From a virus: a stretch of 64,000 bases of DNA. Below, one piece after another: positions 1 through 64,000 of the stretch (positions within the stretch are counted from its first letter, which is position 1; each line of letters starts with the position of its first letter). The position numbers and the translations under genes are program-made. Under the pieces are notes generated by a model, which was given only the letters and a program-made list of their open reading frames with translations, searched no databases and was not told the origin of the DNA. The stretch covers positions 42,524 through 106,523 of the IMG/VR virus record IMGVR_UViG_3300030117_005808. One strand, given 5' to 3'.

Positions 1-7
1 ATAAATA

Positions 8-457
8 ATGGCTCAAGGTTTAGCAGTAGCACTGCCGCTGGAATTAGACACGACTGACGGTCCGTATAAGTTACATAAGAACTTGACCGATATGGCCGCA
101 CAAAATTTAAAAATGGTTATTTTAACCTCCCCCGGCGAGAGAGTGATGATCCCAGAGTTTGGAGTTGGCATTAGAAACTTTCTTTTTGAGCCAAACAATA
201 ATGACACAAGAGAAAGAATTAGAAACAGAATTCAAGTTCAAGTTGAAAAATACTTACCATATATTGAGCTAGTAAGTCTTGAATTATACAAGCCACAAAG
301 CGCATTAGTGGGCGAGACAGAAGATAATGGTTTAGTCATAAGAATAAAATATTCAATACCAGCCGCAAATGTCGTCTCAGAGTTAACCATAGACGCAGGC
401 ACCGGCGCCTCCACTTCTACTGGAGGTAGCTCTGGCGGTTCTGGCGGCGGCTATTAA
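8..457 (+). CDS. Baseplate wedge subunit, T4 gp25 / P2 GpW-like
   Basis: NLKMVILTSPGERVMIPEFGVGIRNFLFEP is the typical gp25/GPW motif; lies directly upstream of a gp6-like gene. Confidence 0.88.
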   Translation: MAQGLAVALPLELDTTDGPYKLHKNLTDMAAQNLKMVILTSPGERVMIPEFGVGIRNFLFEPNNNDTRERIRNRIQVQVEKYLPYIELVSLELYKPQSALVGETEDNGLVIRIKYSIPAANVVSELTIDAGTGASTSTGGSSGGSGGGY

Positions 458-484
458 TCTATGTGTTTAAATGTTTGTTTGAAT

Positions 485-492
485 ACTATTTA
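485..492 (+). promoter_or_regulatory. Putative late promoter motif ACTATTTA
   Basis: Exact copy of the recurrent motif, 27 nt before ATG 512. Confidence 0.6.
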
Positions 493-511
493 AAGAGTGG
501 AGAAACACTAG

Positions 512-2308
512 ATGGCTAGAAGAAATGTACCCATAGATTATACCAGTAGAGATTTTGATTCCATTAGGGATGATCTCGTAAACTATGCAAAAAGATACTA
601 TCCTGATACTTTTAAAGATTTTAGCGAAGCCTCTTTTGGGTCTCTAATGCTGGATACAGTCGCCTACGTCGGTGACATTATGTCATTCTATCTTGATTAT
701 CAGGTCAACGAGTCATTCATTGACACGGCCGTCGATTTTAAAAATATCCTTCGATTAGCCAAACAAATGGGATATAAATATACCGGAGCCAAAACGACTT
801 CTGGTATGGTGTCTTTCTACGCCATTGTCCCAGCAACATCAATCGGGCTTGGTCCAAAAACAAGCCATATGCCAATCCTAAAAGCAAATACTGTAGTTAA
901 GTCAGATTCGGGCGCCTCGTTTATCTTGACAGATGATGTTCGTTTTGATGATCCATCTAACGAAACTGTAGCTGCACAAACAAATGCTACAACAGGAATT
1001 CCAATAAGCTACGCTGTTAAAGCCGAGGGCCAAGTAATATCAGGCATATTTAATCAAACCACTCAAACTATAGGTGCCTTTCAGAAGTTTCTCCCAGTCC
1101 GTATAGACAATGCTAATTTGATAGAGATTGTTAGTGTGTTCGATTCTGAGGGTCATGAATATTTCGAGGTTGAATATTTAACACAAGATGTAGTTTACAA
1201 GGCTGTCCCCAATAGGGATGAAAATACAAGACAAAATGCCCCATCCCTTATGAGGCCATTCGTTGCCGCTCGACGATTTACAGTCGAAAGAGACATTAAC
1301 GGAGTTACTCTTACATTTGGACATGGCTCTGACTCGGAGTCAGGATCCCAGACGATTGCGGATCCGGCAAATGTTGTTTTGCAGAGAGCAGCAAAAGATT
1401 ATACCACCGATGAATCTTTTGATCCGTCAAACTTAGTTGGAAACGATAAACTAGGCATAGGCCCTGCAAACACTACTCTAACAATCAGGTACAGGGAAAA
1501 CACTGCCTCAAGTGCAAACGCTGCGATCGGATCGATCACTTCGGTGACAAGTCCTATCTTTGAATTTAACGACCCATCTATAGCAAACACGTCAGCAGCA
1601 AGAGATGTTGTTGCAAGTATAGAGTGTTCAAACGAGGAGCCATTGGTCGGCTCAACTGCTATCCCATCACGGGAAGAAGTGAGACAAGAGGCCATGATGG
1701 CCTTCTCTAGTCAGAATAGAGCGGTAACCTCACAAGATTATGAGGCTCTTGTTTATATGATGCCCGGTAAGTTTGGTTCTGTTAAGCGTGCGAGAGTGGT
1801 TAGAGACCAAGACTCACTAAAAAGAAATCTGAACATTTACGTTATTTCTGAAAACTCTTTTGGTAAGATGGCAGCTACAAACAGCGCGATCAAAGAAAAC
1901 TTGAAAGTTCACTTAAATAGATATCGCATGATTAACGATACGGTAGATATTTTAGATGCAAAAGTGGTTAACATAGCTATTGACTTTGAGGTTGTTTCTA
2001 GTGAAGAGGTTAATAAATATGAGGTCCTTGATTCCTGCATACAAGCACTCAGGAGAAAATATTCTTCTCCAATGTTTATAGGAGAAAGATTTTATCTTAC
2101 AGATGTGTATACAGAACTCAATAAAGTGCGCGGTGTCGTGGATACTTCTAGAGTCAAGCTTGTTAACAAATCAGGTGGCAATTATTCATCCTCGGCTCTT
2201 AATATAGATCAATATATGTCCCTCGACGGTAGATACTTATCAGTCCCAGACAATGTAATACTTGAGATCAAGTTCCCAAGAATAGATATTAAAGGAACTG
2301 TGAGATAA
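512..2308 (+). CDS. Baseplate wedge subunit, T4 gp6 / P2 GpJ-like
   Basis: N-terminal DYTSRDFDSIRDDL...DFSEASFGSLMLDTVAYVGD and QNRAVTSQDYE motifs typical of gp6. Confidence 0.88.
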   Translation: MARRNVPIDYTSRDFDSIRDDLVNYAKRYYPDTFKDFSEASFGSLMLDTVAYVGDIMSFYLDYQVNESFIDTAVDFKNILRLAKQMGYKYTGAKTTSGMVSFYAIVPATSIGLGPKTSHMPILKANTVVKSDSGASFILTDDVRFDDPSNETVAAQTNATTGIPISYAVKAEGQVISGIFNQTTQTIGAFQKFLPVRIDNANLIEIVSVFDSEGHEYFEVEYLTQDVVYKAVPNRDENTRQNAPSLMRPFVAARRFTVERDINGVTLTFGHGSDSESGSQTIADPANVVLQRAAKDYTTDESFDPSNLVGNDKLGIGPANTTLTIRYRENTASSANAAIGSITSVTSPIFEFNDPSIANTSAARDVVASIECSNEEPLVGSTAIPSREEVRQEAMMAFSSQNRAVTSQDYEALVYMMPGKFGSVKRARVVRDQDSLKRNLNIYVISENSFGKMAATNSAIKENLKVHLNRYRMINDTVDILDAKVVNIAIDFEVVSSEEVNKYEVLDSCIQALRRKYSSPMFIGERFYLTDVYTELNKVRGVVDTSRVKLVNKSGGNYSSSALNIDQYMSLDGRYLSVPDNVILEIKFPRIDIKGTVR

Positions 2309-3822
2309 TGGCTATTAAAAGATACTATGCAAAAATAGACAATACTATAACTAACGCTTTCAAAGAAAATTTAGTTACTCGCGGCACAGGGTCTAATATG
2401 GGGGCCTCAGATATTCTTGAGGTGTTTTCTATTTATGGTCAAGCTAGTTCGGCATCAGCCGAAGAGGCTAGAGTGCTTATTAAATTTAATTGTACAGCAT
2501 CAACAGATTCTATTAAAGCAGACAGAGATGCCGGCGTTCTACCAGCTAGCGGAAGTGTGAATTTTTATTTAAGACTTTACAATGCGCCTCATAGTCAAAC
2601 TCTTCCAAAATCTTATACAATGGATGTCTCTGCAATTTCCGGCGGATGGACAGAGGGCACCGGTCTTGATATGGAGGGCTATAAAGATATAGGAATATCT
2701 AATTGGGTGAATAGGATAGCTTCTCGATCTGCTGGCGACCACGCGTGGAGCACCACCGGTGGAGACTACTATTCAGACGCGTCGTCATCTTTTACTGCTT
2801 CTTTTGATGGTGGAGTCGAGGACATACAACTAGATATCACATCACTTGTCGAACAATGGATCGCGGCCGATAAAGAGGACGACGGCATAGGCATATTCCT
2901 GTCCAGCGAATACTCCAGCGCCGCTCGCTCTTATTACACAAAGAAGTTTTTTGCGCGTGGCACAGAATTTTTCTATAAGCAACCAAATATTGAGGCACGA
3001 TGGGATTCTTCTATAGAGGACGACCGAGGTAACTTTTATTATAGTAGTTCCCTAGCCACCGCCGGCGAAAACTTAAATACCATTTATTTCTACAATTATT
3101 TTAGGGGCCGACTTCGTAATATTCCCGATATCGGAACAGGAAACATAGGTGTAAGTGTCTTTTCTGCAAGTGCTGGAACCCCCAACGGTTCGGCTATTCG
3201 TTTGGTTGCAGATGGCGCACATGTTCTATCAACCGGCCTGTTTGCTGTGACAGGCGGGCATGTATCAACAGGTATTTACTCTGCGTCTTTTGCCATGACT
3301 GCGGCCACCACCCCTTTGCCCGTTGTTAATGATGTATGGTTTAAATTAGACAACGCAGTCGCCGATGCATCAACGGGTGTTCAATATGGCACTGGAACAA
3401 TCGAGCCTAGAACCATTACAAACATGTACAACGCCCCCACAAATGATTATGTGGTTACGATAACAAACTTGCGAGAAAAGTATCGCCCTGATGAGACAGC
3501 ACGTTTTAGAGTCTACAGTCGCCAAAAAGATTGGACACCAACTATTTATACTAAGGCGGTAAGCACGCCAGAGGTTCAAATTGTTGAAAGCGGCTCTTTC
3601 GAAGTCTTCAGGGTTATAGATGATCTAAAAGTTATACCACACGGAACGGGAAGCACACCATATTATACTTTCCTTTCATACGACACATCCGGATCATATT
3701 TTGATTTAGATATGGCACTCTTTGAGCCCGGATATGTCCACGGTATAAAACTAGCATTCTATAACGAAGATATAGGGAGTTGGGTTGAGCAATCAGAAAC
3801 CTTTAAATTTAGAGTTGAGTAA
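2308..3822 (+). CDS. Putative virion structural protein (beta-rich, DNRLRE-like region)
   Basis: TAATG-coupled to gp6; Ser/Thr/Gly-rich; LYNAPH..WTEGTG..DITSLVEQW pattern. Confidence 0.55.
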   Translation: MAIKRYYAKIDNTITNAFKENLVTRGTGSNMGASDILEVFSIYGQASSASAEEARVLIKFNCTASTDSIKADRDAGVLPASGSVNFYLRLYNAPHSQTLPKSYTMDVSAISGGWTEGTGLDMEGYKDIGISNWVNRIASRSAGDHAWSTTGGDYYSDASSSFTASFDGGVEDIQLDITSLVEQWIAADKEDDGIGIFLSSEYSSAARSYYTKKFFARGTEFFYKQPNIEARWDSSIEDDRGNFYYSSSLATAGENLNTIYFYNYFRGRLRNIPDIGTGNIGVSVFSASAGTPNGSAIRLVADGAHVLSTGLFAVTGGHVSTGIYSASFAMTAATTPLPVVNDVWFKLDNAVADASTGVQYGTGTIEPRTITNMYNAPTNDYVVTITNLREKYRPDETARFRVYSRQKDWTPTIYTKAVSTPEVQIVESGSFEVFRVIDDLKVIPHGTGSTPYYTFLSYDTSGSYFDLDMALFEPGYVHGIKLAFYNEDIGSWVEQSETFKFRVE

Positions 3823-3838
3823 CTAAGGTAGTTAAAGT

Positions 3839-6800
3839 ATGAGTATCAAAAAACTATTTGATTCAAATAAAACAAACGACATACTCGTCTCAACTAATCT
3901 AGAAGAAGAGGTAGTCAAAAACGTCCCCGAGCTTGAATCTGCGGATAACGTCAGAGAGCAGATCGAGAGGATCAATCGTTTTATACCACAGGTGGATTAT
4001 AGTGATCCAGCCAACTTTGCTGTTTATGGATCAGCCGAGCGATATTATAGGGATTCATTCCACAGAATCGCTACTCAATACCCGTATGATGGTTCCGAAG
4101 AAGAGATAACTCGCTACGACAACGAGTCCAACTATCTTGACCTTCATATCCTTGAGAATGAGTATCCTAGGACGCTTGGGCACGTTCGGTTTCCTTCAAA
4201 CAATCTTGGCCCAAACGCTACCGCTAACCAGTTTGGTCAGAACACCCACGCAGCAAACATTACATTTTTTGGTGGACCAAATGCTATAGCAGGTGGGATG
4301 ACAACTGGCTCATTCCACCTACAGTTCACTGGTTCCAACTATTACGATACAGATATTTATCAAACTGATGGTACGCTTGCATTAGACAGAGTTGGGTCAA
4401 GAGAAAGTAACTTAACTTATAACCTTCCTAGCAAAGGACTCACAGTTGAGTTTTGGCAAGGAACCGAAGGAAACCTGATAGGTGGGACCGGCGCGTTTGG
4501 CCGACAAGCCAGACACGCTTTGTTTGATTTGTGGAACGGAGAAGCCTCAAGTTCGGCTCAATATGGTCGCCTAACTGTATACGCTTCAGGTTCTACAACA
4601 GCCTTTAAAGGCATTTATCTAAACGCATATTCAGGCACTGTTGGAATCCAAGAACTTAAGTTATTGGATCCTGCTGTAGCTGCTCAAATCCCACCACAAT
4701 ATGTTGATACTTCATCTCCCACGCCGGGTCACTTGGCTTTTGCTTTTAGTTCTGGGTCAACTCTGGGCTTAACTGTTAAGACATATATTAATGGTGTTCT
4801 AACCACAACAACAGGCTCTTCAATCGCCCTAAATGAAGTCACTGGCGCCCTCCGAGGCCGTATTGGTGCTCTCCTAACGAATCCATCAGGCACTTCTATA
4901 GGCACAGATATGGATGGTTATGGTACCAGTATTCGCAGTGCCTACGACGAGTTTAGGTACTGGAAAGCCGAGAGAACAGAAAAAGAAATACAACAAAACT
5001 ATTGGACACAAGTTCGTGGCGGCACAAATAACGAAATAGCAAACGCAGAACTTGGTGTATATTACAAGTTTAACGAGGGCATTACAGGGGACGCAACAAC
5101 TGATGCGACTGTTTTAGACTATTCTGGCCGTATTACAAACGGAACCATCACAAACTACGGCACTGATGCTACCAGTACGCTAGTAAGAAATGCCCATCCA
5201 GCCCCCGCACGCAGTTCGCTTATTGTTGCTGCTGGAGCAGCTACATCAGAGTTCAAAGACCCAATCATTTATGCAAGCCACCCGGATGTTGTCTCTGCAC
5301 TTGACAGATTGGTCGCATCTGGTAGCGTCCACGACTTTGAAAACCAAGCAAGCATAAAAGATTCTATCCCAAGCTGGATTATAGAAGAAGACGAAACATC
5401 AGGCGGTGAAGAGTTAGGCAAGCTTACACAGATCCTCGGTTCCTATATGGATACTCTCAACCTGCAAATCCAGTCCCTGCCTACATTAGCAGACAATACA
5501 TACTTAAGCGGCAGCGATAAGCCTACACCATTTATGAAAAATCTGTTAAGCTCCCGAGGCCTAGCAGTCCCAGAAATCTTTGTGGATGCTGACCTTCTCC
5601 AGCGATTCGCCAACAGAAGCGACACCGAAAGCTACACTCTTGATATTAACGATACCAAGAATCTTATTTACAAGAATATCTACAACAACCTTACTTACCT
5701 TTACAAGTCAAAGGGCACAGAAAAAGCATTTAGAAACCTTATCCGTTGTTACGGTATTGGCGAAGATGTCATTAGATTCAACGCATACGCAAGCAATCAA
5801 ACCTTTGACATCCAAGAAACAAGACAAGACAGAGTTATTAGAAAGAACTATGTTGACTTTAACCACCCTGATAGGTTTGATGGCGTTGTTTACCAGAGAG
5901 GCAACAGCATTGTGCCAGAGGCAGATGGCATTTCTTTCTTCTCGGCATCCTCACCAGACGCCGCCTTTGCTCAAACCGCAGAACTAGAAGTTATATTCCC
6001 AAGAAAGTTTGAGTTCGCTAACTCACAATATTTTGATACACCTTTTGTTACAGCATCTCTCTACGGTAAAGCATCAGCATCAGCAGACCCAGCATCCTTT
6101 GACGCATCATTCAGTAATAACCCAGCCAACGCGCCTTGGCTTGTTGCTTATGCTGTTCGGACCCATCAGAATTCAAAGGACGCTTATTTTGTTCTTGATT
6201 CTAACTTATTTACAAATCCGCTCACAAGTGATATTTACTCAAACATTTATGATAATCAGAAATGGAATCTGGCGATAAGAGTTAACTCTAAAGCTTGGCC
6301 ATACGCAGCATCCTCCAGTGTTAACGGTGCGTTAGATGATCAAGACATAAGTTTTATTGGATATAATGTAGAGAACGGAGTCGTAAAAAATAGTTTTGTC
6401 TTAACAACTTCATCAGTGTCTTCCAACTTGGGGCCAAGTTTACCTTACCGCTACTTTGTTGGATCACAAATAACAAACTATACCGGTGCAGTAGACCATC
6501 GAACTGATGTTTTGGCATCCTCACTGCGAGTGTATACAACCTACCTAGATGACGATGTTATCAAATCACACGCCCTTGATCCCGAAAACTACGGAACAAG
6601 AAACCCAAGCAGAAACTTTTTATTTTACAACGACTCTGGTCCCCAACTCGCGAGCGTTGTTGGAGGCATTAAAAACTCTATCCCAGAGTCTGTTTCTCTT
6701 GCTCTTAATTGGGATTATTCGCAGGTCACCACAACAGACCCCAACGGCCGCTTCATCGTCCAAGATGCATCATCTGGTTCAACAGGACTAACCAGCAGAT

Positions 6801-9800
6801 ACCCGCAAGAGAATGTTCTTACAAATGTTAATAAACAGTTCGCAGGCCGAGGTCAGTTTGGGGCTAGCGCATACAGTTCAACGGATGTCATCTCCAAGCA
6901 ATTTGTTCAATCAGCACAACAAAGACTACCCGAAGTTGTTAATACCAACGACGACGTAAACGTTCTATCCAGAGATGATGAACTTTATCCAAGAGATGCG
7001 TCTATTTCGCAGACCTACTACACCTTTGAAAAGAGCATGTACGGTATTGTTTCACAAGAAATGATCAATATGTTCTCGTCTATTGTTGAGTTCAACAACC
7101 TTATCGGTGAAGTTGTCCATAAGTATCGTGGCGAGTACAAGAGTTTAAGGCTTTTAAGAGAACTTTTCTTCGAGAAGATTCAAAACAACCCTGACCTCGA
7201 CAAGTTTATTGATTACTATAAGTGGATTGATTCCTCACTCAATATTTTCCTACAGCAGTTTGTTCCTGCTTCTGCTGATGTTTCCGATGAGATTCGCACT
7301 GTGGTTGAAGATTATGTTCTTAACCGCTCCAAATACCAGCACAAGTACCCACAACTAGATTATAAGGGCAACGCTCGCTTTGGTGGCGACGAGGCCAAGT
7401 TAGAAGGCAGAGTCAAGGGCATTAGAGAACTAGAGTACAACTGGCAGTTTGGCCACGCGCCAACAACTAACTCTCAGACTGAACATTCTACTTGGTGGAA
7501 AGAACGAGCAGAAAGAAACAACACAGCATTTAATACCGCTGCGCTTATTGATACAGCAAGAGAAGACATCCTCAACATCATCCAGCTATTCAACTCTGCA
7601 AGCGCCCCATCGCTTAATGACGGCACCGGAGCCTCTGGGGTATACGAAGGGTCCACTTACGCCACAAGACGCTTCACAAGGCAATATAAGCTTGATGCAG
7701 CCATCGTCCCTGACATCGGCGGTGGCTACAACTACCCAAGGGGCCATAAGCCGGATGCTATTTATTCTATAGTTTACGACCGGCCGGTCGACGTGTCAGG
7801 CCTGACAAACGAGGAAGCAATACAGTTTGAAAAACAAGCGACGTTCACGCTTCCAAGCGAGGAACTAAGGCCTGTCACAAAACAAGAAAAAAGAAGAGTC
7901 TCTGCCATTAATCCAAATGGCGTGTATTCCTCCAATTTGGGACCCCAAACGCCCGGAGGTGGATCAAAACTTGTTGCGCCTTTCATAGCGTTTAGCTCCT
8001 CTGTTTCTCCTGCTGGCGGTTACGGTACACAATGGCAAGAATACAATCGTAGACCAGACGTTAGTAAAGAAGAGTTGGCTGGGTACCATAATGATTCTTA
8101 TGGTGACGACTATGAAGTTCCAATGCAAGGGCCGTTTACTAATCAACACGTTGGAGGCAATAGGCACAGGCATACAGATTTAAATCAAGGTTCTGACAAT
8201 CTAAAAACTCGGGCCGAGGCTTGGCTCGTTGCCGGCGCCGGTAACGATGGCATCTTCGCGCCGGCCAAGACCGCCTTCGCCAACCCGCCTGCTCCATTGA
8301 ACCCAACCGTACCCGGATCTAGCCCCAACTACCGCAGAGACCAAACAGCCAAGCGCCCTGTTAACATCAAAAACATCAAACACAGAACAGGCTCACTCGG
8401 AACCATCGCGATGGGCAACTATTCTGCAAGTTATGAAATCGTTCAAACAACCGGCAGAACTCAAAACAACTCTGCGTTTGTAAAGTCAGAAGGTATAAGA
8501 GACAACTTTACCATCTCTGTTGCAGGCGCTGATGAGGTTGGTTATATCGATCACGTCACAGACTACGCCAAGCCTACCCGCCGTAGAGCAGCCCATGTTA
8601 TAGTTAACCGCTTCTCCGCACCCGGCGGTCCTGAAACAGCAGGTGATAGTCAGGGTGGACCGGGCCTCGACTTTGAAGCAGCAGAGTTTAGCCCTTACAA
8701 CAACTTAAACTATAGAAACACTACAGTCCGAGATCCATTAAGAACGCTTTTGACCGACCACACAGCGTTTGGCGGTATTGAGTCTGGGTCTGCTGTCTCC
8801 GCGCTGAACTATACGGACGTTACGGCTAGTTATCACAAGGTTAATCGAAACCCGCTGCATCGTTTGGAAGGATATGATAACGGACAAGAAACGGCAGTTA
8901 CCGGAACAGTGTTCGATAATTATTTTGTGCAGCATATGATTCCAAGATCTGATTTTCAATATTCTTGGATAACAGCATCAACAGATAGATTTAATGCCGC
9001 CCTCGGCGCAGCAAATAATATATATGGATATTTTCCTTACGATGGACTTGCAAGAGTTTCAAGTTCTGCTAATGGCTTTAGGTACGAAGCAGCAGTTAAT
9101 TTTGCTAGCGCAAGCGAAGTAGGCTCTGGCAATCCATTAGGAGTCCAGCAAGCGACAAGGCAGATCAGATTGATAACAAGTGCGCTGATGCAAGATGCAT
9201 CATTCGTCCCAACTGACTTTGCTGGCATAAACTCAAATGTTATAGAGCCTATTAGCGCATCTGAATTTACTATTGGTTATCCTCTGGATGCGGATCCTAT
9301 GAATTATTATAACTACGGACCCTTTGGACAGGTTCCAGCCTTTGGTTCAGCTCATCGTGGTGGGTTTATAACTAGAATAAACTCTAATGTCGCCGCAAAC
9401 TTTAATGCATATTTTACTATGTTGATGGCTCATAGGGGAGGTAATGTTGGGCACCCAACTTGGAAACAGATCAGAGTCGGAGAGACTCAACTTGCACGAC
9501 ACTATCGTAAAAATAACTTATATACTAATACTTATGAGCCTGTCATAGCATCAAGCGTGGCCGATTTGTCTGGGACAAGACAAAAAATTTCTTCAACGAC
9601 CGAAAGTGTTATACTAACTCAATCTGTTGTTACCGACCGATACTTCCCAGTCGTGTTTGAGGTTGAAGCAAGAGATGATGAGCAAAATAGTAAAGTCCTT
9701 AAATCATCAAATTTTGTTATTCGAACTTCTTTTGTGAATGATACTATTACTTTTGACGACGCCACTATAGTCAACAGGCTGCTAGACGAGAACGTTATAA

Positions 9801-12800
9801 GTAATGCGGCAAGAAAATCCTCATATAAACAAATCATTGATGATTTTAGCATTTATGATAGTTTCTTAGACGAACAGAAGCCTATACTTCAAATTAATAG
9901 TTTAAAATATAGAGAAACTGTGTTCCCTCCACAACTACATGCTTATACTAGTAAAATACGCGGAAGAACAAACTATGAAAATGATTTCTGGCGTGACAGC
10001 CGAACAGATAGGACTGCTAAGGGAGCCTTGAAAAAAGCCAAAAACAGTCAAGGTACCGCCGTTCTTCAAAGCGCGTGGTCACTTGATGGCCTAGAATCTA
10101 ATACAAATTCTAATATTGCAACTGGCCTGATTGGATATCCAACAGGTGGCATCAACGCCAATAACGCAACTGGGTACAAACCCGGTGAACTTCAGAACTT
10201 ATATACACATTTTGTAAGAGCACCTGACGGCCGAGATGTTAATTCCGAATTAAGGAATCAGTTGAGAACAGGCGCCTTATACTCTAGAAAGCATCTCATG
10301 CCTTTTACTTCATCAGTTGTTGGTATGTCAGGGATGAGGAAACAAATCGGTATTGAACCATTTGTATACGGCGGCACAAGTTATTTGCTGTTAACATCAT
10401 CTATTGGGGCTGGTGAAGCTTTTTGGGACGCAGGAAACTTAGCAGGTAAATACGAGGGTACGTCTAGCATCTTTGTTACAACCCCAGCGAAACCATTTTA
10501 TGATGATTACGATCAATATTTTGCAGATATAAAAAATAAAAATCGAGGTAAAGCGATTTTGCCAGAGTTTAGAATAACAGAACATTTAGATTTTTATGAA
10601 AATGAGGGCAACAATTTTCTTGTTGAAAATGAAAAACTTTTTTCTTTCGCCGGAACCCCCTCGGGCTCTTCTTTGCCGCAAAATAGTTCAGAGGCAGACT
10701 TTTTCTCGATTTACACAAACTCAGATTTTATGAAATATTTTGAAGTAGTGAGAGAGGATGGAGCCAAAGAGGGTGGCATTTTGGAGCCCACAGCAGTTAA
10801 ATTGCGATGTAGGGGGATCAAAAAGTTTATTCCGTATGATGGCTTTTACCCTGCCGAAAGAACCATCCAATTGGCGAACGCATTTTCAGCGTCAATAGCA
10901 CCTACAACAGGCTTGACGGGCGATGACGCAGCAAAGCAAGTTGCTTTCCGTAGCATGCTCAAGCCTTTTTTCGCCCCCGGAATTGTATACAATACTATCA
11001 AGTCGGGTGTTGCTGTTGACTATCCAATAATGACTGGCTCTTTTAATAGAGCAAACTTAATCAACTCTGCTGCTAATGCGGGTATTAGATTTTGCACTAC
11101 AGCCTCTGCTGGAATATTTTCTAACTCAAGGGCTGTTTCGGTGACACCCTCTGGTGATGGTAGCGGCTTTGGAACGGTCTCACACAATGATGGTTGGGAT
11201 TATCGTGTGCCGTTTGAGGCTGTGGTTGATCCAGCAAAATATGTATACGCCAAAAACATTGTCGATGACGAGCCCAGTGCTTATGCTAATATTCACTCAA
11301 CAGCTTCGTGGGCCACCTCTCTGGCCACCAATAAATATAAATATATGATGCACAATTTCCTAGCTTCGTCTTTAGATTTCTTTATTAAAGACGGCAAACC
11401 AACAGAAATTATATCAGCACCAGAAAGTGAATTTAAGTCTGTCACACCCGGCCAGCCTTACGGCCTACGCATTAAAATGTTTAAGAGTTATGAAACGGGC
11501 TCACAAAATCCGACCTCTGGTGACTGGGGCGACTTTTCTGTGCCTCAGTTTGTTAGTGGCTCACTATCAAACTTTACAATGTATAGTCGCCCCTCGGCCT
11601 TCGGTCCTCCCGTCTTGGCCGGCTCCGGATCTAGTACACTGGCACAACAAAAATACGTTGTCACAGGATCAAGAGAGATGACCCCGGCTCGCGGCCGCTA
11701 CCTGTCCCATACACCACCGTATTATGATGGTGAATCTTGGATTGATTTAATTTATTATCCGTACAAGTCTTTCGATACAGGATCCGGCGGTTTGCTTATA
11801 GAAAACAATCAAACCAAAGTAGTGCGAATTGATGAACTACACAACCTTGCACTATCTGAATTTAACACTGGGTCAGCAATCTTACAAATAGAGGATTACG
11901 AAGGCACTAGATTTGGAGGAGAGGGAACTTATGTTGTTCGCTGGCGTTTTGACCAAGAGGCCCTTCGAGTCGATCGGCCAGACCTTTCATCTTATCACGA
12001 CATTGGCAAAGACATCGGCCCTATGGGAGGCCCATGGGCAAACCGGTGGGCAATGCAACTAGATGCATCTCTCAATATCTTTACTAAGCTTCGTGGTGCC
12101 GGCAGTCTTGCGTCTGAGGCAGTCTCTGCTGATTTGGCAGGCCTCGGTGCGACCGGAGCGACCGAACCTCAAGATGATCGTTGGAGAATCCAAACTAAGT
12201 TTGAAACACCAATGTTAAATTTCCAACATGTAAAAACCGCCGATATAACAGTTAATGGCACTCTTGGTAGCTTAACACAATATCAAAAGGCAGTGAATAG
12301 TGTTATACCAAGAGGTATGTGGCACCAATTTGGTAGAATTCCAAAACCTGACGAAGGAGTATACTTGCAGGTAACAGATATTCCAGACGATTTTATAAAC
12401 AATCACCCATCATCAAGTATCGTGTTTGACCCAGCCGGTCATTTTGACTCAAGAAATAGTGCCTCAGAAGCAATAAAAGCTTTGGCTGATGTTAATGCAG
12501 GCGCAAATATACGCGATATAATTGCAAAAGATTTGAACGGATACAGGATACCTCAGAATTTACAAATACCCGCCTCTGCATTCTCTGTAGCCACCGACCG
12601 CCCACCAGCACCAACTACACCTCCCCCTTTATCACTTGTTGACATATGTGGCTTCCCCACAGATCCAGTAAAAATTGGAGAGTTGCCAGAAGCTAAAACT
12701 GTTTATGAGGCTGTTGTTGCGGTGCCCTTTGTTGAGAAAGAAGGTGAAAGAGAGTTCTTTAAAATTATGTCTCCAAAACAAGGAGATATATTTGACGATT

Positions 12801-13396
12801 ATGCTGGCAAAAGTATTAAGAGACAAGCTGAGTTAATGGAGAAATATGTTTTTCCACCTACTTTTGATTTTGTTCAAAATATTTCTGTGGACCCAATAGC
12901 TATGTATATTTTTGAATTCTCACATAAGTTTACACAAGATGATTTATCTCACATGTGGCAGAACCTATCGCCAAAAGTTGGCACCCAAGCAGAAAATGCC
13001 ATGGCAACAGTCTCTCATCCGCTCTTAGCTAATCAGCTTTTAAACTTTGATTTTGCAGAAGCACAGGATGCTTTTGAAGAATCCCGTAAGCCAGCAAAGG
13101 CCGAGTTCCCAGAAAATCTCCAGTGGATGGTTTTTAAAGTTAAGCAAAGAGCAAAAACAAATTATTATGAACAGATTGCTAGCACTGAATCTGCCGTAAT
13201 TCCATTTTACACTCAAAATTGGCCGTATGACTTCTTTTCTCTTATTGAGGTAGCTGAGATTGATGCTGAAGTTAATCTTAAGCCTACACAAAATAATTTA
13301 GATATGAAGACTCAACAACGCACCGCTGCTCAAGAAGCCCTGAATGAAGTGACAAGCAGGCAACAGCCGCTAGATATCGGACCAGCGGAGGACTAA
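3839..13396 (+). CDS. Giant baseplate wedge/adhesion protein (gp7/GpI-like segment plus LamG-like domain), 3185 aa
   Basis: Uninterrupted 9.5-kb ORF; YLYKSKGTEKAFRNLIRCYG resembles the gp7/P2 GpI motif; YDEFRYWKAERTEKEIQQ...YYKFNEG...DYSG resembles a LamG C-terminus; baseplate context. Confidence 0.65.
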   Translation: MSIKKLFDSNKTNDILVSTNLEEEVVKNVPELESADNVREQIERINRFIPQVDYSDPANFAVYGSAERYYRDSFHRIATQYPYDGSEEEITRYDNESNYLDLHILENEYPRTLGHVRFPSNNLGPNATANQFGQNTHAANITFFGGPNAIAGGMTTGSFHLQFTGSNYYDTDIYQTDGTLALDRVGSRESNLTYNLPSKGLTVEFWQGTEGNLIGGTGAFGRQARHALFDLWNGEASSSAQYGRLTVYASGSTTAFKGIYLNAYSGTVGIQELKLLDPAVAAQIPPQYVDTSSPTPGHLAFAFSSGSTLGLTVKTYINGVLTTTTGSSIALNEVTGALRGRIGALLTNPSGTSIGTDMDGYGTSIRSAYDEFRYWKAERTEKEIQQNYWTQVRGGTNNEIANAELGVYYKFNEGITGDATTDATVLDYSGRITNGTITNYGTDATSTLVRNAHPAPARSSLIVAAGAATSEFKDPIIYASHPDVVSALDRLVASGSVHDFENQASIKDSIPSWIIEEDETSGGEELGKLTQILGSYMDTLNLQIQSLPTLADNTYLSGSDKPTPFMKNLLSSRGLAVPEIFVDADLLQRFANRSDTESYTLDINDTKNLIYKNIYNNLTYLYKSKGTEKAFRNLIRCYGIGEDVIRFNAYASNQTFDIQETRQDRVIRKNYVDFNHPDRFDGVVYQRGNSIVPEADGISFFSASSPDAAFAQTAELEVIFPRKFEFANSQYFDTPFVTASLYGKASASADPASFDASFSNNPANAPWLVAYAVRTHQNSKDAYFVLDSNLFTNPLTSDIYSNIYDNQKWNLAIRVNSKAWPYAASSSVNGALDDQDISFIGYNVENGVVKNSFVLTTSSVSSNLGPSLPYRYFVGSQITNYTGAVDHRTDVLASSLRVYTTYLDDDVIKSHALDPENYGTRNPSRNFLFYNDSGPQLASVVGGIKNSIPESVSLALNWDYSQVTTTDPNGRFIVQDASSGSTGLTSRYPQENVLTNVNKQFAGRGQFGASAYSSTDVISKQFVQSAQQRLPEVVNTNDDVNVLSRDDELYPRDASISQTYYTFEKSMYGIVSQEMINMFSSIVEFNNLIGEVVHKYRGEYKSLRLLRELFFEKIQNNPDLDKFIDYYKWIDSSLNIFLQQFVPASADVSDEIRTVVEDYVLNRSKYQHKYPQLDYKGNARFGGDEAKLEGRVKGIRELEYNWQFGHAPTTNSQTEHSTWWKERAERNNTAFNTAALIDTAREDILNIIQLFNSASAPSLNDGTGASGVYEGSTYATRRFTRQYKLDAAIVPDIGGGYNYPRGHKPDAIYSIVYDRPVDVSGLTNEEAIQFEKQATFTLPSEELRPVTKQEKRRVSAINPNGVYSSNLGPQTPGGGSKLVAPFIAFSSSVSPAGGYGTQWQEYNRRPDVSKEELAGYHNDSYGDDYEVPMQGPFTNQHVGGNRHRHTDLNQGSDNLKTRAEAWLVAGAGNDGIFAPAKTAFANPPAPLNPTVPGSSPNYRRDQTAKRPVNIKNIKHRTGSLGTIAMGNYSASYEIVQTTGRTQNNSAFVKSEGIRDNFTISVAGADEVGYIDHVTDYAKPTRRRAAHVIVNRFSAPGGPETAGDSQGGPGLDFEAAEFSPYNNLNYRNTTVRDPLRTLLTDHTAFGGIESGSAVSALNYTDVTASYHKVNRNPLHRLEGYDNGQETAVTGTVFDNYFVQHMIPRSDFQYSWITASTDRFNAALGAANNIYGYFPYDGLARVSSSANGFRYEAAVNFASASEVGSGNPLGVQQATRQIRLITSALMQDASFVPTDFAGINSNVIEPISASEFTIGYPLDADPMNYYNYGPFGQVPAFGSAHRGGFITRINSNVAANFNAYFTMLMAHRGGNVGHPTWKQIRVGETQLARHYRKNNLYTNTYEPVIASSVADLSGTRQKISSTTESVILTQSVVTDRYFPVVFEVEARDDEQNSKVLKSSNFVIRTSFVNDTITFDDATIVNRLLDENVISNAARKSSYKQIIDDFSIYDSFLDEQKPILQINSLKYRETVFPPQLHAYTSKIRGRTNYENDFWRDSRTDRTAKGALKKAKNSQGTAVLQSAWSLDGLESNTNSNIATGLIGYPTGGINANNATGYKPGELQNLYTHFVRAPDGRDVNSELRNQLRTGALYSRKHLMPFTSSVVGMSGMRKQIGIEPFVYGGTSYLLLTSSIGAGEAFWDAGNLAGKYEGTSSIFVTTPAKPFYDDYDQYFADIKNKNRGKAILPEFRITEHLDFYENEGNNFLVENEKLFSFAGTPSGSSLPQNSSEADFFSIYTNSDFMKYFEVVREDGAKEGGILEPTAVKLRCRGIKKFIPYDGFYPAERTIQLANAFSASIAPTTGLTGDDAAKQVAFRSMLKPFFAPGIVYNTIKSGVAVDYPIMTGSFNRANLINSAANAGIRFCTTASAGIFSNSRAVSVTPSGDGSGFGTVSHNDGWDYRVPFEAVVDPAKYVYAKNIVDDEPSAYANIHSTASWATSLATNKYKYMMHNFLASSLDFFIKDGKPTEIISAPESEFKSVTPGQPYGLRIKMFKSYETGSQNPTSGDWGDFSVPQFVSGSLSNFTMYSRPSAFGPPVLAGSGSSTLAQQKYVVTGSREMTPARGRYLSHTPPYYDGESWIDLIYYPYKSFDTGSGGLLIENNQTKVVRIDELHNLALSEFNTGSAILQIEDYEGTRFGGEGTYVVRWRFDQEALRVDRPDLSSYHDIGKDIGPMGGPWANRWAMQLDASLNIFTKLRGAGSLASEAVSADLAGLGATGATEPQDDRWRIQTKFETPMLNFQHVKTADITVNGTLGSLTQYQKAVNSVIPRGMWHQFGRIPKPDEGVYLQVTDIPDDFINNHPSSSIVFDPAGHFDSRNSASEAIKALADVNAGANIRDIIAKDLNGYRIPQNLQIPASAFSVATDRPPAPTTPPPLSLVDICGFPTDPVKIGELPEAKTVYEAVVAVPFVEKEGEREFFKIMSPKQGDIFDDYAGKSIKRQAELMEKYVFPPTFDFVQNISVDPIAMYIFEFSHKFTQDDLSHMWQNLSPKVGTQAENAMATVSHPLLANQLLNFDFAEAQDAFEESRKPAKAEFPENLQWMVFKVKQRAKTNYYEQIASTESAVIPFYTQNWPYDFFSLIEVAEIDAEVNLKPTQNNLDMKTQQRTAAQEALNEVTSRQQPLDIGPAED

Positions 13397-13399
13397 TAG

Positions 13400-14440
13400 A
13401 TGAAGTTTTTTAACCCAAAAGAGGAAGTGTTAGATATAAAGATGACCCAATATGGTCGCCATTTGCTTTCAAAAGGAGAGTGGAGACCAGAGTTTTATGC
13501 ATTTTTTGATGATAATGTTCTTTATGATTCGCAGTACGCTGGCACCACCGAAAATAAAAATAGCACCGAGGGTAGGATTCAAAACGAAACTCCGTTGCTA
13601 AGAACTCAACATACTTTTACCGGCCGCGACGAGTATCTATTTGACGGGGCTAACGATATCGTTGATAGAGTTAGACTAAGCACTTATGAAAAACTTAATG
13701 TTATGCCGATGTCCCTTGGCACTTCTGATTATGAGTCAACAAAAACTCCCGCCTTTCGAGCACAATTTTTAGCGGGGGAGATAAAAAGTTTAGAATATAA
13801 TCTTACGGGGAGTTCTAGAACGGTGTCAGGAGTCTCGTCAACAGCCCATCAACTACAAAAAATACCCCAGTTAGAGTTTGATATTGAATATAAAATACAA
13901 ATAATCGATCCAGAGTTCCCAGACGAAGAAGTGGTTCAATTTGAGGTAGACCCAGCATTAACACCGGGCACAACATATAGCGACGGAAAGCAGGTTGTTG
14001 TCGGCCCAGAACAGATAATATTTACTCTTGAAGAACTAAATGCACCATTTGATTTTAAAAACTATGATATAGAGGTTTTTGAAATAACAGATGAATTTGG
14101 TGAGAGTGGAGAGCGAATATTAAATCCACTTAATTTTGTTAAACCTCTTGAGATGGTTGAGAACAATATATTGATAGATAAAAGAGATGCCGAAATAAAG
14201 GCTGGAAGAGTAGCAGGTTCTATACCTGAAACTGATCCAACTTTTGTTAGTTACTTTTTTGATATCAATGTGGACGACGAGATATCTGAAACCATTCTAT
14301 GCAAGTCAGTAAGCGAACTTAAAGCCAAAGGCAAAAGCCTATATACAGATATTGATATTAATTGTCCCGATCTCTCAATTCCTGTGCGTCAAAATATTTA
14401 CGGATCCGACGCACTTGACGAAGATTGTTCAGATTATTAA
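13400..14440 (+). CDS. Putative structural protein, N-terminus paralogous to 20746..21675
   Basis: VLDIKMTQYGRHLLSKG..FYAFFDDNVLY aligns by eye with ILDAVLTDTGRMRLARG..KFALGDDEINY. Confidence 0.55.
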   Translation: MKFFNPKEEVLDIKMTQYGRHLLSKGEWRPEFYAFFDDNVLYDSQYAGTTENKNSTEGRIQNETPLLRTQHTFTGRDEYLFDGANDIVDRVRLSTYEKLNVMPMSLGTSDYESTKTPAFRAQFLAGEIKSLEYNLTGSSRTVSGVSSTAHQLQKIPQLEFDIEYKIQIIDPEFPDEEVVQFEVDPALTPGTTYSDGKQVVVGPEQIIFTLEELNAPFDFKNYDIEVFEITDEFGESGERILNPLNFVKPLEMVENNILIDKRDAEIKAGRVAGSIPETDPTFVSYFFDINVDDEISETILCKSVSELKAKGKSLYTDIDINCPDLSIPVRQNIYGSDALDEDCSDY

Positions 14441-14446
14441 TGGAAA

Positions 14447-14454
14447 ACTACTTA
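14447..14454 (+). promoter_or_regulatory. Putative late promoter variant ACTACTTA
   Basis: One mismatch to ACTATTTA, intergenic, 28 nt before ATG 14475. Confidence 0.45.
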
Positions 14455-14474
14455 GATATGTGAGGTTCTAGTTT

Positions 14475-17400
14475 ATGCGAATACAAGTCGATTTTCCAAG
14501 TATTTTTAATACGGCGCTTCCAAAAGTTTATATTAAAAGGGTGTCGTTGATGCCTACTGTTGAGGTAGGTAATAGAAATGGGGTGTCCTATGATCTAGAG
14601 GCTAACGATGGCCTCCGGACCAACAAATATGGAAAGAAAAAACCAAAAAGAACTTCTCCAAGATTTAACGCATCCGGCGAAAAAGGTAAAGCCCTAGAGG
14701 TAAAAACCGAGGTTACTATAAAAGAACGCATAAAAGAAGATGGTGACACAACTTGGTATGGCAATGACGAGTTTAGGAAGTTTTTAAAACTAAAAGTTGT
14801 GTTAGCAAAAAATAGAGGCGCCATAGAAGACCTTGAAGACGGCCGCTTTACACCTAGATTCTTGAGACGCCTCAAGGCGCGGAACTTTGTGATGGAAAAA
14901 ATCATCACATTAAGAAAAGATAATACATCAATATTAAAACAAAAAATTGAAATAATAGATGGTAGAGAAGTTTATTGTACGACGTATGAAGTAAGTTTTG
15001 TCATTCCTAATTACAGGCCCCGGAACATGTCAGTTTTTGCTGCGACTTTTGTTGATCTTAGAGAATATTACTCATATAAATCACCGGGCACAAAATCTTC
15101 TCGACGTTTTTTGCAAGGCACTGCTGTGTCGCAAAAAATAATCAAAGCTGGCGATGTGATAACGGACGCAAACATTTATTTACTTCCTAACAATAAGCTT
15201 TGGGCCGGCCCTATACACTATCATGAAGGCACTGGGTACATGGCCGGCGCATTTCATTCGGCCAAACCTCACAGCACTCTTCAGCAGAGAAAAGTTCCTA
15301 ATTTGGTCATCCGAGATTTTAGAATACTTGACACGGTGAGGAAGGCAAACTTTTTGCTACGTCCTGAAAGAAAAACTAGAAACAAAAAACTCGAAAATAA
15401 AAGGGCACAAGGAAATAGAAATATTACAAAAAATCTATACATATCTGAGCCCGACTATGCATTTGATGAAAAAAACGAACTTAGATTTATTTTTCATCTT
15501 GATATGCATAAATTAATAGCAGAAAAGTCCCAGTTTGGGGCTTTGTTTCGTCAAGCCGACGCAGCCGCGCAAAAACAAATTATGACGGACACAAAAATAA
15601 AAAACTTAGTTATTTTACGACGACGCGTAAGAGAGGGGTTATCTGATAAAGATATTATCATTGTTGATAACGCTGATCAAGATGAGACTGTGGCACAAAG
15701 CAGCGATGGTAAACGAAACCGGTTGAGGCCGCGAAGAACCACAAGACCCCTAAATCCTCAGTTGGTAGACTCAGAAAAAATATTAGTTGGCGGAATAAGA
15801 GAGGTAAAACTGGATGTTCCCGGCGCCGTAGGCATTAGAACTTTTACAGTTTCTGATTTTGGAATGTCAAGCAAAACTGACGGTATATTTTCATATAGTG
15901 TCGATTTTGATATACAAGATGGTACAATAACGTTTGTAAATGACCAGAAGAAAAAATTATCACAAGCTATTAATGCTTTGACAGAATATTATGATGTTGC
16001 GAAAAGGCCTGAAAATACAAATATCGCAACTGGCCTATTTACTGATGAATTTATTAAAATGATGGAAGAGCAGTATAGTATACCAGAGTTTGCATCAGTT
16101 AACATACCTAACCGCCGCCGGCGGCGCCGCATAGTTCAGTCGAGTATCGCAAAGGCGCCATGGCTAAATGCAATAGCAGTTTATACTGATGTTATGAAAA
16201 ACTTAACAAATGTTCAAACAAATGACATAACACGCGCAGCTTTTCTCCTACATAGCTTAGTGGAGCCATCAAGCGGCACAGTGGGAGGGATTGAAATACT
16301 GATGTCAACGTTGCAGGCCACTCAAAGCAAGATATCTACATCCGTTATAGGCGGAAAAAATAGATCTGGTTCTCCAACACCTAACACAAATATGCAAATG
16401 GAGGACGAGGTTGATTACAATGCCAAAACTCCTGCCTTCAAAGGCAAAGCACCAAAATCAGAAATTCGACTTAAAAAGCATTTTAAAACAGTTCACGACA
16501 GTAACATACAAAATTCTGTTGGATACGATTTTCTCAACTTACGTCGTTCAAAAAACTTAGGTTTAAGAGTGCTCACTACTGAGCAGTTATCTCAAAGATT
16601 GTCATTAGAAAATCAGAAGTATTATAGTAGAAATATAACTGACGAGGCACCGGACGATGTAGCCGACAATACCACTCCAGAAGATTTTACTAGATTCATT
16701 AATTTAGAGGATGCATATTATTCATATTTGACGCCTGCTAGGGTATTATATGGAAATAAAAGGCTTAAACTAATTAATCGCGGCCGTCGCTTGTGGAATG
16801 TAAAACAATATCAGTCATTTATTTCGAACATAGAAAATTCAACACGAACAAGAGGCGGTCTTGCGTCCAAGGGTGGCCCTGCCGGCAGAACTCCAAGAAC
16901 AAGCCCATACATGCCGTCATTCCCAGTATTAGATTACGGTTCAGACTATGATAGAGGAAGAGCAAAAGTACGCGCCGAACAATATGAAGTAAATTCTATT
17001 AATAGTGTTGTGGTAGCGAAGTATGGTGTTTCAATGTCTACAAAAAAAACCGAGAAACAGTTTGTTAGGTCAGAAAACAAACTAAATGGCATTGATTTGG
17101 AGGAGGCTGGAATCCTGACATCAAATCAATATCTGGGCGAAAGTTCTACTTTTGTATCAGGTGGGTTGAATGTTTTGGAAAATGTCTTAGAGAAAATTGA
17201 CGATTCGCAGCAAAAAGATTTTTCTTCAGTTTCAAATATATTTATTGGCGCCTCAAGAAAAGCGAAAAAGGATAAGCTTGCTGCAAAATCAAGCCTTACA
17301 ATTAAATCTTTTAGGCCCTCAGATGAAAATAACGTTATGGATCAAGAACTAGAAAAATACAATGATATGGAAAACCCAAACAGCAAAAAACAAAGGTTTA

Positions 17401-18245
17401 TTTCTAGAATTCCAAATCAGATAAAATCTATTTTCTTAGGAGATGATCCAAGAGTTAATAAGAATTGGTTTACTTTTTTAGAGGACAAAGGTCTTGATGT
17501 ATCCAGTTCCTCTAGATATACGGGATTATATTATTTTAACTACAACCATATAAACCAAATAGAAGTGTTAGTTGGTTTTAAAGAGGACAGGGATGGAAAC
17601 GCACAAGTTTCTTCCCCATTATATAGGCTTATGACGAGAGAGGAATTTGATAAGATATCAAATTCAAATAGGCCGTATGTGTGCCGCATGCGTACCGCCA
17701 AGGTACCCTTTTTCAGCAAAAGTAGGAAACTTAATTTGCCAGAATACAATGAAACTTTTATTGTAGTGTCTAGAGCAAGTCAAGAAGATTTAACCGCTGA
17801 TGCAGAGATGATAGAACTGCAAGACGAAGCAGCAGAAGATTTTGATTTTGAAACAGAGCAAGAGTCTATATTTGTAAGCCGCTTAACGGAATATGAAGAC
17901 CTGAATACAACTGGTAGGAGAATACTTCGTAGGCTTATTCGAAGAAACACACGTTTAGGAGGATTAATGCCAGAGTTTACATCTACGGCTTTTGTGCAAC
18001 AACCAGAACGCATTTCAAGAACCGGAGCAACGTTTGGGGTTGACACAGAACAACAACGTGGTCAGAACGTGTCTAACGTCACTAGCGAGGCTATTACAAC
18101 CAGCCGACGCGTCCGGACCCCACGGGCCGCTCCCACTCAGGCACAAGCCCAGACAACAACAGCCGCAAGGAGAACTAGCACAATGCCTCCACGCCCACGC
18201 GTTACAACTTCGACGCCTTCTGGCGGCGGGGGAGGAGGCTACTAA
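14475..18245 (+). CDS. Large hypothetical protein, basic/Arg-rich, C-terminal GGGGGGY
   Basis: 1256-aa ORF in the structural block; function not recognised. Confidence 0.6.
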   Translation: MRIQVDFPSIFNTALPKVYIKRVSLMPTVEVGNRNGVSYDLEANDGLRTNKYGKKKPKRTSPRFNASGEKGKALEVKTEVTIKERIKEDGDTTWYGNDEFRKFLKLKVVLAKNRGAIEDLEDGRFTPRFLRRLKARNFVMEKIITLRKDNTSILKQKIEIIDGREVYCTTYEVSFVIPNYRPRNMSVFAATFVDLREYYSYKSPGTKSSRRFLQGTAVSQKIIKAGDVITDANIYLLPNNKLWAGPIHYHEGTGYMAGAFHSAKPHSTLQQRKVPNLVIRDFRILDTVRKANFLLRPERKTRNKKLENKRAQGNRNITKNLYISEPDYAFDEKNELRFIFHLDMHKLIAEKSQFGALFRQADAAAQKQIMTDTKIKNLVILRRRVREGLSDKDIIIVDNADQDETVAQSSDGKRNRLRPRRTTRPLNPQLVDSEKILVGGIREVKLDVPGAVGIRTFTVSDFGMSSKTDGIFSYSVDFDIQDGTITFVNDQKKKLSQAINALTEYYDVAKRPENTNIATGLFTDEFIKMMEEQYSIPEFASVNIPNRRRRRRIVQSSIAKAPWLNAIAVYTDVMKNLTNVQTNDITRAAFLLHSLVEPSSGTVGGIEILMSTLQATQSKISTSVIGGKNRSGSPTPNTNMQMEDEVDYNAKTPAFKGKAPKSEIRLKKHFKTVHDSNIQNSVGYDFLNLRRSKNLGLRVLTTEQLSQRLSLENQKYYSRNITDEAPDDVADNTTPEDFTRFINLEDAYYSYLTPARVLYGNKRLKLINRGRRLWNVKQYQSFISNIENSTRTRGGLASKGGPAGRTPRTSPYMPSFPVLDYGSDYDRGRAKVRAEQYEVNSINSVVVAKYGVSMSTKKTEKQFVRSENKLNGIDLEEAGILTSNQYLGESSTFVSGGLNVLENVLEKIDDSQQKDFSSVSNIFIGASRKAKKDKLAAKSSLTIKSFRPSDENNVMDQELEKYNDMENPNSKKQRFISRIPNQIKSIFLGDDPRVNKNWFTFLEDKGLDVSSSSRYTGLYYFNYNHINQIEVLVGFKEDRDGNAQVSSPLYRLMTREEFDKISNSNRPYVCRMRTAKVPFFSKSRKLNLPEYNETFIVVSRASQEDLTADAEMIELQDEAAEDFDFETEQESIFVSRLTEYEDLNTTGRRILRRLIRRNTRLGGLMPEFTSTAFVQQPERISRTGATFGVDTEQQRGQNVSNVTSEAITTSRRVRTPRAAPTQAQAQTTTAARRTSTMPPRPRVTTSTPSGGGGGGY

Positions 18246-20686
18246 TGGCCAAAAAAACTACAAGATTAGCAAATCCAAGTGTTATGAATGCTCAAGATAG
18301 GTTTCGCCTGTTGTTTGGCAGGTGGACACAAAACACAGACGGAATAAGCTTTTCAGTTTTAGAAAATGATAACACGGTTCAGCTTGATAAAATATTTGAT
18401 CCCGTCCCACTAGAACCAGATCTTGCTACCGGTAATGTGTCGTTAACTGATGGCACGGAAAGTTTTACGGACGCTATAACAAGTACAAGTGACGAGAACA
18501 CATCTCTCTTCCGTCCCACTGAAGAGATAGAGAGGCCACTCGGCTCGGTAAGCGATAGAACAGGAAACCCAATCCCATTTAATCCATATCCAACATTAGT
18601 GCCTACACATGTGCAAACAGTAAGATTGTTAGATACTAGGGATAAGAACACCACTACTCATCAATCTTGGGTGGATATTGTTAACAATTTGTTTGATCCC
18701 ACCATAGTGTACGAAGATTATGTAACTTCTTTCGATGCGCCTGCTACAAAAGAGGAAATGCTAAACATAGAAGGTAGTCCTGTATCTGCACCAGCTACAA
18801 TTGATTATGTATACAATTTTAGCGACATTCCTTATGAGAGGGTCGCGGCTAATGTCACAAACCATGTTGTCTTGCCGAACTTATACTCTATGCTAGATGA
18901 AAGCACAAAAATAGGGACAACACCAGTAACAGATGATACAGATATTAATGTTCTTAGATCCCCTACTGCTAGGCAACTAAGGCGAAACATTAGAAATAGA
19001 AATCAAAGATTGGGCCTTCAAAACAAAATAGTGCCCATTGAAAATATGCCATTATTAGCTGACTATGAGGGCAGTAAGTATTTATTTCAAATGTATGTGA
19101 ATATGAATATACCACTTGATAAGAATAAGAAATTTGCTGAGGTGATGAAAGACAGTACGATGGGGATCGCTTTAACAAGAGATGTTGAAGGGGTGCCAGA
19201 TGTCGCATCACAGCTAAAATCTGAACCTTTTGTTTTTTCTACGCAAGTCATAGCAAAACGATCTGGAGTAGAGGAGACTAACATCTCCGAAATACAAGTT
19301 AAAACATTAAATCTTTTAGATTGGACCCTAATAGATGCTCCCTCGTATGTCACCGAAACAGACACCCTGTATGAAGCTCCTTTTACTTTCAGCTTTGTCG
19401 GCGCCGACGCAGGATCATTCCAAGAGTTAGGCAATTTTAATTCTGTTTCTACTGCGATTGCAAATAACGATGCTTTTGCACTAGCATTAGAAAATTGCTA
19501 CGATGGGCTAAAAGATCTTGCGGACAACAATCGACGAACATTCCAAGACTTGATAGGCGGCAAAGAGGCATATTCTGAAATGCTCATGTACAAGGTGGAA
19601 AAGAGGCTAGGACCAGTCCAGCCAGTTTTGCAAGATCCAATACAAACATTTCATTTTATGAACTCTGCTGAAGTCGAAGAATTTTTATCAAATGAAAATC
19701 AATTTAAGTTTGTTGATACACAGGTTAAGTATGGCACCGAATACATCTACACGGTGACCGGATACAGAGCAGTCATTGGAACTCGCTACCAGTATGGTAA
19801 CCCAACCACAGTCTCGGACTCGTTTGAGAATCCAAATAATCGCACTGCGTCGGTACCCGTATTTACCACCCCGATGATTAAGTTAGTAGAAGTGCCTCTT
19901 CTTTCTTCAACAGGTAGAATACTTGACAACCCACCTCTAAAACCAGAGGTAAGATTTTTTCCAGTTGTTGGCGATAGAAGTAGTATAAAAATGTTTTTCA
20001 CCACATCCACAGGGATGAAAGATGTTGAGCCTATAGCGTTCTCTCAAGAAGAAGCTAGCGAGCACGCACAAATTGCCATTAATCAAAACAGGAACGATGG
20101 TAAACTAACATTTAAAACCGATGACTCAGCCTCAGCTTTTGAGATATATAGAATATCGGAGCCTCCAGTCACTATTGATGATTTTGCGGAACAGTTGTTT
20201 GCAACAGTCTTAACCAGTTCTCCAACTAGTGTTCCCCTGAATGGCTCATCAGCCACAGCTTTAGTATCACAAATTCCAAATCAAAAGTATTATTATGTAT
20301 TCCGAACGGTGGACACGCACGGCCACAAATCAAATCCAAGTGCAGTTTTTGAAATAGAACTATATAATGATGGAGGGGCAGGATATCCAATCATAAGACA
20401 TTATGATATGGCTTCACCTGATCCCACTACAACCACTAAATCAGCAAGGAAAATAATACAGATTATTCCAAGAATATCTCAAGTATATTTAAATGAGGCA
20501 GCATCTGGCTTGTTAAATGAAGACGGTCAAACACAGCCCGCCGGCGGAAATAGGAATATTCAACTTGGAACCGAGGACGAGCCTTTATTTGGCAAAAAAT
20601 TTAAGGTGCGGATAACATCTAGATCAACCGGAAAAAAACTTGATTTAAATATTGATTTTAAGACAAAACAACTCAAGAGTTCATAG
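18245..20686 (+). CDS. Hypothetical structural protein with FN3/Ig-like segments
   Basis: FVDTQVKYGTEYIYTVTGY and PNQKYYYVFRTVDTHGHKSNPS are FN3-like strands; TAATG coupling. Confidence 0.55.
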   Translation: MAKKTTRLANPSVMNAQDRFRLLFGRWTQNTDGISFSVLENDNTVQLDKIFDPVPLEPDLATGNVSLTDGTESFTDAITSTSDENTSLFRPTEEIERPLGSVSDRTGNPIPFNPYPTLVPTHVQTVRLLDTRDKNTTTHQSWVDIVNNLFDPTIVYEDYVTSFDAPATKEEMLNIEGSPVSAPATIDYVYNFSDIPYERVAANVTNHVVLPNLYSMLDESTKIGTTPVTDDTDINVLRSPTARQLRRNIRNRNQRLGLQNKIVPIENMPLLADYEGSKYLFQMYVNMNIPLDKNKKFAEVMKDSTMGIALTRDVEGVPDVASQLKSEPFVFSTQVIAKRSGVEETNISEIQVKTLNLLDWTLIDAPSYVTETDTLYEAPFTFSFVGADAGSFQELGNFNSVSTAIANNDAFALALENCYDGLKDLADNNRRTFQDLIGGKEAYSEMLMYKVEKRLGPVQPVLQDPIQTFHFMNSAEVEEFLSNENQFKFVDTQVKYGTEYIYTVTGYRAVIGTRYQYGNPTTVSDSFENPNNRTASVPVFTTPMIKLVEVPLLSSTGRILDNPPLKPEVRFFPVVGDRSSIKMFFTTSTGMKDVEPIAFSQEEASEHAQIAINQNRNDGKLTFKTDDSASAFEIYRISEPPVTIDDFAEQLFATVLTSSPTSVPLNGSSATALVSQIPNQKYYYVFRTVDTHGHKSNPSAVFEIELYNDGGAGYPIIRHYDMASPDPTTTTKSARKIIQIIPRISQVYLNEAASGLLNEDGQTQPAGGNRNIQLGTEDEPLFGKKFKVRITSRSTGKKLDLNIDFKTKQLKSS

Positions 20687-20710
20687 AATAAGACAAAACC
20701 TTTTTAATAT

Positions 20711-20718
20711 ACTATTTA
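20711..20718 (+). promoter_or_regulatory. Putative late promoter motif ACTATTTA
   Basis: Intergenic, 35 nt before ATG 20746, followed by AGGAG SD. Confidence 0.6.
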
Positions 20719-20745
20719 TTATGATGCCTTTAGGAGAGGAAACGA

Positions 20746-21675
20746 ATGGCTTTTTTAGATAATTCGGGTGATATTATACTCGACGCTGTGCTGACCGATA
20801 CTGGTCGAATGAGACTTGCAAGAGGAGACGGCAGTTTTAAAATTGAAAAGTTCGCCCTTGGCGACGATGAAATCAATTACGAACTTTACAATAAGAACCA
20901 TTCAAGTGGTTCTGCTTATTATGATTTAGAGGTTTTGCAGTCTCCTGTCCTTGAGGCTTTTACTGATAATGCAGCCTCCATGAAGTCTAAGCTTATTTCT
21001 ATTCCAAGAAATAACCTGCTATATCTCCCAGTATTGGCACTTAATGAAGTTTTTGATACAACTGCAACAGCTAAACACACCTCTGGATTTTTTCTTGTGG
21101 CGGTTGATTCTGATACACAAACTGAGCTAGAGGTTAATACTTCTGGTGAGTCTGTGGCCGGTATCCTTTTTGGCGAGGATCCGGGCGCAAATGGCAATCG
21201 TATTCGAGTAGACCAAGGTTTGAACACAACAGCGATATCTCCGGGTAAAACTATTGGACCCCTATTACTTGAAACTCAATATTTGATTGAGATAGATAAC
21301 CGTCTTGGGTCTGTTTCTAACCTTAAGGGCGGTGAAGCATCACCATCATTTATTGACGACGATAACCTTGCGTCTTACTATCTTTCTAGGGGAACAGACC
21401 GAGAATTTGTAACAAACAATACAGACACTACCAACTCTGCTAATCAGATTATTAGTGGCCCGCGCGGCACTATTCTTGTTTTTAAACTCGCCGCGTCCCT
21501 AGAATTGAATACGAGTGATTATTTGTTTGATACAATCGGCACTACCGAAACTATTTCTACTTCTAAGACCGCAAGTCAAAACTTTAAGACTATTAAGTCA
21601 AACATTAGAGTCACTGGCGTGAACACCGGATACCGTATCGATATCCCCGTCAAATTCTGCAAGAAGACAACCTAA
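20746..21675 (+). CDS. Putative baseplate/tail-collar structural protein
   Basis: N-terminal LT..GR..LA.G....KFALGDD resembles the start of P2 GpH/DUF3751-type fibre-attachment domains. Confidence 0.55.
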   Translation: MAFLDNSGDIILDAVLTDTGRMRLARGDGSFKIEKFALGDDEINYELYNKNHSSGSAYYDLEVLQSPVLEAFTDNAASMKSKLISIPRNNLLYLPVLALNEVFDTTATAKHTSGFFLVAVDSDTQTELEVNTSGESVAGILFGEDPGANGNRIRVDQGLNTTAISPGKTIGPLLLETQYLIEIDNRLGSVSNLKGGEASPSFIDDDNLASYYLSRGTDREFVTNNTDTTNSANQIISGPRGTILVFKLAASLELNTSDYLFDTIGTTETISTSKTASQNFKTIKSNIRVTGVNTGYRIDIPVKFCKKTT

Positions 21676-21691
21676 AGGATAAGGATTAACA

Positions 21692-22804
21692 ATGGCTACG
21701 ACATTTAAAGATTTTCAAAGTAACGACTTAGCGAACACAAGAACCCTTCTCCATGAGGCGATTCCTATTACAGGGTCCATTGTGTCCGGAACATACGCCG
21801 AGACTAATATTAAAACATATGGACATGGAATGTTTTCGAGCGTATATGATTATCCTTTCCTAAGTTCTTCGGCAAACCATATCTTTGATACAACTCTCGG
21901 CATCTCAGCAACATCAAGCTTGTACGCCTCGGTTACTTCACAGAAAGCTAAAAAACTTAACATCTATAATCAAATGGCTCAAACTCTTGTTGGCTATGAT
22001 GATTCCGGAAACATTAAGAAGTTTGTGATCCCCGAAACAAACGCCACCATGCATGATGTTTATGTGATACCATTCAGTCGGCTTTTATCGAAGGACGAAA
22101 TTAAAAAAGGCTCTTTTAGTCTTGAACTTGCCGTGAGTGGTACTTTTGGCCATGGCGGACCTTTGTTCAACAAGCGCATTCAGTTATCTGATGCATCTGG
22201 ATCAGATGGTTATTACGTTGACTCTCCAGCCGGCGAATATGGAGTTTTGTTTGCGACAACCTCTGCCCCCTCGGGTATTTCACTTATTGATGGTGAAGTT
22301 TCTTCAGCCGGTACTAGGCCAAGCGTTGGGCTTGTATACTATCAGGCGGGCATCGCTATTGTTTCATCTTCGGCATTTAACACTACGAGTAGTGGTGGTA
22401 TTTTGAAAGATATTGATGGTGATGATGAAACTGGTGTTGAACTAGGTAGTGGCTTGGGTCGTGTTGGATTCGCTGCCGCCACAGCATCTACAATCGCAAC
22501 TATGAACACTGGCTTGAGAAATCGTATTTATAATATATCATTCAATAATACAACTGAGCTTAACTCAACGATTTATTTCTGCCGCGCAGGACATACGGAC
22601 TTTAACTACAGTTCAAACCCAACTTATCTCAATGGCAGCGAGATCAGAGTTAAGACACGCCCATCAGACACACCCGTCGCATATTTTACAACAGTCGGAT
22701 TGTATTCCGCAGATAACGAGTTGCTTGCGGTTGCCAAGTTGTCTGAGCCGCTTCGTAAAGACCCCACGAACGAACTAACACTCCGAGTGAGGCTTGACTA
22801 CTAG
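21692..22804 (+). CDS. Putative baseplate/tail-collar structural protein
   Basis: C-terminal TVGLYSADNELLAVAKLSEPLRK resembles the GLYD..G.LIAVA half of P2 GpH-type domains. Confidence 0.55.
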   Translation: MATTFKDFQSNDLANTRTLLHEAIPITGSIVSGTYAETNIKTYGHGMFSSVYDYPFLSSSANHIFDTTLGISATSSLYASVTSQKAKKLNIYNQMAQTLVGYDDSGNIKKFVIPETNATMHDVYVIPFSRLLSKDEIKKGSFSLELAVSGTFGHGGPLFNKRIQLSDASGSDGYYVDSPAGEYGVLFATTSAPSGISLIDGEVSSAGTRPSVGLVYYQAGIAIVSSSAFNTTSSGGILKDIDGDDETGVELGSGLGRVGFAAATASTIATMNTGLRNRIYNISFNNTTELNSTIYFCRAGHTDFNYSSNPTYLNGSEIRVKTRPSDTPVAYFTTVGLYSADNELLAVAKLSEPLRKDPTNELTLRVRLDY

Positions 22805-22815
22805 GAGGTGCGAGC

Positions 22816-24156
22816 ATGCCTCTTTATAAGTTCGGGGCCGGGGATGTATTTTACAATCAGTTAAGAACATACCCCAGTTGTTCTTTTTTGATTATGTCGG
22901 GTAGCGAAACAGGCGCCGGCACAGTTTTTTATCAGGGAAAGTCAACAGAGCCCGGCTCAATCGTTGCAAATGTTAACGGTGTTCCTGTTGGTAATATAAG
23001 CTTATTTGAGCTTAATGTTGATCGTGCCGCAACTTCTACTGGTAGAGTTATCGGTTTGTCATCATCTGTTGGTACACAAAACGTTGTGGATAACGGAACA
23101 ATATATCCGTTTATAGAAAAAGGTTTGTCTAAAGTAGGCTTTAAGGGTCTTACAAGAGAACAGTTTATCAACGACTATGCCCAAGGCGACGTTATAACTG
23201 GTTCTTATTTTATGTCTGCCAGCTTAACAAGAAGAAAATACATTGCCTCCGCAGGTTTTAACGACGCTAATAGAGATGGCGCTGCTCTTAAAAACAGTCT
23301 AGATTTTGCAAAACGCCTCGGAGATCATTATGATTTCCCATCTGGATCATCTGGTACCACTACTACTATTGACATTCCATCTATATATTACGGATCAGGT
23401 ATCAAGCCGGGTACTGTATCTCTCGAAGTGTATGTCACTGGAACTCTTCATACGCGATGTCGGGATTCTAGATACGATGGCGCATTGATACAAGATTTTG
23501 TGGTTGGGTCAGACCACGGCGCCTCCAGCACCCCAACTAATGGCACAGTTGTCGGTTGTATATTATATAAAGAGGGCGTTATAATACTGAACAATACTAC
23601 TAGCTTCCTCGGCCCTAGCACTAGTGTCCCCAACACACCCGGCACCGGTACCGAGAGCCGATATTCAAGCCCAGATAACCAATCTATTTCATCTACTGGT
23701 AACAATTGGAATTGGACAATATTTGGAGTGGGGATTCAGAATGGTCCTAACGTGCCGAAACTCGATACTCTCTCTAATGGATGGCAGGTAGCAAAAAAAG
23801 TTTATTATAAGATTAATTTCGCAGGCACCCACAAAATCCCAACCGTCACAATGCTTGCCAACGCAAACCGAGGCGAGTTAAACTATACGAACAACCCAAC
23901 TTATATTGAGTTTGGCCAAACGGCTTACAACCCAGTAACAAGTTCTACATTCTTTGGTGAGCAACAGTTAAATATCAAGAATATTCACTCTTCTTCCTAT
24001 TCAGATCCTACTGGGAGCTTAAAGAAGACCACATATATTACCAAGATTGGCATTTACGATGATAAGAAAAAGCTTATCGGTGTTGCTTCTGTAGCCAAGC
24101 CAGTCAAGAAAACTGAAGATAGAGACTTGACATTTAAATTAAAGCTTGACATCTAG
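22816..24156 (+). CDS. Paralogue of 21692..22804, putative structural protein
   Basis: Shared LNYTNNPTY / FNYSSNPTY and IGIYDDKKKLIGVASVAKPVKK C-terminal motifs; SD AGGAGG. Confidence 0.55.
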   Translation: MPLYKFGAGDVFYNQLRTYPSCSFLIMSGSETGAGTVFYQGKSTEPGSIVANVNGVPVGNISLFELNVDRAATSTGRVIGLSSSVGTQNVVDNGTIYPFIEKGLSKVGFKGLTREQFINDYAQGDVITGSYFMSASLTRRKYIASAGFNDANRDGAALKNSLDFAKRLGDHYDFPSGSSGTTTTIDIPSIYYGSGIKPGTVSLEVYVTGTLHTRCRDSRYDGALIQDFVVGSDHGASSTPTNGTVVGCILYKEGVIILNNTTSFLGPSTSVPNTPGTGTESRYSSPDNQSISSTGNNWNWTIFGVGIQNGPNVPKLDTLSNGWQVAKKVYYKINFAGTHKIPTVTMLANANRGELNYTNNPTYIEFGQTAYNPVTSSTFFGEQQLNIKNIHSSSYSDPTGSLKKTTYITKIGIYDDKKKLIGVASVAKPVKKTEDRDLTFKLKLDI

Positions 24157-24173
24157 CATAATCGTGTTATAAT
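24146..24173 (+). promoter_or_regulatory. Sigma70-type promoter (TTGACA-16-TGnTATAAT), probably leaderless for ruvC
   Basis: TTGACA 24146-51, TATAAT 24168-73 with extended -10 TG; ATG at 24179. Confidence 0.65.
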
Positions 24174-24178
24174 ATAGT

Positions 24179-24706
24179 ATGATATTAGGTTTAGACGTTT
24201 CCACAAGCATCACCGGATACACAATCGTAGATAACGGTAATATAATCCTTAACGGTGCTTGGGACACAAGAAAATACAAAAACTTTTTTGATAAGGTCGT
24301 TCACGTTAAAGACGGTCTTGATAAGATAAGGAAAGAATATGGAACACGGATTACAGCAGTTTACATCGAACAATCACTCCAATCATTTAGATCAGGGTTT
24401 TCATCTGCCAAAACTCTCTCGACTCTTTCTCGTTTTAATGGCATCGTCTCTTGGTTGGTTTTTGATCAATACGGAATCCAGCCAGAATACATTGCGGCTA
24501 CTTCTGCAAGGAAACTTTGTGGAATCAAAGTAAGCCGGGGACAAAAGGCAAAACAAGTTGTTTTAAATTTTTTACTTGACAACGAGCCTAGTTTCGTGAT
24601 AGAATATACTCGTAACGGTAATCCTAAACCCGAGTCCTATGACAAAGCTGACTCGATAGTGATTGCAAGGGCGGGGGCCATATGCGAGCAGAAAAACTCA
24701 AAATAA
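24179..24706 (+). CDS. ruvC: RuvC-like Holliday junction resolvase
   Basis: MILGLDVSTSITGY, VYIEQ and DKADSIVIA carry the RNase H-fold acidic residues of RuvC. Confidence 0.8.
   Translation: MILGLDVSTSITGYTIVDNGNIILNGAWDTRKYKNFFDKVVHVKDGLDKIRKEYGTRITAVYIEQSLQSFRSGFSSAKTLSTLSRFNGIVSWLVFDQYGIQPEYIAATSARKLCGIKVSRGQKAKQVVLNFLLDNEPSFVIEYTRNGNPKPESYDKADSIVIARAGAICEQKNSK
24576..24605 (+). promoter_or_regulatory. Sigma70-type promoter (TTGACA-18-TGnTAGAAT) upstream of primase
   Basis: Embedded in the ruvC 3' end, about 77 nt before ATG 24682. Confidence 0.45.
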
Positions 24707-25611
24707 TAAAGAATGTTCTTGGACGAGGCTATCAGTCTGGTGAAGAGCATCTATTCAGTTGTCCATTTTGCGGCCATCACAAGAAGAAGATGTCTGTCAA
24801 TGTGGACAAATCTGTATTCAAATGTTGGATTTGTGACAAGTCAGGCCGAGATCTAGGCTACATTGTCCGCAAGTTTGGAACCAGAGAAGATCGTGACGAA
24901 TGGTCCAAGTATGATGACCGTGTTGAAATCACAGATTTTGACTTCTTATTTGCGGAGCCTGAAGCCCCTTCTGAGCAGCGCGTCTCTTTACCCGACCAAC
25001 TAGTCACCTTAACAGGTAAGACGCCTTCTGTGGCCTCACAGATTGCTTTAAACTACTTATCGAAGCGTGGGATCACAAGAGACGACATTCTCAAATGGAA
25101 GATCGGGTATTGCCCTGACGGAGAGTATGCTGGTCGTGTGGTTATCCCATCATTCAACGAGAACGGCTATGCAAACTACTTTATTGCACGCTCATACGGT
25201 GATGCTTGGCCAAGATATAAGAACCCGCCAGCCTCCCGTGACATTATTTTCAATGAACTGTATGTAAACTGGGATGAAGACATAGTTATAGTAGAGGGCG
25301 TCTTTGACGCCATAAAGGCCGGTAATGCAATTCCTCTTCTTGGATCAACGCTTCGTGAATCTTCTGCTCTTTTTCAAACCATTATTAAAAGCGGCTGCTC
25401 TGTGTATCTGGCTTTGGATGAAGACGCATCCAAAAAGACGCGCTCCATCACTCGCTTACTTATGAAATATGGGGTCGAGGTTTACGAGATAGACACATCC
25501 GGTGTTGAAGATGTTGGAGAAATGACAAAAGAAGAGTTTAAGCACAGGAAAAACAACGCGGCGATTATAGAAAAAGACAACTATTTATTGCAAAGGCTTT
25601 TTGCTGTTTAG
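24682..25611 (+). CDS. DNA primase (Zn-finger plus TOPRIM, DnaG-type)
   Basis: CPFC..H...FKCWIC zinc-binding domain; YLSKRGI, RYKNP, IVEGVFDA, LALDED, DVGE TOPRIM motifs. Confidence 0.9.
   Translation: MRAEKLKIIKNVLGRGYQSGEEHLFSCPFCGHHKKKMSVNVDKSVFKCWICDKSGRDLGYIVRKFGTREDRDEWSKYDDRVEITDFDFLFAEPEAPSEQRVSLPDQLVTLTGKTPSVASQIALNYLSKRGITRDDILKWKIGYCPDGEYAGRVVIPSFNENGYANYFIARSYGDAWPRYKNPPASRDIIFNELYVNWDEDIVIVEGVFDAIKAGNAIPLLGSTLRESSALFQTIIKSGCSVYLALDEDASKKTRSITRLLMKYGVEVYEIDTSGVEDVGEMTKEEFKHRKNNAAIIEKDNYLLQRLFAV
25580..25587 (+). promoter_or_regulatory. Putative late promoter motif ACTATTTA driving the leader-tagged array
   Basis: Inside the primase 3' end, 41 nt before ATG 25621. Confidence 0.55.
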
Positions 25612-25620
25612 GGTCACAAA

Positions 25621-25848
25621 ATGAAAACCACCAAATCACAGTTAAAACAAATCATTAAAGAAGAAATGTCAAATGCCCTCAAGGAGCAAGACGGTGAAGA
25701 AATAATGTCTGCCATAGAGGACGTGCCAAAGGCAGCAGAGGACATAGCAGATAAGGTGCGTGATGAGGTTGAAAAAATGGCAGAGCCATCTGGCCTCGAC
25801 CCATCAGTTTTAATGCAGGCTATTGCAGCGTTGTTACAAGCAGATTAA
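25621..25848 (+). CDS. Leader-tagged small protein 1 (MKTTKSQLKQIIKEE), putative internal head protein
   Basis: Shared N-terminal motif; acidic helical cargo. Confidence 0.7.
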   Translation: MKTTKSQLKQIIKEEMSNALKEQDGEEIMSAIEDVPKAAEDIADKVRDEVEKMAEPSGLDPSVLMQAIAALLQAD

Positions 25849-25861
25849 GGGAAAATAAACA

Positions 25862-26359
25862 GTGAAAACCACCAAATCACAACTGAGACAAATCATTAAA
25901 GAAGAAATAAGCAGCATGCTGAACAAACCAAGAACAGCAGACCAGTTTTTAGAAATGATTAAGTCTCAGTTTAGGCGGGCGGCAACAGAAAAAACTCTTG
26001 AAATGATGGCTAAATACTATGATGCAATGGTTAAGACCGCAGCCGAAAGAGCACCGCTTCAACCCAGCGACCCAAAAGAGATCGCAGCAGAGATTGGTAT
26101 TGCACAGGACAGTCCTTACCTACGGTGGGCTACTTTCCACCTAAACAAGCTTCAACAAGTACCCAGAGAGGCTTATGAAATGCTGCCCGCAAGTGACGAA
26201 CTTACCGCTATGCATTACGACCGCCTCGCAGCAAAAGAGAAAAAGCGAGCAGAGCGAGAGGCAGAGTTGCGCCGCCCGCGTACACCCGAAGAGAAAAAAG
26301 CAGCAGCAATCAAATTTGGTCAAGATATGGCCGCAGGCAAATACGGCCCGCTAGATTAA
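25862..26359 (+). CDS. Leader-tagged protein 2 (MKTTKSQLRQIIKEE), GTG start
   Basis: Shared N-terminal motif; unrelated C-terminal cargo. Confidence 0.7.
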   Translation: MKTTKSQLRQIIKEEISSMLNKPRTADQFLEMIKSQFRRAATEKTLEMMAKYYDAMVKTAAERAPLQPSDPKEIAAEIGIAQDSPYLRWATFHLNKLQQVPREAYEMLPASDELTAMHYDRLAAKEKKRAEREAELRRPRTPEEKKAAAIKFGQDMAAGKYGPLD

Positions 26360-26370
26360 GGAACAGTATT

Positions 26371-26952
26371 ATGAAAATCACAAGATCACAACTTAAACAG
26401 ATTATCAGAGAAGAGTTGGAAGAAGGCGGTCTCGCTGGGCACTACGACAAGGATCGCGACATCGCCGTATCTGACGCTCTCGTTAATGCGGTGCTTGACA
26501 TGCAGGAGATGCGTGGCGATGCGTATGCTGTAAAGGTTCTTAGAGAGATGGCTAACGACATTGAAAAAGAAATGGCCGCAAAAGACGGCCCCACTATGCA
26601 AGAGGAAGTGAAAAAACAAAGTATAAAGGCAATAATCAAGCCCATTGGTCGTATGACTCGGTACATCTTGAAAACACTCAATTATGATGAAGATCGCGAT
26701 GTTGACTACGGCATACCGGGGGAAGATCCGGGATTTGTAGATGATAAACAGTGGGTTGAACTTAAAAGTCTTGTTCAAACAACTCTTTCCAAGATTCCAA
26801 AGGCAGGAAGGGCCGATGCTATGTATGATGAAATTATGACCAACATTCAAAAACCTCGCCTTCATCGCACAGAGATTGCCGACTTTGCGTCTGCTTTTGA
26901 TGAGTATTTTATCGGGTTAGAGGCTATGGTAAGGGATGGAGATTTAAGATGA
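26371..26952 (+). CDS. Leader-tagged protein 3 (MKITRSQLKQIIREE)
   Basis: Shared N-terminal motif followed by LEE; SD AAGGA. Confidence 0.7.
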   Translation: MKITRSQLKQIIREELEEGGLAGHYDKDRDIAVSDALVNAVLDMQEMRGDAYAVKVLREMANDIEKEMAAKDGPTMQEEVKKQSIKAIIKPIGRMTRYILKTLNYDEDRDVDYGIPGEDPGFVDDKQWVELKSLVQTTLSKIPKAGRADAMYDEIMTNIQKPRLHRTEIADFASAFDEYFIGLEAMVRDGDLR

Positions 26953-27569
26953 AAATCACCAAAGAACTTTTAGAGCAAATGATTGAGGAAGCAGCATCGG
27001 AGTATGTCTATGGTGTTAAAAACCCCGGTCGTGTTGCTAATCAATACAAGATCAAAACAATCAAAAAAGTTATCTTTGAAGAGTTATCCGCAAACCTTAC
27101 TGAGGACGGACACGAAGATACATCCTCAGCTATAAGAAAGTTAAAGACTTCTATTGAAGACGCAGGAGAGATCCTACAAGGTCTCCAAGCACACCACGGT
27201 GATTTACCATCTTGGTGGATGGGCAAAGTAACTATCGCTGCTGACTATCTTAACAAAGCCAGAGACTATTTCCTTGTTTCCGGTGATGTGATGCAAGAAG
27301 AAGAGTTGGACGAGCGATGCCAGAAAGGTTACAAGACCCATCCAACACGCAAAACAAAAGAGATGTACGGCAAGACTTACCGCAATTGTATTAAAGCAGA
27401 AGGCGAGGAAGTTGAAGAGCGCAAACTAAAACCGGGCGAGAAAAGAAAACTTAAACGACTTGAAAAAGAAGTTCCCAAAAAAGACTTTACTGACCAGTAT
27501 GGAAAGGAAGGCGAATCTATTTATTATGCTACCTTGACTAAAATGGCGAAAAAGGATAAGAAAAAATGA
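26949..27569 (+). CDS. Leader-tagged protein 4 (MKITKELLEQMIEE), modular with Glu-rich linkers
   Basis: Degenerate leader plus an internal second copy (IKTIKKVIFEE); three distinct modules; ATGA overlaps on both sides. Confidence 0.7.
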   Translation: MKITKELLEQMIEEAASEYVYGVKNPGRVANQYKIKTIKKVIFEELSANLTEDGHEDTSSAIRKLKTSIEDAGEILQGLQAHHGDLPSWWMGKVTIAADYLNKARDYFLVSGDVMQEEELDERCQKGYKTHPTRKTKEMYGKTYRNCIKAEGEEVEERKLKPGEKRKLKRLEKEVPKKDFTDQYGKEGESIYYATLTKMAKKDKKK

Positions 27570-28183
27570 AAATCACTAGAGAAAAACTAAAGCAAATCAT
27601 CAAGGAAGAACTTGAGAGTGCCCTTAGTGAACAACCACGCGCCATGATCGGCGCAGGTATACCCGGCATTATGAAACGCCTTAGCCCCGTTCCGGACCAT
27701 CTGGTACAAAGCTATAAAGGAAAAAAGAAAGTCTATAACACGAATAATGGAAATATTGTGGCATTAGATGATAGGGGCATTCCTTTTGTTGCATATGCTG
27801 ATGAGATAGAGAAGAACCCCAATGCGGACTACCAATTCGCGATAGACACGCTTAAAAAAAATGGCTATGTAGAAGCTTCTCTAAGTGTCCCTATGTCTCC
27901 GGCAAATCTTGAAGCACTCACTCTCGGAGCTATCAAAGGGGAAGAGATCGACCGTGGCTATGTACAAAGAGCGCGCCCAAACTTTAAGAATCAGGACAAA
28001 GATATCCCCCGGATTAAACAAGTCATCGGCAAGAGAGAACTATCAGACCCAAGTATGCCTAACTGGGATCCCAGCAAAAATCAAATAGTTTACTTGGGAT
28101 CACGGACACTTCGTTCCGGAGATCAGGAAATCTACTTTAAGACATCAAATACTCACAAGTATTATAAAGCATTGTCCAGATAA
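27566..28183 (+). CDS. Leader-tagged protein 5 (MKITREKLKQIIKEE)
   Basis: Shared N-terminal motif followed by LESALSE. Confidence 0.7.
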   Translation: MKITREKLKQIIKEELESALSEQPRAMIGAGIPGIMKRLSPVPDHLVQSYKGKKKVYNTNNGNIVALDDRGIPFVAYADEIEKNPNADYQFAIDTLKKNGYVEASLSVPMSPANLEALTLGAIKGEEIDRGYVQRARPNFKNQDKDIPRIKQVIGKRELSDPSMPNWDPSKNQIVYLGSRTLRSGDQEIYFKTSNTHKYYKALSR

Positions 28184-28196
28184 AGGGAATAACATT

Positions 28197-28646
28197 ATGA
28201 AAACCACCAAACAACAACTTAGACAAATCATCAAAGAAGAGTTAGAGGTCATCCTCACAAACGAGGAGGCAGGCGAACTCTTTGGCGAGGGTGTTGAAGC
28301 AGAGTTAGAAGAAGAGTTGAACGAAGATCTGACTACTATTATGCAGAATCTTACACCTGAGAATCTTGATTTGATTGTTAGGTCTATCATTCAGGTTGGC
28401 ACAACATTTGGTGTTCCGATGCTCGCCGCCGCCCTTGGTAAGTTGGGCCTTGAAGCAGCACAGGCAGCAAGAACAGCCGGCAAGGCGAAAACGATGATTG
28501 GTGATAAGGATTCCGGCAGGTTAGTTGATTTTCTGTATCATGAAATAACAGGTTATAGAGATTTTAAAGGGCAGGATAAGCAGTCACTTGAAGATGCCGA
28601 AAAAGAGTTCCCAATGGCGCCCGCCCGTCCCCCTATGCCTAAATAA
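28197..28646 (+). CDS. Leader-tagged protein 6 (MKTTKQQLRQIIKEE)
   Basis: Shared N-terminal motif; ELEEELNE linker; short hydrophobic segment. Confidence 0.7.
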   Translation: MKTTKQQLRQIIKEELEVILTNEEAGELFGEGVEAELEEELNEDLTTIMQNLTPENLDLIVRSIIQVGTTFGVPMLAAALGKLGLEAAQAARTAGKAKTMIGDKDSGRLVDFLYHEITGYRDFKGQDKQSLEDAEKEFPMAPARPPMPK

Positions 28647-28656
28647 AAAATAATCC

Positions 28657-28685
28657 TTGACAACAAGTTTGTAACAGGTTATAAT
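28657..28685 (+). promoter_or_regulatory. Consensus sigma70 promoter TTGACA-17-TATAAT
   Basis: TTGACA 28657-62 and TATAAT 28680-85, A-rich UP-like tract upstream, intergenic before 28712. Confidence 0.8.
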
Positions 28686-28711
28686 ATATTATATTCAAGT
28701 AAGGGGTTACT

Positions 28712-31700
28712 TTGAAGATAGCACATATCGCGGATACACACATCCGCAACTATAAGTATCATAGAGAGTATCGTGAGATATTCGATCTTATCTATGATAG
28801 ACTGAAAACAGAGAAAGTTGACTACATTGTTCACTGCGGAGATCTCGCACACACAAAGACACAACTTTCTCCTGAATACTTTGACTTGGCGACATCGTTC
28901 TTAAAGAACCTTGCCGACATTGCGCCGACCTACATCATTCTTGGCAACCACGACGGTAACCTAAAGAATGAACACAGGCAAGACGCAATCACGCCAATCG
29001 CAAACGCACTCCGACACCCGAATCTCAACCTGTTAAAGAACGCAGGCGAGACGATTGTCGAAGGCAACATAGCGTTTAACGTTCTTTCCGTCTTTGATGA
29101 AGAGAACTGGGTGAAGCCGACAAGCGACAAACGCATTAACATTGCGCTGTATCACGGCTCTGTGTCCGGTGTTACAACCGACACAGGCTGGGTAATGACG
29201 CACGGCGACCACCCTATCACAGTCTTTGAAGGGCACGACTATGTGTTCCTCGGGGACATCCACAAAACAAACCAAATCCTCGATGACGAGGGACGTGTAA
29301 GGTATCCGGGCTCCACTGTTCAGCAGAACTTTGGTGAGACGGATGACAAAGGCTTCCTGCTCTGGAACATCCAAAGCAAAGAAGACTTTACTTGTGAACA
29401 CGTTGTAATCCCAAACCCCAAGCCTTTTATAACAATAAACCTAACCCCCACTGGGCGTATGCCCAAAGGCTTGACCGTGAAGAAGGGTGCAAGATTACGA
29501 CTTGTGTCTAACAATAATCTATCTCTTGAAGCGATGCGAAAGGCAGTTGATGTCGCAAAGCAACGCTTCAAGCCCGATACTATTACATTCTTAAACCGCG
29601 CAGCAGGGGAGCGTGGTAATGTTGAAGAAATCACGGACAGTATTCAACAAGACGATATGCGTAATCCACAGATCCAAGAGGAACTTATCCGCGAGTATCT
29701 AGTAGATTACCAAGCCAGCGAAGAACTGATGAAAAAGGTTCTGGACCTTAATACTCTCTACATTAAGAAGGCAGAAGAGTCCGAGGAGATCTCTAGAAAC
29801 ATCAAGTGGCGTATCAACGATCTACAGTGGGATAATCTGTTTAACTACGGTGAAGGCAATAGAATTGATTTTAATAAACTAAACGGAACAGTTGGTATCT
29901 TCGGTAAGAACTACTCCGGTAAATCCAGTGTGGTGGACAGCTTATTATATACTTTGTACAACACAACGTCTAAGAATGAGCGTAAGAATGTCAACATTAT
30001 TAATCAAAACAAGGACGAAGGCTCTGGCGAGGTTGTAATTACTATTGGCGATGAGCAGTATTACGTCCGTCGCGGCTCGTCAAAATACACAAAACGACTC
30101 AAGGGTGTGGAAACTCTTGAAGCCAAAACTGATCTTGACTTCTTCAAGGTCGGCCCAGACGGAGAAAAGGTAAGTTTAAATGGCCTCACAAGAAACGACA
30201 CAGACAAAAACATCAGAAAGGTATTCGGAACTCTTGATGACTTCCTTCTCACTAGTTTGTCTAGCCAGTTGGATAGTCTTTCCTTTATTAGGGAAGGTAG
30301 CACAAAACGGAAGGAAATCTTGGCAAAGTTTCTCGACTTGGAAATCTTCGAGAAAAAGTTCAGACTAGCGAAGGAAGATGCATCTGATATGCGAGGTGCT
30401 TTGAAGCGCCTTGAAGGACGCGACTATGATACAGAGATCGAAGAAGCAGAACAAGAGCACACTCAATGTGAAGAGGAGTTGGATGACCAAAAGGTTAAGT
30501 GCGCCGACTTAAGGCAAGAAGTTATTGATCTTAGAGACAACATTACAGAGATAGAAGGTAAGATTGCATCTATCCCTGCTGAGATGATTGATATTGCAAA
30601 AGTCAAAATAGATATTAGACAAAGGCGTCTGGACCTCACCTCGGCACAAAAAGATCTTGAACAAGACAAGAAAACACTCAAAGATAAAAAGAAACTTACC
30701 AAAGATATTGATAAGTTCTTGGCAGGTTATGACGTTACAGATCTTGGCGATAAAGAAAAGAGGTGCGATCAGCTAGGCTTTGAGATAATGGATTTGGACA
30801 GAGAAATGATCCAGATCGTGAAAAAAGCTGCATCTCTCGACGATCCCGGCTTCTTGCGTGGTTGCAAGTGTTTGCACGAAGCAGAAGAAGCTTTAGCACA
30901 GAAGCCAGACCTTGAACAAAAAATCGAAGAACTTTCTCAGGAACTTGAAGGGCTTGATGTTGAATCTGTCAAGAAAAGCCTTGAGCAGTATCGTTCGCTA
31001 GCAGATAAAAAGAACCAAACGACGAGAGATATCACAACCACAGAACTTGCTATTGCTCGTAACCAGAATACGATCAATCGTCTGGCCACAGAGTTGTCTA
31101 ATCTAAAAGACAAAGAAACATCTTATGAAGACAACCGTGAAGCTATTGAAAACTTGGAAGCACTCCTGACTGAGAAAGACGGCTTAGACGCAGATATATC
31201 TATTAAGGAAGGTAAGCTAGAGGCTTGCAAAGATAAAATTGTTGATTACCACAGAAGAGTTGGCTCGTTAGAGCAAAAAGTTATCAACATTAAGGATCAG
31301 AAGAACGACTATCTTGAGCTACGCGAACAGTTCGCAGCCTACGATCTTTACATGCGTTGTATGCACCCTAACGGTATCGCATACGATGTTATCAAGAAGA
31401 AGCTTCCAGTTATCAACCAAGAGATAGCAAAGGTTCTTACAAACCTAACAAACTTTGAAGTCCTTTTTGAAGAGGATGGAAATAAGCTTGATATCTTTAT
31501 CAAGCACCCGAAGCATGACCCTCGTCCACTCTCTATGGCTTCGGGAGCAGAGAAGACAATGGCCGCAATGGCTATCCGTCTTGCTTTCCTTGCAGTGTCA
31601 AACCTGCCTACAAGCGACATTATGGTGCTTGATGAACCGGGGACAGCATTGGATGAGGAGCACTTACAAGCATTTACCCAACTTTTGGACATGATTAAGG

Positions 31701-31810
31701 TGCATTTCAAGACAACACTTTTGATTTCCCATTTGGATTCTTTGAAAGATGTTGTTGATTTAACACTTGACATTTCCAAAAAAGAAGGTTATGCTTATAT
31801 AAACCAATAA
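28712..31810 (+). CDS. Mre11/SbcD nuclease - Rad50/SbcC ATPase fusion (T4 gp47+gp46-like)
   Basis: Phosphoesterase motifs HIADTH, GDL, GNHD, GDIH; Walker A GKNYSGKSS; coiled coil; signature ASGAE; Walker B VLDEP; LISH; TTG start. Confidence 0.88.
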   Translation: MKIAHIADTHIRNYKYHREYREIFDLIYDRLKTEKVDYIVHCGDLAHTKTQLSPEYFDLATSFLKNLADIAPTYIILGNHDGNLKNEHRQDAITPIANALRHPNLNLLKNAGETIVEGNIAFNVLSVFDEENWVKPTSDKRINIALYHGSVSGVTTDTGWVMTHGDHPITVFEGHDYVFLGDIHKTNQILDDEGRVRYPGSTVQQNFGETDDKGFLLWNIQSKEDFTCEHVVIPNPKPFITINLTPTGRMPKGLTVKKGARLRLVSNNNLSLEAMRKAVDVAKQRFKPDTITFLNRAAGERGNVEEITDSIQQDDMRNPQIQEELIREYLVDYQASEELMKKVLDLNTLYIKKAEESEEISRNIKWRINDLQWDNLFNYGEGNRIDFNKLNGTVGIFGKNYSGKSSVVDSLLYTLYNTTSKNERKNVNIINQNKDEGSGEVVITIGDEQYYVRRGSSKYTKRLKGVETLEAKTDLDFFKVGPDGEKVSLNGLTRNDTDKNIRKVFGTLDDFLLTSLSSQLDSLSFIREGSTKRKEILAKFLDLEIFEKKFRLAKEDASDMRGALKRLEGRDYDTEIEEAEQEHTQCEEELDDQKVKCADLRQEVIDLRDNITEIEGKIASIPAEMIDIAKVKIDIRQRRLDLTSAQKDLEQDKKTLKDKKKLTKDIDKFLAGYDVTDLGDKEKRCDQLGFEIMDLDREMIQIVKKAASLDDPGFLRGCKCLHEAEEALAQKPDLEQKIEELSQELEGLDVESVKKSLEQYRSLADKKNQTTRDITTTELAIARNQNTINRLATELSNLKDKETSYEDNREAIENLEALLTEKDGLDADISIKEGKLEACKDKIVDYHRRVGSLEQKVINIKDQKNDYLELREQFAAYDLYMRCMHPNGIAYDVIKKKLPVINQEIAKVLTNLTNFEVLFEEDGNKLDIFIKHPKHDPRPLSMASGAEKTMAAMAIRLAFLAVSNLPTSDIMVLDEPGTALDEEHLQAFTQLLDMIKVHFKTTLLISHLDSLKDVVDLTLDISKKEGYAYINQ

Positions 31811-31817
31811 CTATTTA
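31810..31817 (+). promoter_or_regulatory. Putative late promoter motif ACTATTTA
   Basis: 24 nt before ATG 31834, followed by GGAGG SD. Confidence 0.6.
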
Positions 31818-31833
31818 TTACATTGGAGGAAAT

Positions 31834-32025
31834 ATGAATATGATTAAGGGAGCAGTCGATAAGACTTTGGAAAAGGTTGTATCGCGCAAGCTACTTGTCT
31901 GGGCAACTGCAACCGGCCTTGCGGCTGGTGGCTTTTTGACTAGCGGAGACTGGGTTGTCATCTCTTCGTTATACCTCGGTGGCCAAGCTGTCATCGATGC
32001 CGTTGTTAAGCTTAAGAGCGTATAA
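31834..32025 (+). CDS. Putative holin (two TM helices)
   Basis: 63 aa; SRKLLVW followed by two hydrophobic segments; basic C-terminus; M-N-M start. Confidence 0.55.
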   Translation: MNMIKGAVDKTLEKVVSRKLLVWATATGLAAGGFLTSGDWVVISSLYLGGQAVIDAVVKLKSV

Positions 32026-32402
32026 TGCGAAGCCTTATGAGATTCATAAGCACCTACTGGAAGGAGATCGCTCTGGCGGGACTGCTATTTGCGGTCTCCT
32101 TCTTTTGGTGGCAAGACCACAAGGGTCTTGTTGATGCATACGACGCGTCCGTAGAAAGCTACGAGACAAGACTAAAAGAACTAAAAAAGAGCCACCAACG
32201 CGAGACTGAGCGTAAGGAAAAGGCTCTGGAAGATTACAAAGCAAAGCTGGAGGAACTAGAAATGGAATACACAGAGTACCAGCAAGCAGTAGCAGAGGCA
32301 AAAGAAGAACGAGTACGAGACTTCGTTACACTACGACAAAGCAATCCAGATCAACTGATCGTGGAGATTGAGGCAAAGTTTGGTTTTGAACACGTTGATT
32401 AA
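32025..32402 (+). CDS. Membrane-anchored coiled-coil protein, i-spanin (Rz)-like
   Basis: One N-terminal TM (IALAGLLFAVSFFWW) plus a long predicted coiled coil; follows the holin. Confidence 0.5.
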   Translation: MRSLMRFISTYWKEIALAGLLFAVSFFWWQDHKGLVDAYDASVESYETRLKELKKSHQRETERKEKALEDYKAKLEELEMEYTEYQQAVAEAKEERVRDFVTLRQSNPDQLIVEIEAKFGFEHVD

Positions 32403-32817
32403 AACATTGTTTTTATTTCTCTTGATGATCCCCGTAGCTTACGGTGGCGATGGTAAGTTTACCCTCGTTCCGCAAGGCGGGGTTGTCCCATTTGAAGCAA
32501 CCTGTTTTGACACCGAGGCTACAGCCAAACTATTAACTTGGAAAGAGTTTCTGGCAGAGGAAGCTAAGACTCAATGTGAGTTTGAGAAGCGAGCCTTAGT
32601 GCTAGACTCAGAGTTAGTCATTAAAAATATGCAGATTACACTTGATGAGACACAGGTTCGCTATCAGGTAGAGATTGATACGAGGGACGAAGAGATCGAA
32701 TCCCTTAGAGACATTATCAAGAAAAACAAAAAACTAAATATACCCGTAGTCGTTGCAACCAGCGTGGCCGTTGGTTTTGGAGTTGGCTTCGGCACTTATC
32801 ATTTTGCGAGCCGGTAA
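32368..32817 (+). CDS. Exported/membrane protein, possible spanin partner (start uncertain, TTG 32368 or 32386)
   Basis: N-terminal signal-like hydrophobic stretch, coiled coil, C-terminal TM. Confidence 0.45.
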   Translation: MRQSLVLNTLIKTLFLFLLMIPVAYGGDGKFTLVPQGGVVPFEATCFDTEATAKLLTWKEFLAEEAKTQCEFEKRALVLDSELVIKNMQITLDETQVRYQVEIDTRDEEIESLRDIIKKNKKLNIPVVVATSVAVGFGVGFGTYHFASR

Positions 32818-33215
32818 TGAAAAAAGATTTAGATTTAAATGACATTGCTAAGTTTGAAAAAGCGATCGCAAAGAAATACGGTCCAGAGGCCATAGAGAAC
32901 CCAAGGAAACATTGGAACGATGAAAAGGAAAAGTCTTATCAAGACCAGATTAAAAAGCTTGCCGAAAAAGAGCTTGCATTCGAAGAAAAGGACGATAAAG
33001 TAGAACAAGACGGCTTTTTAATCTCTAAAAAACTACTTAATAAAGACGCAACTAGGAGATCTTGTCCAGTTTGTAAAACATATTCTTTTAAAATAAAAGA
33101 TGATGTTTACATGAATAAGTTTGAATGTTGTGAAAAATGTTATGTACAGTGGGTTGAAAACCGAGAGGAACGCTGGTTGTCAGGCTGGCGTCCCAAAAAG
33201 CAGGAGAAAAATTAA
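32817..33215 (+). CDS. Hypothetical protein with Cys cluster (CPVC...CCEKC)
   Basis: ORF with TAATG coupling on both sides; likely Zn-binding. Confidence 0.6.
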   Translation: MKKDLDLNDIAKFEKAIAKKYGPEAIENPRKHWNDEKEKSYQDQIKKLAEKELAFEEKDDKVEQDGFLISKKLLNKDATRRSCPVCKTYSFKIKDDVYMNKFECCEKCYVQWVENREERWLSGWRPKKQEKN

Positions 33216-33829
33216 TGGCTACAACAATGGAAATCGTTCAAGGTATCTCGCAAGTAATGGCAAACAGTTACGATGGAGCCCTTGACGAAAATGGTGAGCC
33301 TATCAAGGTTGGCCTCAAAAGAGAGGAGGGTCACCCAATTTTAGACTCTCGCGTCATGGACGGGTTTAAAATTTCTTTTCATGGCAACAAACTTTGTATC
33401 CACTATCATGCTGAAATTAAACTTAAAGATGTTTATGCGAATGGATTTGAGTCTGACTTGGAGCAAATGATTGAAGACATCGCTTCCTTTGTCAAGAAAG
33501 AATATAGAAAGGTTACTGGCAGTTCGTTAACTCTGACTAAAGATGGGGAAATGGATGCACTTGTGCAAAACACATCTAGAGTCCGCACTTTTGTCCAAGC
33601 CAAATGTTTCTATATCATTGGCGGATTAGATGATAGTACCGAGGGTATTAGCGATCCATCCGAAGATAAGCTTGAAGACAACTTCCGCAAGTTTTTAGAA
33701 CAGGACGCTGGCGATAAGAAGGCCAAAAATGACAAGCGCAAAGCACCTACCCCCGGCCAGCCCGTTTACGCAGGCAAGGGCAAAGTCCACGCTAGAAAGG
33801 ATGTAAATAGCACTTACAAGGCTGAGTAA
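33215..33829 (+). CDS. Hypothetical protein upstream of terminase
   Basis: SD AGGAG; coupled to terL; function not recognised. Confidence 0.55.
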   Translation: MATTMEIVQGISQVMANSYDGALDENGEPIKVGLKREEGHPILDSRVMDGFKISFHGNKLCIHYHAEIKLKDVYANGFESDLEQMIEDIASFVKKEYRKVTGSSLTLTKDGEMDALVQNTSRVRTFVQAKCFYIIGGLDDSTEGISDPSEDKLEDNFRKFLEQDAGDKKAKNDKRKAPTPGQPVYAGKGKVHARKDVNSTYKAE

Positions 33830-35415
33830 TGCCAGCGGGTCTATCCAAAAAAGAAACTGTCAAAGAGATAGTTAAGTGCGGTAAAGACCCGTCTTACTTT
33901 ATCAACAACTATGCTAGAATCTCGCATCCCCTGAAAGGTTTGATACCATTTAAGACGTATCCCTTTCAGGATGAGTTGCTTGTAGATTTTAACGACTACC
34001 GCTTTAATGTTATTCTTAAAGCTAGACAGTTGGGCATCTCAACTATCACAGCCGCATACATTGTGTGGCTTTTGCTATTTTATCGAGACAAGAATGTCTT
34101 GGTTATTGCAACTAAGTTCCAGACTGCTGCAAACTTGGTCAAGAAAGTCAAAAACATTATGCAGAATGTTCCCCCTTGGCTACGCATCGCAGACATTAAG
34201 ATTGATAACCGCACGTCGTTCGTCCTGACTAACGGCTCCGAAGTTAAGGCTGCTTCTACATCTGGTGATGCTGGTCGTTCGGAAGCTTTGTCCCTTCTCG
34301 TTATTGACGAGGCCGCACACGTTGATGGGTTAGAAGAGTTGTGGACCGGCTTGTATCCTACGCTATCTACTGGTGGTCGCTGCATTGCTCTATCTACACC
34401 AAACGGTGTTGGCAACTGGTTCCACAAAACCTATATTGAAGCCGAGCAAAATGTAAACGACTTTCATCCTACCAACTTACCGTGGAATGTTCACCCTGAC
34501 CGTGACGATGAGTGGTTTGAAAAAGAGACAAGAAATATGTCTCGTAGACAAATTGCCCAAGAGCTAGAGTGCAACTTCAACGCTTCGGGCGAAACTGTCA
34601 TACATCCGGAAGACTTAGAAAGACTAGTATTCGGCGCTACAGAGCCGATGTATAGAACCGGCTTCGATCGTAACTTGTGGCTTTGGGAGCAATACAACCC
34701 AGAGGCCACATACATGATGTCCGCAGACGTTGCCCGTGGAGATGGGGCAGATTTTTCTGTTTTCCACATAGTTAAATTAGAAACTATGGAGGTCATAGGT
34801 GAATATCGTGGCAAACCAAACCTTGAGGAATTTGCTTCTATTCTTGATTCCACAGGTAGAGAATTTGGCAATTGTCTGCTGGTGGTTGAGAATAACAGTC
34901 TAGGAATATCAATCCTAGAGAAGCTGCAAGACAGAGAATACCCCAATCTTTATCACTCGATAAAGGGTACTCATGAGTACATTGATCAGTTACGAGCAGA
35001 ATCAATCAACAATTCAGTTCCCGGTTTTACTACTTCATCCAAGACTCGTCCACTTATCGTGGCGAAAATGGAGGAATTCATACGAAATAAACTAATTACA
35101 ATATATTCTTCACGCATAGTAGACGAGTTTAAGACATTTATATGGAATAACAACAAGGCACAGGCTATGAGAAGTTATCACGATGACTTAGTTATGGCAT
35201 TGGCAATCGCTTGTTGGGTTAGAGACACAGCCTTAGAGGTTAGCAAGAAAGACATAGAGTACAGAAGGGCTATGATGGATTCAATGAGGCTCAACACAAG
35301 ACAAATCAAGACTACAATACCGGGAATGGAAGGGCACCAACAAGGCGTGTGGAGCGAAAAGGCTAAGAAAGAAATGCAACAACACAAAGATTTTATTTGG
35401 CTTATTAAGGGATAG
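33829..35415 (+). CDS. terL: Terminase large subunit (T4 gp17-like)
   Basis: YPFQ Q-motif, KARQLGIST Walker A, LLVIDEAA Walker B, STPNG, QELEC, ADVARGDGAD and HDDLVMA nuclease motifs. Confidence 0.95.
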   Translation: MPAGLSKKETVKEIVKCGKDPSYFINNYARISHPLKGLIPFKTYPFQDELLVDFNDYRFNVILKARQLGISTITAAYIVWLLLFYRDKNVLVIATKFQTAANLVKKVKNIMQNVPPWLRIADIKIDNRTSFVLTNGSEVKAASTSGDAGRSEALSLLVIDEAAHVDGLEELWTGLYPTLSTGGRCIALSTPNGVGNWFHKTYIEAEQNVNDFHPTNLPWNVHPDRDDEWFEKETRNMSRRQIAQELECNFNASGETVIHPEDLERLVFGATEPMYRTGFDRNLWLWEQYNPEATYMMSADVARGDGADFSVFHIVKLETMEVIGEYRGKPNLEEFASILDSTGREFGNCLLVVENNSLGISILEKLQDREYPNLYHSIKGTHEYIDQLRAESINNSVPGFTTSSKTRPLIVAKMEEFIRNKLITIYSSRIVDEFKTFIWNNNKAQAMRSYHDDLVMALAIACWVRDTALEVSKKDIEYRRAMMDSMRLNTRQIKTTIPGMEGHQQGVWSEKAKKEMQQHKDFIWLIKG

Positions 35416-35419
35416 ATAA

Positions 35420-37393
35420 ATGGCAGATCAAAATAGAAACCCAAGAAACCCAAGATCAGAATTGTTTAAGGCTCTGACTAGAGTTTTCTCTGGTCCACTA
35501 ACAACTAGAAGAACACAGACCGGCCGTAGACTGAGAAGGTATCAACTGGACAAATTCCAGAGTAGATTTACTTCTGCTAGTGGTCAGTCTTTTAAAACCG
35601 CTCGTTCATATAATGCATACAATATGCAACTGGGGATTATGAACCAACACAACCGCACCGAGAGGTATGTTGATTTTGACCAGATGGAGTACACTCCAGA
35701 GATAGCGTCAGCCCTTGATATTTATGCTGATGAGATGACCACGCATTCCTCGTTACAGCCAATGCTTAATATTAAATGTTCGAATGAAGAAATTAAAGCG
35801 GTCCTTGATTCCTTGTATCACAATATTTTAAATATCGATCACAATCTTTTCGGCTGGTGTCGCTCTATGTGCAAGTATGGGGATTTCTTCCTGTATCTTG
35901 ACATAGATGAGAAGTTCGGTATTAAGACCGGCATTGGACTGCCTTCTAGGGAGGTGGAGCGCCTCGAAGGTGAGGACGAGACAAATCCAAACTATGTCCA
36001 GTACCAGTGGAACACAGCGGGTATAACTTTGGAAAATTGGCAAATGGCCCACTTCCGAATCCTTGGGAACGACAAGTATGCACCATATGGAACGTCTGTT
36101 TTAGAACCTGCCCGTCGCATCTTTCGTCAACTAATTCTTTTGGAAGATGCTATGATGGCATACCGTATTGTTCGCTCTCCGGAGCGCCGAGTAATAAAAA
36201 TTGATGTTGGCCAGATCCCTCCTAATGAAGTAGAGCAGTATGTTCAAAAAGTCATCACATCAATGAAACGAAACTCTGTTGTTGACGAAAACACAGGCCG
36301 AGTTGATCTTCGATACAACCCTCTGTCTATTGAGGAAGATTATTACATCCCCGTTCGCGGAGAATCAAAAACAGAAATTACATCTTTACCCGGTGGAACA
36401 TTTACCGGTGACATCGACGACGTTAAATACCTCAGAGACAAACTATTCTCTGCTCTTAAAATTCCTGCTTCCTATCTAACAAATGCTGAAGGTGCTGAGG
36501 AGGATAAAACAACGCTTGCCCAGAAAGATATTCGTTTCGCCAGAACAATTCAGAGACTACAGAGAGTTGTGGTGTCTGAGCTAGAAAAAATTGGTATTAT
36601 CCATCTTTACACTTTAGGATTTAGAGACGAAGATTTGTTAAATTTTGAGCTTGCACTTAATAATCCGTCCAAAATCTCGGAATTACAAGAGCTAGAGCAC
36701 TGGGATAAAAAGTTTGCAGTCGCGGGCGCAGCCACAGAAGGCTTCTTCTCACGCCGTTGGGTCGCCGAGCATCTATTCTGTATGTCCCACGAAGAGTTTG
36801 AAAGAAACCAAAGAGAAATCTTCTACGATCGTAAGTTTGATGCTTCGCTTGCAGCCGTTGCAGAGGCGATGCAAGAAGAGGCAGCAGGAGCAGGCCTTGG
36901 TGATCTTGGAGGCGATGAAGGCCTTGGAGATCTTGGGGATCTTGGCGATGAGGACCTTGGTGGCGATCTCGAAGATCTCGGCGGTGATGAGCCCGCAGCA
37001 GAGGAGCCAGCAGAACCTGAGATTGGTGATGACCCACTCTTAGCCGCCCCCGGTCGAAGAGAAGATGATGGTTATACGACCCCCGGATCCAAAGGTAAGG
37101 TTTATTATCCTGTTAAGAAAGGACGCGACAACAGGGCAAAAGGTGCCATGAAGCGTCACCGTTCATCTGTAGCAGGTACAAATATGGATCCTCGCAAGAC
37201 TTTCCCCGGTAAGAGTGGTTATGGAGGCTTAGATTCCTTAGCCAAGGGGATGTTTGAATCGAAAGAAACTAATTATGATAATGGTTTTAGAACCGAGGAA
37301 GAAAAGATACATAATACTAACTTTGAAGTCAAAAGACTATTGGAAAGTTTAGGTAACTCAACGGAGATTAGCAATGAAACTAAGGCACAATAA
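35420..37393 (+). CDS. Portal protein (T4 gp20-like) with acidic C-terminal extension
   Basis: PEIASALDIYADE, LLEDAMMAYRIVRSPERRV, EEDYYIPVRG, ITSLPGG, DDVKYLRDKLFSALKIP. Confidence 0.95.
   Translation: MADQNRNPRNPRSELFKALTRVFSGPLTTRRTQTGRRLRRYQLDKFQSRFTSASGQSFKTARSYNAYNMQLGIMNQHNRTERYVDFDQMEYTPEIASALDIYADEMTTHSSLQPMLNIKCSNEEIKAVLDSLYHNILNIDHNLFGWCRSMCKYGDFFLYLDIDEKFGIKTGIGLPSREVERLEGEDETNPNYVQYQWNTAGITLENWQMAHFRILGNDKYAPYGTSVLEPARRIFRQLILLEDAMMAYRIVRSPERRVIKIDVGQIPPNEVEQYVQKVITSMKRNSVVDENTGRVDLRYNPLSIEEDYYIPVRGESKTEITSLPGGTFTGDIDDVKYLRDKLFSALKIPASYLTNAEGAEEDKTTLAQKDIRFARTIQRLQRVVVSELEKIGIIHLYTLGFRDEDLLNFELALNNPSKISELQELEHWDKKFAVAGAATEGFFSRRWVAEHLFCMSHEEFERNQREIFYDRKFDASLAAVAEAMQEEAAGAGLGDLGGDEGLGDLGDLGDEDLGGDLEDLGGDEPAAEEPAEPEIGDDPLLAAPGRREDDGYTTPGSKGKVYYPVKKGRDNRAKGAMKRHRSSVAGTNMDPRKTFPGKSGYGGLDSLAKGMFESKETNYDNGFRTEEEKIHNTNFEVKRLLESLGNSTEISNETKAQ
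36893..36990 (+). repeat. Imperfect coding repeat (GDLG/DLGGDE)n in the portal tail
   Basis: ggtgatcttggaggcgatgaaggccttggagatcttggggatcttggcgatgaggaccttggtggcgatctc encodes GLGDLGGDEGLGDLGDLGDEDLGGDLEDLGGDE. Confidence 0.6.
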
Positions 37394-38201
37394 GAAAAGA
37401 AATACTGCTTTCTTGTATGAGGCGCTTGTTAAAGAGTTGACGAAGGCCATCGTTAATAAAGATATAAAAAAGAAAAACGCTTTAGTTTCCACGCTGAAAG
37501 AAAATTTCTCTACTGGGCAAGTTCTTCAAAAAGAGTTGGAACTGATTAGAACTTTGTCCGAGACCAAGAGAGTAGATATGTTCACAGCAGAGCGGTTGTT
37601 ATCAGAATCGGTTTCTCGTTACTCCAAATTGGACGCAGACAAAATTTTTGAAGCACAGTCTAGACTTATAGAAAATATTAATAAAAACTTTGGTAAAGAA
37701 GTTTATAGCAATTTTGTACCAAACTACAAGCACCTCGCTACTATCTGGCAATTGTTTACACAAAATACTTCTGTAAAAGAAAAAGTTCTTTTAGAGAAAG
37801 CCTTAGTTTTTTCTATGACTACAAAAGGTAAAGAACCCGTTAAGGCAAAACAAATGCCCCATGTTGACAAGCTAGTGTTTAAAACTGTTATTGAAAATTT
37901 TAACAAGTCTTATGATGGTGAACTTTTAACAGAACAAAAACAATTATTAAATAACTATATTGTCTCGTTCGGCGCAAATGAAGTGGAATTCAAAGTATAC
38001 CTTAATGAAGAGCTTGGAAGGCTAAAAAACGAAATATCTTTACTTAAAGAAAAAGAAATAATGCTTGAAAATAAAGACCTTTTTAGCAAGTTAGGAGACG
38101 TTAGAGTAACGCTTGATAAATTTCAAACTGAAAAAATTAATCCCACAATGCTAGAAAAAATTATGCAGGTGCAAAAACTTGTGAAGGAATGTTCTGAATA
38201 A
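37374..38201 (+). CDS. Hypothetical head-module protein (helical)
   Basis: Overlaps the portal end; SD GGAG; KLRHNKKRNTAFLYE N-terminus. Confidence 0.6.
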   Translation: MKLRHNKKRNTAFLYEALVKELTKAIVNKDIKKKNALVSTLKENFSTGQVLQKELELIRTLSETKRVDMFTAERLLSESVSRYSKLDADKIFEAQSRLIENINKNFGKEVYSNFVPNYKHLATIWQLFTQNTSVKEKVLLEKALVFSMTTKGKEPVKAKQMPHVDKLVFKTVIENFNKSYDGELLTEQKQLLNNYIVSFGANEVEFKVYLNEELGRLKNEISLLKEKEIMLENKDLFSKLGDVRVTLDKFQTEKINPTMLEKIMQVQKLVKECSE

Positions 38202-38743
38202 TGGCTATCAAGATCACCGTTGGCTCCAAGCGACCACCAGAACCTAAAAAGCCGAACCCAATAGCAACGGTTGAACTTCAAATAAGAAGAACTGCTAATG
38301 GTGATTATTATATTTCTGATCATGCTGATATTGACATCATAATAATGGCAAACAAAGTTTTGGCCATTGCAAAAGATGTTATGTCAGAAATGGTATACGG
38401 TGCCCAAGACAGGCTATTCTCTTTTCTGGTAAAAAAGGGTCTTATCTCGGCCGAATCTATACAGGGTGGTTCCGTATATGGCTCTATGGAAGGTGCTTTA
38501 CTACCATCTGACGAAATAAACGTCATCAATTTGACCATACTTAATATTTCAAAGTACATAGACGAAGAGCGTCCATACTTTGAGTTTGTTGAAAAGTTTG
38601 ATGAAATGGAAACGGAGTACTTCACAGAGCCTGACGAAGAAGATTCAACTGAGCTTGGAGAAGTCCCACAAGAAGTTGAAAAGGGTACCTTGCGACCCGG
38701 TTACAGCTACGGCCCGTATTGGCAATCTTATACCTATGAGTAG
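38201..38743 (+). CDS. Hypothetical head-module protein
   Basis: TAATG coupled; acidic C-terminus. Confidence 0.55.
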   Translation: MAIKITVGSKRPPEPKKPNPIATVELQIRRTANGDYYISDHADIDIIIMANKVLAIAKDVMSEMVYGAQDRLFSFLVKKGLISAESIQGGSVYGSMEGALLPSDEINVINLTILNISKYIDEERPYFEFVEKFDEMETEYFTEPDEEDSTELGEVPQEVEKGTLRPGYSYGPYWQSYTYE

Positions 38744-38751
38744 AGGTTAAA

Positions 38752-39057
38752 ATGGAATTATTGTGGTTTGCGCTCGCTTGCTACGGCTTGACTTATCTTG
38801 TCGTGTATGCGAGCATTTTTAATAGAATCCGACCAAGCAGAGAATGGCTTGGTGGTTTTGGCAAGTTATTTAACTGCACCCTGTGCTTTGGCTTCCACGC
38901 AGGCTGGTTTTTGTTTGTCATAAACCGTTGGACAGAACTATTTACTTTTGACTATACTATCGCAAACTTTTTTATTTGTGGTTGGGTAGGTGCTGGAGTT
39001 TCTTACATTCTTTCAATGATTGTTGGTGACGAAGGTATTCGGATAACAAAGGAGTAA
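38752..39057 (+). CDS. Small membrane protein with CxxC (DUF1360-like)
   Basis: Three hydrophobic segments; LFNCTLCFGFHAGW motif. Confidence 0.55.
   Translation: MELLWFALACYGLTYLVVYASIFNRIRPSREWLGGFGKLFNCTLCFGFHAGWFLFVINRWTELFTFDYTIANFFICGWVGAGVSYILSMIVGDEGIRITKE
38937..38944 (+). promoter_or_regulatory. Putative late promoter motif ACTATTTA (intragenic)
   Basis: Exact motif upstream of the 39061 peptide and the prohead protease. Confidence 0.4.
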
Positions 39058-39060
39058 ACA

Positions 39061-39111
39061 ATGCGACGTAGAAACATACCAGAGGTTCGACGCTGCTGTA
39101 GCGGCTCTTAA
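39061..39111 (+). CDS. 16-aa peptide MRRRNIPEVRRCCSGS (not in ORF track)
   Basis: AAGGAG SD 6 nt upstream; in frame with the preceding ORF across its TAA; followed by a GC hairpin. Confidence 0.4.
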   Translation: MRRRNIPEVRRCCSGS

Positions 39112-39152
39112 CTCGGGCGGGTCGCGCCCGCCAACGTCAATTGGAGATAACT

Positions 39153-39767
39153 ATGGGAAAATCACTTTTACGAGAATATTACGCACTTTGTGATGGTGGC
39201 GTCTGTCAAGACTTACTGACTGAAGAAGAAAAGAAGTTGATGTCCGCCGGCAAGAAGTTTTACATGACCGGCTGCATGCAGAAGTTTGATACACCAAACG
39301 GAAACGGTCGCGTTTATTCCAAAGAGATCCTCCAACGCGAAGTAGAAAACTATTGGAAACTTGTCAAGGAGCGTAGAGCACTTGGTGAGTTAGACCATCC
39401 CGATGACTCTGTTATTAACTTAAAGAATGCATCTCACCTTGTAACAGACATGTGGTGGGACGGCCCCGCTCTTATGGGCAAGGTCGAGGTTCTAGATACA
39501 CCATCAGGCAACATTTTAAAACAACTGGCTAACTCTGGTGTCACACTTGGCATTTCATCCCGTGGCCTTGGGTCAGTCAAAGAGGTTCGCGGAACTACAA
39601 TGGTCGAAGACGATTTTCAACTTATCTGCTTTGATTTCGTCTCGGAACCATCTACTCCCGGTGCTTTCATGCATTCCGATAAAAGAATGCGAGAACACAA
39701 AGAACCAAATATTTTTACAAAAGCAGATAAGATAAACAGAATCTTAAATAATATTTTGAGAGATTGA
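39153..39767 (+). CDS. Prohead protease (T4 gp21-like)
   Basis: NGNGRVY, ALGELDHP, ASHLV, LGISSRGLGS, FDFVSEPSTPGA; ATG 39153 has a GGAG SD (track gives TTG 39141). Confidence 0.93.
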   Translation: MGKSLLREYYALCDGGVCQDLLTEEEKKLMSAGKKFYMTGCMQKFDTPNGNGRVYSKEILQREVENYWKLVKERRALGELDHPDDSVINLKNASHLVTDMWWDGPALMGKVEVLDTPSGNILKQLANSGVTLGISSRGLGSVKEVRGTTMVEDDFQLICFDFVSEPSTPGAFMHSDKRMREHKEPNIFTKADKINRILNNILRD

Positions 39768-39768
39768 G

Positions 39769-40197
39769 ATGAAAAGAACAGAACTTAAAAAATTAATAAA
39801 GCCATTAGTAAAAGAATGTGTCCAAGAGACGATTTTAAATGATGGTCTTTTATCAAATATAGTCTCTGAGGTAATGCAAGGAATGGGAAACCAGTTCCTC
39901 GTAGAAAATAAAGAACAGGTTGTTCCCACAATGTCTAACGAAAACAGTGTACAACTAGAACAACTAAAAGAAAGACAACAAGAGACTAGAAAACGATTGC
40001 TTGATGAAATAGGTCACGATGCTTACAATGGTGTTGACCTTTTTGAAGGCACGACGCCTATTAGAGATAGCGGGCAACCCTCCGCGACGGCTCAAGCGAA
40101 CCCAATGTTTGGTCAGGATCCTGACGATGCAGGCGTGGACATTTCATCGATCGTCGCATTAGGTGGAAAAAACTGGAAAGCTTTAGCGAGTAACTAA
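39769..40197 (+). CDS. Hypothetical head protein with leader-like N-terminus (MKRTELKKLIKPLVKE)
   Basis: Directly after the protease; N-terminus resembles the array leader. Confidence 0.55.
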   Translation: MKRTELKKLIKPLVKECVQETILNDGLLSNIVSEVMQGMGNQFLVENKEQVVPTMSNENSVQLEQLKERQQETRKRLLDEIGHDAYNGVDLFEGTTPIRDSGQPSATAQANPMFGQDPDDAGVDISSIVALGGKNWKALASN

Positions 40198-40204
40198 CTA
40201 TTTA
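40197..40204 (+). promoter_or_regulatory. Putative late promoter motif ACTATTTA
   Basis: 27 nt before ATG 40224. Confidence 0.6.
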
Positions 40205-40223
40205 AAGGAAGAGAGGAAAAACA

Positions 40224-40682
40224 ATGGCAACAGATCCCAAAACAGGACAGCAAATATTTGGTGGCTCTTATGGTGTAGGATTCAACAACGTCGGAAGCTA
40301 TCAGGCCAGCGCCAAACCATATATTCAGACAGAACTTGTAGTGCCAGCATCTTCTAGTAACGCAGGCACTGCACTCGAAGTCGCGTTCCCGAAAGTGACA
40401 AAATTTATAACTGTACGAAATGATGGTACAGCATCGGAAGAAATTAGGCTTGCTTTTGCATCTGGCGGACTTGGAGTCAATAAGCTTGGGGCGACATCTG
40501 GTAACAACTACATCAAAATCGCACAATCTGCATCATTCTCAGCAGACTTTAGGGTTACAAAACTTTATCTAATGTCAGAGGATGGCCACACTCCAAACGC
40601 CACCGTCATTGCCGGCTTAACCCAAATAGATGCTACGCGACTTCCAGACTCTTGGAAGGGCGATAATGGTGTTGGCGATTAA
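40224..40682 (+). CDS. Small beta-rich putative virion (decoration-like) protein
   Basis: Head-module location, late motif upstream, Gly/Ala/Ser/Thr-rich. Confidence 0.5.
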   Translation: MATDPKTGQQIFGGSYGVGFNNVGSYQASAKPYIQTELVVPASSSNAGTALEVAFPKVTKFITVRNDGTASEEIRLAFASGGLGVNKLGATSGNNYIKIAQSASFSADFRVTKLYLMSEDGHTPNATVIAGLTQIDATRLPDSWKGDNGVGD

Positions 40683-40696
40683 CACAAAGAGGAACA

Positions 40697-40972
40697 ATGA
40701 GCTACCATAATAGAAGAGGCAATCGAGGACGCAATCCAAAAAAGTTTTATTATAAGACAAGACGACCTGCCCACGTTGCTACCTACGCCAAAGAAGGCGA
40801 ACATCCAGAACGCACTATAAAACGTTTCCTTAAGAAGTGTAAGAAGGAAAAAATCATAGAGCAAGTAAGAAAATACGATTATTACGAAAAGCCATCTGTT
40901 AAGCGAAAACGAGCTAGATCTAGACGCAAAGCGGTTCTAAAAAAGCTAAATGAGCAAAACAAGAAGACATAA
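40697..40972 (+). CDS. rpsU: Phage-encoded ribosomal protein bS21
   Basis: EGEHPERTIKRFLKKCKKEKIIEQVRKYDYYEKPSVKRKR matches the bS21 pattern (E..ALRRFK...YEKPS..RK). Confidence 0.85.
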   Translation: MSYHNRRGNRGRNPKKFYYKTRRPAHVATYAKEGEHPERTIKRFLKKCKKEKIIEQVRKYDYYEKPSVKRKRARSRRKAVLKKLNEQNKKT

Positions 40973-40993
40973 AGGTTTTTCTACAAATAGGGT

Positions 40994-41001
40994 ACTATTT
41001 A
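40994..41001 (+). promoter_or_regulatory. Putative late promoter motif ACTATTTA
   Basis: Intergenic, 48 nt before the scaffold ATG. Confidence 0.6.
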
Positions 41002-41041
41002 TTTATGACAAAATAAGTGTTTCCAACACGAGGATTAAGGT

Positions 41042-42013
41042 ATGCCAACACTCTTAGAACAAGCTATTATTGATGCACAAGAACTTAGAGACGCCGCGCT
41101 AAAGAACGCCGAGTCTACTATTCTAGAAAAGTATAACAACGAAGTGAAGAATGTTGTTGAAACCCTCTTGGAGCAGGAAGAGGAAATGATGGGGGCTATG
41201 GAAGAACCTGCCTTCGCCGCTGCCGAAGAAGAGGAAATGTGTCCTTGCCCGGACAAGGAAGAGGAAGAGACCGTAATGTTCAGTCTTGATGACCTAAAAG
41301 CCATGGCTGATGAACTTGACGGTGATGCTCTTGGGACTCCCGAGGATCAAGAAGATCTTATGACTGATCTTGGAATGGAGCCCGAAGAAGAGGAAGACAC
41401 ACTTCCCCTTCAAGAAGATCTTCAGTTGGTTGAAGAAGAAGTTGAACTCGATGAAGCTACAATCAAAGAACTTGTTGAAGAATTGGTTGTTGATGTTGTG
41501 CCTACCAAGAGTGGCTGGCTAGCAACTCCTCAAGGCGAGATGCAATATGCAGAAGAATTAGAATTGGCTAGACTGGCTAGCACAGAGGCCCAAGAGCAGA
41601 TTAAAGCTCTTAAGGATGCCCGTGACCGTCTAACCATCACAAACGAATCTTTGACAAGCGACAATAAGAAGCTTGTTGAGGGCATCTTAGCATTGAAAGA
41701 GAAGGTTGAACAAACCCTCTTGGAAAATGCGAAACTACTCTATATGAATCAGGCATTGAATAGTGCCTCCCTGAATGAGCGACAAAAGTCAAACGTTGTC
41801 GAGTCTATTCGCAAGGCTGATTCTGTTGAAGAGGCGAAGGTAATATTTGAAACCCTTCAAAGCGCAGCGGGCGATTCTACTCGTAGAAAGCCAAAATCGT
41901 TGAGCGAAGCAATCAGTAGACCTTCATCGACATTGCCAAGACGAAGAAAAGAAAGAGCACAAGGGGAAACCATTGTGAAGGATCGATTCCAAAGATTGGC
42001 AGGACTTAAATGA
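41042..42013 (+). CDS. Prohead core scaffolding protein (gp22-like)
   Basis: Very acidic coiled coil with many (L/I)xE sites, between protease and MCP; C-terminal DRFQRLAGLK. Confidence 0.75.
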   Translation: MPTLLEQAIIDAQELRDAALKNAESTILEKYNNEVKNVVETLLEQEEEMMGAMEEPAFAAAEEEEMCPCPDKEEEETVMFSLDDLKAMADELDGDALGTPEDQEDLMTDLGMEPEEEEDTLPLQEDLQLVEEEVELDEATIKELVEELVVDVVPTKSGWLATPQGEMQYAEELELARLASTEAQEQIKALKDARDRLTITNESLTSDNKKLVEGILALKEKVEQTLLENAKLLYMNQALNSASLNERQKSNVVESIRKADSVEEAKVIFETLQSAAGDSTRRKPKSLSEAISRPSSTLPRRRKERAQGETIVKDRFQRLAGLK

Positions 42014-42054
42014 CAGAATAATCCAATAAATTTAATAAAAGGAGGTGATTAAAA

Positions 42055-43854
42055 ATGTCAGTATTAAATAAATTAACTGAAGGAATCGTTAACCGCGATC
42101 TCCGTCAGGAAGGCGATGCTCTTATCTCCAAGTGGGAAAAGACCGGACTCCTCGAAGGCCTCAATAACGATGTCACGAAGAACGGTATGGCTCGTCTCCT
42201 TGAAAACCAAGCCAAGCAGCTTCTGAAAGAGGCTTCTTCTATGGCAGCAGGCGATGTGGAAGGTTTTGCTTCCGTCGCTTTCCCGCTCGTTCGCCGCGTG
42301 TTCGGTGGTCTTTTGGCCAACGATCTCGTTAGCGTTCAGCCGATGAGTCTCCCAAGTGGTCTCATCTTCTTCCTCGATTTCACTTACGAGGCTGGTAAGC
42401 TCGGCCTCGCCGCCGGCGAATCCGTCTACGGTGGTGGAGTTGTTGGTAAGGGCATCCAAACGGGTGTCACAGACATCACCGAAGAGGGTGGTGGCCTGTA
42501 TAACTTGCAGAATGGTTACTCGCAAGTAAGTGCTTCGACAACTGTTGCAACTACCATTGTTGCTTCTGGTAACGTCGGTGTGGGTGGTATTCCCGAGTTT
42601 GGTGATACAACTGTTTCTGGCTTTACTGCTGGTTATGACCTTGCTCGTCTTCTGAAGTTCGACGTGGACCTTGTGTCTGGTTCGGCTTTCGCAGCAGCAA
42701 CAGTGCCATTGGCTACACTCACAGCAGCAGGCGTGCGATTCAACGAGGATGACTTTGTTGATATCAAGCTTGCCGACCAAAGCATTGACGGTGGTCTCGG
42801 TACTCTTACTGATGGTCTTCAAGTTCGTCGCTTGACCCAGCTTGACCCAACTGAGAATGCAGCTTCGGCAACTAGGCTTCTGTTTGTTGTCGCCGCAACT
42901 GGTTCGGAAACAACCGCGCAGATGACGACCTCGCTCAACGCTGTTGATCTTGCACTTCACACCATCGTGGATGACTTCATCGCTGGCGGCGCCATCGGTG
43001 CTGTTGTTGGTGATGATACTTGGGGTCTTGAAGAGCCTCAGTTCGGTACCGGCAATGCTGGTTCTACGACGGCTAAGAACGAGATCCCCGAGATCGACAT
43101 CAAGGTGGACTCGATTGCTGTTACGGCACAAACCCGTAAGCTGAAAGCTAAGTGGTCGCCGGAACTTGGTCAGGACTTGAACGCCTACCACAACCTTGAT
43201 GCCGAGGTTGAGTTGACTAGTGTTCTCTCTGAGCAGATTGCTCTTGAGATCGACCGTGAGATCGTTTCTGATCTTATTAACGGTGCAACTGCTGGTACGT
43301 TCTATTGGTCGCGCTCTCCGGGCATGTTCCTGAACCGCACAACCGGTGCAGAGATTGGCGCTTCAACCGCCGCTCCTGACTTCACTGGTACGGTTTCCGA
43401 ATGGTACGAGACCCTTATCGAGACTGTTAATGATGTCTCGGCACAGATCCACCGCAAGACTCTGCGGGGTGGAGCTAACTTCATCGTGACCTCACCTGAA
43501 GTTGCTAACATCCTTGAGTTCACCGCTGGTTTCCGTGCAAGCGTCACCGCTGATGCTGATCGTGGCACCGCAGGTGCTGTGAACGTTGGTGCTATCTCGA
43601 AGAAGTTCGACGTGTACGTCGATCCTTACTTCCCTCGCAACGTGCTGCTTGTCGGCCGTAAGGGTGGTAGCTTCCTTGAGTCGGGCTATGTTTACGCTCC
43701 GTATGTGCCGTTACAGGTCACGCCGACTATCTTCGGTACCGAGGACTTCATCCCCCGCAAGGGCGTGATGACTCGCTACGCTAAGAAGATGGTCCGTCCT
43801 GATATGTACGGTCTGGTCATCTGTCGTGGCCTTCTCGGTGAGTCTGGCGCTTAG
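42055..43854 (+). CDS. Major capsid protein (T4 gp23-like)
   Basis: LLENQ, PLVRRV, VSVQPMSLPSGLIF, RKLKAKWSPELGQDLNAYH, EIDREI, YAPYVPL, GVMTRY; strong codon bias; SD AAGGAGGT. Confidence 0.97.
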   Translation: MSVLNKLTEGIVNRDLRQEGDALISKWEKTGLLEGLNNDVTKNGMARLLENQAKQLLKEASSMAAGDVEGFASVAFPLVRRVFGGLLANDLVSVQPMSLPSGLIFFLDFTYEAGKLGLAAGESVYGGGVVGKGIQTGVTDITEEGGGLYNLQNGYSQVSASTTVATTIVASGNVGVGGIPEFGDTTVSGFTAGYDLARLLKFDVDLVSGSAFAAATVPLATLTAAGVRFNEDDFVDIKLADQSIDGGLGTLTDGLQVRRLTQLDPTENAASATRLLFVVAATGSETTAQMTTSLNAVDLALHTIVDDFIAGGAIGAVVGDDTWGLEEPQFGTGNAGSTTAKNEIPEIDIKVDSIAVTAQTRKLKAKWSPELGQDLNAYHNLDAEVELTSVLSEQIALEIDREIVSDLINGATAGTFYWSRSPGMFLNRTTGAEIGASTAAPDFTGTVSEWYETLIETVNDVSAQIHRKTLRGGANFIVTSPEVANILEFTAGFRASVTADADRGTAGAVNVGAISKKFDVYVDPYFPRNVLLVGRKGGSFLESGYVYAPYVPLQVTPTIFGTEDFIPRKGVMTRYAKKMVRPDMYGLVICRGLLGESGA

Positions 43855-43880
43855 TAGCTAGCCAGCCTTTCTAAGACTAT

Positions 43881-43910
43881 ACCCCGCTATCTTCGGATAG
43901 CGGGGTTTTT
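43881..43910 (+). terminator. Rho-independent terminator after MCP
   Basis: ACCCCGCTATC-TTCG-GATAGCGGGGT perfect 11-bp stem with cUUCGg loop, then a T-tract. Confidence 0.92.
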
Positions 43911-43922
43911 GTTTATATACAA

Positions 43923-43930
43923 ACTATTTA
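43923..43930 (+). promoter_or_regulatory. Putative late promoter motif ACTATTTA
   Basis: Immediately after the terminator, 27 nt before ATG 43950. Confidence 0.65.
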
Positions 43931-43949
43931 TTATTAGGAGGAATGTAAA

Positions 43950-44129
43950 ATGCACATTCGTAAAAGAAAGTGGCTTAGAGCCCAAGCAATCAAGAAAGCT
44001 GAAGCATCCCAATCGGTCGCCCCAGCCCCAGCCCCAGCACCAGTGGAGGCCCCAGCCCCAGCCCCAGCACCGGCTAAGAAGGCCAAAGCTACAAAAACTA
44101 AAAAAGCTACAAAAAAAACCATTAAGTAG
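43950..44129 (+). CDS. 59-aa Lys/Ala/Pro-rich basic protein, histone-H1-like (not in ORF track)
   Basis: AGGAGG SD; MHIRKRKWLRAQAIKKAEASQSVAPAPAPAPVEAPAPAPAPAKKAKATKTKKATKKTIK*. Confidence 0.7.
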   Translation: MHIRKRKWLRAQAIKKAEASQSVAPAPAPAPVEAPAPAPAPAKKAKATKTKKATKKTIK

Positions 44130-44143
44130 AGGGAGAACTTTAA

Positions 44144-45460
44144 ATGGCAGTGCCTACACTAACGCCTGTTAGTACAACAAGCAAAGTAATATTAACTTCT
44201 ACAGGTAGCACGACTACCGTAGGCAATGGTGCAGGCTCAACCACTCATTATCCTTTTGGCATGTATGTCACAACAACATCTGCCTTATATGATACAAACT
44301 TTATTTCAGGAGCAGCCGATCAAGTCGCGTATACATACAAGAAGCTTGGCGGTGATGTGCTTGATATTGAACTAACAGTTGGGAATGTGTATGCGGCATA
44401 TGAAGAGTCAGTGCTAGAGTACACTTATCATGTTAATAAACATCAGGCAAAAAATGTTCTTGGTAGCTTGTTAGGCTTTGCAACTGGCACATTTGATCAT
44501 GATGGTCAGATGACTGGAGGCGATGCATCCGGATCTGCTGTTAACCTTGCGTTTCCAAAATTTAAAGTGGAATATGCTCGTAAGGTTGGCGAGGGCTTCG
44601 CGGAAGAGGCAGGCATTGGTGGTGATAATACTTTTTACTCGGCATCATTTGCATTAACTGCCGGCGTGCAAGACTATGATTTACAGGCTATTATATCAAA
44701 GTCTGCCGCTGATAATTACGATCAAGCCGAAGCCGGCGGTCCAGTGCCATACGCTGACCTAGTTGGTAACAGAAAAGTAAAGATACAACGAGTATTTTAC
44801 AAAACACCGGGCGCAATGTGGAGATTTTACGGCTACTATGGTGGGTTAAATGTTGTTGGTAACTTAAATTACTATGGCCAATACTCTGATGATACTACTT
44901 TTGAGATTGTCCCCGTATGGCAGAATAAACTTCAATCTATGGCCTATGAAGACCACTTATTTACCAGATTGTCTCACTATTCATATGAATTGTTTAATAA
45001 TAAATTAAGAATTTTTCCTATTCCTCACGGCTTTGTTCCATTCATGCATGTCCAATTTACCATTGATAGCCAGCCATGGACCGAAGACGCTGACAGGAAG
45101 AATGGTACAGATGGTATTAACAACATGAGTACGTTGCCATTCGATAACATACCGTATGAGAATATTAACGCTATCGGCAAGCATTGGATCCGCCGCTATG
45201 CTCTTTCGCTCTGCAAAGAGATGTTAGGTCAAATTCGTGGCAAGTTCGGTGGCGGTATCCCGATCCCCGGTGATAATGTTACACTTAACTCAGGTGATTT
45301 GCTTTCGCAAGCAAAAGAAGAACAAGACTATCTCAAGGAAGAATTAAAAACTATTCTGGATGAAATGACGTACAAAGCACTTGCACAACAAGACGCTGAA
45401 AAGATCGAAGCTATAGATAAGGTGAATGGTGGTATTCCATTAATGATTTATCAGGGGTAA
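44144..45460 (+). CDS. Neck/head-completion protein (gp13-like)
   Basis: KLGGDVLDIELT, WIRRYALSLCKEMLGQIRGKF..IPGDNVTLNS motifs; follows MCP. Confidence 0.8.
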   Translation: MAVPTLTPVSTTSKVILTSTGSTTTVGNGAGSTTHYPFGMYVTTTSALYDTNFISGAADQVAYTYKKLGGDVLDIELTVGNVYAAYEESVLEYTYHVNKHQAKNVLGSLLGFATGTFDHDGQMTGGDASGSAVNLAFPKFKVEYARKVGEGFAEEAGIGGDNTFYSASFALTAGVQDYDLQAIISKSAADNYDQAEAGGPVPYADLVGNRKVKIQRVFYKTPGAMWRFYGYYGGLNVVGNLNYYGQYSDDTTFEIVPVWQNKLQSMAYEDHLFTRLSHYSYELFNNKLRIFPIPHGFVPFMHVQFTIDSQPWTEDADRKNGTDGINNMSTLPFDNIPYENINAIGKHWIRRYALSLCKEMLGQIRGKFGGGIPIPGDNVTLNSGDLLSQAKEEQDYLKEELKTILDEMTYKALAQQDAEKIEAIDKVNGGIPLMIYQG

Positions 45461-45464
45461 GTAA

Positions 45465-45959
45465 ATGTCAAATGAAAACAAATGGTCACAGCCTGATGCT
45501 CCACCCCCTCCCTTGTTCACAGGTAAAAAAGAAAGAGATCTTGTAAAACAAGTCAATGATGAGCTTATTGAGCGCGTCATAGGCCAAACCATCGCCTATT
45601 ATCCAATAGACACACAAACAACAAACTTTCATTCTCTTTATGGAGAAGCTATCCACAAGAACTTTTTGCCTCCAATCAGAGTTCAGGCCCTAGTCGAGTT
45701 TGAGGGGATAAATACAAAGTTTGAAAACAGTATTGGCTTAGACAAAGAAACTAATATTACAGTTCATTTTCATAAACGTCGCCTAACCGAAGATCAAGAC
45801 CTTTTTGTGCGAGAAGGTGACTTTGTAGCATACGGAAAGTTTTTCTACGAGATAGTTAGTTTATCGGAACCAAGACCACTCTATGGTCAAGTAGATCATC
45901 TTTTAGAGATTTCTGCTAAATGTATCCGAGCACGGGAGGATTTATTCGATGCCAGCTAA
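45465..45959 (+). CDS. Neck/head-closure protein (gp14-like)
   Basis: ELIERVIGQTIAYYP, LYGE, REGDFV..FYEI; synteny. Confidence 0.7.
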   Translation: MSNENKWSQPDAPPPPLFTGKKERDLVKQVNDELIERVIGQTIAYYPIDTQTTNFHSLYGEAIHKNFLPPIRVQALVEFEGINTKFENSIGLDKETNITVHFHKRRLTEDQDLFVREGDFVAYGKFFYEIVSLSEPRPLYGQVDHLLEISAKCIRAREDLFDAS

Positions 45960-46884
45960 AAAGCCCGACTACTCGTTCACAGACTTGCCAGATCACGGTG
46001 ATGTATTGAAAGATTTAACTTTCATGCCCTCTACTGCTGAAAACATTGATCAGGCCATATTTAAATTTATCAATGAAGAGCTTGATTTATTTACAACCAC
46101 AAATAAAGGCAGAAAAAAGGTTCCTATTATTTGGGTTTCTGCCGAACGTGCTCATCAAATAAAAAACAATCGAGACCTAAGAGACAATAATGGTGTGTTA
46201 AAGCTACCACTTATTACAATTGAAAGAACGGGCCTAACAAAAGACCCAGCCTTCAAAGGCACTTGGCAAGCGCATATGCCAGACTTCGGAAAAACATATC
46301 ACAAAGTTAGAAGAGTTAATGTCCCGGCAGCAAGAAAAATAAACCATGAGAAGACATCAAACTTTGCGAATGCTTTTTCGGGCAGAAGATCAGGGGTTAA
46401 TAACAATGTTGGCATTGGCCAACAAAACTTTCCAGCCCAACCTAATAGGAAAAATCCAACTGTGCTAGAAACAATATACTTGCCAATACCAATCTGGGTT
46501 AACGCAACATATTCCCTAAAGCTAAGAACTCAATACATACAACAAATGAACGATTTAACACAGCCTTTTTATACTTTTACAGGACAGATGAATTCGTTTT
46601 TTGCGACTAACGAAGGTCACAGATATGAAGGGTTTGTTGAGGGCGACTTTGGTAAGACAAATAATATTGCTGATATGGGGGAAGAAGAAAGAACTTATGT
46701 AACAGACGTTACCTTAAAAGTTCTTGGCTATCTTATGGGCGAGGGTTCCAACGATAAGAAGCCTAAAATTACCGTGACTCAAAACTTTGTAGACGTAAAA
46801 ATACCAAGGGAAAGAGTTATTGTTGGAGACATTAATGAGTTCTTAAGAGAGGACGAGGAAGGAAAAGGTTTTTATAGAGAGTAA
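45949..46884 (+). CDS. Tail terminator/completion protein (gp15-like)
   Basis: KVPIIW...LPLITIER...PIWVNATYSL; lies between neck and sheath. Confidence 0.6.
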   Translation: MPAKKPDYSFTDLPDHGDVLKDLTFMPSTAENIDQAIFKFINEELDLFTTTNKGRKKVPIIWVSAERAHQIKNNRDLRDNNGVLKLPLITIERTGLTKDPAFKGTWQAHMPDFGKTYHKVRRVNVPAARKINHEKTSNFANAFSGRRSGVNNNVGIGQQNFPAQPNRKNPTVLETIYLPIPIWVNATYSLKLRTQYIQQMNDLTQPFYTFTGQMNSFFATNEGHRYEGFVEGDFGKTNNIADMGEEERTYVTDVTLKVLGYLMGEGSNDKKPKITVTQNFVDVKIPRERVIVGDINEFLREDEEGKGFYRE

Positions 46885-46905
46885 GGGTCTTTGCTTCTAT
46901 ACAAT

Positions 46906-46913
46906 ACTATTTA
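46906..46913 (+). promoter_or_regulatory. Putative late promoter motif ACTATTTA
   Basis: Intergenic, 59 nt before the sheath ATG. Confidence 0.6.
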
Positions 46914-46964
46914 TAAAGTGAAAGGAACCATATCGAGACTATTTGGTTTTAAGGAGACATAGTA

Positions 46965-49946
46965 ATGCCATCAGACGCTAGAAAATTTAGATTCGTATCC
47001 CCCGGTATTTTCATTAATGAAATCGACCAGTCGCAGATCCCTGCACTCCCTGAAGCTGTAGGGCCTGTGATTATTGGCCGCGCAGAAAAAGGCCCCGGAA
47101 TGACCCCAACAAAGGTCGGCTCATTTTCTGAATTTGTTGAAAGATTTGGAAACCCACTCTCTGGTATAGGCACGGACGGTGATGTCTGGCGCTTAGGTAA
47201 TGGTTACGCTGCTCCGTCATACGGTGCATACGCCGCACAAGCTTATCTCCGCGCTGGTGTTGGTCCTGTTACTTTTGTTCGTCTTATGGGCACGCAGTCT
47301 CCTGATGCTACCACTGCCGGCAAAGCAGGCTGGACCACAACTGCTACTAGTCCCACTAGTCTTGCATCCACCAACGGCGGCGCATATGGTCTCTTCTTGT
47401 TCGAGTCTGCTTCAGCAGGCGGTACAACGACTGCACCGGGCACACTTGCCGCTGTTTGGTATTTGAATAGTGGCGCGATTGTCCTTTCTGGAAACGTTGC
47501 TGGCTCTACAGCGACAACTGGCGCAGCAGCAGTGGCAGTCAAAGCGGATTCCACTGGCAACTTCAAAGCGCAGATTTATAGCACTGCCGGCGTCCCACTT
47601 ACGGGCGCAGGAAAACTAGAGGACATTACCTTTAACCTTACTGAGGGTAGTCGCCACTTTATCCGTAATGTGTTCAATACGAATCCCGAGAACGCCGGCG
47701 CAATGGCAGATACAACCACTTCCAAAAACTATTGGCTTGGACAAACGTTTGAAAGCTATGTTGCACGCGCTGGAACGGCTGGTGCATCCTTAGCAGGAGA
47801 CGCTGCTTCGTTTGGCGCAATTCTTGCGATCGCGAACAGTTCAGACGACAACGGCCCACATGAGCAAAGAATCCCTTACCGTGATGCACACTCTGGTTGG
47901 TTCTTTGCACAGTCTCTCAACGCCGACACCGCTTCATATACTCATGAAAATCAACAAAAACTTTTTAAGTTTGTTGGCATCAATGGTCACGGCGCATGGC
48001 TGCATAGAAACATTAAAATCTCTATCAATAACATCAAAGCACCAAGCAATGACAACGTGAAATATGGAACGTTCGATGTTGAAATTCGTAAAGCACAAGA
48101 CACCGACCTTGGTCCAGTAATTCTTGAAAGATTCTCTAACTGTAACTTGGACCCAAGAAGCGCCAACTTTATTGCTCGCAAGATTGGTGACATCTCCGTT
48201 GAGTTTGACAATGATGAAAAGAGATATAGAGAGTTTGGGGATTATGCCAACAATTCTGAATACGTTCGCGTCGTTCTACATGAGAATGTTGGTGTTATCG
48301 ATCCAAAGTTCTTGCCATTTGGTGTCTTTGGGCCGCCAAAGTATCCGGGCTGGACTTCTACTGCTGCTACCGCACCGACCAACGGTAATGCAAGCACCAA
48401 CGCATTTGCTCTTGGCTCTAATGAGATCCCATTCTCTGCTTGCACAACTGCGAACTTCTTAACTGGTGGCGCAGATTCTGTTCTTGGTGCTTATGGTACT
48501 GCTGATATTACATATCCTAATGTCCTGACCCGCTTAAGTTGCTCTAATGGTGGCGACGGCGCTAGCCCAACCACTAATGCCTATTTTGGGCTGCAAACTA
48601 CTAAGGCTAGAACTAGCACAGTGTTTGATAACGGGTATGTTGATTATCTTCGTCCTCTCGGAGCGGACGTTGTGAGTGACGCAGCTTGGGTAGATACTTT
48701 TGGAATCAGTGGCTACACTAGTCCGCTTATCCCACAGTTTAAGTTTACCCTTGATGAAGTGTTTGTTACTTACGATACAAGCACCTACTCCTCAACGACC
48801 CCAACTCTCGGTATTCAAGACGCTGCATATATCTCTGGATCTTTTGCAAACGGCACCTCGTTTACCGCAACCAGTTCTGTTGGTGGTACAGCAAACTTTG
48901 AGAATATTCTTAATGCCAAGGTTAATCGTTTCACATCGCCTCTCTTCGGCGGCTTTGATGGTGTTGATATCACAGAGCGTGATCCGTTCCGCAATACTCT
49001 TATTGATGGCACCTCACCTACGGAAGAGACTAACTATGTGTTCTTCTCGCTCCGCAGAGCCATTAACACTATTGCAGATGCAGAGGTCGTTGAGATGAAT
49101 CTTGCTTCTCTCCCCGGTATTTGGCACGAAGAAACCACCAAGTATCTTATCGATACTTGTGAAGCTCGCGGAGATGCATTGGCCGTCATCGACCTTAAGG
49201 GTGGCTTTACCCCAAGGCACGAAAGCACTGATTCCAAGTCTACTAGAAAGGGATCGTTAGGTAATGTCCTAACCAACATTAAGGCTCGTAATCTTAACTC
49301 CTCCTATGGCGCGGCTTACTACCCATGGGTGAAGGTCAGAGACGATCAAAGTGGCACCATTGTTAATATGCCTCCTTCGGTTGTTGCCCTTGGTGTTCTT
49401 GCCAACACAGAGAGAGCAGCAGATGTCTGGTTCGCGCCAGCAGGTTTCCGTAGAGGTGGCCTGTCACTTGGAGCGGCTGGTCTAACTGTTAGCGGCGTTG
49501 AAACCAAATTAACTTCGCGCAATAGAGATGATCTCTACGAGGTCAATGTTAACCCGATTGCTTCTTTCCCCGCAGAGGGCATCGTGGTCTTCGGACAGAA
49601 GACATTGCAAGCCACTCAGTCGGCACTTGACCGTATCAACGTGCGTCGTCTGTTGATCTTCCTCAAGAGAGGAATCTCCAGAATCTCCAGCACCACGCTG
49701 TTCCAGCCAAACGTGCAAGCTACTTGGAATAACTTCAAGTCTAGAGCAGATCAGTTCTTGGGCGATGTCCAAACTAGATTCGGTCTCGATGACTTCCGGG
49801 TTGTTCTTGACGAAACCACCACTACTCCTGACTTAGTTGATCGTAACATCTTGTATGCTAAGATTTTTGTCAAGCCCACAAGAGCCATTGAGTTCATTGC
49901 TATTGACTTCATTATTACAAGGTCAGGTGCGTCTTTCGACGACTAA
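46965..49946 (+). CDS. Contractile tail sheath protein (gp18-like), 993 aa
   Basis: SPGIFINEIDQS, KGP, YYPWV, WFAPAGFRRG, VVFGQKTLQ..SALDRINVRRLL, KPTRAIEFI. Confidence 0.95.
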   Translation: MPSDARKFRFVSPGIFINEIDQSQIPALPEAVGPVIIGRAEKGPGMTPTKVGSFSEFVERFGNPLSGIGTDGDVWRLGNGYAAPSYGAYAAQAYLRAGVGPVTFVRLMGTQSPDATTAGKAGWTTTATSPTSLASTNGGAYGLFLFESASAGGTTTAPGTLAAVWYLNSGAIVLSGNVAGSTATTGAAAVAVKADSTGNFKAQIYSTAGVPLTGAGKLEDITFNLTEGSRHFIRNVFNTNPENAGAMADTTTSKNYWLGQTFESYVARAGTAGASLAGDAASFGAILAIANSSDDNGPHEQRIPYRDAHSGWFFAQSLNADTASYTHENQQKLFKFVGINGHGAWLHRNIKISINNIKAPSNDNVKYGTFDVEIRKAQDTDLGPVILERFSNCNLDPRSANFIARKIGDISVEFDNDEKRYREFGDYANNSEYVRVVLHENVGVIDPKFLPFGVFGPPKYPGWTSTAATAPTNGNASTNAFALGSNEIPFSACTTANFLTGGADSVLGAYGTADITYPNVLTRLSCSNGGDGASPTTNAYFGLQTTKARTSTVFDNGYVDYLRPLGADVVSDAAWVDTFGISGYTSPLIPQFKFTLDEVFVTYDTSTYSSTTPTLGIQDAAYISGSFANGTSFTATSSVGGTANFENILNAKVNRFTSPLFGGFDGVDITERDPFRNTLIDGTSPTEETNYVFFSLRRAINTIADAEVVEMNLASLPGIWHEETTKYLIDTCEARGDALAVIDLKGGFTPRHESTDSKSTRKGSLGNVLTNIKARNLNSSYGAAYYPWVKVRDDQSGTIVNMPPSVVALGVLANTERAADVWFAPAGFRRGGLSLGAAGLTVSGVETKLTSRNRDDLYEVNVNPIASFPAEGIVVFGQKTLQATQSALDRINVRRLLIFLKRGISRISSTTLFQPNVQATWNNFKSRADQFLGDVQTRFGLDDFRVVLDETTTTPDLVDRNILYAKIFVKPTRAIEFIAIDFIITRSGASFDD

Positions 49947-49959
49947 AAAACATTTGAGT

Positions 49960-49967
49960 ACTATTTA
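49960..49967 (+). promoter_or_regulatory. Putative late promoter motif ACTATTTA
   Basis: Intergenic, 32 nt before the tube ATG. Confidence 0.6.
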
Positions 49968-49991
49968 AAATAGATAGGGAGACACTACAAC

Positions 49992-50561
49992 ATGGCAAAT
50001 AACTTCTGGACAAATGTCCCGGCTCAAGATCCAAAGAGAGGCTTTCGCTTCCGGGTTTTAATTCCCGGTATTGATTCTAACTTTCTTTGGTACGCTAAGA
50101 CTGCCACGAAGCCACAGATTTCTTTTGGCGAAGCATCACACTCTTACTTGAACCACACCTACTATTGGCCCGGCCGAGCAGAGTGGAATGAGGTGGATGT
50201 TACCCTTGTTGATCCTGTCGAGCCAAATCTCGCCGGAAACATGTCAGCCCTGATCGTTGCTGCTGGTTATGAGATTCCCTCTGATTCCAATCAGTTTAGT
50301 ACAATGTCGAAAGCTAGAGCCTCACAGCCGCTTGGAGTTGTTACAATCGAACAAATTGATGAGAGTGGAAACACTTTAGAGAAGTGGAACCTGAATAATG
50401 CTTGGGTGAAAGAACTCACTTGGGGAGAGCTTGATTACTCTAGTGATGATCTTACCGAGTGTACTATTAAGTTCCGATATGATTGGGCATCCCTTACTTC
50501 CGCAGCCGATGGTCCACAAAACATCAGTGGCCCCTTCTTCGCAGGACCTACAACCAGTTAA
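49992..50561 (+). CDS. Tail tube protein (gp19-like)
   Basis: PKRGFRFRV, YWPGRAEWNEVDVTLVDP, EKWNLNNAW..ELDYSSDD..FRYDW; follows sheath. Confidence 0.88.
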   Translation: MANNFWTNVPAQDPKRGFRFRVLIPGIDSNFLWYAKTATKPQISFGEASHSYLNHTYYWPGRAEWNEVDVTLVDPVEPNLAGNMSALIVAAGYEIPSDSNQFSTMSKARASQPLGVVTIEQIDESGNTLEKWNLNNAWVKELTWGELDYSSDDLTECTIKFRYDWASLTSAADGPQNISGPFFAGPTTS

Positions 50562-50574
50562 TAGAGGTGATTAA

Positions 50575-51519
50575 ATGGCTAGTGGTACAGATGGCAAGCC
50601 CGGTGAGAGGTTCGTTATACCCAGCCAAAGATTTCTGGAAACGGTCAATCGTATTGAAGGCGGGGGAACTTTTGACGCCTCTTCCATTCCAGACGCTGAT
50701 TTTGAACAAGCTTTTGGTTTACCTAGTGATGAAGAACTTGTAGCTGACGCACTACTTAGTTCGGCTAAAGCCACTACGAAAGCTAAGGATAAGGCACATT
50801 TTTGGACAACGCCATCGGTATTTTTGGACTTTGATCCTAAATCACAGTTTCGTTGGAGAGTCCGCATACCGGGCCTGAATTTAAAAGATACCTCTGCTAG
50901 CCCCGACGAGGTTGATGTTGTACGCCGCTCTATACTTGCTGATGCAAGTGGTGATACAGTATGGTATGCGAAAACAATTGATAAACCAACTTATGCTGTG
51001 AAAAACATGGTTGACGGTAGATACCCTGTAGATGGTGTGTTGGCAACACCAAAGATAACCGCTACATCGCCAGAACTTAAGCCAGTAACAATGACATTGG
51101 TTGACCCTGTAAGTCCCGGCTCAACAAGAGCACTTGCTAGATATTTGCGTAACGCAGGGTTCCAAGAGAAAGCAAAACCTGACAACGCTACGCGAGCCTA
51201 TCTAGGGACCAACTATCCATCGGCTTTACCCGGAGGCCCAGAACCTACACACGGAGAGATGTATATAGAACAGCTAGATGCGAGAGGCGTTATTCTTGAA
51301 CGCTGGACACTTATCGATCCTTATCCGATTGAAGTGAACTTTGGAAAGCTTGATTACTCTAGTGATAATCTAGTAGAAATCTCCGTTACTTGGGGATACA
51401 GAACATTTAAGGTATTTTTCCCAGCTATTGGGGATGAGCCAGAAATGGAATACTTTGCAGAAATACCAGCCGCCAATAGTTTGGGTGGTGGCGCCGCCGG
51501 CGGATTACCCGGCACATAA
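50575..51519 (+). CDS. Second tail-tube-fold protein (tube paralogue / tube initiator)
   Basis: DPKSQFRWRV, WYAKTIDKP, MTLVDPV, IEQLD, ERWTL, LDYSSDNL align with the 49992 ORF. Confidence 0.75.
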   Translation: MASGTDGKPGERFVIPSQRFLETVNRIEGGGTFDASSIPDADFEQAFGLPSDEELVADALLSSAKATTKAKDKAHFWTTPSVFLDFDPKSQFRWRVRIPGLNLKDTSASPDEVDVVRRSILADASGDTVWYAKTIDKPTYAVKNMVDGRYPVDGVLATPKITATSPELKPVTMTLVDPVSPGSTRALARYLRNAGFQEKAKPDNATRAYLGTNYPSALPGGPEPTHGEMYIEQLDARGVILERWTLIDPYPIEVNFGKLDYSSDNLVEISVTWGYRTFKVFFPAIGDEPEMEYFAEIPAANSLGGGAAGGLPGT

Positions 51520-51540
51520 TAATTTTAACCTAGAGAGGTA

Positions 51541-52386
51541 ATGATGAGAGACAATAATAAGCGGCTATCAGCCGGTGCAGATCCAGCACCTGCCGTAGCT
51601 GATGATGCAAAGCCGTCCTTGGACTTTGCTACACCAACAGAGTTGGTGGACTTGCCATCAAAAGGCAAGTTTTATTCTGAAGGGCATCCCCTTTATAATC
51701 AAGAAACAATCGAAATCAAGTATATGACAGCCAGAGATGAAGATATTCTAACATCTCCTTCGTTATTGAAGAAAGGTGTTGCCATTGATAGATTCCTACA
51801 AAATGTTATTCGTAATCAACGGATTAACGTCAATTCGTTGCTATCTGGTGATAAAAATGCTATTCTTGTTGCATCGCGCATCAATGGTTTCGGAGCAGAC
51901 TATACAACTAAGGTAACATGTCCGAACTGCATGGCTGTAAACGAACATACTTTTGATTTGGATGCTGTTGAACAATATTCTGGAGATGTACACGATGGGT
52001 ACGATATTGTTGCAACCGATCGTGGAACCTTTCTTGTTAAACTTCCAAGAACCGAACTTGAAGTTGAAGTGAGGCTGCTAACCAGTAAAGATGAAAATGA
52101 ACTCGCTGCAAAAATGCAAGCAAACAAAAAACGTTCTAATGTGGTAGAAACGAACCTAACAGATCAGCTTAAAAAAGTGATTGTATCTATTAATGGTGTT
52201 GATGATATGCAATCAATCCATAAGGTTGTTAACAATTTACCGGCTTATGATTCTCGATATCTGCGTGGTGCCTTTGTAAGGATCACGCCCGGTTTGGACA
52301 TGACACAAGATTTTACTTGTGATTCCTGTGGTTTCGAGAAGGAGGTAGATATACCGTTAACGGTTGACTTTTTTTGGTCTAAATAA
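51541..52386 (+). CDS. Baseplate hub / tail assembly chaperone (T4 gp26-like)
   Basis: VDLPSKGKFY, KYMTARDEDIL, CPNC and CDSC pairs, C-terminal DFFW. Confidence 0.8.
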   Translation: MMRDNNKRLSAGADPAPAVADDAKPSLDFATPTELVDLPSKGKFYSEGHPLYNQETIEIKYMTARDEDILTSPSLLKKGVAIDRFLQNVIRNQRINVNSLLSGDKNAILVASRINGFGADYTTKVTCPNCMAVNEHTFDLDAVEQYSGDVHDGYDIVATDRGTFLVKLPRTELEVEVRLLTSKDENELAAKMQANKKRSNVVETNLTDQLKKVIVSINGVDDMQSIHKVVNNLPAYDSRYLRGAFVRITPGLDMTQDFTCDSCGFEKEVDIPLTVDFFWSK

Positions 52387-52576
52387 CGAGTATATCGCTT
52401 CGGTATATGAAGAGTTATTTCTTTTAAAATATCATGGCAACTGGTCATTTATGGAGGCATATAATCTTCCGATTACTATTCGTAGATGGTTCCTTAAACG
52501 CCTCAGCGACCAGATAGAAAAAGAAAACAAACAAGTCGAAGAGGCTCAAAACAAATCTAAGTCCGGAAGGCGTTAA
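52364..52576 (+). CDS. gp51-like chaperone extension, possibly expressed by frameshift from the upstream ORF
   Basis: LKYHGNWSFMEAYNLPITIRRWFLKRL resembles gp51/GT-type domains; overlaps upstream ORF at a T7 run; weak TTG start. Confidence 0.6.
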   Translation: MTFFGLNNEYIASVYEELFLLKYHGNWSFMEAYNLPITIRRWFLKRLSDQIEKENKQVEEAQNKSKSGRR

Positions 52577-52593
52577 TGTCTTCCGGTCTTTTT
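52563..52593 (+). terminator. Rho-independent terminator
   Basis: CCGGAAGGCG-TTAA-TGTCTTCCGG stem followed by TCTTTTT. Confidence 0.7.
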
Positions 52594-52603
52594 GCTTCTC
52601 GAA

Positions 52604-52611
52604 ACTATTTA
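52604..52611 (+). promoter_or_regulatory. Putative late promoter motif ACTATTTA
   Basis: After the terminator, 29 nt before ATG 52633. Confidence 0.62.
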
Positions 52612-52632
52612 CATACAGGGAGAATATAGGCT

Positions 52633-53631
52633 ATGGACGATATTAGTGAACAAATAGATCTGGTTTTAGAATCATCTTTAGAAGAGTTTGTTAGAGCCGG
52701 TTCTCTCAAGGGAGCATCGAAGGCCAAACAATATGACCCTGATGCTTTTCTAAGAGGAGGGCAGAAGAGATTTGGCTTCTTGCCAACAACGTACAAGTCT
52801 CGCGCCACAAAATCTTTAGCTCGTACCGCCGCCGGCCCTTTAGCCCGAACGGATCGTCTCGTAGCAGCCGACGCAGCAGTAGATGTTGAGCCTAGAGAAC
52901 AGAGTCCAGAGAGGCTTGTCCCGACACCCATCCCCCCAAACCTTGAAAGAGATGGCGACAAGTGGAAGCCAAAAGAGGGATATATGTGGGCTATCCCTAG
53001 CAGTGACCCAGATTTTGAAGAGGCAGACGCGGAGGCATACTATGCAGTCGAGGAAATGCCAGAACTTGAACCATCACCAGAACCCGAACCAGATCCAGCA
53101 TCGGACACCGAAGATGATGATGACCTCTTACGCATGCTCGCAGACCTCATCGACGACGATGAAGATGAGGATACACCATCCACCCCTAGCCCGTCATCAA
53201 CTGCCACGCGCACATCCGGCGGTCTGGGTCCAGCGTTAGGCGGCGCCGCCCGAGCCATCCGAAACCGTTTCCGCCGCAACGAGAATGTTAACGAAAACCG
53301 CAAACCAGCCGATGACCTTGTTGAAATCGTGATTGATTTTGAAGAGCTAAAGAAACAAGAACTAAATGAAAGCTTTTTAGCTATGTTTGGTGGCTGGGTT
53401 GAACAGATATTGGGTTCTATATTCACAGGCCGTTCTTTACCGCTAGCTGTTAAAGGTAGCTCTAGAGATGTTAAGGCTTTTGCAAAAGCAATCGGTGGTG
53501 AAAAAGATTATATCGAAGCAGCCAGAAAGTATGGCCTCGATCACCCTACAACATATAAGAACAAAGCAAAACTCAATAACGCTATTAGAGGTTTTGAGAA
53601 AGACACTGGCTTAAAGTGGCCATTTAAATAG
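52633..53631 (+). CDS. Hypothetical protein with acidic/Pro-rich low-complexity centre
   Basis: SD GGGAG; PEPEPDP and DDDEDED tracts; VLE/LEE/VNE/LNE motifs. Confidence 0.6.
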   Translation: MDDISEQIDLVLESSLEEFVRAGSLKGASKAKQYDPDAFLRGGQKRFGFLPTTYKSRATKSLARTAAGPLARTDRLVAADAAVDVEPREQSPERLVPTPIPPNLERDGDKWKPKEGYMWAIPSSDPDFEEADAEAYYAVEEMPELEPSPEPEPDPASDTEDDDDLLRMLADLIDDDEDEDTPSTPSPSSTATRTSGGLGPALGGAARAIRNRFRRNENVNENRKPADDLVEIVIDFEELKKQELNESFLAMFGGWVEQILGSIFTGRSLPLAVKGSSRDVKAFAKAIGGEKDYIEAARKYGLDHPTTYKNKAKLNNAIRGFEKDTGLKWPFK

Positions 53632-53642
53632 GAGACATTTAG

Positions 53643-55928
53643 ATGGCCTTAACACCAGAAGAAGCACGCGCCATAGCTAGAGCTAATGCTGAAATAGCCA
53701 GAGAACAACAAGAGAATGATGATCAAAGACTAAAGAGACTAGAAGACCAGCGCAACGAACTCGCTGGCCAAATTGAAGCTTTAGATGAGATAGCAAAAAA
53801 AGGTCAGACTGTTGTCGGCATTGGTGCCGAGCGCATTAAGCTTTTAGAAGCAAATCTAGAAATAGAAAAAGAGCTACTTAAACAAGGCGATGCAAGAGCA
53901 AAATATAACGCACAAGAGATTGCCGATTTAGAGCGCAAGCTTGAAATCCAGCGTCAGGGATATAATGATGCCGAAGGCTTTGCTAAAAAGTTTATGGGCA
54001 TCACCAGAGAGCCTTCCTCCGAGTTTGGTAAATTTATTGTTGGAGGTGGTGACAGGCTAGCCGGCCTTAGTGCTGGCCTAGCTGAGACCGTTGATACTCT
54101 GAGTATCATGACATCTACTATCGATAAGATTGTGGAAGCTTCCGTCGCGCTCGCCATCGAGCAAGATCAAGTAACGACCGGGTTTGCAAAGAACACAGGA
54201 CAAGTTGGTAAATTTGATAAACAAATTGTGGACCTTGAGAGAAATTTTGTTACTGCCGGCGTTTCAGTAGCAGAATCCGGAGAGGCATTCCAAAGTCTAT
54301 TTGATAATGTTAATGACTTTACTATGATGACGCAGGAGACACAAACCGAGCTTGCAGAAACGGCAGCTATTTTAAATGAGTTTGGTATATCTTCTGATCT
54401 AACTGCTAAAAACATTCAACTTTTAACAAAAACACTCGGTATGGCAGCGCCCGAAGCGGCGGAACTAACAAGAGAGTTACTAGATTTTTCACAAGCTTTA
54501 GGCCTTTCACAGCAGCAGGTAGCAGAGGATTTGTCTAACTTTGGGTCTATGTTAGCAGCATTAGGTCAAGAAGGACCAGAGGCTTTCCGTAAGCTGCAAG
54601 TTCAAGTCAAGGCTACAGGGCTGGAGATAAATGAGCTTCTACAAATAACAGACCAATTTAACAAGTTCGATACAGCGGCTCAGTCCGTTGGTAGGCTGAA
54701 CGCCCTCCTTGGCGGGCCGTTCTTGAATACACTTGAACTTGTGAATGAGACGAATCCAGCTAAGAGATTTGATCTTTTAAAGAGGAGTATAGATAAAGCA
54801 GGCCTATCTTTTGACACAATGGATTTTTATCAAAAGAAAGCCCTAGCCAGCGCGATGGGACTGAACGAGCAACAGTTAGCCCTTATGATGCGAGGCAGAA
54901 TGGATCTTGTGTCGGAGCCTGAACGATCTGCCCGAGAAATAGAAGAGTTGGCACAAGTAACAAGAGACTTTCAAAACCTTCAAGAAGAGATGATGCAAAC
55001 GTTTATGAGTTTGGCCGTCTCTTTTACACCCGCAATAAAACTTCTTAAAGAATTCTTAAATGTTATTCAAGAGCTAGCGCCTCAAATTCAGCTTATCACC
55101 GCTCTATACGCTGGTTATAGGGTGGCCATGATGGCATTTAGTTTGCAAACGAAAATAGCCGCGATGCTTAGTTTTGATTTTACAGTAGCTGAATTTGGAA
55201 GGACAGCCGCGACCGGATCAAGTATTCCAGTTACCAATGCAGCAACAGGCGCTATGACTCTGTTTGGATTTTCTATGAAAGCGGCTTTTGGAATAGTTGG
55301 CATCCTCATAGCCGGATTGTTTGCTCTTGCACACGTTTTCCTTCATGATGCTGGCTCACCGGGCCTGATAACAATCTTAGGTATGGTCTCTGCTGCCCTT
55401 ATTGCCATGGGTATTGCGTCAAGTTTATTTGGATTCTCTTTGGGTCCTGTGATGCCTATCTTGTTAGCTTTTGCGGCCGCAATAATGGCTGTTGGGGTGG
55501 GCATAGGTATTGCTTCGGCAGGACTTAGTTTGATGGTTAACTCTCTTGGCTCGTTTACTACAGGCATCGCAGAAAGTATGATATCAACCGCTATGGCCGT
55601 GCGAAGTATCGTTGATTCAATCAATGAAGTGAAGGCTGGAAAAGCAGTTATCTTTACCGCTGCAATGGCCCCTGTCGCCGCGATTGCAATGAGCCCCGTA
55701 GGAGCAGCAGCAGCAGTCGCTGGCATGGTTGGCGGCGCTACGGGGGGTGAAGCAGGTGGTGGAGCAGGTGGAGCGTCACCAACGATCAATATCACACTAA
55801 GTATTGATGGTGATGAGATATCAACCGCTGTAAATTCTGTTGAGGTATCTAAATACAATAAGGGTAGACAAAGTGATATGTACAACTCAATTGTCGCTAT
55901 GATCGAGCAAGGCTTGGTGAAGGGGTAA
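53643..55928 (+). CDS. Tail tape measure protein
   Basis: Helical Ala/Leu/Gln-rich N-terminal two-thirds, hydrophobic Gly/Ala-rich C-terminal region; after chaperones and before baseplate hub genes. Confidence 0.8.
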   Translation: MALTPEEARAIARANAEIAREQQENDDQRLKRLEDQRNELAGQIEALDEIAKKGQTVVGIGAERIKLLEANLEIEKELLKQGDARAKYNAQEIADLERKLEIQRQGYNDAEGFAKKFMGITREPSSEFGKFIVGGGDRLAGLSAGLAETVDTLSIMTSTIDKIVEASVALAIEQDQVTTGFAKNTGQVGKFDKQIVDLERNFVTAGVSVAESGEAFQSLFDNVNDFTMMTQETQTELAETAAILNEFGISSDLTAKNIQLLTKTLGMAAPEAAELTRELLDFSQALGLSQQQVAEDLSNFGSMLAALGQEGPEAFRKLQVQVKATGLEINELLQITDQFNKFDTAAQSVGRLNALLGGPFLNTLELVNETNPAKRFDLLKRSIDKAGLSFDTMDFYQKKALASAMGLNEQQLALMMRGRMDLVSEPERSAREIEELAQVTRDFQNLQEEMMQTFMSLAVSFTPAIKLLKEFLNVIQELAPQIQLITALYAGYRVAMMAFSLQTKIAAMLSFDFTVAEFGRTAATGSSIPVTNAATGAMTLFGFSMKAAFGIVGILIAGLFALAHVFLHDAGSPGLITILGMVSAALIAMGIASSLFGFSLGPVMPILLAFAAAIMAVGVGIGIASAGLSLMVNSLGSFTTGIAESMISTAMAVRSIVDSINEVKAGKAVIFTAAMAPVAAIAMSPVGAAAAVAGMVGGATGGEAGGGAGGASPTINITLSIDGDEISTAVNSVEVSKYNKGRQSDMYNSIVAMIEQGLVKG

Positions 55929-55931
55929 ACT

Positions 55932-56717
55932 ATGGCAGCTACAATAACCATAAAACATGTTGCAACCGGATTAACCACTACTTTGTCAAACTATTATATG
56001 ACCGAGTTTTCGGACAATATCAGTACAAGCTACAATAAAGTTCAAACCTTCGGGCGTATGGACCCTCTTGTAAACTATCAAGGCAGTACAAGAGATATAT
56101 CAGTTGGCTTACTGTTTACACTGACAGATCGAGCAGAACACGTTAGAATGCATAGGATTATCACAAAGCTACAGAAAATGCAATACCCAGTTTACGAAAA
56201 CAAAGCTAATGCACTCACCATTCAAAGACCTCCTCTTGTTGAGGTAACTTTTGGAAACTTGATTCGAGGAAACAGTGGCGGCGCTCTTCTTTGTGCAATG
56301 GAAGGATTTTCATTTACACCCAAAGTTGGGTTCACCCCAGAAGATTCACCGTATGTGAGGTTTGGCGCCCCGAGAGGCCAGCAAAATGGCAAAGGCCAAA
56401 AAACAGATATTAATCAAGTGGGCACGGCAGATGAGATATTCTTCAAAGAATACTCATTCGCATTTAAGTTTACAGTTCTGCATCAGCAGCCAATGGGTTT
56501 TGCAATAGATTCATCTATGCGAGACAGAGAAACCGATTTGGGCAAAGACAGCAGCTATAGTGACAAGAATATGCGTTTTATCGGCGGCTATTACTTTGGA
56601 TCAGATGTCGAAGAACTCACAGCAGTTGGAGTGCAACCAGCAGCAGCGTCAACAGGGGCAGATGACCAACACGGCGCCGCCGAAGAAGCCGACGCAGTTG
56701 AAGGAGATAGTGAATAA
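55932..56717 (+). CDS. Baseplate/tube-initiator protein
   Basis: FGRMDPLVNYQGSTRDIS, LQKMQYP, PPLVEVTFGNL motifs typical of post-TMP baseplate proteins. Confidence 0.65.
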   Translation: MAATITIKHVATGLTTTLSNYYMTEFSDNISTSYNKVQTFGRMDPLVNYQGSTRDISVGLLFTLTDRAEHVRMHRIITKLQKMQYPVYENKANALTIQRPPLVEVTFGNLIRGNSGGALLCAMEGFSFTPKVGFTPEDSPYVRFGAPRGQQNGKGQKTDINQVGTADEIFFKEYSFAFKFTVLHQQPMGFAIDSSMRDRETDLGKDSSYSDKNMRFIGGYYFGSDVEELTAVGVQPAAASTGADDQHGAAEEADAVEGDSE

Positions 56718-57061
56718 TGCCAAGACACGGAACAGAAGATCTTATAACAAACAGAAACGAGTTCTATGAAGAGTTTTTTGAAGCTAGAGGTGTGGATAGG
56801 ATTCGCCACTATCGATCCCCGATGTTACCTCCAATAACAGTCGATGTTATTAGAAGCTTTACAAGAGAGAAATATGTTTGGAAACTCGGAGATAAATACT
56901 ATAAAATCGCAGCAAGAGCATATGGCGATCCTAAGTTATGGTGGGCCATCGCTTGGTTTAATCAAAAACCAACAGAAAACGATGTAAAACAGGGAGATGT
57001 TATTTATATTCCAAGACCAGTAAACAAGCTCTTGACTTATTTAAATATGGGGTCGATGTAA
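56717..57061 (+). CDS. LysM-like baseplate wedge protein (gp53 / P2 GpX-like)
   Basis: YVWKLGDKYYKIAARAYGDPKLWWAIAWFN...GDVIYIP. Confidence 0.8.
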   Translation: MPRHGTEDLITNRNEFYEEFFEARGVDRIRHYRSPMLPPITVDVIRSFTREKYVWKLGDKYYKIAARAYGDPKLWWAIAWFNQKPTENDVKQGDVIYIPRPVNKLLTYLNMGSM

Positions 57062-57062
57062 T

Positions 57063-60000
57063 ATGGCTGACAATTTAACGCAAGGCGAACAAGAGGCTCG
57101 CCAGAATGCGATTAATAATATTAACGACACACTGTCCGATATAAATGATGCACAGATCCAAGCATTAGCTGATATATATGGGATTGAGGTTGAAAGCACA
57201 AGCGGAGATTTCATATCTTTAAGCAACACCGGTGCAAATATTGGTGGAATTCAGGCAGAGATTGGCAGTTTTAGGAAGGGAAAAAGTTTAGCAGAGTGGG
57301 CTGAACTGGGCGACGGTGGAAAAGAGAAATGGATCACAAATTATTATAAACAGGGGCGCGGCCGCGCAGGTGAAGCTAGAGGAATAGACGAAGGTCAAAT
57401 ATTTGCGAATACCACACAACAGTTAGCTGCGGTTGTCCAAGCATGCAAAGAAGATCCTCCTGCACCCGGATCTGATAGAGCAGAACAATGTCGAATAGCC
57501 AACGAAACACTTCAAGCGAGTGTCGAAAAAGTAAATGAGGCATATGCAGATGCCGAAGGAGAGGGAGTTGATACTTCTGCTCTCCCTATCGGCGGACAAA
57601 CAACTATACAGCCTATTCTTGCAGCAAAAGCCGATGGACAGAATACTGATTCAGCGATCGCGGACGTAAACACAGATACTAATCAAGACCAACAAGACCG
57701 CGCCGAACGTGCTTTAGTTATTAGGGACGCTGTTAACTGTTGGCTTTTATATAATATGGAGGCTTTTGCAGAGTGGCACAAGAACAATATATCTGTTAAC
57801 GAAAAAGGTGATATAGATTCCCCCGGATTCATTGGAGTTAGGATGGACCCGGCAACACATGATCAAAGAATTATGTTAACAAATGAAGAAACACCCGGCA
57901 CAACTCTAGCAAGCAGGTTCCACTCTAGAAAAGGGTCTCTTAATTTTGTTGATATTGAGCCCCACCAATATGCTGATTTAATGCCAATGTTGCGGATATT
58001 CAAAGTATACTTGGAGGAAGACAACTCAAGAACGACAGTTGAGATGGATTTTAGCAACCAAAGCTCATTGGATGGCATCGCGAGACAACTTGTATCTTCA
58101 AGCCCTTATGGGATTAAACAATCTCTTTATACCAGAGGGTCAGAGGTTGGAGTTAAGTCTTTTGAGTGGCAAATTCTTGGCACTGACCCATTCACAGCCA
58201 CTAAAGATGTTGAGGCAACTCTAACACTCACAGCACAAAACTTTGCCGCATTATCAAAAGTTCGTAAAGGCCGAACAAATAGTGCCAACCCTGTCACGTC
58301 TAGAGAGTATGATTATCGTTATCTTGACTTGTGTGTTATACCAGACTGCGAAGATGATTATTCTCCAACATGCTTTGAGGTAAGGGTTGATGTTGGGTAT
58401 GCAACCAATCCTGATTTTCCAAACATTGCCTCGCAAAAAGACATTCTTTATTTAACGCTCGTCGATCATGGCTTCACTATTAATGATGATGGTACACTTG
58501 ATTTAACTATTAGCTACAGAGGCCGACTCGGCGGGCTAATGAAGAGCAGAAAAATGAATATTTTACTACCCGCCGGCGGTACAATGGCCAACGAATTTAG
58601 GTTTAGGGTCGAGGGTTTTGGTCTTTTATCAGCGCAAGAGTGCGAAGATAAATTAAAAAATTTAAGTAACAAAAGAAGACAAACCGAAAGAGATAAAACT
58701 CAAATTAAAAATCTTGAAAAAGGCCTGTCAGATTTTTCTACTAAGTACAAACAATTGATTCATGGTGGAATTTTAGATAGGCTTCTAAAAGCTGGGAAAC
58801 TACACTTTTATAATGTGCCGGATGGTGAACTCACACAATTCAGAGAATTTATATCAGAATTAGAGAAGCCACCAAAGCTCCCAAAGCCCGCCACTTATGC
58901 GACACTTCAGAGTGGCATTAGGACCGCCTCGGGCGCGTCTTTCACAGGCGCCGAATCATCATTCGCAACCTTTGATGCAACCACCGCCGAAGAAGCTGAG
59001 GACGCTGTGGAGGAGGTCATTACTAGGCTAAACCGAACTAATCTCGCGAACCCTAATCAGGCTAGATTTTTTTTCTTAGGAGACCTATTAGGCATAGTTT
59101 TAGATCATGTAGTCGGTGCCAATACCATTGTTGGAGATATTGAAAGGAGAAAGCTACTAAAACTTATTAACGTTGGGACCGCGACAACCTCAAAAAATGT
59201 AACTGAAGTTAGAAAAGATTTAAATAAGCTTAGGATAATTATGGGCAATATGGATATAGATTCCAACAGAAGCCCTGCTGCTGTCGGTGTGAGCAAAGTA
59301 AACTTAGCACACATACCGATTTCTCTTGACCAATACAGTTCTTTTTTTCTAAATTCGGTACTCGCCAAAGAACGCACTAATTATCCTTTTTTTGATTTTG
59401 TTGATGATATTTTGTCTGAATTGATAATGGACCCTGCTACCAACGCTTGTTTCGGTGGCTTGTTTAATTTAAACTTTAACCCAAGAGTTCAAAAATACAC
59501 AGTCCCAAATGTGATTAATATGGAGGAACGCTATAGCAATTTTATTACTAACGGCGCGTTTGGATCAGGCTTATCTCGGTATAAGGCATTAAACTTTACC
59601 GACGTAGGACCAAACAATCCTTTGTTCGAGTATGGAGCAGAGTCAACCTCGATAGATAAATTACACGAATATTTGATAATCTCGGCAGAGGCTACAAACT
59701 TTGACGAACTAGAGGGTGACCCAGTTGCAGATCGATCCCAAGGCATTTTTCATCTTTATTTTGGTAATCATCGTGGGTTGGTAAAGAAAATTACTTTTAA
59801 CAGAACAGACCAAGAGTACCTGCCAGAGGCTCGTTATGCGGAAGAGGGCAATTTTATATTTAATCAGTTAGCAAATGTCTATGATGTAAACATTGAAATG
59901 CTTGGTAATAACTTGTTTAAGCCGGGACAATATGTTTACATTGATACAAGCCTTATTGGTGCCGGCGAGTCGTGGGAGCTAAAACAAAATGCAAAAGGTG

Positions 60001-60185
60001 ATGTGATTCACCGATCTTGGGCTAACCTTATGGGGCTTGGTGGGTACCATTTAGTAACTGAAATAGCACATTCTATATCAAACGATGGTTTTAACACTTC
60101 AATCAAGGCCCGGTGGGTTTCGTCTGGTCAACGTGGTGAGGATGAGCCCACAGGCTTAGTCTTTGATGATGAAGAATCCGACTAG
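57063..60185 (+). CDS. Baseplate hub protein (gp27 / P2 GpD-like), enlarged
   Basis: C-terminal IEMLGNNLFKPGQYVYID...GYHLVTEIAHSISNDGFNTSIKA; synteny after the LysM gene. Confidence 0.65.
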   Translation: MADNLTQGEQEARQNAINNINDTLSDINDAQIQALADIYGIEVESTSGDFISLSNTGANIGGIQAEIGSFRKGKSLAEWAELGDGGKEKWITNYYKQGRGRAGEARGIDEGQIFANTTQQLAAVVQACKEDPPAPGSDRAEQCRIANETLQASVEKVNEAYADAEGEGVDTSALPIGGQTTIQPILAAKADGQNTDSAIADVNTDTNQDQQDRAERALVIRDAVNCWLLYNMEAFAEWHKNNISVNEKGDIDSPGFIGVRMDPATHDQRIMLTNEETPGTTLASRFHSRKGSLNFVDIEPHQYADLMPMLRIFKVYLEEDNSRTTVEMDFSNQSSLDGIARQLVSSSPYGIKQSLYTRGSEVGVKSFEWQILGTDPFTATKDVEATLTLTAQNFAALSKVRKGRTNSANPVTSREYDYRYLDLCVIPDCEDDYSPTCFEVRVDVGYATNPDFPNIASQKDILYLTLVDHGFTINDDGTLDLTISYRGRLGGLMKSRKMNILLPAGGTMANEFRFRVEGFGLLSAQECEDKLKNLSNKRRQTERDKTQIKNLEKGLSDFSTKYKQLIHGGILDRLLKAGKLHFYNVPDGELTQFREFISELEKPPKLPKPATYATLQSGIRTASGASFTGAESSFATFDATTAEEAEDAVEEVITRLNRTNLANPNQARFFFLGDLLGIVLDHVVGANTIVGDIERRKLLKLINVGTATTSKNVTEVRKDLNKLRIIMGNMDIDSNRSPAAVGVSKVNLAHIPISLDQYSSFFLNSVLAKERTNYPFFDFVDDILSELIMDPATNACFGGLFNLNFNPRVQKYTVPNVINMEERYSNFITNGAFGSGLSRYKALNFTDVGPNNPLFEYGAESTSIDKLHEYLIISAEATNFDELEGDPVADRSQGIFHLYFGNHRGLVKKITFNRTDQEYLPEARYAEEGNFIFNQLANVYDVNIEMLGNNLFKPGQYVYIDTSLIGAGESWELKQNAKGDVIHRSWANLMGLGGYHLVTEIAHSISNDGFNTSIKARWVSSGQRGEDEPTGLVFDDEESD

Positions 60186-60199
60186 GATCTATTTATATT

Positions 60200-61537
60200 A
60201 TGGCAATAACAATATCAGGAAATAATAATCTAGGCGCCAGAGACATGTACCTTCAAAGGAGCATGTACAATGGATATATTCTAACAGCACTTAATAAGGT
60301 CAACTCCCCGCAGATAGAAACAATACAAATAAAAGACTTCCTTAAGGATGAGAAGTTGTTAATTGGTCGAGTTGATCCGTTTGGTAACCCAATTTTGATT
60401 GATAGGAATTATTTAAAAAGCTTCTCGTCAGGCGTCGGAGGCTCACAAGTAACAGCAGTGAACTTTGTCATCGACGCTTTTCAGGACATGCAGAACAAGT
60501 TTCAAAATGCTCTTCGTCTTGGAAAAGTTGATAATGACTCACAAGCACTGGGCGAACTTTCGGCTAAAAAAGGTTACAATGATCCATCGGATGGCTATTT
60601 TAAGCATCGGCAAAGACTTACCAAGATATTCAGAAGATACATACTTGGATCAGGTAAAATAGACGAAATAAGAGATTTTGAAACATTCGTTCCTATATTT
60701 TTAGATTTTGTGACTCAGATGACACCAAGGAATCCAATCACAGAGACGATGTATATATTAACAAGTAAAAGTTCTGTTTTGGATTCTGGCTTGGCAATAG
60801 AGATTTATGAAGGTGATTATGGCGATGATGTACTCAAGTATGATTTGTTTTATGATGACATTAATTTTGAGTATTTAAAAAACTTAGCTTATGGACACGG
60901 TTTTGTTATTGATAAACACATTCCGTGGAGACTTGTAGCCGATTTAAACTCCCCACAAATGGCTCCGTATATAGAGAATGCACTTACAGTACCGGGCGCC
61001 AAGGCTGGTTTTGTTTTGGAGGCCATGTATAATCGCCCTCATCTTGACGATATTGATAACGTAGCTGATATAATGCTAAAGATGTACAACATGGCTGCTA
61101 GACTTCGACCGCGATCGATTAAAAAAGCATCAAGTGCAACCACTTCTCTTGGATCTTCTAAAACCGTGTTTAAAAAATGCACCAGAAGTCAGTCTTTTGC
61201 GAGAAAATTGACATCTGCAAGAGAAGTAACACAACTGCCCCTATCGTATTGGATTGATAAATACGTTAAAGTCAGAAACGCTGAAACAGGACTTCGATAT
61301 GATAATGCTACTCTTGATGTTATCATTAAAAATGCAACTGATTTAGCGAATTCGCTTGACATCAGTGCGGCAGTGCGTTATACTGCTACTAAGTTCGACA
61401 ACTTTGAACACTTTAACGGCTCACTATTTCACGATGTTGTTAGGTTTGAGATGCGAGAAGATCCAAATGCGACCGGTGACTCGGTGGATGAAAGGGTGCA
61501 ACGAAGTGTTCAGGCATCAAACTTTGTGATATACTAA
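60200..61537 (+). CDS. Hypothetical protein
   Basis: 445-aa ORF; TCTATTTA variant just upstream; GFVIDKHIPWRLVADL. Confidence 0.55.
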   Translation: MAITISGNNNLGARDMYLQRSMYNGYILTALNKVNSPQIETIQIKDFLKDEKLLIGRVDPFGNPILIDRNYLKSFSSGVGGSQVTAVNFVIDAFQDMQNKFQNALRLGKVDNDSQALGELSAKKGYNDPSDGYFKHRQRLTKIFRRYILGSGKIDEIRDFETFVPIFLDFVTQMTPRNPITETMYILTSKSSVLDSGLAIEIYEGDYGDDVLKYDLFYDDINFEYLKNLAYGHGFVIDKHIPWRLVADLNSPQMAPYIENALTVPGAKAGFVLEAMYNRPHLDDIDNVADIMLKMYNMAARLRPRSIKKASSATTSLGSSKTVFKKCTRSQSFARKLTSAREVTQLPLSYWIDKYVKVRNAETGLRYDNATLDVIIKNATDLANSLDISAAVRYTATKFDNFEHFNGSLFHDVVRFEMREDPNATGDSVDERVQRSVQASNFVIY

Positions 61538-61558
61538 TTATAGGTCCGTGGGGGACGA

Positions 61559-62746
61559 ATGTATTTTCAAACGCTCGACGATAAGGGCGAATGTGTAGGA
61601 GTGTATAAAGATGGAAACCTGTATTTCGAGGACATCCCAAGTGGGTGTGCCCGGACGTGGAAATACGCCGAATATCTTGAAAAAGATGATGTGGACTACG
61701 GCAGTATTTTCTGCGGAAATCGGAGTCTTAATGACGCTTGTCCAGCTTTCCTGATCGACGATTGGGTTGCTGTTGAAGACAAGTTAAAGGCATTTTATCG
61801 CTCGTTTGTGTTGGCCAAGGTCAATATGGACGAGAATTGTTTTTTTGACCTTGTTCCAAAGCCATTTTTGCTTGAATATTGCGAAATACGCAACAAAATC
61901 ACGCAATATGTCTTTGAAAACTACGAAAAACCGCAAAACTATGACTTTATGGTCGATTTGACCAAGGTATTGGCACGCATACGACACCAAAGGCTAAACA
62001 TTGATGTATCATCCCTCTCTAATCAGGCTCATTTGGCCAAGTTTCGGAAGGCAATGAAGAAGTTTAGCCAGATTGACCCGTATTGCCGCTACAACATCAA
62101 CGGAACCAAGACAGGTCGGCTAACAACCCAGAAGAACTCGTTCCCCGTTATGACAATGGACAAAGATTTTCGCTCTATCGTCAAACCGACTAACGACTGG
62201 TTCGTGGAGCTAGATTTCAATGCCGCAGAGGTGCGAACACTTATGGCACTAGGAGGCTCTGAGGTGCCCCTAGAAGACATTCACGACTGGAATGTGCGTA
62301 ACCTATTTAACGCGCACACGACACGCGAGGAGGGCAAACAGAAGTTCTTTTCGTGGCTATACGATGAGAATAAAATCAACCCAAGACTCTCCAAGTATTA
62401 CGACCGAGATAAGGTGCGTGAAATGCACTGGGATGGGCAAGTTGTCAAGACTATGTTTGGACGAGAGATTGAAGCAGACCGCAAGCACGCCCTAAACTAC
62501 ATTATTCAGAGCACCACAGCAGATCTTGTGCTCCGTCAGGTTATCAAGGTCCACGAAATGCTCCGAGATATGAAGTCTTTCATTGCATTTACGATTCACG
62601 ACAATATAGTGCTTGACATCGTAGACGAAGAGCGTTATATTATTCCTAAGTTAATTGAAAAGTTCTCTGATACTGACCTTGGCGAATATCTCGTAAATGT
62701 CAAAGCAGGAAAGAACTTCGGTAATCTAAGGACGTTAAATCTATGA
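61559..62746 (+). CDS. Compact family A DNA polymerase-like protein
   Basis: GTKTGRL, motif A ELDFNAAEVR, motif B-like REEGKQKFFSWLY, NYIIQSTTAD, motif C TIHDNI. Confidence 0.8.
   Translation: MYFQTLDDKGECVGVYKDGNLYFEDIPSGCARTWKYAEYLEKDDVDYGSIFCGNRSLNDACPAFLIDDWVAVEDKLKAFYRSFVLAKVNMDENCFFDLVPKPFLLEYCEIRNKITQYVFENYEKPQNYDFMVDLTKVLARIRHQRLNIDVSSLSNQAHLAKFRKAMKKFSQIDPYCRYNINGTKTGRLTTQKNSFPVMTMDKDFRSIVKPTNDWFVELDFNAAEVRTLMALGGSEVPLEDIHDWNVRNLFNAHTTREEGKQKFFSWLYDENKINPRLSKYYDRDKVREMHWDGQVVKTMFGREIEADRKHALNYIIQSTTADLVLRQVIKVHEMLRDMKSFIAFTIHDNIVLDIVDEERYIIPKLIEKFSDTDLGEYLVNVKAGKNFGNLRTLNL
62613..62641 (+). promoter_or_regulatory. Sigma70-type promoter TTGACA-17-TATATT
   Basis: Within the polA-like 3' end, about 100 nt before the tubulin-like ATG. 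Confidence 0.5.
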
Positions 62747-63573
62747 ACATTATCGGTCTAGGACAAGCAGGCTGCAATATCGCGGACGCAATGGCGCAAT
62801 ACCCACAATACAACATCTACAAGATTGATGTTGGATTGGAGGGTAAGAAATGCTTGGGCATTAAGCAACAATCTGGTCCCGAAGAGTACGAGGCCAATGC
62901 ACCATCAATGAAAACTTTCTTCCGTAACATCAAGGGTGATACTCTTCTTATTGTTGGAGGTTCAGGGAGTATTTCTGCTATGTCTCTTCGTATTATGGAG
63001 ACAATCAAAGACAAATGCAAGATAGATTTGCTTTATATCAAACCAGATGGAAGCCTCTTGACTGGAAAGCGCCAGATGCACGAAAAAGTAACATATAATG
63101 TGTTGCAAAACTATGCCCGTTCTGGTGCCATCAGCCGGATGTATCTTATTTCAAACTCACAGTTGGAGAACATCCTCGGTGATGTGCCGATTATGGGCTA
63201 CTTTGATAAGTTGAACGAACTCATTGTTTCAACGATACATATGATTAACGTTTTTAAGAATTCTACCCCTGTTCTTGGTGGGCTCCGTGAGCCTGCTGAG
63301 ACACGACGGATTTGCACAGTTGGAATCTACGATATGGAAAAAGATGAAGAAAAGTTGTTTTTTTCGCTTGACACCATCCGTGAGACGTGCTATATTTATA
63401 GTGTTGGGGAAAGAAGACTGCGCGAAGATGGATCTCTTCACAAGACCATCATTTCGCAGATGAAGGGCAAGACAAATGATGAGACACCAAATGTCTCGTT
63501 TGGCGTCTTTCCTACCAACTACGAGACGGATTATGGGTATGTCATTGCTTATAGTCCCAATATACAAAACTAG
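62743..63573 (+). CDS. Tubulin/FtsZ-family (PhuZ/TubZ-like) protein
   Basis: N-terminal IIGLGQAGCNIAD T1 loop; degenerate signature VGGSGSIS; LISNSQL and KLNELI positioned like T6/H7. Confidence 0.65.
   Translation: MNIIGLGQAGCNIADAMAQYPQYNIYKIDVGLEGKKCLGIKQQSGPEEYEANAPSMKTFFRNIKGDTLLIVGGSGSISAMSLRIMETIKDKCKIDLLYIKPDGSLLTGKRQMHEKVTYNVLQNYARSGAISRMYLISNSQLENILGDVPIMGYFDKLNELIVSTIHMINVFKNSTPVLGGLREPAETRRICTVGIYDMEKDEEKLFFSLDTIRETCYIYSVGERRLREDGSLHKTIISQMKGKTNDETPNVSFGVFPTNYETDYGYVIAYSPNIQN
63368..63396 (+). promoter_or_regulatory. Sigma70-type promoter TTGACA-17-TGnTATATT
   Basis: Within the tubulin-like gene, upstream of the SSB gene. Confidence 0.55.
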
Positions 63574-63621
63574 TAGAACGGAAAATTTGCTGTTCTAACT
63601 TTATTAAGGAGAAAAAACAAA

Positions 63622-64000
63622 ATGGCTATTGATCTAAACAAGATGCGTGCAAAACTGACTGCACTTCAAAACCGAGGCGAAAAGAAGGATTCTGCTTTCT
63701 GGCGTCCAGAGGATGGCGAACAAACGATTCGTATCGTCCCGACTGCTGATGGCGACCCCTTCAAGGAGTATTGGTTCCACTACAACTTGGGTAAGAACCC
63801 CGGTTTCCTGTCCCCGAAGCGTAACTTCGGTATTGACGACCCGCTGAACGATTTCGTTCGTCAGTTGTTCAAGGATGGAACAGAGGATTCTATCAAGATG
63901 GCGAAGAACCTTATGGCTCGTCAACGTTTCTTTGCTCCCGTGTTGGTTCGCGGTGAGGAAGAGAAGGGAGTCCGTATCTGGGGCTTTGGTAAGATGGCGT
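63622..64000 (+). CDS. Single-stranded DNA-binding protein (T4 gp32-like), truncated by window end (not in ORF track)
   Basis: AAGGAG SD; MAIDLNKMRAKLTALQ...FWRPEDGEQTIRIVP..DPFKEYWFHY...VLVRGEEEKGVRIWGFGK. Confidence 0.75.
   Translation, partial: MAIDLNKMRAKLTALQNRGEKKDSAFWRPEDGEQTIRIVPTADGDPFKEYWFHYNLGKNPGFLSPKRNFGIDDPLNDFVRQLFKDGTEDSIKMAKNLMARQRFFAPVLVRGEEEKGVRIWGFGKMA

Follow-up and report, generated by a model that had tools for sequence, protein, structure and literature searches.

The uncultured, marine, T4-like phage studied here is represented by a 106.5 kb contig (~46% complete by CheckV), of which a window of 64,000 nt was analysed (IMG/VR record IMGVR_UViG_3300030117_005808, positions 42,524 to 106,523; coordinates below are those of the window). 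Six adjoining genes on the + strand (25621-28646) encode proteins with one N-terminal tag in common. The N-termini of these consecutive ORFs are exactly as quoted in a preliminary description of the locus, with the consensus MK[TI]T[KR]xxLxQ[IM]IxEE and a mean identity of 70% over the first 15 residues. The bodies are unrelated after this shared leader, as had also been claimed, and pairwise blastp of residues 23 onward gives no match below E=1. The successive genes are spaced by 13, 11, -4, -4, and 13 nt, and they account for all six copies of the tag found in the contig. The array lies where it had been placed, among replication genes, between those for primase and SbcCD.

Array member 1 (25621-25848, +) is a 75-aa protein with the tag at residues 1-15, IKE at 12-14 and LKE at 20-22; its acidic cargo (pI 4.05) belongs to a cluster absent from the other loci compared. 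Member 2 (25862-26359, +; 165 aa, GTG start) has a cargo common to only one of the loci compared, L001, and the single [LI]xE in the whole protein is the IKE of the tag (12-14). A hydrophobic-x-E site had been described soon after the leader. A downstream L-x-E is indeed present in some members, but member 2 has none nearby, and the conserved protease-type site lies not downstream but inside the tag, as I12-x-E14 in 6 of 6 members. Member 3 (26371-26952, +; 193 aa) is composed of the tag, a module A (~27-69), an MQEE junction (71-82) that is disordered in the AF2 model, and a module B (85-193) with pLDDT 80-90. In an alignment of its homologues, some are without module A and some have a different module B, and the breakpoints fall at [LM]xE sites. 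Member 4 (26949-27569, +; 206 aa) contains the tag, an inserted module of ~30 aa, a weak second half-tag at residues 39-53 (2.6 bits), a “DGHED” module and a basic tail, and looks like two fused cassettes; in relatives, the DGH module comes straight after the tag in L009, and in P0022 a complete internal tag precedes it. Member 5 (27566-28183, +; 205 aa, pI 9.2) is basic and shows a tag helix (5-21), a linker (20-30, pLDDT<50) and an alpha/beta body. It has only eight homologues among 5.8 billion proteins, and a Foldseek comparison of its weak model (mean pLDDT 65) with the PDB gave nothing at E<=0.001. Member 6 (28197-28646, +; 149 aa) is acidic and carries the most widely shared cargo, which in relatives is usually encoded by the last gene before SbcCD.

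Overall, three of the array proteins are acidic and three have pI 8.8-9.2. Searches of all six against Pfam and PHROGs gave nothing below E 0.002, and members 4 and 6 matched only viral hypothetical clusters in the ESM Atlas, below 0.9. No match was found for the array region by blastn in 50,697 phage records, nor for the 25-aa tag by tblastn in phage records, a search that serves short, low-complexity queries poorly.

The virion-gene motif reported in front of the array is confirmed. The candidate late promoter element ACTATTTA (25580-25587, +) is located within the 3' end of the primase gene, 41 nt 5' of the first array gene. The window contains 12 copies against 2.8 expected, all on the + strand, and the whole contig has 16 on + and 0 on -. 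Copies also lie 24-60 nt 5' of the genes for the baseplate wedge, sheath, tube, and scaffold, and the motif is the commonest 8-mer in front of the arrays of relatives (23/67 arrays vs 9.8% background). Placement alone suggests that ACTATTTA is a late promoter. The replication genes flanking the array have perfect sigma-70 promoters instead, and one of these (TTGACA-17-TATAAT, 28657-28685, +) lies where the array ends, ahead of a fused SbcD-SbcC gene, in agreement with the earlier statement that a sigma70 promoter resumes there.

The head module of the phage is of T4 type, with portal, S77 protease, gp23 capsid protein and gp22-like scaffold. The prohead protease of the T4 gp21 type (39141-39767, +; Pfam Peptidase_S77 8.3e-30, phrog_207 1e-52) probably has its true start at the ATG at 39153, relatives beginning at the equivalent Met, and is presumed to be the enzyme cutting the tag. 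Directly 3' of it is a gene for a 142-aa protein (39769-40197, +) with a tag-like N-terminus, MKRTELKKLIKPLVKE, that matches the tag profile only weakly (hhalign P 0.0013; 1.5 bits). Homologues 35-56% identical are kept after the protease in six relatives, and the protein is likely a component of the prohead core; T4 gp68 was considered as a relative of this family and rejected, hhalign finding no detectable homology. The acidic, coiled-coil product of 41042-42013 (+) has no family match in PHROGs or Pfam. The gene precedes that for the capsid protein; this position, the composition of the product and an N-terminus like that of T4 gp22 point to a gp22-like scaffold, which is presumed to be the docking partner of the tag. 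The major capsid protein of the gp23 type (42055-43854, +; Pfam Gp23 1.4e-73) has a propeptide with a predicted cut between LKE and Ala at about residue 59, aligning with LTE and Ala in T4 and with VSE and Ala in the cultured Flavobacterium phage vB_FspM_immuto. The canonical tag is absent from the head module of the source phage itself.

Related phages place the tag in a wider setting. Tagged genes are present in 18 of 18 large related contigs (1-11 each), and S77 in 17 of the 18; in all eight related genomes inspected, a canonical-tag gene is the immediate neighbour of the protease gene. Tagged proteins of the cultured vB_FspM_immuto include gp175, gp176, gp190, and gp198. Between primase and SbcCD, relatives have one to six tagged genes, and the content of this slot differs even where the primases of two phages are 86-94% identical. 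The scan with a leader profile for copy number and cargo turnover, which the preliminary description had proposed, returned six copies in the contig, turnover in a conserved slot and, from public metagenomes, 13,025 protein clusters, some with internal tag copies. Pfam recognised one EF-hand and nothing else among 149 tagged proteins from this global search, and gave no hit above cut-off for seven protease-adjacent tagged proteins. No relevant publication came up in a literature search for the motif strings of the tag.

Conservation of the tag was assessed in a set of 111 unique proteins that carry it, drawn from the source contig and 53 related ones. I12 is conserved in 100%, E14 in 99%, L8 in 97%, and E15 in 93%. 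In 110 of the 111 proteins, residue 14 closes an [LIM]xE motif, and a second one ends at residues 20-24 in 62; within the cargo the motif is neither enriched nor depleted (184 observed vs 170 +/- 10 in shuffles). The cargo itself falls into 73 clusters, the same cargo being found behind the same tag with and without extra modules, and it has a median pI of 4.75 (70/110 below 5). Copies of the tag are also internal or C-terminal in some proteins. The global search returned apparent polyproteins with several tags, P0009 and P0014 among them, and no ORF with two strong tags is present in loci L001-L098.

We consider it reasonably probable, at roughly 0.6, that the shared N-terminus is a propeptide which targets proteins to the capsid, like that of the T4 internal proteins, a judgement formed from sequence. 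The tag would be an amphipathic helix of ~16-22 residues that may dock the protein onto the scaffold core during prohead assembly. A gp21-type (S77) protease would cut after Glu14 (I12-x-E14) and/or after the second L-x-E near residue 22, and cleavage would free the variable body within the head. The six genes would form one operon transcribed with the virion genes, presumably late, from the ACTATTTA-type promoter, and the primase-SbcCD slot would be a hot spot where the phages acquire, lose, fuse, and split tagged cassettes.

T4 IPI, IPII, and IPIII and their capsid-targeting sequence (CTS) were reportedly described by Mullaney and Black in 1996. Like the tagged proteins, they have a short N-terminal propeptide on otherwise unrelated small proteins, whose last residues, (L/I)-x-E, are a site for an S77 protease of the gp21 type. 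Their genes are also located outside the head module, their cargo also varies between related phages, and the tandem ipIII-ipII genes, whose products have one and the same tag on bodies that differ, resemble the array. Both the CTS and the tag begin with MK and, when aligned on the cut site, follow the pattern hydrophobic-xx-hydrophobic-hydrophobic-x-E, so that L8/I11/I12/E14 of the tag correspond to Y4/F7/I8/E10 of the CTS. Residues 4 and 7 of the CTS are reported to govern targeting, and 8 and 10 processing (PMC9026906).

There are differences as well. The tag is 14-22 aa long compared with 10 aa for the CTS, and the residue after the proposed cut at E14 is Glu (93%), whereas it is Ala at the T4 sites and at the capsid site of the source phage; the protease may therefore cut at the second site instead, or not at all. 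The arrays are larger than those of T4 (up to six genes here, and as many as 11 tagged genes in one genome), most of the cargo is acidic while T4 IPII and IPIII are basic (pI 9.6) and DNA-associated, and unlike the T4 proteins the tagged clade is uncultured, marine, and known here from sequence. Unlike the CTS, the tag is in addition found internally or C-terminally in polyprotein-like forms, copies that a strictly N-terminal signal would not predict. Together with the acidic cargo, the position of the array among replication genes and the lack of a canonical tag in the phage's own head module, they count against the CTS reading. The tag profile had no match in T4 (at E<=1, MKTYQEFIAE included), Syn9, HTVC008M, or RM378, and homology with the T4 CTS is thus not established. 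The analogy with T4 drawn in the preliminary description stands in every feature that sequence can address (S77 family, capsid site, I-x-E, promoter motif, turnover, and protease-adjacent tags) and falls short in the cargo, which is mostly acidic unlike IPII and IPIII and has no recognisable domain. To call the system “analogous but distinct” is fair, though the capsid-targeting principle was already established for T-even phages (PMC3012670, PMC9026906).

Two further systems are comparable in part. In the giant phages phiKZ, 201phi2-1, and SPN3US, ejection or inner-body proteins are cut after Glu by a gp21-related protease, the paralogous head proteins gp53 and gp54 have identical N-termini and diverged bodies, and the propeptides are thought to serve as CTS (PMC5694885). 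However, these propeptides are mostly >100 aa with an S/A-x-E motif, as opposed to 14-22 aa and I-x-E here, and the ejection proteins are large, with no cassette array under a common short tag. In P1, an N-terminal signal of ~30 aa suffices to bring DarB into the head, from which it is delivered to counter restriction (PMC9024508). P1 is another type of phage, and the Dar signal serves one large protein, loaded stepwise in dependence on other Dar proteins, unlike a tag common to many cargoes.

Two extensions of the capsid-targeting reading are put forward with less assurance. That the bodies are delivered with the DNA into the host as anti-defence or takeover proteins is a tentative proposal, which we place below even odds. 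Slightly more doubtful again is a view of the tag as a position-independent “dock-and-cut” module, placed N-terminally, between modules, or C-terminally, which in a large clade of marine T4-like phages would load mix-and-match cargo and polyproteins whose pieces are released in the prohead; the >13,000 clusters, all lacking known domains, would then be a vast and rapidly changing store of virion-delivered effectors, anti-defence proteins among them.

The alternative that survives best, although we think it unlikely, is that the tagged proteins are accessory core or scaffold parts, targeted to the prohead, chopped up and then for the most part either expelled or retained in the form of acidic peptides, and not effectors delivered to the host. 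The T4 prohead-core proteins gp67, gp68, gp22, and Alt are cut by gp21, Alt at both ends (PMC9026906). They are incorporated in the core and encoded beside the protease, the position within the head module that canonical-tag genes occupy in relatives, and gp67, gp68, and gp22 are acidic as is most of the cargo. Some protease-adjacent tagged proteins have motifs at both ends, and such terminal or internal motifs are expected of proteins cut in pieces; the joining of modules at [LM]xE sites would fit as well. T4 gp67 has a DLIKEE sequence similar to IIKEE, the core of the tag, but the similarity is limited to five residues (1.5 bits). On the other hand, assembly parts do not usually show turnover as extreme as 73 clusters in 111 proteins, or 13,025 overall, a pattern typical of genes in an arms race; the cargo shows no enrichment of [LIM]xE, and several bodies look folded, such as module B of member 3.

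It is quite improbable that the tag helix docks to some other partner (replisome, RNA polymerase, chaperone, or a host hub) and that the array encodes unpackaged takeover or replication accessory proteins. The location between primase and SbcCD, here and in relatives, is what one would expect from this, but T4 internal-protein genes likewise lie outside the head module, and a near-invariant protease-type site within the tag, tagged genes adjoining the prohead protease in eight of eight relatives, and a virion-gene motif before the array where its neighbours have sigma-70 promoters all speak against it.

Ordinary fast-diverging paralogues, with the N-terminal helix as part of a common fold, are a very improbable explanation, even if duplication is the simplest origin for a tandem array of similar-sized genes. 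A leader lying within a shared fold had been named beforehand as an observation that would speak against an address tag, and the AF2 models of members 3 and 5 do not show it; the tag is a separate helix (5-18 and 5-21) followed by a disordered linker with pLDDT <50 in both, and the bodies are all-helical in member 3 and alpha/beta in member 5. The absence of pairwise similarity past residue 22 (E>1) and the fact that one cargo can follow the same tag either alone or with additional modules are also at odds with it. Conservation at the nucleic-acid level, be it of a recombination site or of an RNA element with a role in regulation or translation initiation, is hardly credible. Within the source genome some tags are encoded by near-identical DNA, which could promote cassette recombination, but codon analysis led to the rejection of this reading: synonymous codons at the conserved residues follow background usage across 110 distinct tag DNAs (five codons at L8; ATC 43% and ATT 55% at I12), which indicates selection on the peptide, and internal copies without a start codon are conserved too.

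If the tag works as a capsid-targeting propeptide, one short motif would identify the head-carried proteins of a widespread group of ocean phages, proteins that could until now be reached mostly in T4, P1, and a small number of giant phages, and thousands of protein families would become prime candidates for injected counter-defence or takeover factors. The capsid-targeting principle would then reach from T-even coliphages to distant T4-like phages, cassettes would be seen to fuse into polyproteins and split again, and a second natural tag would be available for loading foreign proteins into phage heads. The cultured relative vB_FspM_immuto carries a shorter variant of the tag, which makes the idea directly testable.

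Six neighboring + strand genes of the window (members 1-6: 25621-25848; 25862-26359, with a GTG start; 26371-26952; 26949-27569; 27566-28183; 28197-28646) are tightly packed, with intergenic gaps of 13, 11, -4, -4, and 13 nt, and all open with a common N-terminal tag. The six N-termini read exactly as the preliminary description quoted them (mean identity of 70% across residues 1-15), and the complete divergence it noted behind the leader is borne out, as blastp of all pairs from residue 23 onward gave nothing below E = 1. No family match was found in Pfam or PHROG for any member. The tag motif occurs six times in the 106.5 kb contig; since this IMG/VR fragment has a CheckV completeness of only ~46%, further copies may be present in the full genome. 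We consider it fairly probable (about 0.62) that these genes represent a T4-style capsid-targeting propeptide system, with a tag of its own, in a large marine clade of uncultured T4-like phages. The principle is already established for T-even phages, where diverse internal proteins share just one conserved element, the capsid-targeting sequence (CTS) (PMC3012670), and the distinct tag would be a variant thereof; analogous signals occur in giant phages and P1 (PMC5694885, PMC9024508).

Related viral contigs were sampled through a primase anchor (80 contigs, primase identity 48-99%) and scanned with a 24-column HMM of the tag, whose scores are bimodal. The scan turned up 135 ORFs with the tag, 111 of them unique, spread over 53 loci and the window contig; every match is N-terminal and on the primase strand. 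The conserved positions are Met1 (100%), Lys2 (90%), Ile/Leu3 (89%), Thr4 (90%), Lys5 (76%), Leu8 (97%), Ile11 (85%), Ile12 (100%), Lys13 (66%), Glu14 (99%), Glu15 (93%), and Leu/Ile/Val16 (82%). Of the 111 unique proteins, 110 have an [LIM]-x-E ending at residue 14, which places the protease-type site within the tag itself. The hydrophobic-x-E site originally placed soon after the leader does exist as a second [LIM]-x-E, ending at residues 20-24 in 62/111 proteins and thus less constant than the one within the tag.

According to its sequence record, phage T4 has the tag MKTYQEFIAE on two tandem genes, ipIII and ipII. Aligned at the cut site, Leu8, Ile11, Ile12, and Glu14 of the present tag lie over Tyr4, Phe7, Ile8, and Glu10 of T4, where targeting is reported to depend on residues 4 and 7 and processing on residues 8 and 10 (PMC9026906, section 2.6). 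We regard this likeness as pattern resemblance only, and the tag profile found nothing in T4, Syn9, HTVC008M, or RM378. The proposed cut in the tag is followed by Glu, whereas Ala follows at the T4 sites and at the capsid site of the window phage, so cleavage may use the second site or be inefficient. The T4 prohead-core protein gp67 (gene 67, 2282-2524 of the T4 locus L087) contains DLIKEEK, resembling the tag core IIKEE; at five residues and 1.5 bits, the resemblance is possibly due to chance.

On one side of the array are the genes for a RuvC-like resolvase and DNA primase, on the other that for a fused SbcD-SbcC nuclease; a T4-type head module starts ~5 kb downstream. This module encodes the large terminase and portal, a gp21-type prohead protease (39141-39767, +; Peptidase_S77, Pfam 8.3e-30) followed by a 142-aa protein, a very basic 91-aa bS21 homolog (40697-40972, +; Pfam Ribosomal_S21, 1.9e-12), an acidic scaffold-like protein, and a gp23-type capsid protein (Pfam 1.4e-73). 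Judged by the capsid protein, the nearest relatives in culture are Flavobacterium phage vB_FspM_immuto (48% identity), Microcystis phage Mel-JY01, and Rhodothermus phage RM378; a nucleotide-level search of 50,697 phage records gave no match. The window protease plausibly retains gp21's specificity for (L/I)-x-E (PMC9026906, section 2.5), because the predicted capsid propeptide end, LKE/A, aligns with LTE/A of T4 gp23 (VSE/A in immuto). The protease ORF as listed opens at TTG, while relatives open at a Met equivalent to ATG 39153, probably the true start. A 101-aa protein with predicted membrane-spanning segments (38752-39057, +) is conserved a short way upstream of the protease in every relative inspected, an uncommon feature in a T4-type head module. 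The bS21 homolog keeps its head-module place in three relatives (L099, L100, L101). The nuclease is a single 1032-aa ORF (28712-31810, +) joining Mre11-like SbcD (phrog_100, residues 1-362) to Rad50-like SbcC (phrog_77, residues 295-1031); the fused gene is conserved across related loci, and a perfect sigma-70 promoter (28657-28685) precedes the window copy.

Four lines, namely promoter motif, co-occurrence, adjacency, and a cultured relative, connect the tag to head assembly. The 8-nt motif ACTATTTA occurs 16 times on the + strand of the contig and 0 times on the - strand, with 12 copies in the window against 2.8 expected (among them + strand copies at 485, 20711, 25580, 31810, 40197, 40994, 43923, 46906, 49960, and 52604). 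For most copies, the start of a virion gene follows after 24-60 nt (baseplate wedge, tail sheath, tail tube, scaffold, or a further head gene), and one copy lies 41 nt upstream of member 1, in agreement with the virion-gene motif reported there earlier. For the adjoining replication genes, the promoters are instead perfect TTGACA/TATAAT ones (24146 and 28657), the latter being the sigma70 promoter said to resume after the array. Upstream of the arrays of relatives, ACTATTTA is the commonest 8-mer (23/67 vs 9.8% background). Its placement suggests a late promoter. The late promoter of T4, TATAAATA, has another sequence and shows no enrichment here (8 copies, 3.6 expected, the majority on the - strand). 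In the 80 related loci together, CTATTTA has 293 + strand and 45 - strand occurrences.

As for co-occurrence, tagged genes are present in 18/18 large related contigs (1-11 each) and the S77 protease in 17/18. A canonical-tag gene immediately precedes or follows the protease gene in all eight relatives whose protease region was fetched, the position occupied by the gp67, gp68, and gp22 genes in the T4 gene order. Such a gene is absent beside the protease of the window phage, and the conserved 142-aa protein there has an N-terminus, MKRTELKKLIKPLVKE, weakly resembling the tag. In immuto, a shorter variant (MKKSQLRQIIKEAL and similar) is carried by gp175 and gp176, just upstream of the primase, and by gp190, while gp198 (73 aa), between portal and protease, has a related N-terminus; all four are annotated as hypothetical.

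Scanning the genome and relatives with a leader HMM, as the preliminary description had proposed, revealed cargo turnover beside the six copies of the contig: the 111 tagged proteins fall into 73 cargo clusters (blastp E<1e-3). In relatives, the primase-SbcCD slot contains between one and six tagged genes, and its content varies even among phages with primases 86-94% identical; a second hot spot, after SbcCD, is seen in other lineages. Modular exchange behind a constant tag is evident from homolog alignments: some proteins have the C-terminal module of member 3 immediately after the tag, and others pair its N-terminal module with a different C-terminal one. The breakpoints fall at MQE and LTE sites. 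Member 4 resembles a fusion of two cassettes: a weak half-tag (2.6 bits) spans residues 39-53, and the database protein P0022 has the same "DGH" module behind a full internal tag. In such hot spots, tagged cassettes would undergo turnover, fusion, and splitting.

AlphaFold2 models of members 5 and 3 are of modest quality (mean pLDDT 65 and 68, respectively). Member 5 has a tag helix at residues 5-21 and pLDDT <50 at residues 20-30, and its model gave no fold match in the PDB. In member 3, the tag helix (5-18) gives way to a disordered stretch (19-31) and then a helical module; after a further disordered stretch (71-82), which includes the MQEE junction, comes a confident C-terminal module (pLDDT 80-90). 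With a separate helix followed by disorder in both, the tag is not predicted to lie within a shared fold, whereas membership of such a fold had been named as counting against an address tag.

Delivery of the cargo bodies to the host as effectors is a tentative proposal. Mature cargo is mostly acidic (median pI 4.75; 70/110 below 5; 4.05, 8.76, 4.67, 9.03, 9.24, and 4.41 for members 1-6), in contrast to T4 IPII and IPIII at pI 9.6, a profile no less compatible with scaffold-like acidic core proteins than with DNA-bound internal proteins. That the bodies are expendable core components is considered less likely than delivery. An RNA or DNA element as the target of tag conservation is ruled out by background-like synonymous codons, since in 110 distinct tag DNAs the choice at conserved residues follows that of the cargo (five codons for Leu8; ATC 43% and ATT 55% for Ile12); selection therefore acts on the peptide.

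A 30-column tag profile searched against 1.84 billion representative proteins gave 13,025 matches at E<=0.001, of which 182 reach E<=1e-10. The best 150 of the 13,025 mostly carry two to four tags per single ORF (145 N-terminal and 169 internal copies). Their sources are marine metagenomes (GOS, Tara, ENA, JGI), all are named "hypothetical", and in 149 of them the sole Pfam domain was one EF-hand. As 69 internal copies lack Met at position 1, at least some appear to be genuine in-frame repeats rather than gene-caller merges of adjacent genes. In two relatives, the protein encoded right after the prohead protease (L103:864-1853 and L102:723-1181, both -) has an N-terminal tag and, from the DNA read, a tag-like motif at the extreme C-terminus (17.1 and 12.7 bits, respectively), reminiscent of T4 Alt, which is trimmed at both ends. 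Given these internal and C-terminal copies, the motif is not strictly an N-terminal signal. Immediately ahead of internal copies (database proteins P0009-P0158), x-E-[GNS]-x-K recurs (e.g., LKENK, QEGTNK, LEESK), which could be an extra protease site or what is left, in frame, of the A-rich translation-initiation region of a formerly separate gene.

What the first reader, a model, noticed from the sequence alone, without database searches (positions are those of the whole stretch)
26949..27569. Array member 4 looks like a polyprotein of micro-domains separated by prohead-protease sites
Seen: leader, second leader-like segment ending LTE, a helical module (GHEDTSSAIRKL...LPSWWMGKVTIAADYLNKARDY), linker MQEEELDE, a Cys-pair basic module (RCQKGYKTHPTRKTKEMYGKTYRNCIK), linker AEGEEVEE, and a basic module (RKLKPGEKRKL...YGKEGESIYYATLTKMAKK). 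Inference: gp21 cleavage after the Glu-rich linkers would release three 25-60-aa peptides inside the head, a viral-polyprotein strategy not commonly described for tailed phages. Member 3 (MQEE) and member 6 (ELEEELNE) show similar internal linkers.
Basis: partly seen in the sequence, partly recalled or inferred. Interest (0 to 1): 0.75.

Follow-up and report, generated by a model that had tools for sequence, protein, structure and literature searches.

The report
Phage head cargo built as cleavable mini-polyprotein
One gene of an uncultured marine T4-like phage strings together several tiny protein modules, each preceded by the cutting motif of the phage's head protease. The same modules turn up reshuffled in hundreds of related phage proteins, so it probably yields a set of small peptides inside the capsid, but no experiment has shown the cutting.

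Summary
Window 26949-27569 (+) is a 206-aa ORF, the fourth of six leader-bearing genes, in a T4-like phage that has its own gp21-type (S77) protease, gp23 capsid protein and portal.

- a leader, a 21-aa peptide and a second, internal leader-like segment
- a helical module H, a Cys-pair module C and a basic module B

In 360 metagenomic relatives, H, C and B, plus two further modules X and K, occur alone and in at least 26 different orders, including B-C, C-H, H-B and C-B.

- In 247 of 255 distinct junction contexts the module is directly preceded by [LIVMF]-x-Glu, against a background of 3.3% per position. P2 and P4-P6 vary freely.
- This is the published T4 gp21 motif, L/I-X-E.
- The motif is depleted inside H and B.
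- AlphaFold gives separate small folds with no inter-module packing.

The best reading (about 0.6) is that the leader loads the protein into the prohead and the protease cuts it into peptides of about 3-7 kDa. Cleavage, packaging and function are all inferred.

This is a new variant of the T4 targeting-sequence and internal-protein system. The scan had already noted the same layout on this DNA and in one other genome.

The parts
26949..26990 (+). Leader 1 (residues 1-14, MKITKELLEQMIEE), a variant of the array leader; candidate P1 Glu at residue 13 or 14
   Evidence: 156 of 360 relatives start with this leader type
26991..27053 (+). Short peptide (residues 15-35) between the two leaders. Together with leader 1 and the internal leader it forms a 46-aa unit that also sits directly in front of module C in other proteins.
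   Evidence: P0066, P0030, P0153; fragment family 4, n=35, five different right-hand neighbours
27054..27104 (+). Internal leader-like segment (residues 36-52, ..IKKVIFEEL..NLTE), ending in L-T-E directly before module H
   Evidence: in many relatives this segment aligns to the true N-terminal leader (query 38 to subject 8)
27105..27299 (+). Module H (residues 53-117): begins D-G-H, holds LPSWW and NKARDY; helical hairpin; 7.2 kDa, net charge -5
   Evidence: HMM hits in 310 of 360 relatives; stand-alone leader+H genes of 73-88 aa; AlphaFold pLDDT >90 over the hairpin
27300..27314 (+). Acidic linker EELDE, with L-D-E directly before module C
27315..27395 (+). Module C (residues 123-149): Cys-pair basic module (RCQKGYKTHP...YRNC)
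   Evidence: HMM hits in 83 relatives, at any position and in proteins of up to 816 aa; 33 of 34 junction contexts have the motif
27396..27419 (+). Acidic linker AEGEEVEE, with V-E-E directly before module B. In locus L001 a 44-codon module X sits at this spot.
27420..27569 (+). Module B (residues 158-206, plus stop): strongly basic (+9.8), two helices
   Evidence: HMM hits in 93 relatives, often N-terminal to H or C; pLDDT 76-85; motif depleted inside, 2 against 30.8+-4.7
25621..28646 (+). The array of six leader-bearing genes, of which this ORF is member 4
39141..39767 (+). Prohead protease of the T4 gp21 / Peptidase_S77 type, the presumed cutting enzyme
   Evidence: Pfam PF03420, E 8e-30; T4 gp21 structure 5JBL, E 3e-17, with His and Ser present in the query at the aligned active-site positions
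41042..42013 (+). Probable scaffold protein (Glu-rich coiled coil, 20 [LIVMF]-x-E sites) directly upstream of the capsid gene
   Evidence: position only, no family hit
42055..43854 (+). gp23-type major capsid protein. Its N-terminal 59 residues hold four motif sites; the last is L-K-E59|A60, just before the region that aligns with mature T4 gp23*.

Best explanation
Member 4 is a precursor of head-internal peptides.

Proposed mechanism:
- Its N-terminal leader works like the T4 capsid targeting sequence and brings the whole 206-aa chain into the prohead core (inferred).
- The phage's gp21-type protease then cuts after Glu in each [L/I/V/M]-x-E site that flanks the modules (inferred).
- This removes the leaders and acidic linkers and releases four peptides: a 30-aa basic peptide, H (about 7.2 kDa, acidic), C (about 4.2 kDa with its acidic tail) and B (about 5.9 kDa, charge about +10).

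Shown here:
- The modules are independent evolutionary units.
- The cleavage-type motif travels with every module.
- The motif is avoided inside H and B.
- The genome encodes the matching protease.

Further inferences:
- The basic peptides probably stay with the packaged DNA and enter the host with it, as T4 internal proteins do.
- The architecture most likely arose by fusion of neighbouring array genes, since the internal leader is retained and stop and start codons overlap as ATGA.
- Modules are gained and lost by recombination in the repetitive Glu-codon linkers.
For: 1. Context. The window holds an S77 protease, gp23 capsid protein, portal and terminase. The T4 gp21 motif is L/I-X-E and the T4 targeting sequence is 10 aa ending I-A-E (PMC9026906).
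2. Shuffling. There are at least 26 architectures of H, C, B, X and K, and more among the 50%-identity representatives. Only 7 of 784 related clusters reach E<=1e-30, against 313 at E<=1e-10, so strong matches are few and most listed hits cover a single module.
3. Junctions. [LIVMF]-x-E precedes 247 of 255 unique junctions, with P1=Glu in 251. P2 takes more than 10 different residues. Background is 3.3% per position.
4. Depletion inside modules. H has 46 sites against 100.8+-7.8 expected, and B has 2 against 30.8+-4.7. Site density outside modules is seven times higher.
5. Unbiased check. 38% of internal homology-block starts fall within -4..+1 of a site, against 16% for random positions.
6. 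Structure. Member 4 has pTM 0.29, with linkers and C below pLDDT 50, H about 70 and B about 80. H modelled alone has pLDDT above 90 over the hairpin.
7. Co-occurrence. Three of five viral contigs that carry the modules encode an S77 protease. The other two are fragments estimated 23-24% complete.
8. Cargo parts of the other array members carry 5 sites against 11.8+-2.6 expected. Core proteins beside the protease are enriched, z = 1.8-2.7.
9. The X-module indel is a clean 132-nt in-frame event flanked by ATGGAAG...GATGGACGAG repeats.
Against: - No proteomic, biochemical or structural data exist for this phage or any relative. None of the modules is found in the 50,697 deposited phage records.
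- I set the module starts by eye right after the Glu. The motif could therefore be counted as part of each module, although five unrelated modules share only those two positions.
- 26 of 114 distinct H modules carry M-S/Q-E in their inter-helix loop, and X holds several internal sites. Not every site can be a productive cut, or some modules are cut further.
- In T4, small cleavage products mostly leave the head (PMC5694885). Retention of 4-7 kDa peptides, especially the acidic H, is therefore unproven.
- Within this single window the statistics are weak.
Confidence: 0.6

Rival explanations
1. This is leader-only processing. The protein is loaded into the head and loses only its N-terminal leader or leaders. 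H-C-B stays as one flexible multi-module internal protein, and the Glu-rich linkers are merely spacers.
For: In T4, the internal proteins and Alt are trimmed only at their ends (PMC9026906). Not every L/I-x-E in a T4 head protein is cut. Some H modules tolerate an internal site.
Against: It does not explain why P3 and P1 are kept in 247 of 255 junctions of five unrelated modules while P2 and P4-P6 drift. It also does not explain why the motif is purged from inside B and H. The linkers are predicted to be disordered and so accessible.
Confidence: 0.2
2. This is an assembly or scaffold-type role. The modules, above all the ubiquitous H, are prohead core components like T4 gp67/gp68. They are cut up so that they can be expelled before DNA packaging, and are not delivered to the host.
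For: T4 gp22, gp67 and gp68 are cut into short fragments that leave the head (PMC5694885). H is acidic and is present in 310 of 360 relatives, which looks more like a core part than an arms-race cargo.
Against: The gene lies in a variable array next to replication genes, not in the head module. Copy number and combination of modules vary freely between close relatives. B and C are strongly basic, like the DNA-bound T4 internal proteins.
Confidence: 0.12
3. The protein is not a capsid protein at all. The leader is a conserved translation or expression element, or a recombination handle, and the modules are cytoplasmic small proteins. The hydrophobic-x-Glu pattern is a by-product of helical acidic linkers or of recombination at linker DNA.
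For: Linker DNA does carry short direct repeats at an indel. No family or structure match ties any module to a virion.
Against: Conservation at the junctions is at protein level only, in two positions, with variable neighbours. That is not what DNA homology would give. The leader ends in the same motif and resembles the T4 targeting sequence in length and layout. The modules co-occur with S77 proteases.
Confidence: 0.08

Closest known systems
T4 capsid targeting sequence (CTS) with internal proteins IPI/IPII/IPIII and Alt, processed by prohead protease gp21
   Same: - A short N-terminal amphipathic leader ending in I/L-x-E sits on unrelated cargoes.
- The genes are clustered in a variable locus.
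- The genome encodes a gp21-type S77 protease.
- Some cargoes are basic.

   Different: - There is no sequence similarity to any T4 internal protein.
- The leader is 14 aa here, and 10 aa in a sister clade.
- The T4 proteins are single cargoes trimmed at their ends, whereas here several micro-domains are chained, each behind its own site, and reshuffled between phages.
Multi-site cleavage of T4 core proteins gp22/gp67/gp68 and of phiKZ / 201phi2-1 / SPN3US inner-head proteins
   Same: One head protein is cut several times after Glu at a minimal motif (PMC9026906, PMC5694885).
   Different: Those cuts lie in scaffold proteins or long propeptides and serve to clear material from the head. The fragments are not conserved, portable modules found alone and in other orders.
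Polyvalent proteins of phages and conjugative elements (Iyer et al. 2017, PMC5512222)
   Same: These are mosaic, combinatorially shuffled multi-domain proteins predicted to be packaged and delivered with the DNA. Processing into parts has been suggested for them.
   Different: Those proteins consist of 2-15 full-size, mostly enzymatic domains, and often carry their own peptidase domain. Member 4 has no such domain. Its units are 27-65 aa, and the proposed cutter is the separate head protease acting at a motif before each unit.
Polyproteins and core-protein precursors of eukaryotic viruses, for example the adenovirus pVII and pX(mu) precursors cut by the virion protease (from general knowledge, not tested here)
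   Same: The logic is the same: basic DNA-associated peptides are made from precursors by a protease that acts inside the assembling particle.
   Different: The lineage, protease family and motif are unrelated. The resemblance is functional only.

Membership tests
T4-type CTS-led head-internal proteins | N-terminal leader of about 10-20 aa ending in L/I-x-E | tested here: met
   Residues 1-14 end M-I-E-E. The five sister genes end I-I-K/R-E. The motif definition comes from PMC9026906.
T4-type CTS-led head-internal proteins | gp21 / Peptidase_S77 prohead protease encoded by the same phage | tested here: met
   Window 39141-39767 matches PF03420 at E 8e-30 and T4 gp21 structure 5JBL at E 3e-17.
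T4-type CTS-led head-internal proteins | Sequence homology to IPI, IPII, IPIII or Alt | tested here: not met
   No Pfam or PHROG family, no tblastn hit in 50,697 phage records, and no PDB sequence hit.
T4-type CTS-led head-internal proteins | Shown to be packed into the prohead and cut there | not testable with these tools
   The phage is uncultured and no proteome is available.
Viral polyprotein (functional sense) | Two or more units that also exist independently | tested here: met
   Stand-alone leader+H and leader+C+B genes exist, and there are at least 26 architectures.
Viral polyprotein (functional sense) | A conserved protease recognition site at each unit boundary | tested here: met
   247 of 255 unique junctions carry [LIVMF]-x-E, against 3.3% background.
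Viral polyprotein (functional sense) | Cleavage at those sites demonstrated | not testable with these tools
   This needs mass spectrometry or an in-vitro digest.
Polyvalent proteins (Iyer et al. 2017) | Known effector or enzymatic domains, often with an in-chain peptidase | tested here: not met
   Member 4 has no Pfam domain. Among relatives there is only a sub-threshold kinase-like hit (26.2 bits against a cut-off of 31.7) in an 816-aa protein, and DUF3008, just above its cut-off, in P0054.
ATCUN (amino-terminal Cu/Ni) peptides | Free N-terminus followed by X-X-His | tested here: inconclusive
   197 of 198 distinct H modules begin D-G-H directly after the predicted P1 Glu. A free amine would exist only if the cut occurs, which is unproven.
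H-NS-like DNA-binding proteins (the label some JGI records give leader+C+B relatives) | Pfam H-NS domain above its threshold | tested here: not met
   PF22470 scores 15.5-17.2 bits against a cut-off of 24.5, and the match lies over the leader and C region.

The most novel reading that the evidence does not exclude
Marine T4-like phages run a combinatorial peptide-delivery system. Dozens of portable micro-domains (at least 45 recurring fragment families in this neighbourhood alone) are strung in any order behind a loading leader. The head protease turns each chain into a cocktail of 3-7 kDa peptides that travel with the DNA.

In the most widespread module, cleavage would create a free N-terminal Asp-Gly-His. 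That is an ATCUN-type Cu(II)/Ni(II) site that exists only after the cut, so the peptide would be a protease-activated metallopeptide.
Probability: 0.15. Interest if true: 0.9.

Novelty: new variant of a known kind. Interest (0 to 1): 0.7.

Why it matters
If the cuts occur, the contents of the capsid of a very abundant, uncultured group of ocean phages could be read from sequence. One would take each leader-bearing gene, cut it after every hydrophobic-x-Glu in a linker, and list the peptides.

It would extend the T4 load-and-clip principle from single proteins to multi-cargo precursors. It would also show how gene arrays and fused chains can interconvert without changing the mature products.

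It would add a natural precedent for packing several small payloads from one construct in T4-type display and delivery systems.

Finally, it defines several widespread small modules (H, C, B) of unknown function as targets for study.

Tried and rejected
- Pfam and PHROGs on all six array members gave only noise.
- tblastn of member 4 and of a stand-alone H protein against deposited phage genomes found no match.
- A PDB sequence search found nothing.
- Foldseek of the member-4 model and of the confident H model against PDB and BFVD gave no match at E<=0.001. A two-helix hairpin is uninformative for this kind of search.
- ESM Atlas returned only viral 'hypothetical protein' clusters.
- The 'H-NS' label on some relatives rests on a sub-threshold hit and was rejected.
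- A literature search for the module motifs found nothing relevant.
- A first run of the fragment clustering timed out and was repeated.
- Within-window motif statistics alone are too weak to carry the claim.

Full report
**What is there**

Window 26949-27569 (+) is an uninterrupted 206-aa ORF. It is the fourth of six consecutive genes (25621-28646) that all begin with the same leader of about 14 aa, of the type MK-T/I-T-K/R-x-Q-L-K-Q-I-I-K-E-E. Members 3/4 and 4/5 overlap by ATGA.

The window belongs to a 106.5-kb uncultured virus record. It encodes a T4-type large terminase and portal. It also encodes a Peptidase_S77 prohead protease at 39141-39767 (Pfam E 8e-30). That protease matches T4 gp21 structure 5JBL at E 3e-17, with His and Ser present at the aligned active-site positions. 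A gp23-type capsid protein lies at 42055-43854. The nearest cultured capsid relatives are Flavobacterium phages of the 'immuto' group, Microcystis phage Mel-JY01 and Rhodothermus phage RM378, at 42-48% identity. The premise that a gp21-like protease is at hand is therefore sound.

**Anatomy of member 4**

- Leader, residues 1-14.
- A 21-aa peptide, 15-35.
- An internal leader-like stretch, 36-52, ending L-T-E.
- Module H, 53-117. It begins D-G-H, weighs 7.2 kDa and has net charge -5.
- Linker EELDE, 118-122.
- Module C, 123-149, with a Cys pair.
- Linker AEGEEVEE, 150-157.
- Module B, 158-206. It weighs 5.9 kDa and has net charge about +10.

**Is it more than chance?**

One protein cannot say. 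Its motif count is 9 against 5.9+-2.0 expected. The family can.

Member 4 has 855 near-length and 318 shorter relatives in marine metagenomes. It has 784 clusters at 50% identity, but only 7 of these reach E<=1e-30, against 313 at E<=1e-10. Strong matches are few, and most listed hits match only one module's stretch of the query.

BLAST mapping and module HMMs show H, C and B behaving as independent units, together with two further units. These are X, a 41-aa helical insert, and K, a 46-aa basic tail. Observed arrangements include leader-H alone (73-88 aa, very common), leader-C-B, H-B without C, H-C-X-B, H-C-X-K, B-C, C-H, B-H, C-H-B and H-B-K. That is at least 26 architectures in the first 240 proteins, and more among the diverse representatives. 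There the modules lie anywhere in proteins of 67-797 aa. Viral contigs add chains of 331-816 aa in which C sits among many other small basic, Cys-rich blocks. It also excludes the stated refuter of 'fixed order, one folded domain'.

**The junctions**

I took each HMM-defined module start and collapsed identical contexts. [LIVMF]-x-Glu directly precedes the start in 247 of 255 cases:

| Module | Junctions with the motif | Unique contexts |
|---|---|---|
| H | 155 | 159 |
| C | 33 | 34 |
| B | 45 | 48 |
| X | 6 | 6 |
| K | 8 | 8 |

The same motif occupies 3.3% of positions in these proteins. P1 is Glu in 251. P3 is L, then I, V and M in falling order. P2 takes more than ten different residues, and P4-P6 are not conserved.

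This is the published specificity of T4 gp21: L/I-X-E, cutting after Glu, with few other determinants (PMC9026906). Five unrelated modules share nothing but these two positions. That pattern fits a recognition site better than five coincidental structural caps.

Several further results agree:
- The motif is depleted inside modules. H has 46 sites against 100.8+-7.8 in shuffles, and B has 2 against 30.8+-4.7. Outside modules it is seven times denser.
- An analysis that does not use my module definitions agrees. 38% of internal homology-block starts fall within -4..+1 of a site, against 16% for random positions, with peaks at P3, P1 and P1'.
- In the window, the cargo parts of the other five array members carry 5 sites against 11.8+-2.6 expected. 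Proteins beside the protease are enriched: 37374-38201 at z=2.7, 39769-40197 at z=2.3, and the probable scaffold 41042-42013 at z=1.8.
- The capsid protein has four sites in its first 59 residues. The last, L-K-E59|A60, lies just before the stretch that aligns with mature T4 gp23*.

**Structure**

AlphaFold on member 4 with a 51-sequence alignment gives pTM 0.29. H is modelled at pLDDT about 70 and B at 76-85 as a helix pair. Residues 15-33 and 45-56 and the whole stretch 110-157 (linker 1, C and linker 2) fall below 50. H modelled alone, as a stand-alone leader-H protein with 44 sequences, is a confident two-helix hairpin. Its pLDDT is above 90 over the hairpin, with a less confident leader helix in front. 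The picture is beads on a string, not one fold. No fold or family match gives a function.

**Co-occurrence with the protease**

Three of five viral contigs carrying the modules encode an S77 protease. The two without it are fragments estimated 23-24% complete. The modules also appear behind at least three other N-terminal types:
- a 10-aa MIKLK-x-LL-x-E leader, the same length as the T4 targeting sequence
- a ..DLY-K/R-QV-x-L-x-E start
- a DUF3008 domain

Each of these again ends in the motif where a module follows. So the modules move between phage lineages that use different leaders.

**How it most likely works**

Shown:
- The modules are independent.
- A protease-type site is conserved at every junction.
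- The site is avoided inside H and B.
- The matching protease is present in the genome.

Inferred:
- The leader loads the chain into the prohead core as the T4 targeting sequence does.
- The protease cuts at the flanking sites, discarding leaders and acidic linkers.
- The products are a 30-aa basic peptide (residues 15-44), H, C (35 aa with its acidic tail) and B.
- The basic products would stay on the DNA and enter the host with it, like T4 internal proteins.

**Origin of the architecture**

The internal leader (residues 36-52) aligns with the true N-terminal leader of many relatives. Adjacent array genes overlap by ATGA. Member 4 therefore looks like a fusion of two array genes, and such a fusion would leave the mature products unchanged.

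Module gain and loss happens in the linkers. Compared with the syntenic gene in L001, the X module is a clean 132-nt in-frame indel bounded by ATGGAAG...GATGGACGAG repeats.

Member 3 is composite too. Its first ~65 aa are a separate gene in L003. For member 6, only the N-terminal 83 aa are shared with the L001 homologue.

**Caveats**

- Nothing has been tested at the bench, and no relative exists among deposited phage genomes.
- I placed the module starts right after the Glu.
- Some H modules carry M-S/Q-E in their loop, and X has internal sites.
- T4 fragments mostly leave the head (PMC5694885), so retention, especially of the acidic H, is open.
- Leader-only trimming (0.2), a scaffold-like role with expulsion (0.12) and a non-capsid role (0.08) remain as rivals.

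**Comparison with what is known**

The system works like the T4 targeting-sequence, internal-protein and gp21 system. It meets that system's sequence-level criteria (leader, motif, protease) but has no homology to T4 internal proteins.

Multi-site cutting is known for T4 core proteins and for phiKZ-like head proteins (PMC9026906, PMC5694885). Those fragments, however, are not portable modules.

The 'polyvalent proteins' of Iyer et al. (PMC5512222) share the mosaic, packaged-effector idea. They consist of full-size enzymatic domains, often with their own peptidase.

I therefore rate this a new variant of a known kind.

**A speculative extra**

197 of 198 distinct H modules begin D-G-H right after the predicted cut. 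A free X-X-His N-terminus is the ATCUN Cu/Ni-binding motif. If the cut occurs, H would acquire such a site only on processing. This is untested.

**Earlier scan notes**

The same layout had been noted by first readers on this DNA in an overlapping window, and in one other genome. Follow-up reports on other genomes reached the capsid-targeting-like reading of the leaders. I treat these as leads, not as evidence.

Noticed in passing
window 40224-40682 (+): A 152-aa ORF between the protease and the scaffold gene contains M-S-E followed by D-G-H. This is the same 'site + DGH' start as module H, although the rest of the protein is unrelated and rich in beta-type sequence.
   Followed up: no
window 39769-40197 (+): The 142-aa ORF right after the protease starts with a leader-like MKRTELKKLIKPLVKE and is enriched in [LIVMF]-x-E (7 sites against 3.4 expected, z=2.3). 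It is a candidate prohead core protein of the gp67/gp68 kind.
   Followed up: partly
window 37374-38201 (+): A 275-aa ORF overlapping the end of the portal gene has 16 [LIVMF]-x-E sites against 9.8 expected (z=2.7) and no family hit. It may be a second scaffold or core protein.
   Followed up: partly
L005:6621-9071 and L006:3311-5761: These are 816-aa proteins. They have an N-terminal kinase-like region (Pkinase, 26 bits, below the cut-off), poly-Lys/Arg runs, module C and many further small basic Cys-rich blocks. Several of the blocks are preceded by hydrophobic-x-Glu. They look like much longer chains of the same kind.
   Followed up: partly
window 27396-27419 against L001:8352-8664: Module X (44 codons) is present in L001 and absent in the window. 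The indel is flanked by the direct repeats ATGGAAG and GATGGACGAG in the Glu-codon linkers, which suggests short-homology recombination.
   Followed up: yes
window 26371-26952 (+), member 3: Its first ~65 aa equal a stand-alone 65-aa gene in L003 (7078-7275, 57% identity). Member 3 is therefore also a fusion of at least two units, and the syntenic array in L001 lacks member 3 altogether.
   Followed up: partly
relatives P0156-P0240 (metagenomic): A very abundant clade carries H behind a 10-aa MIKLK-x-LL-x-E leader. Single 73-aa sequences are seen on 168-209 contigs. A 100-aa form has an extra 25-aa peptide between two sites.
   Followed up: partly
window 28712-31810 (+): SbcD-like and SbcC-like parts are fused in one 1032-aa ORF (PHROG 100 and 77). 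An earlier scan note also mentions this.
   Followed up: no
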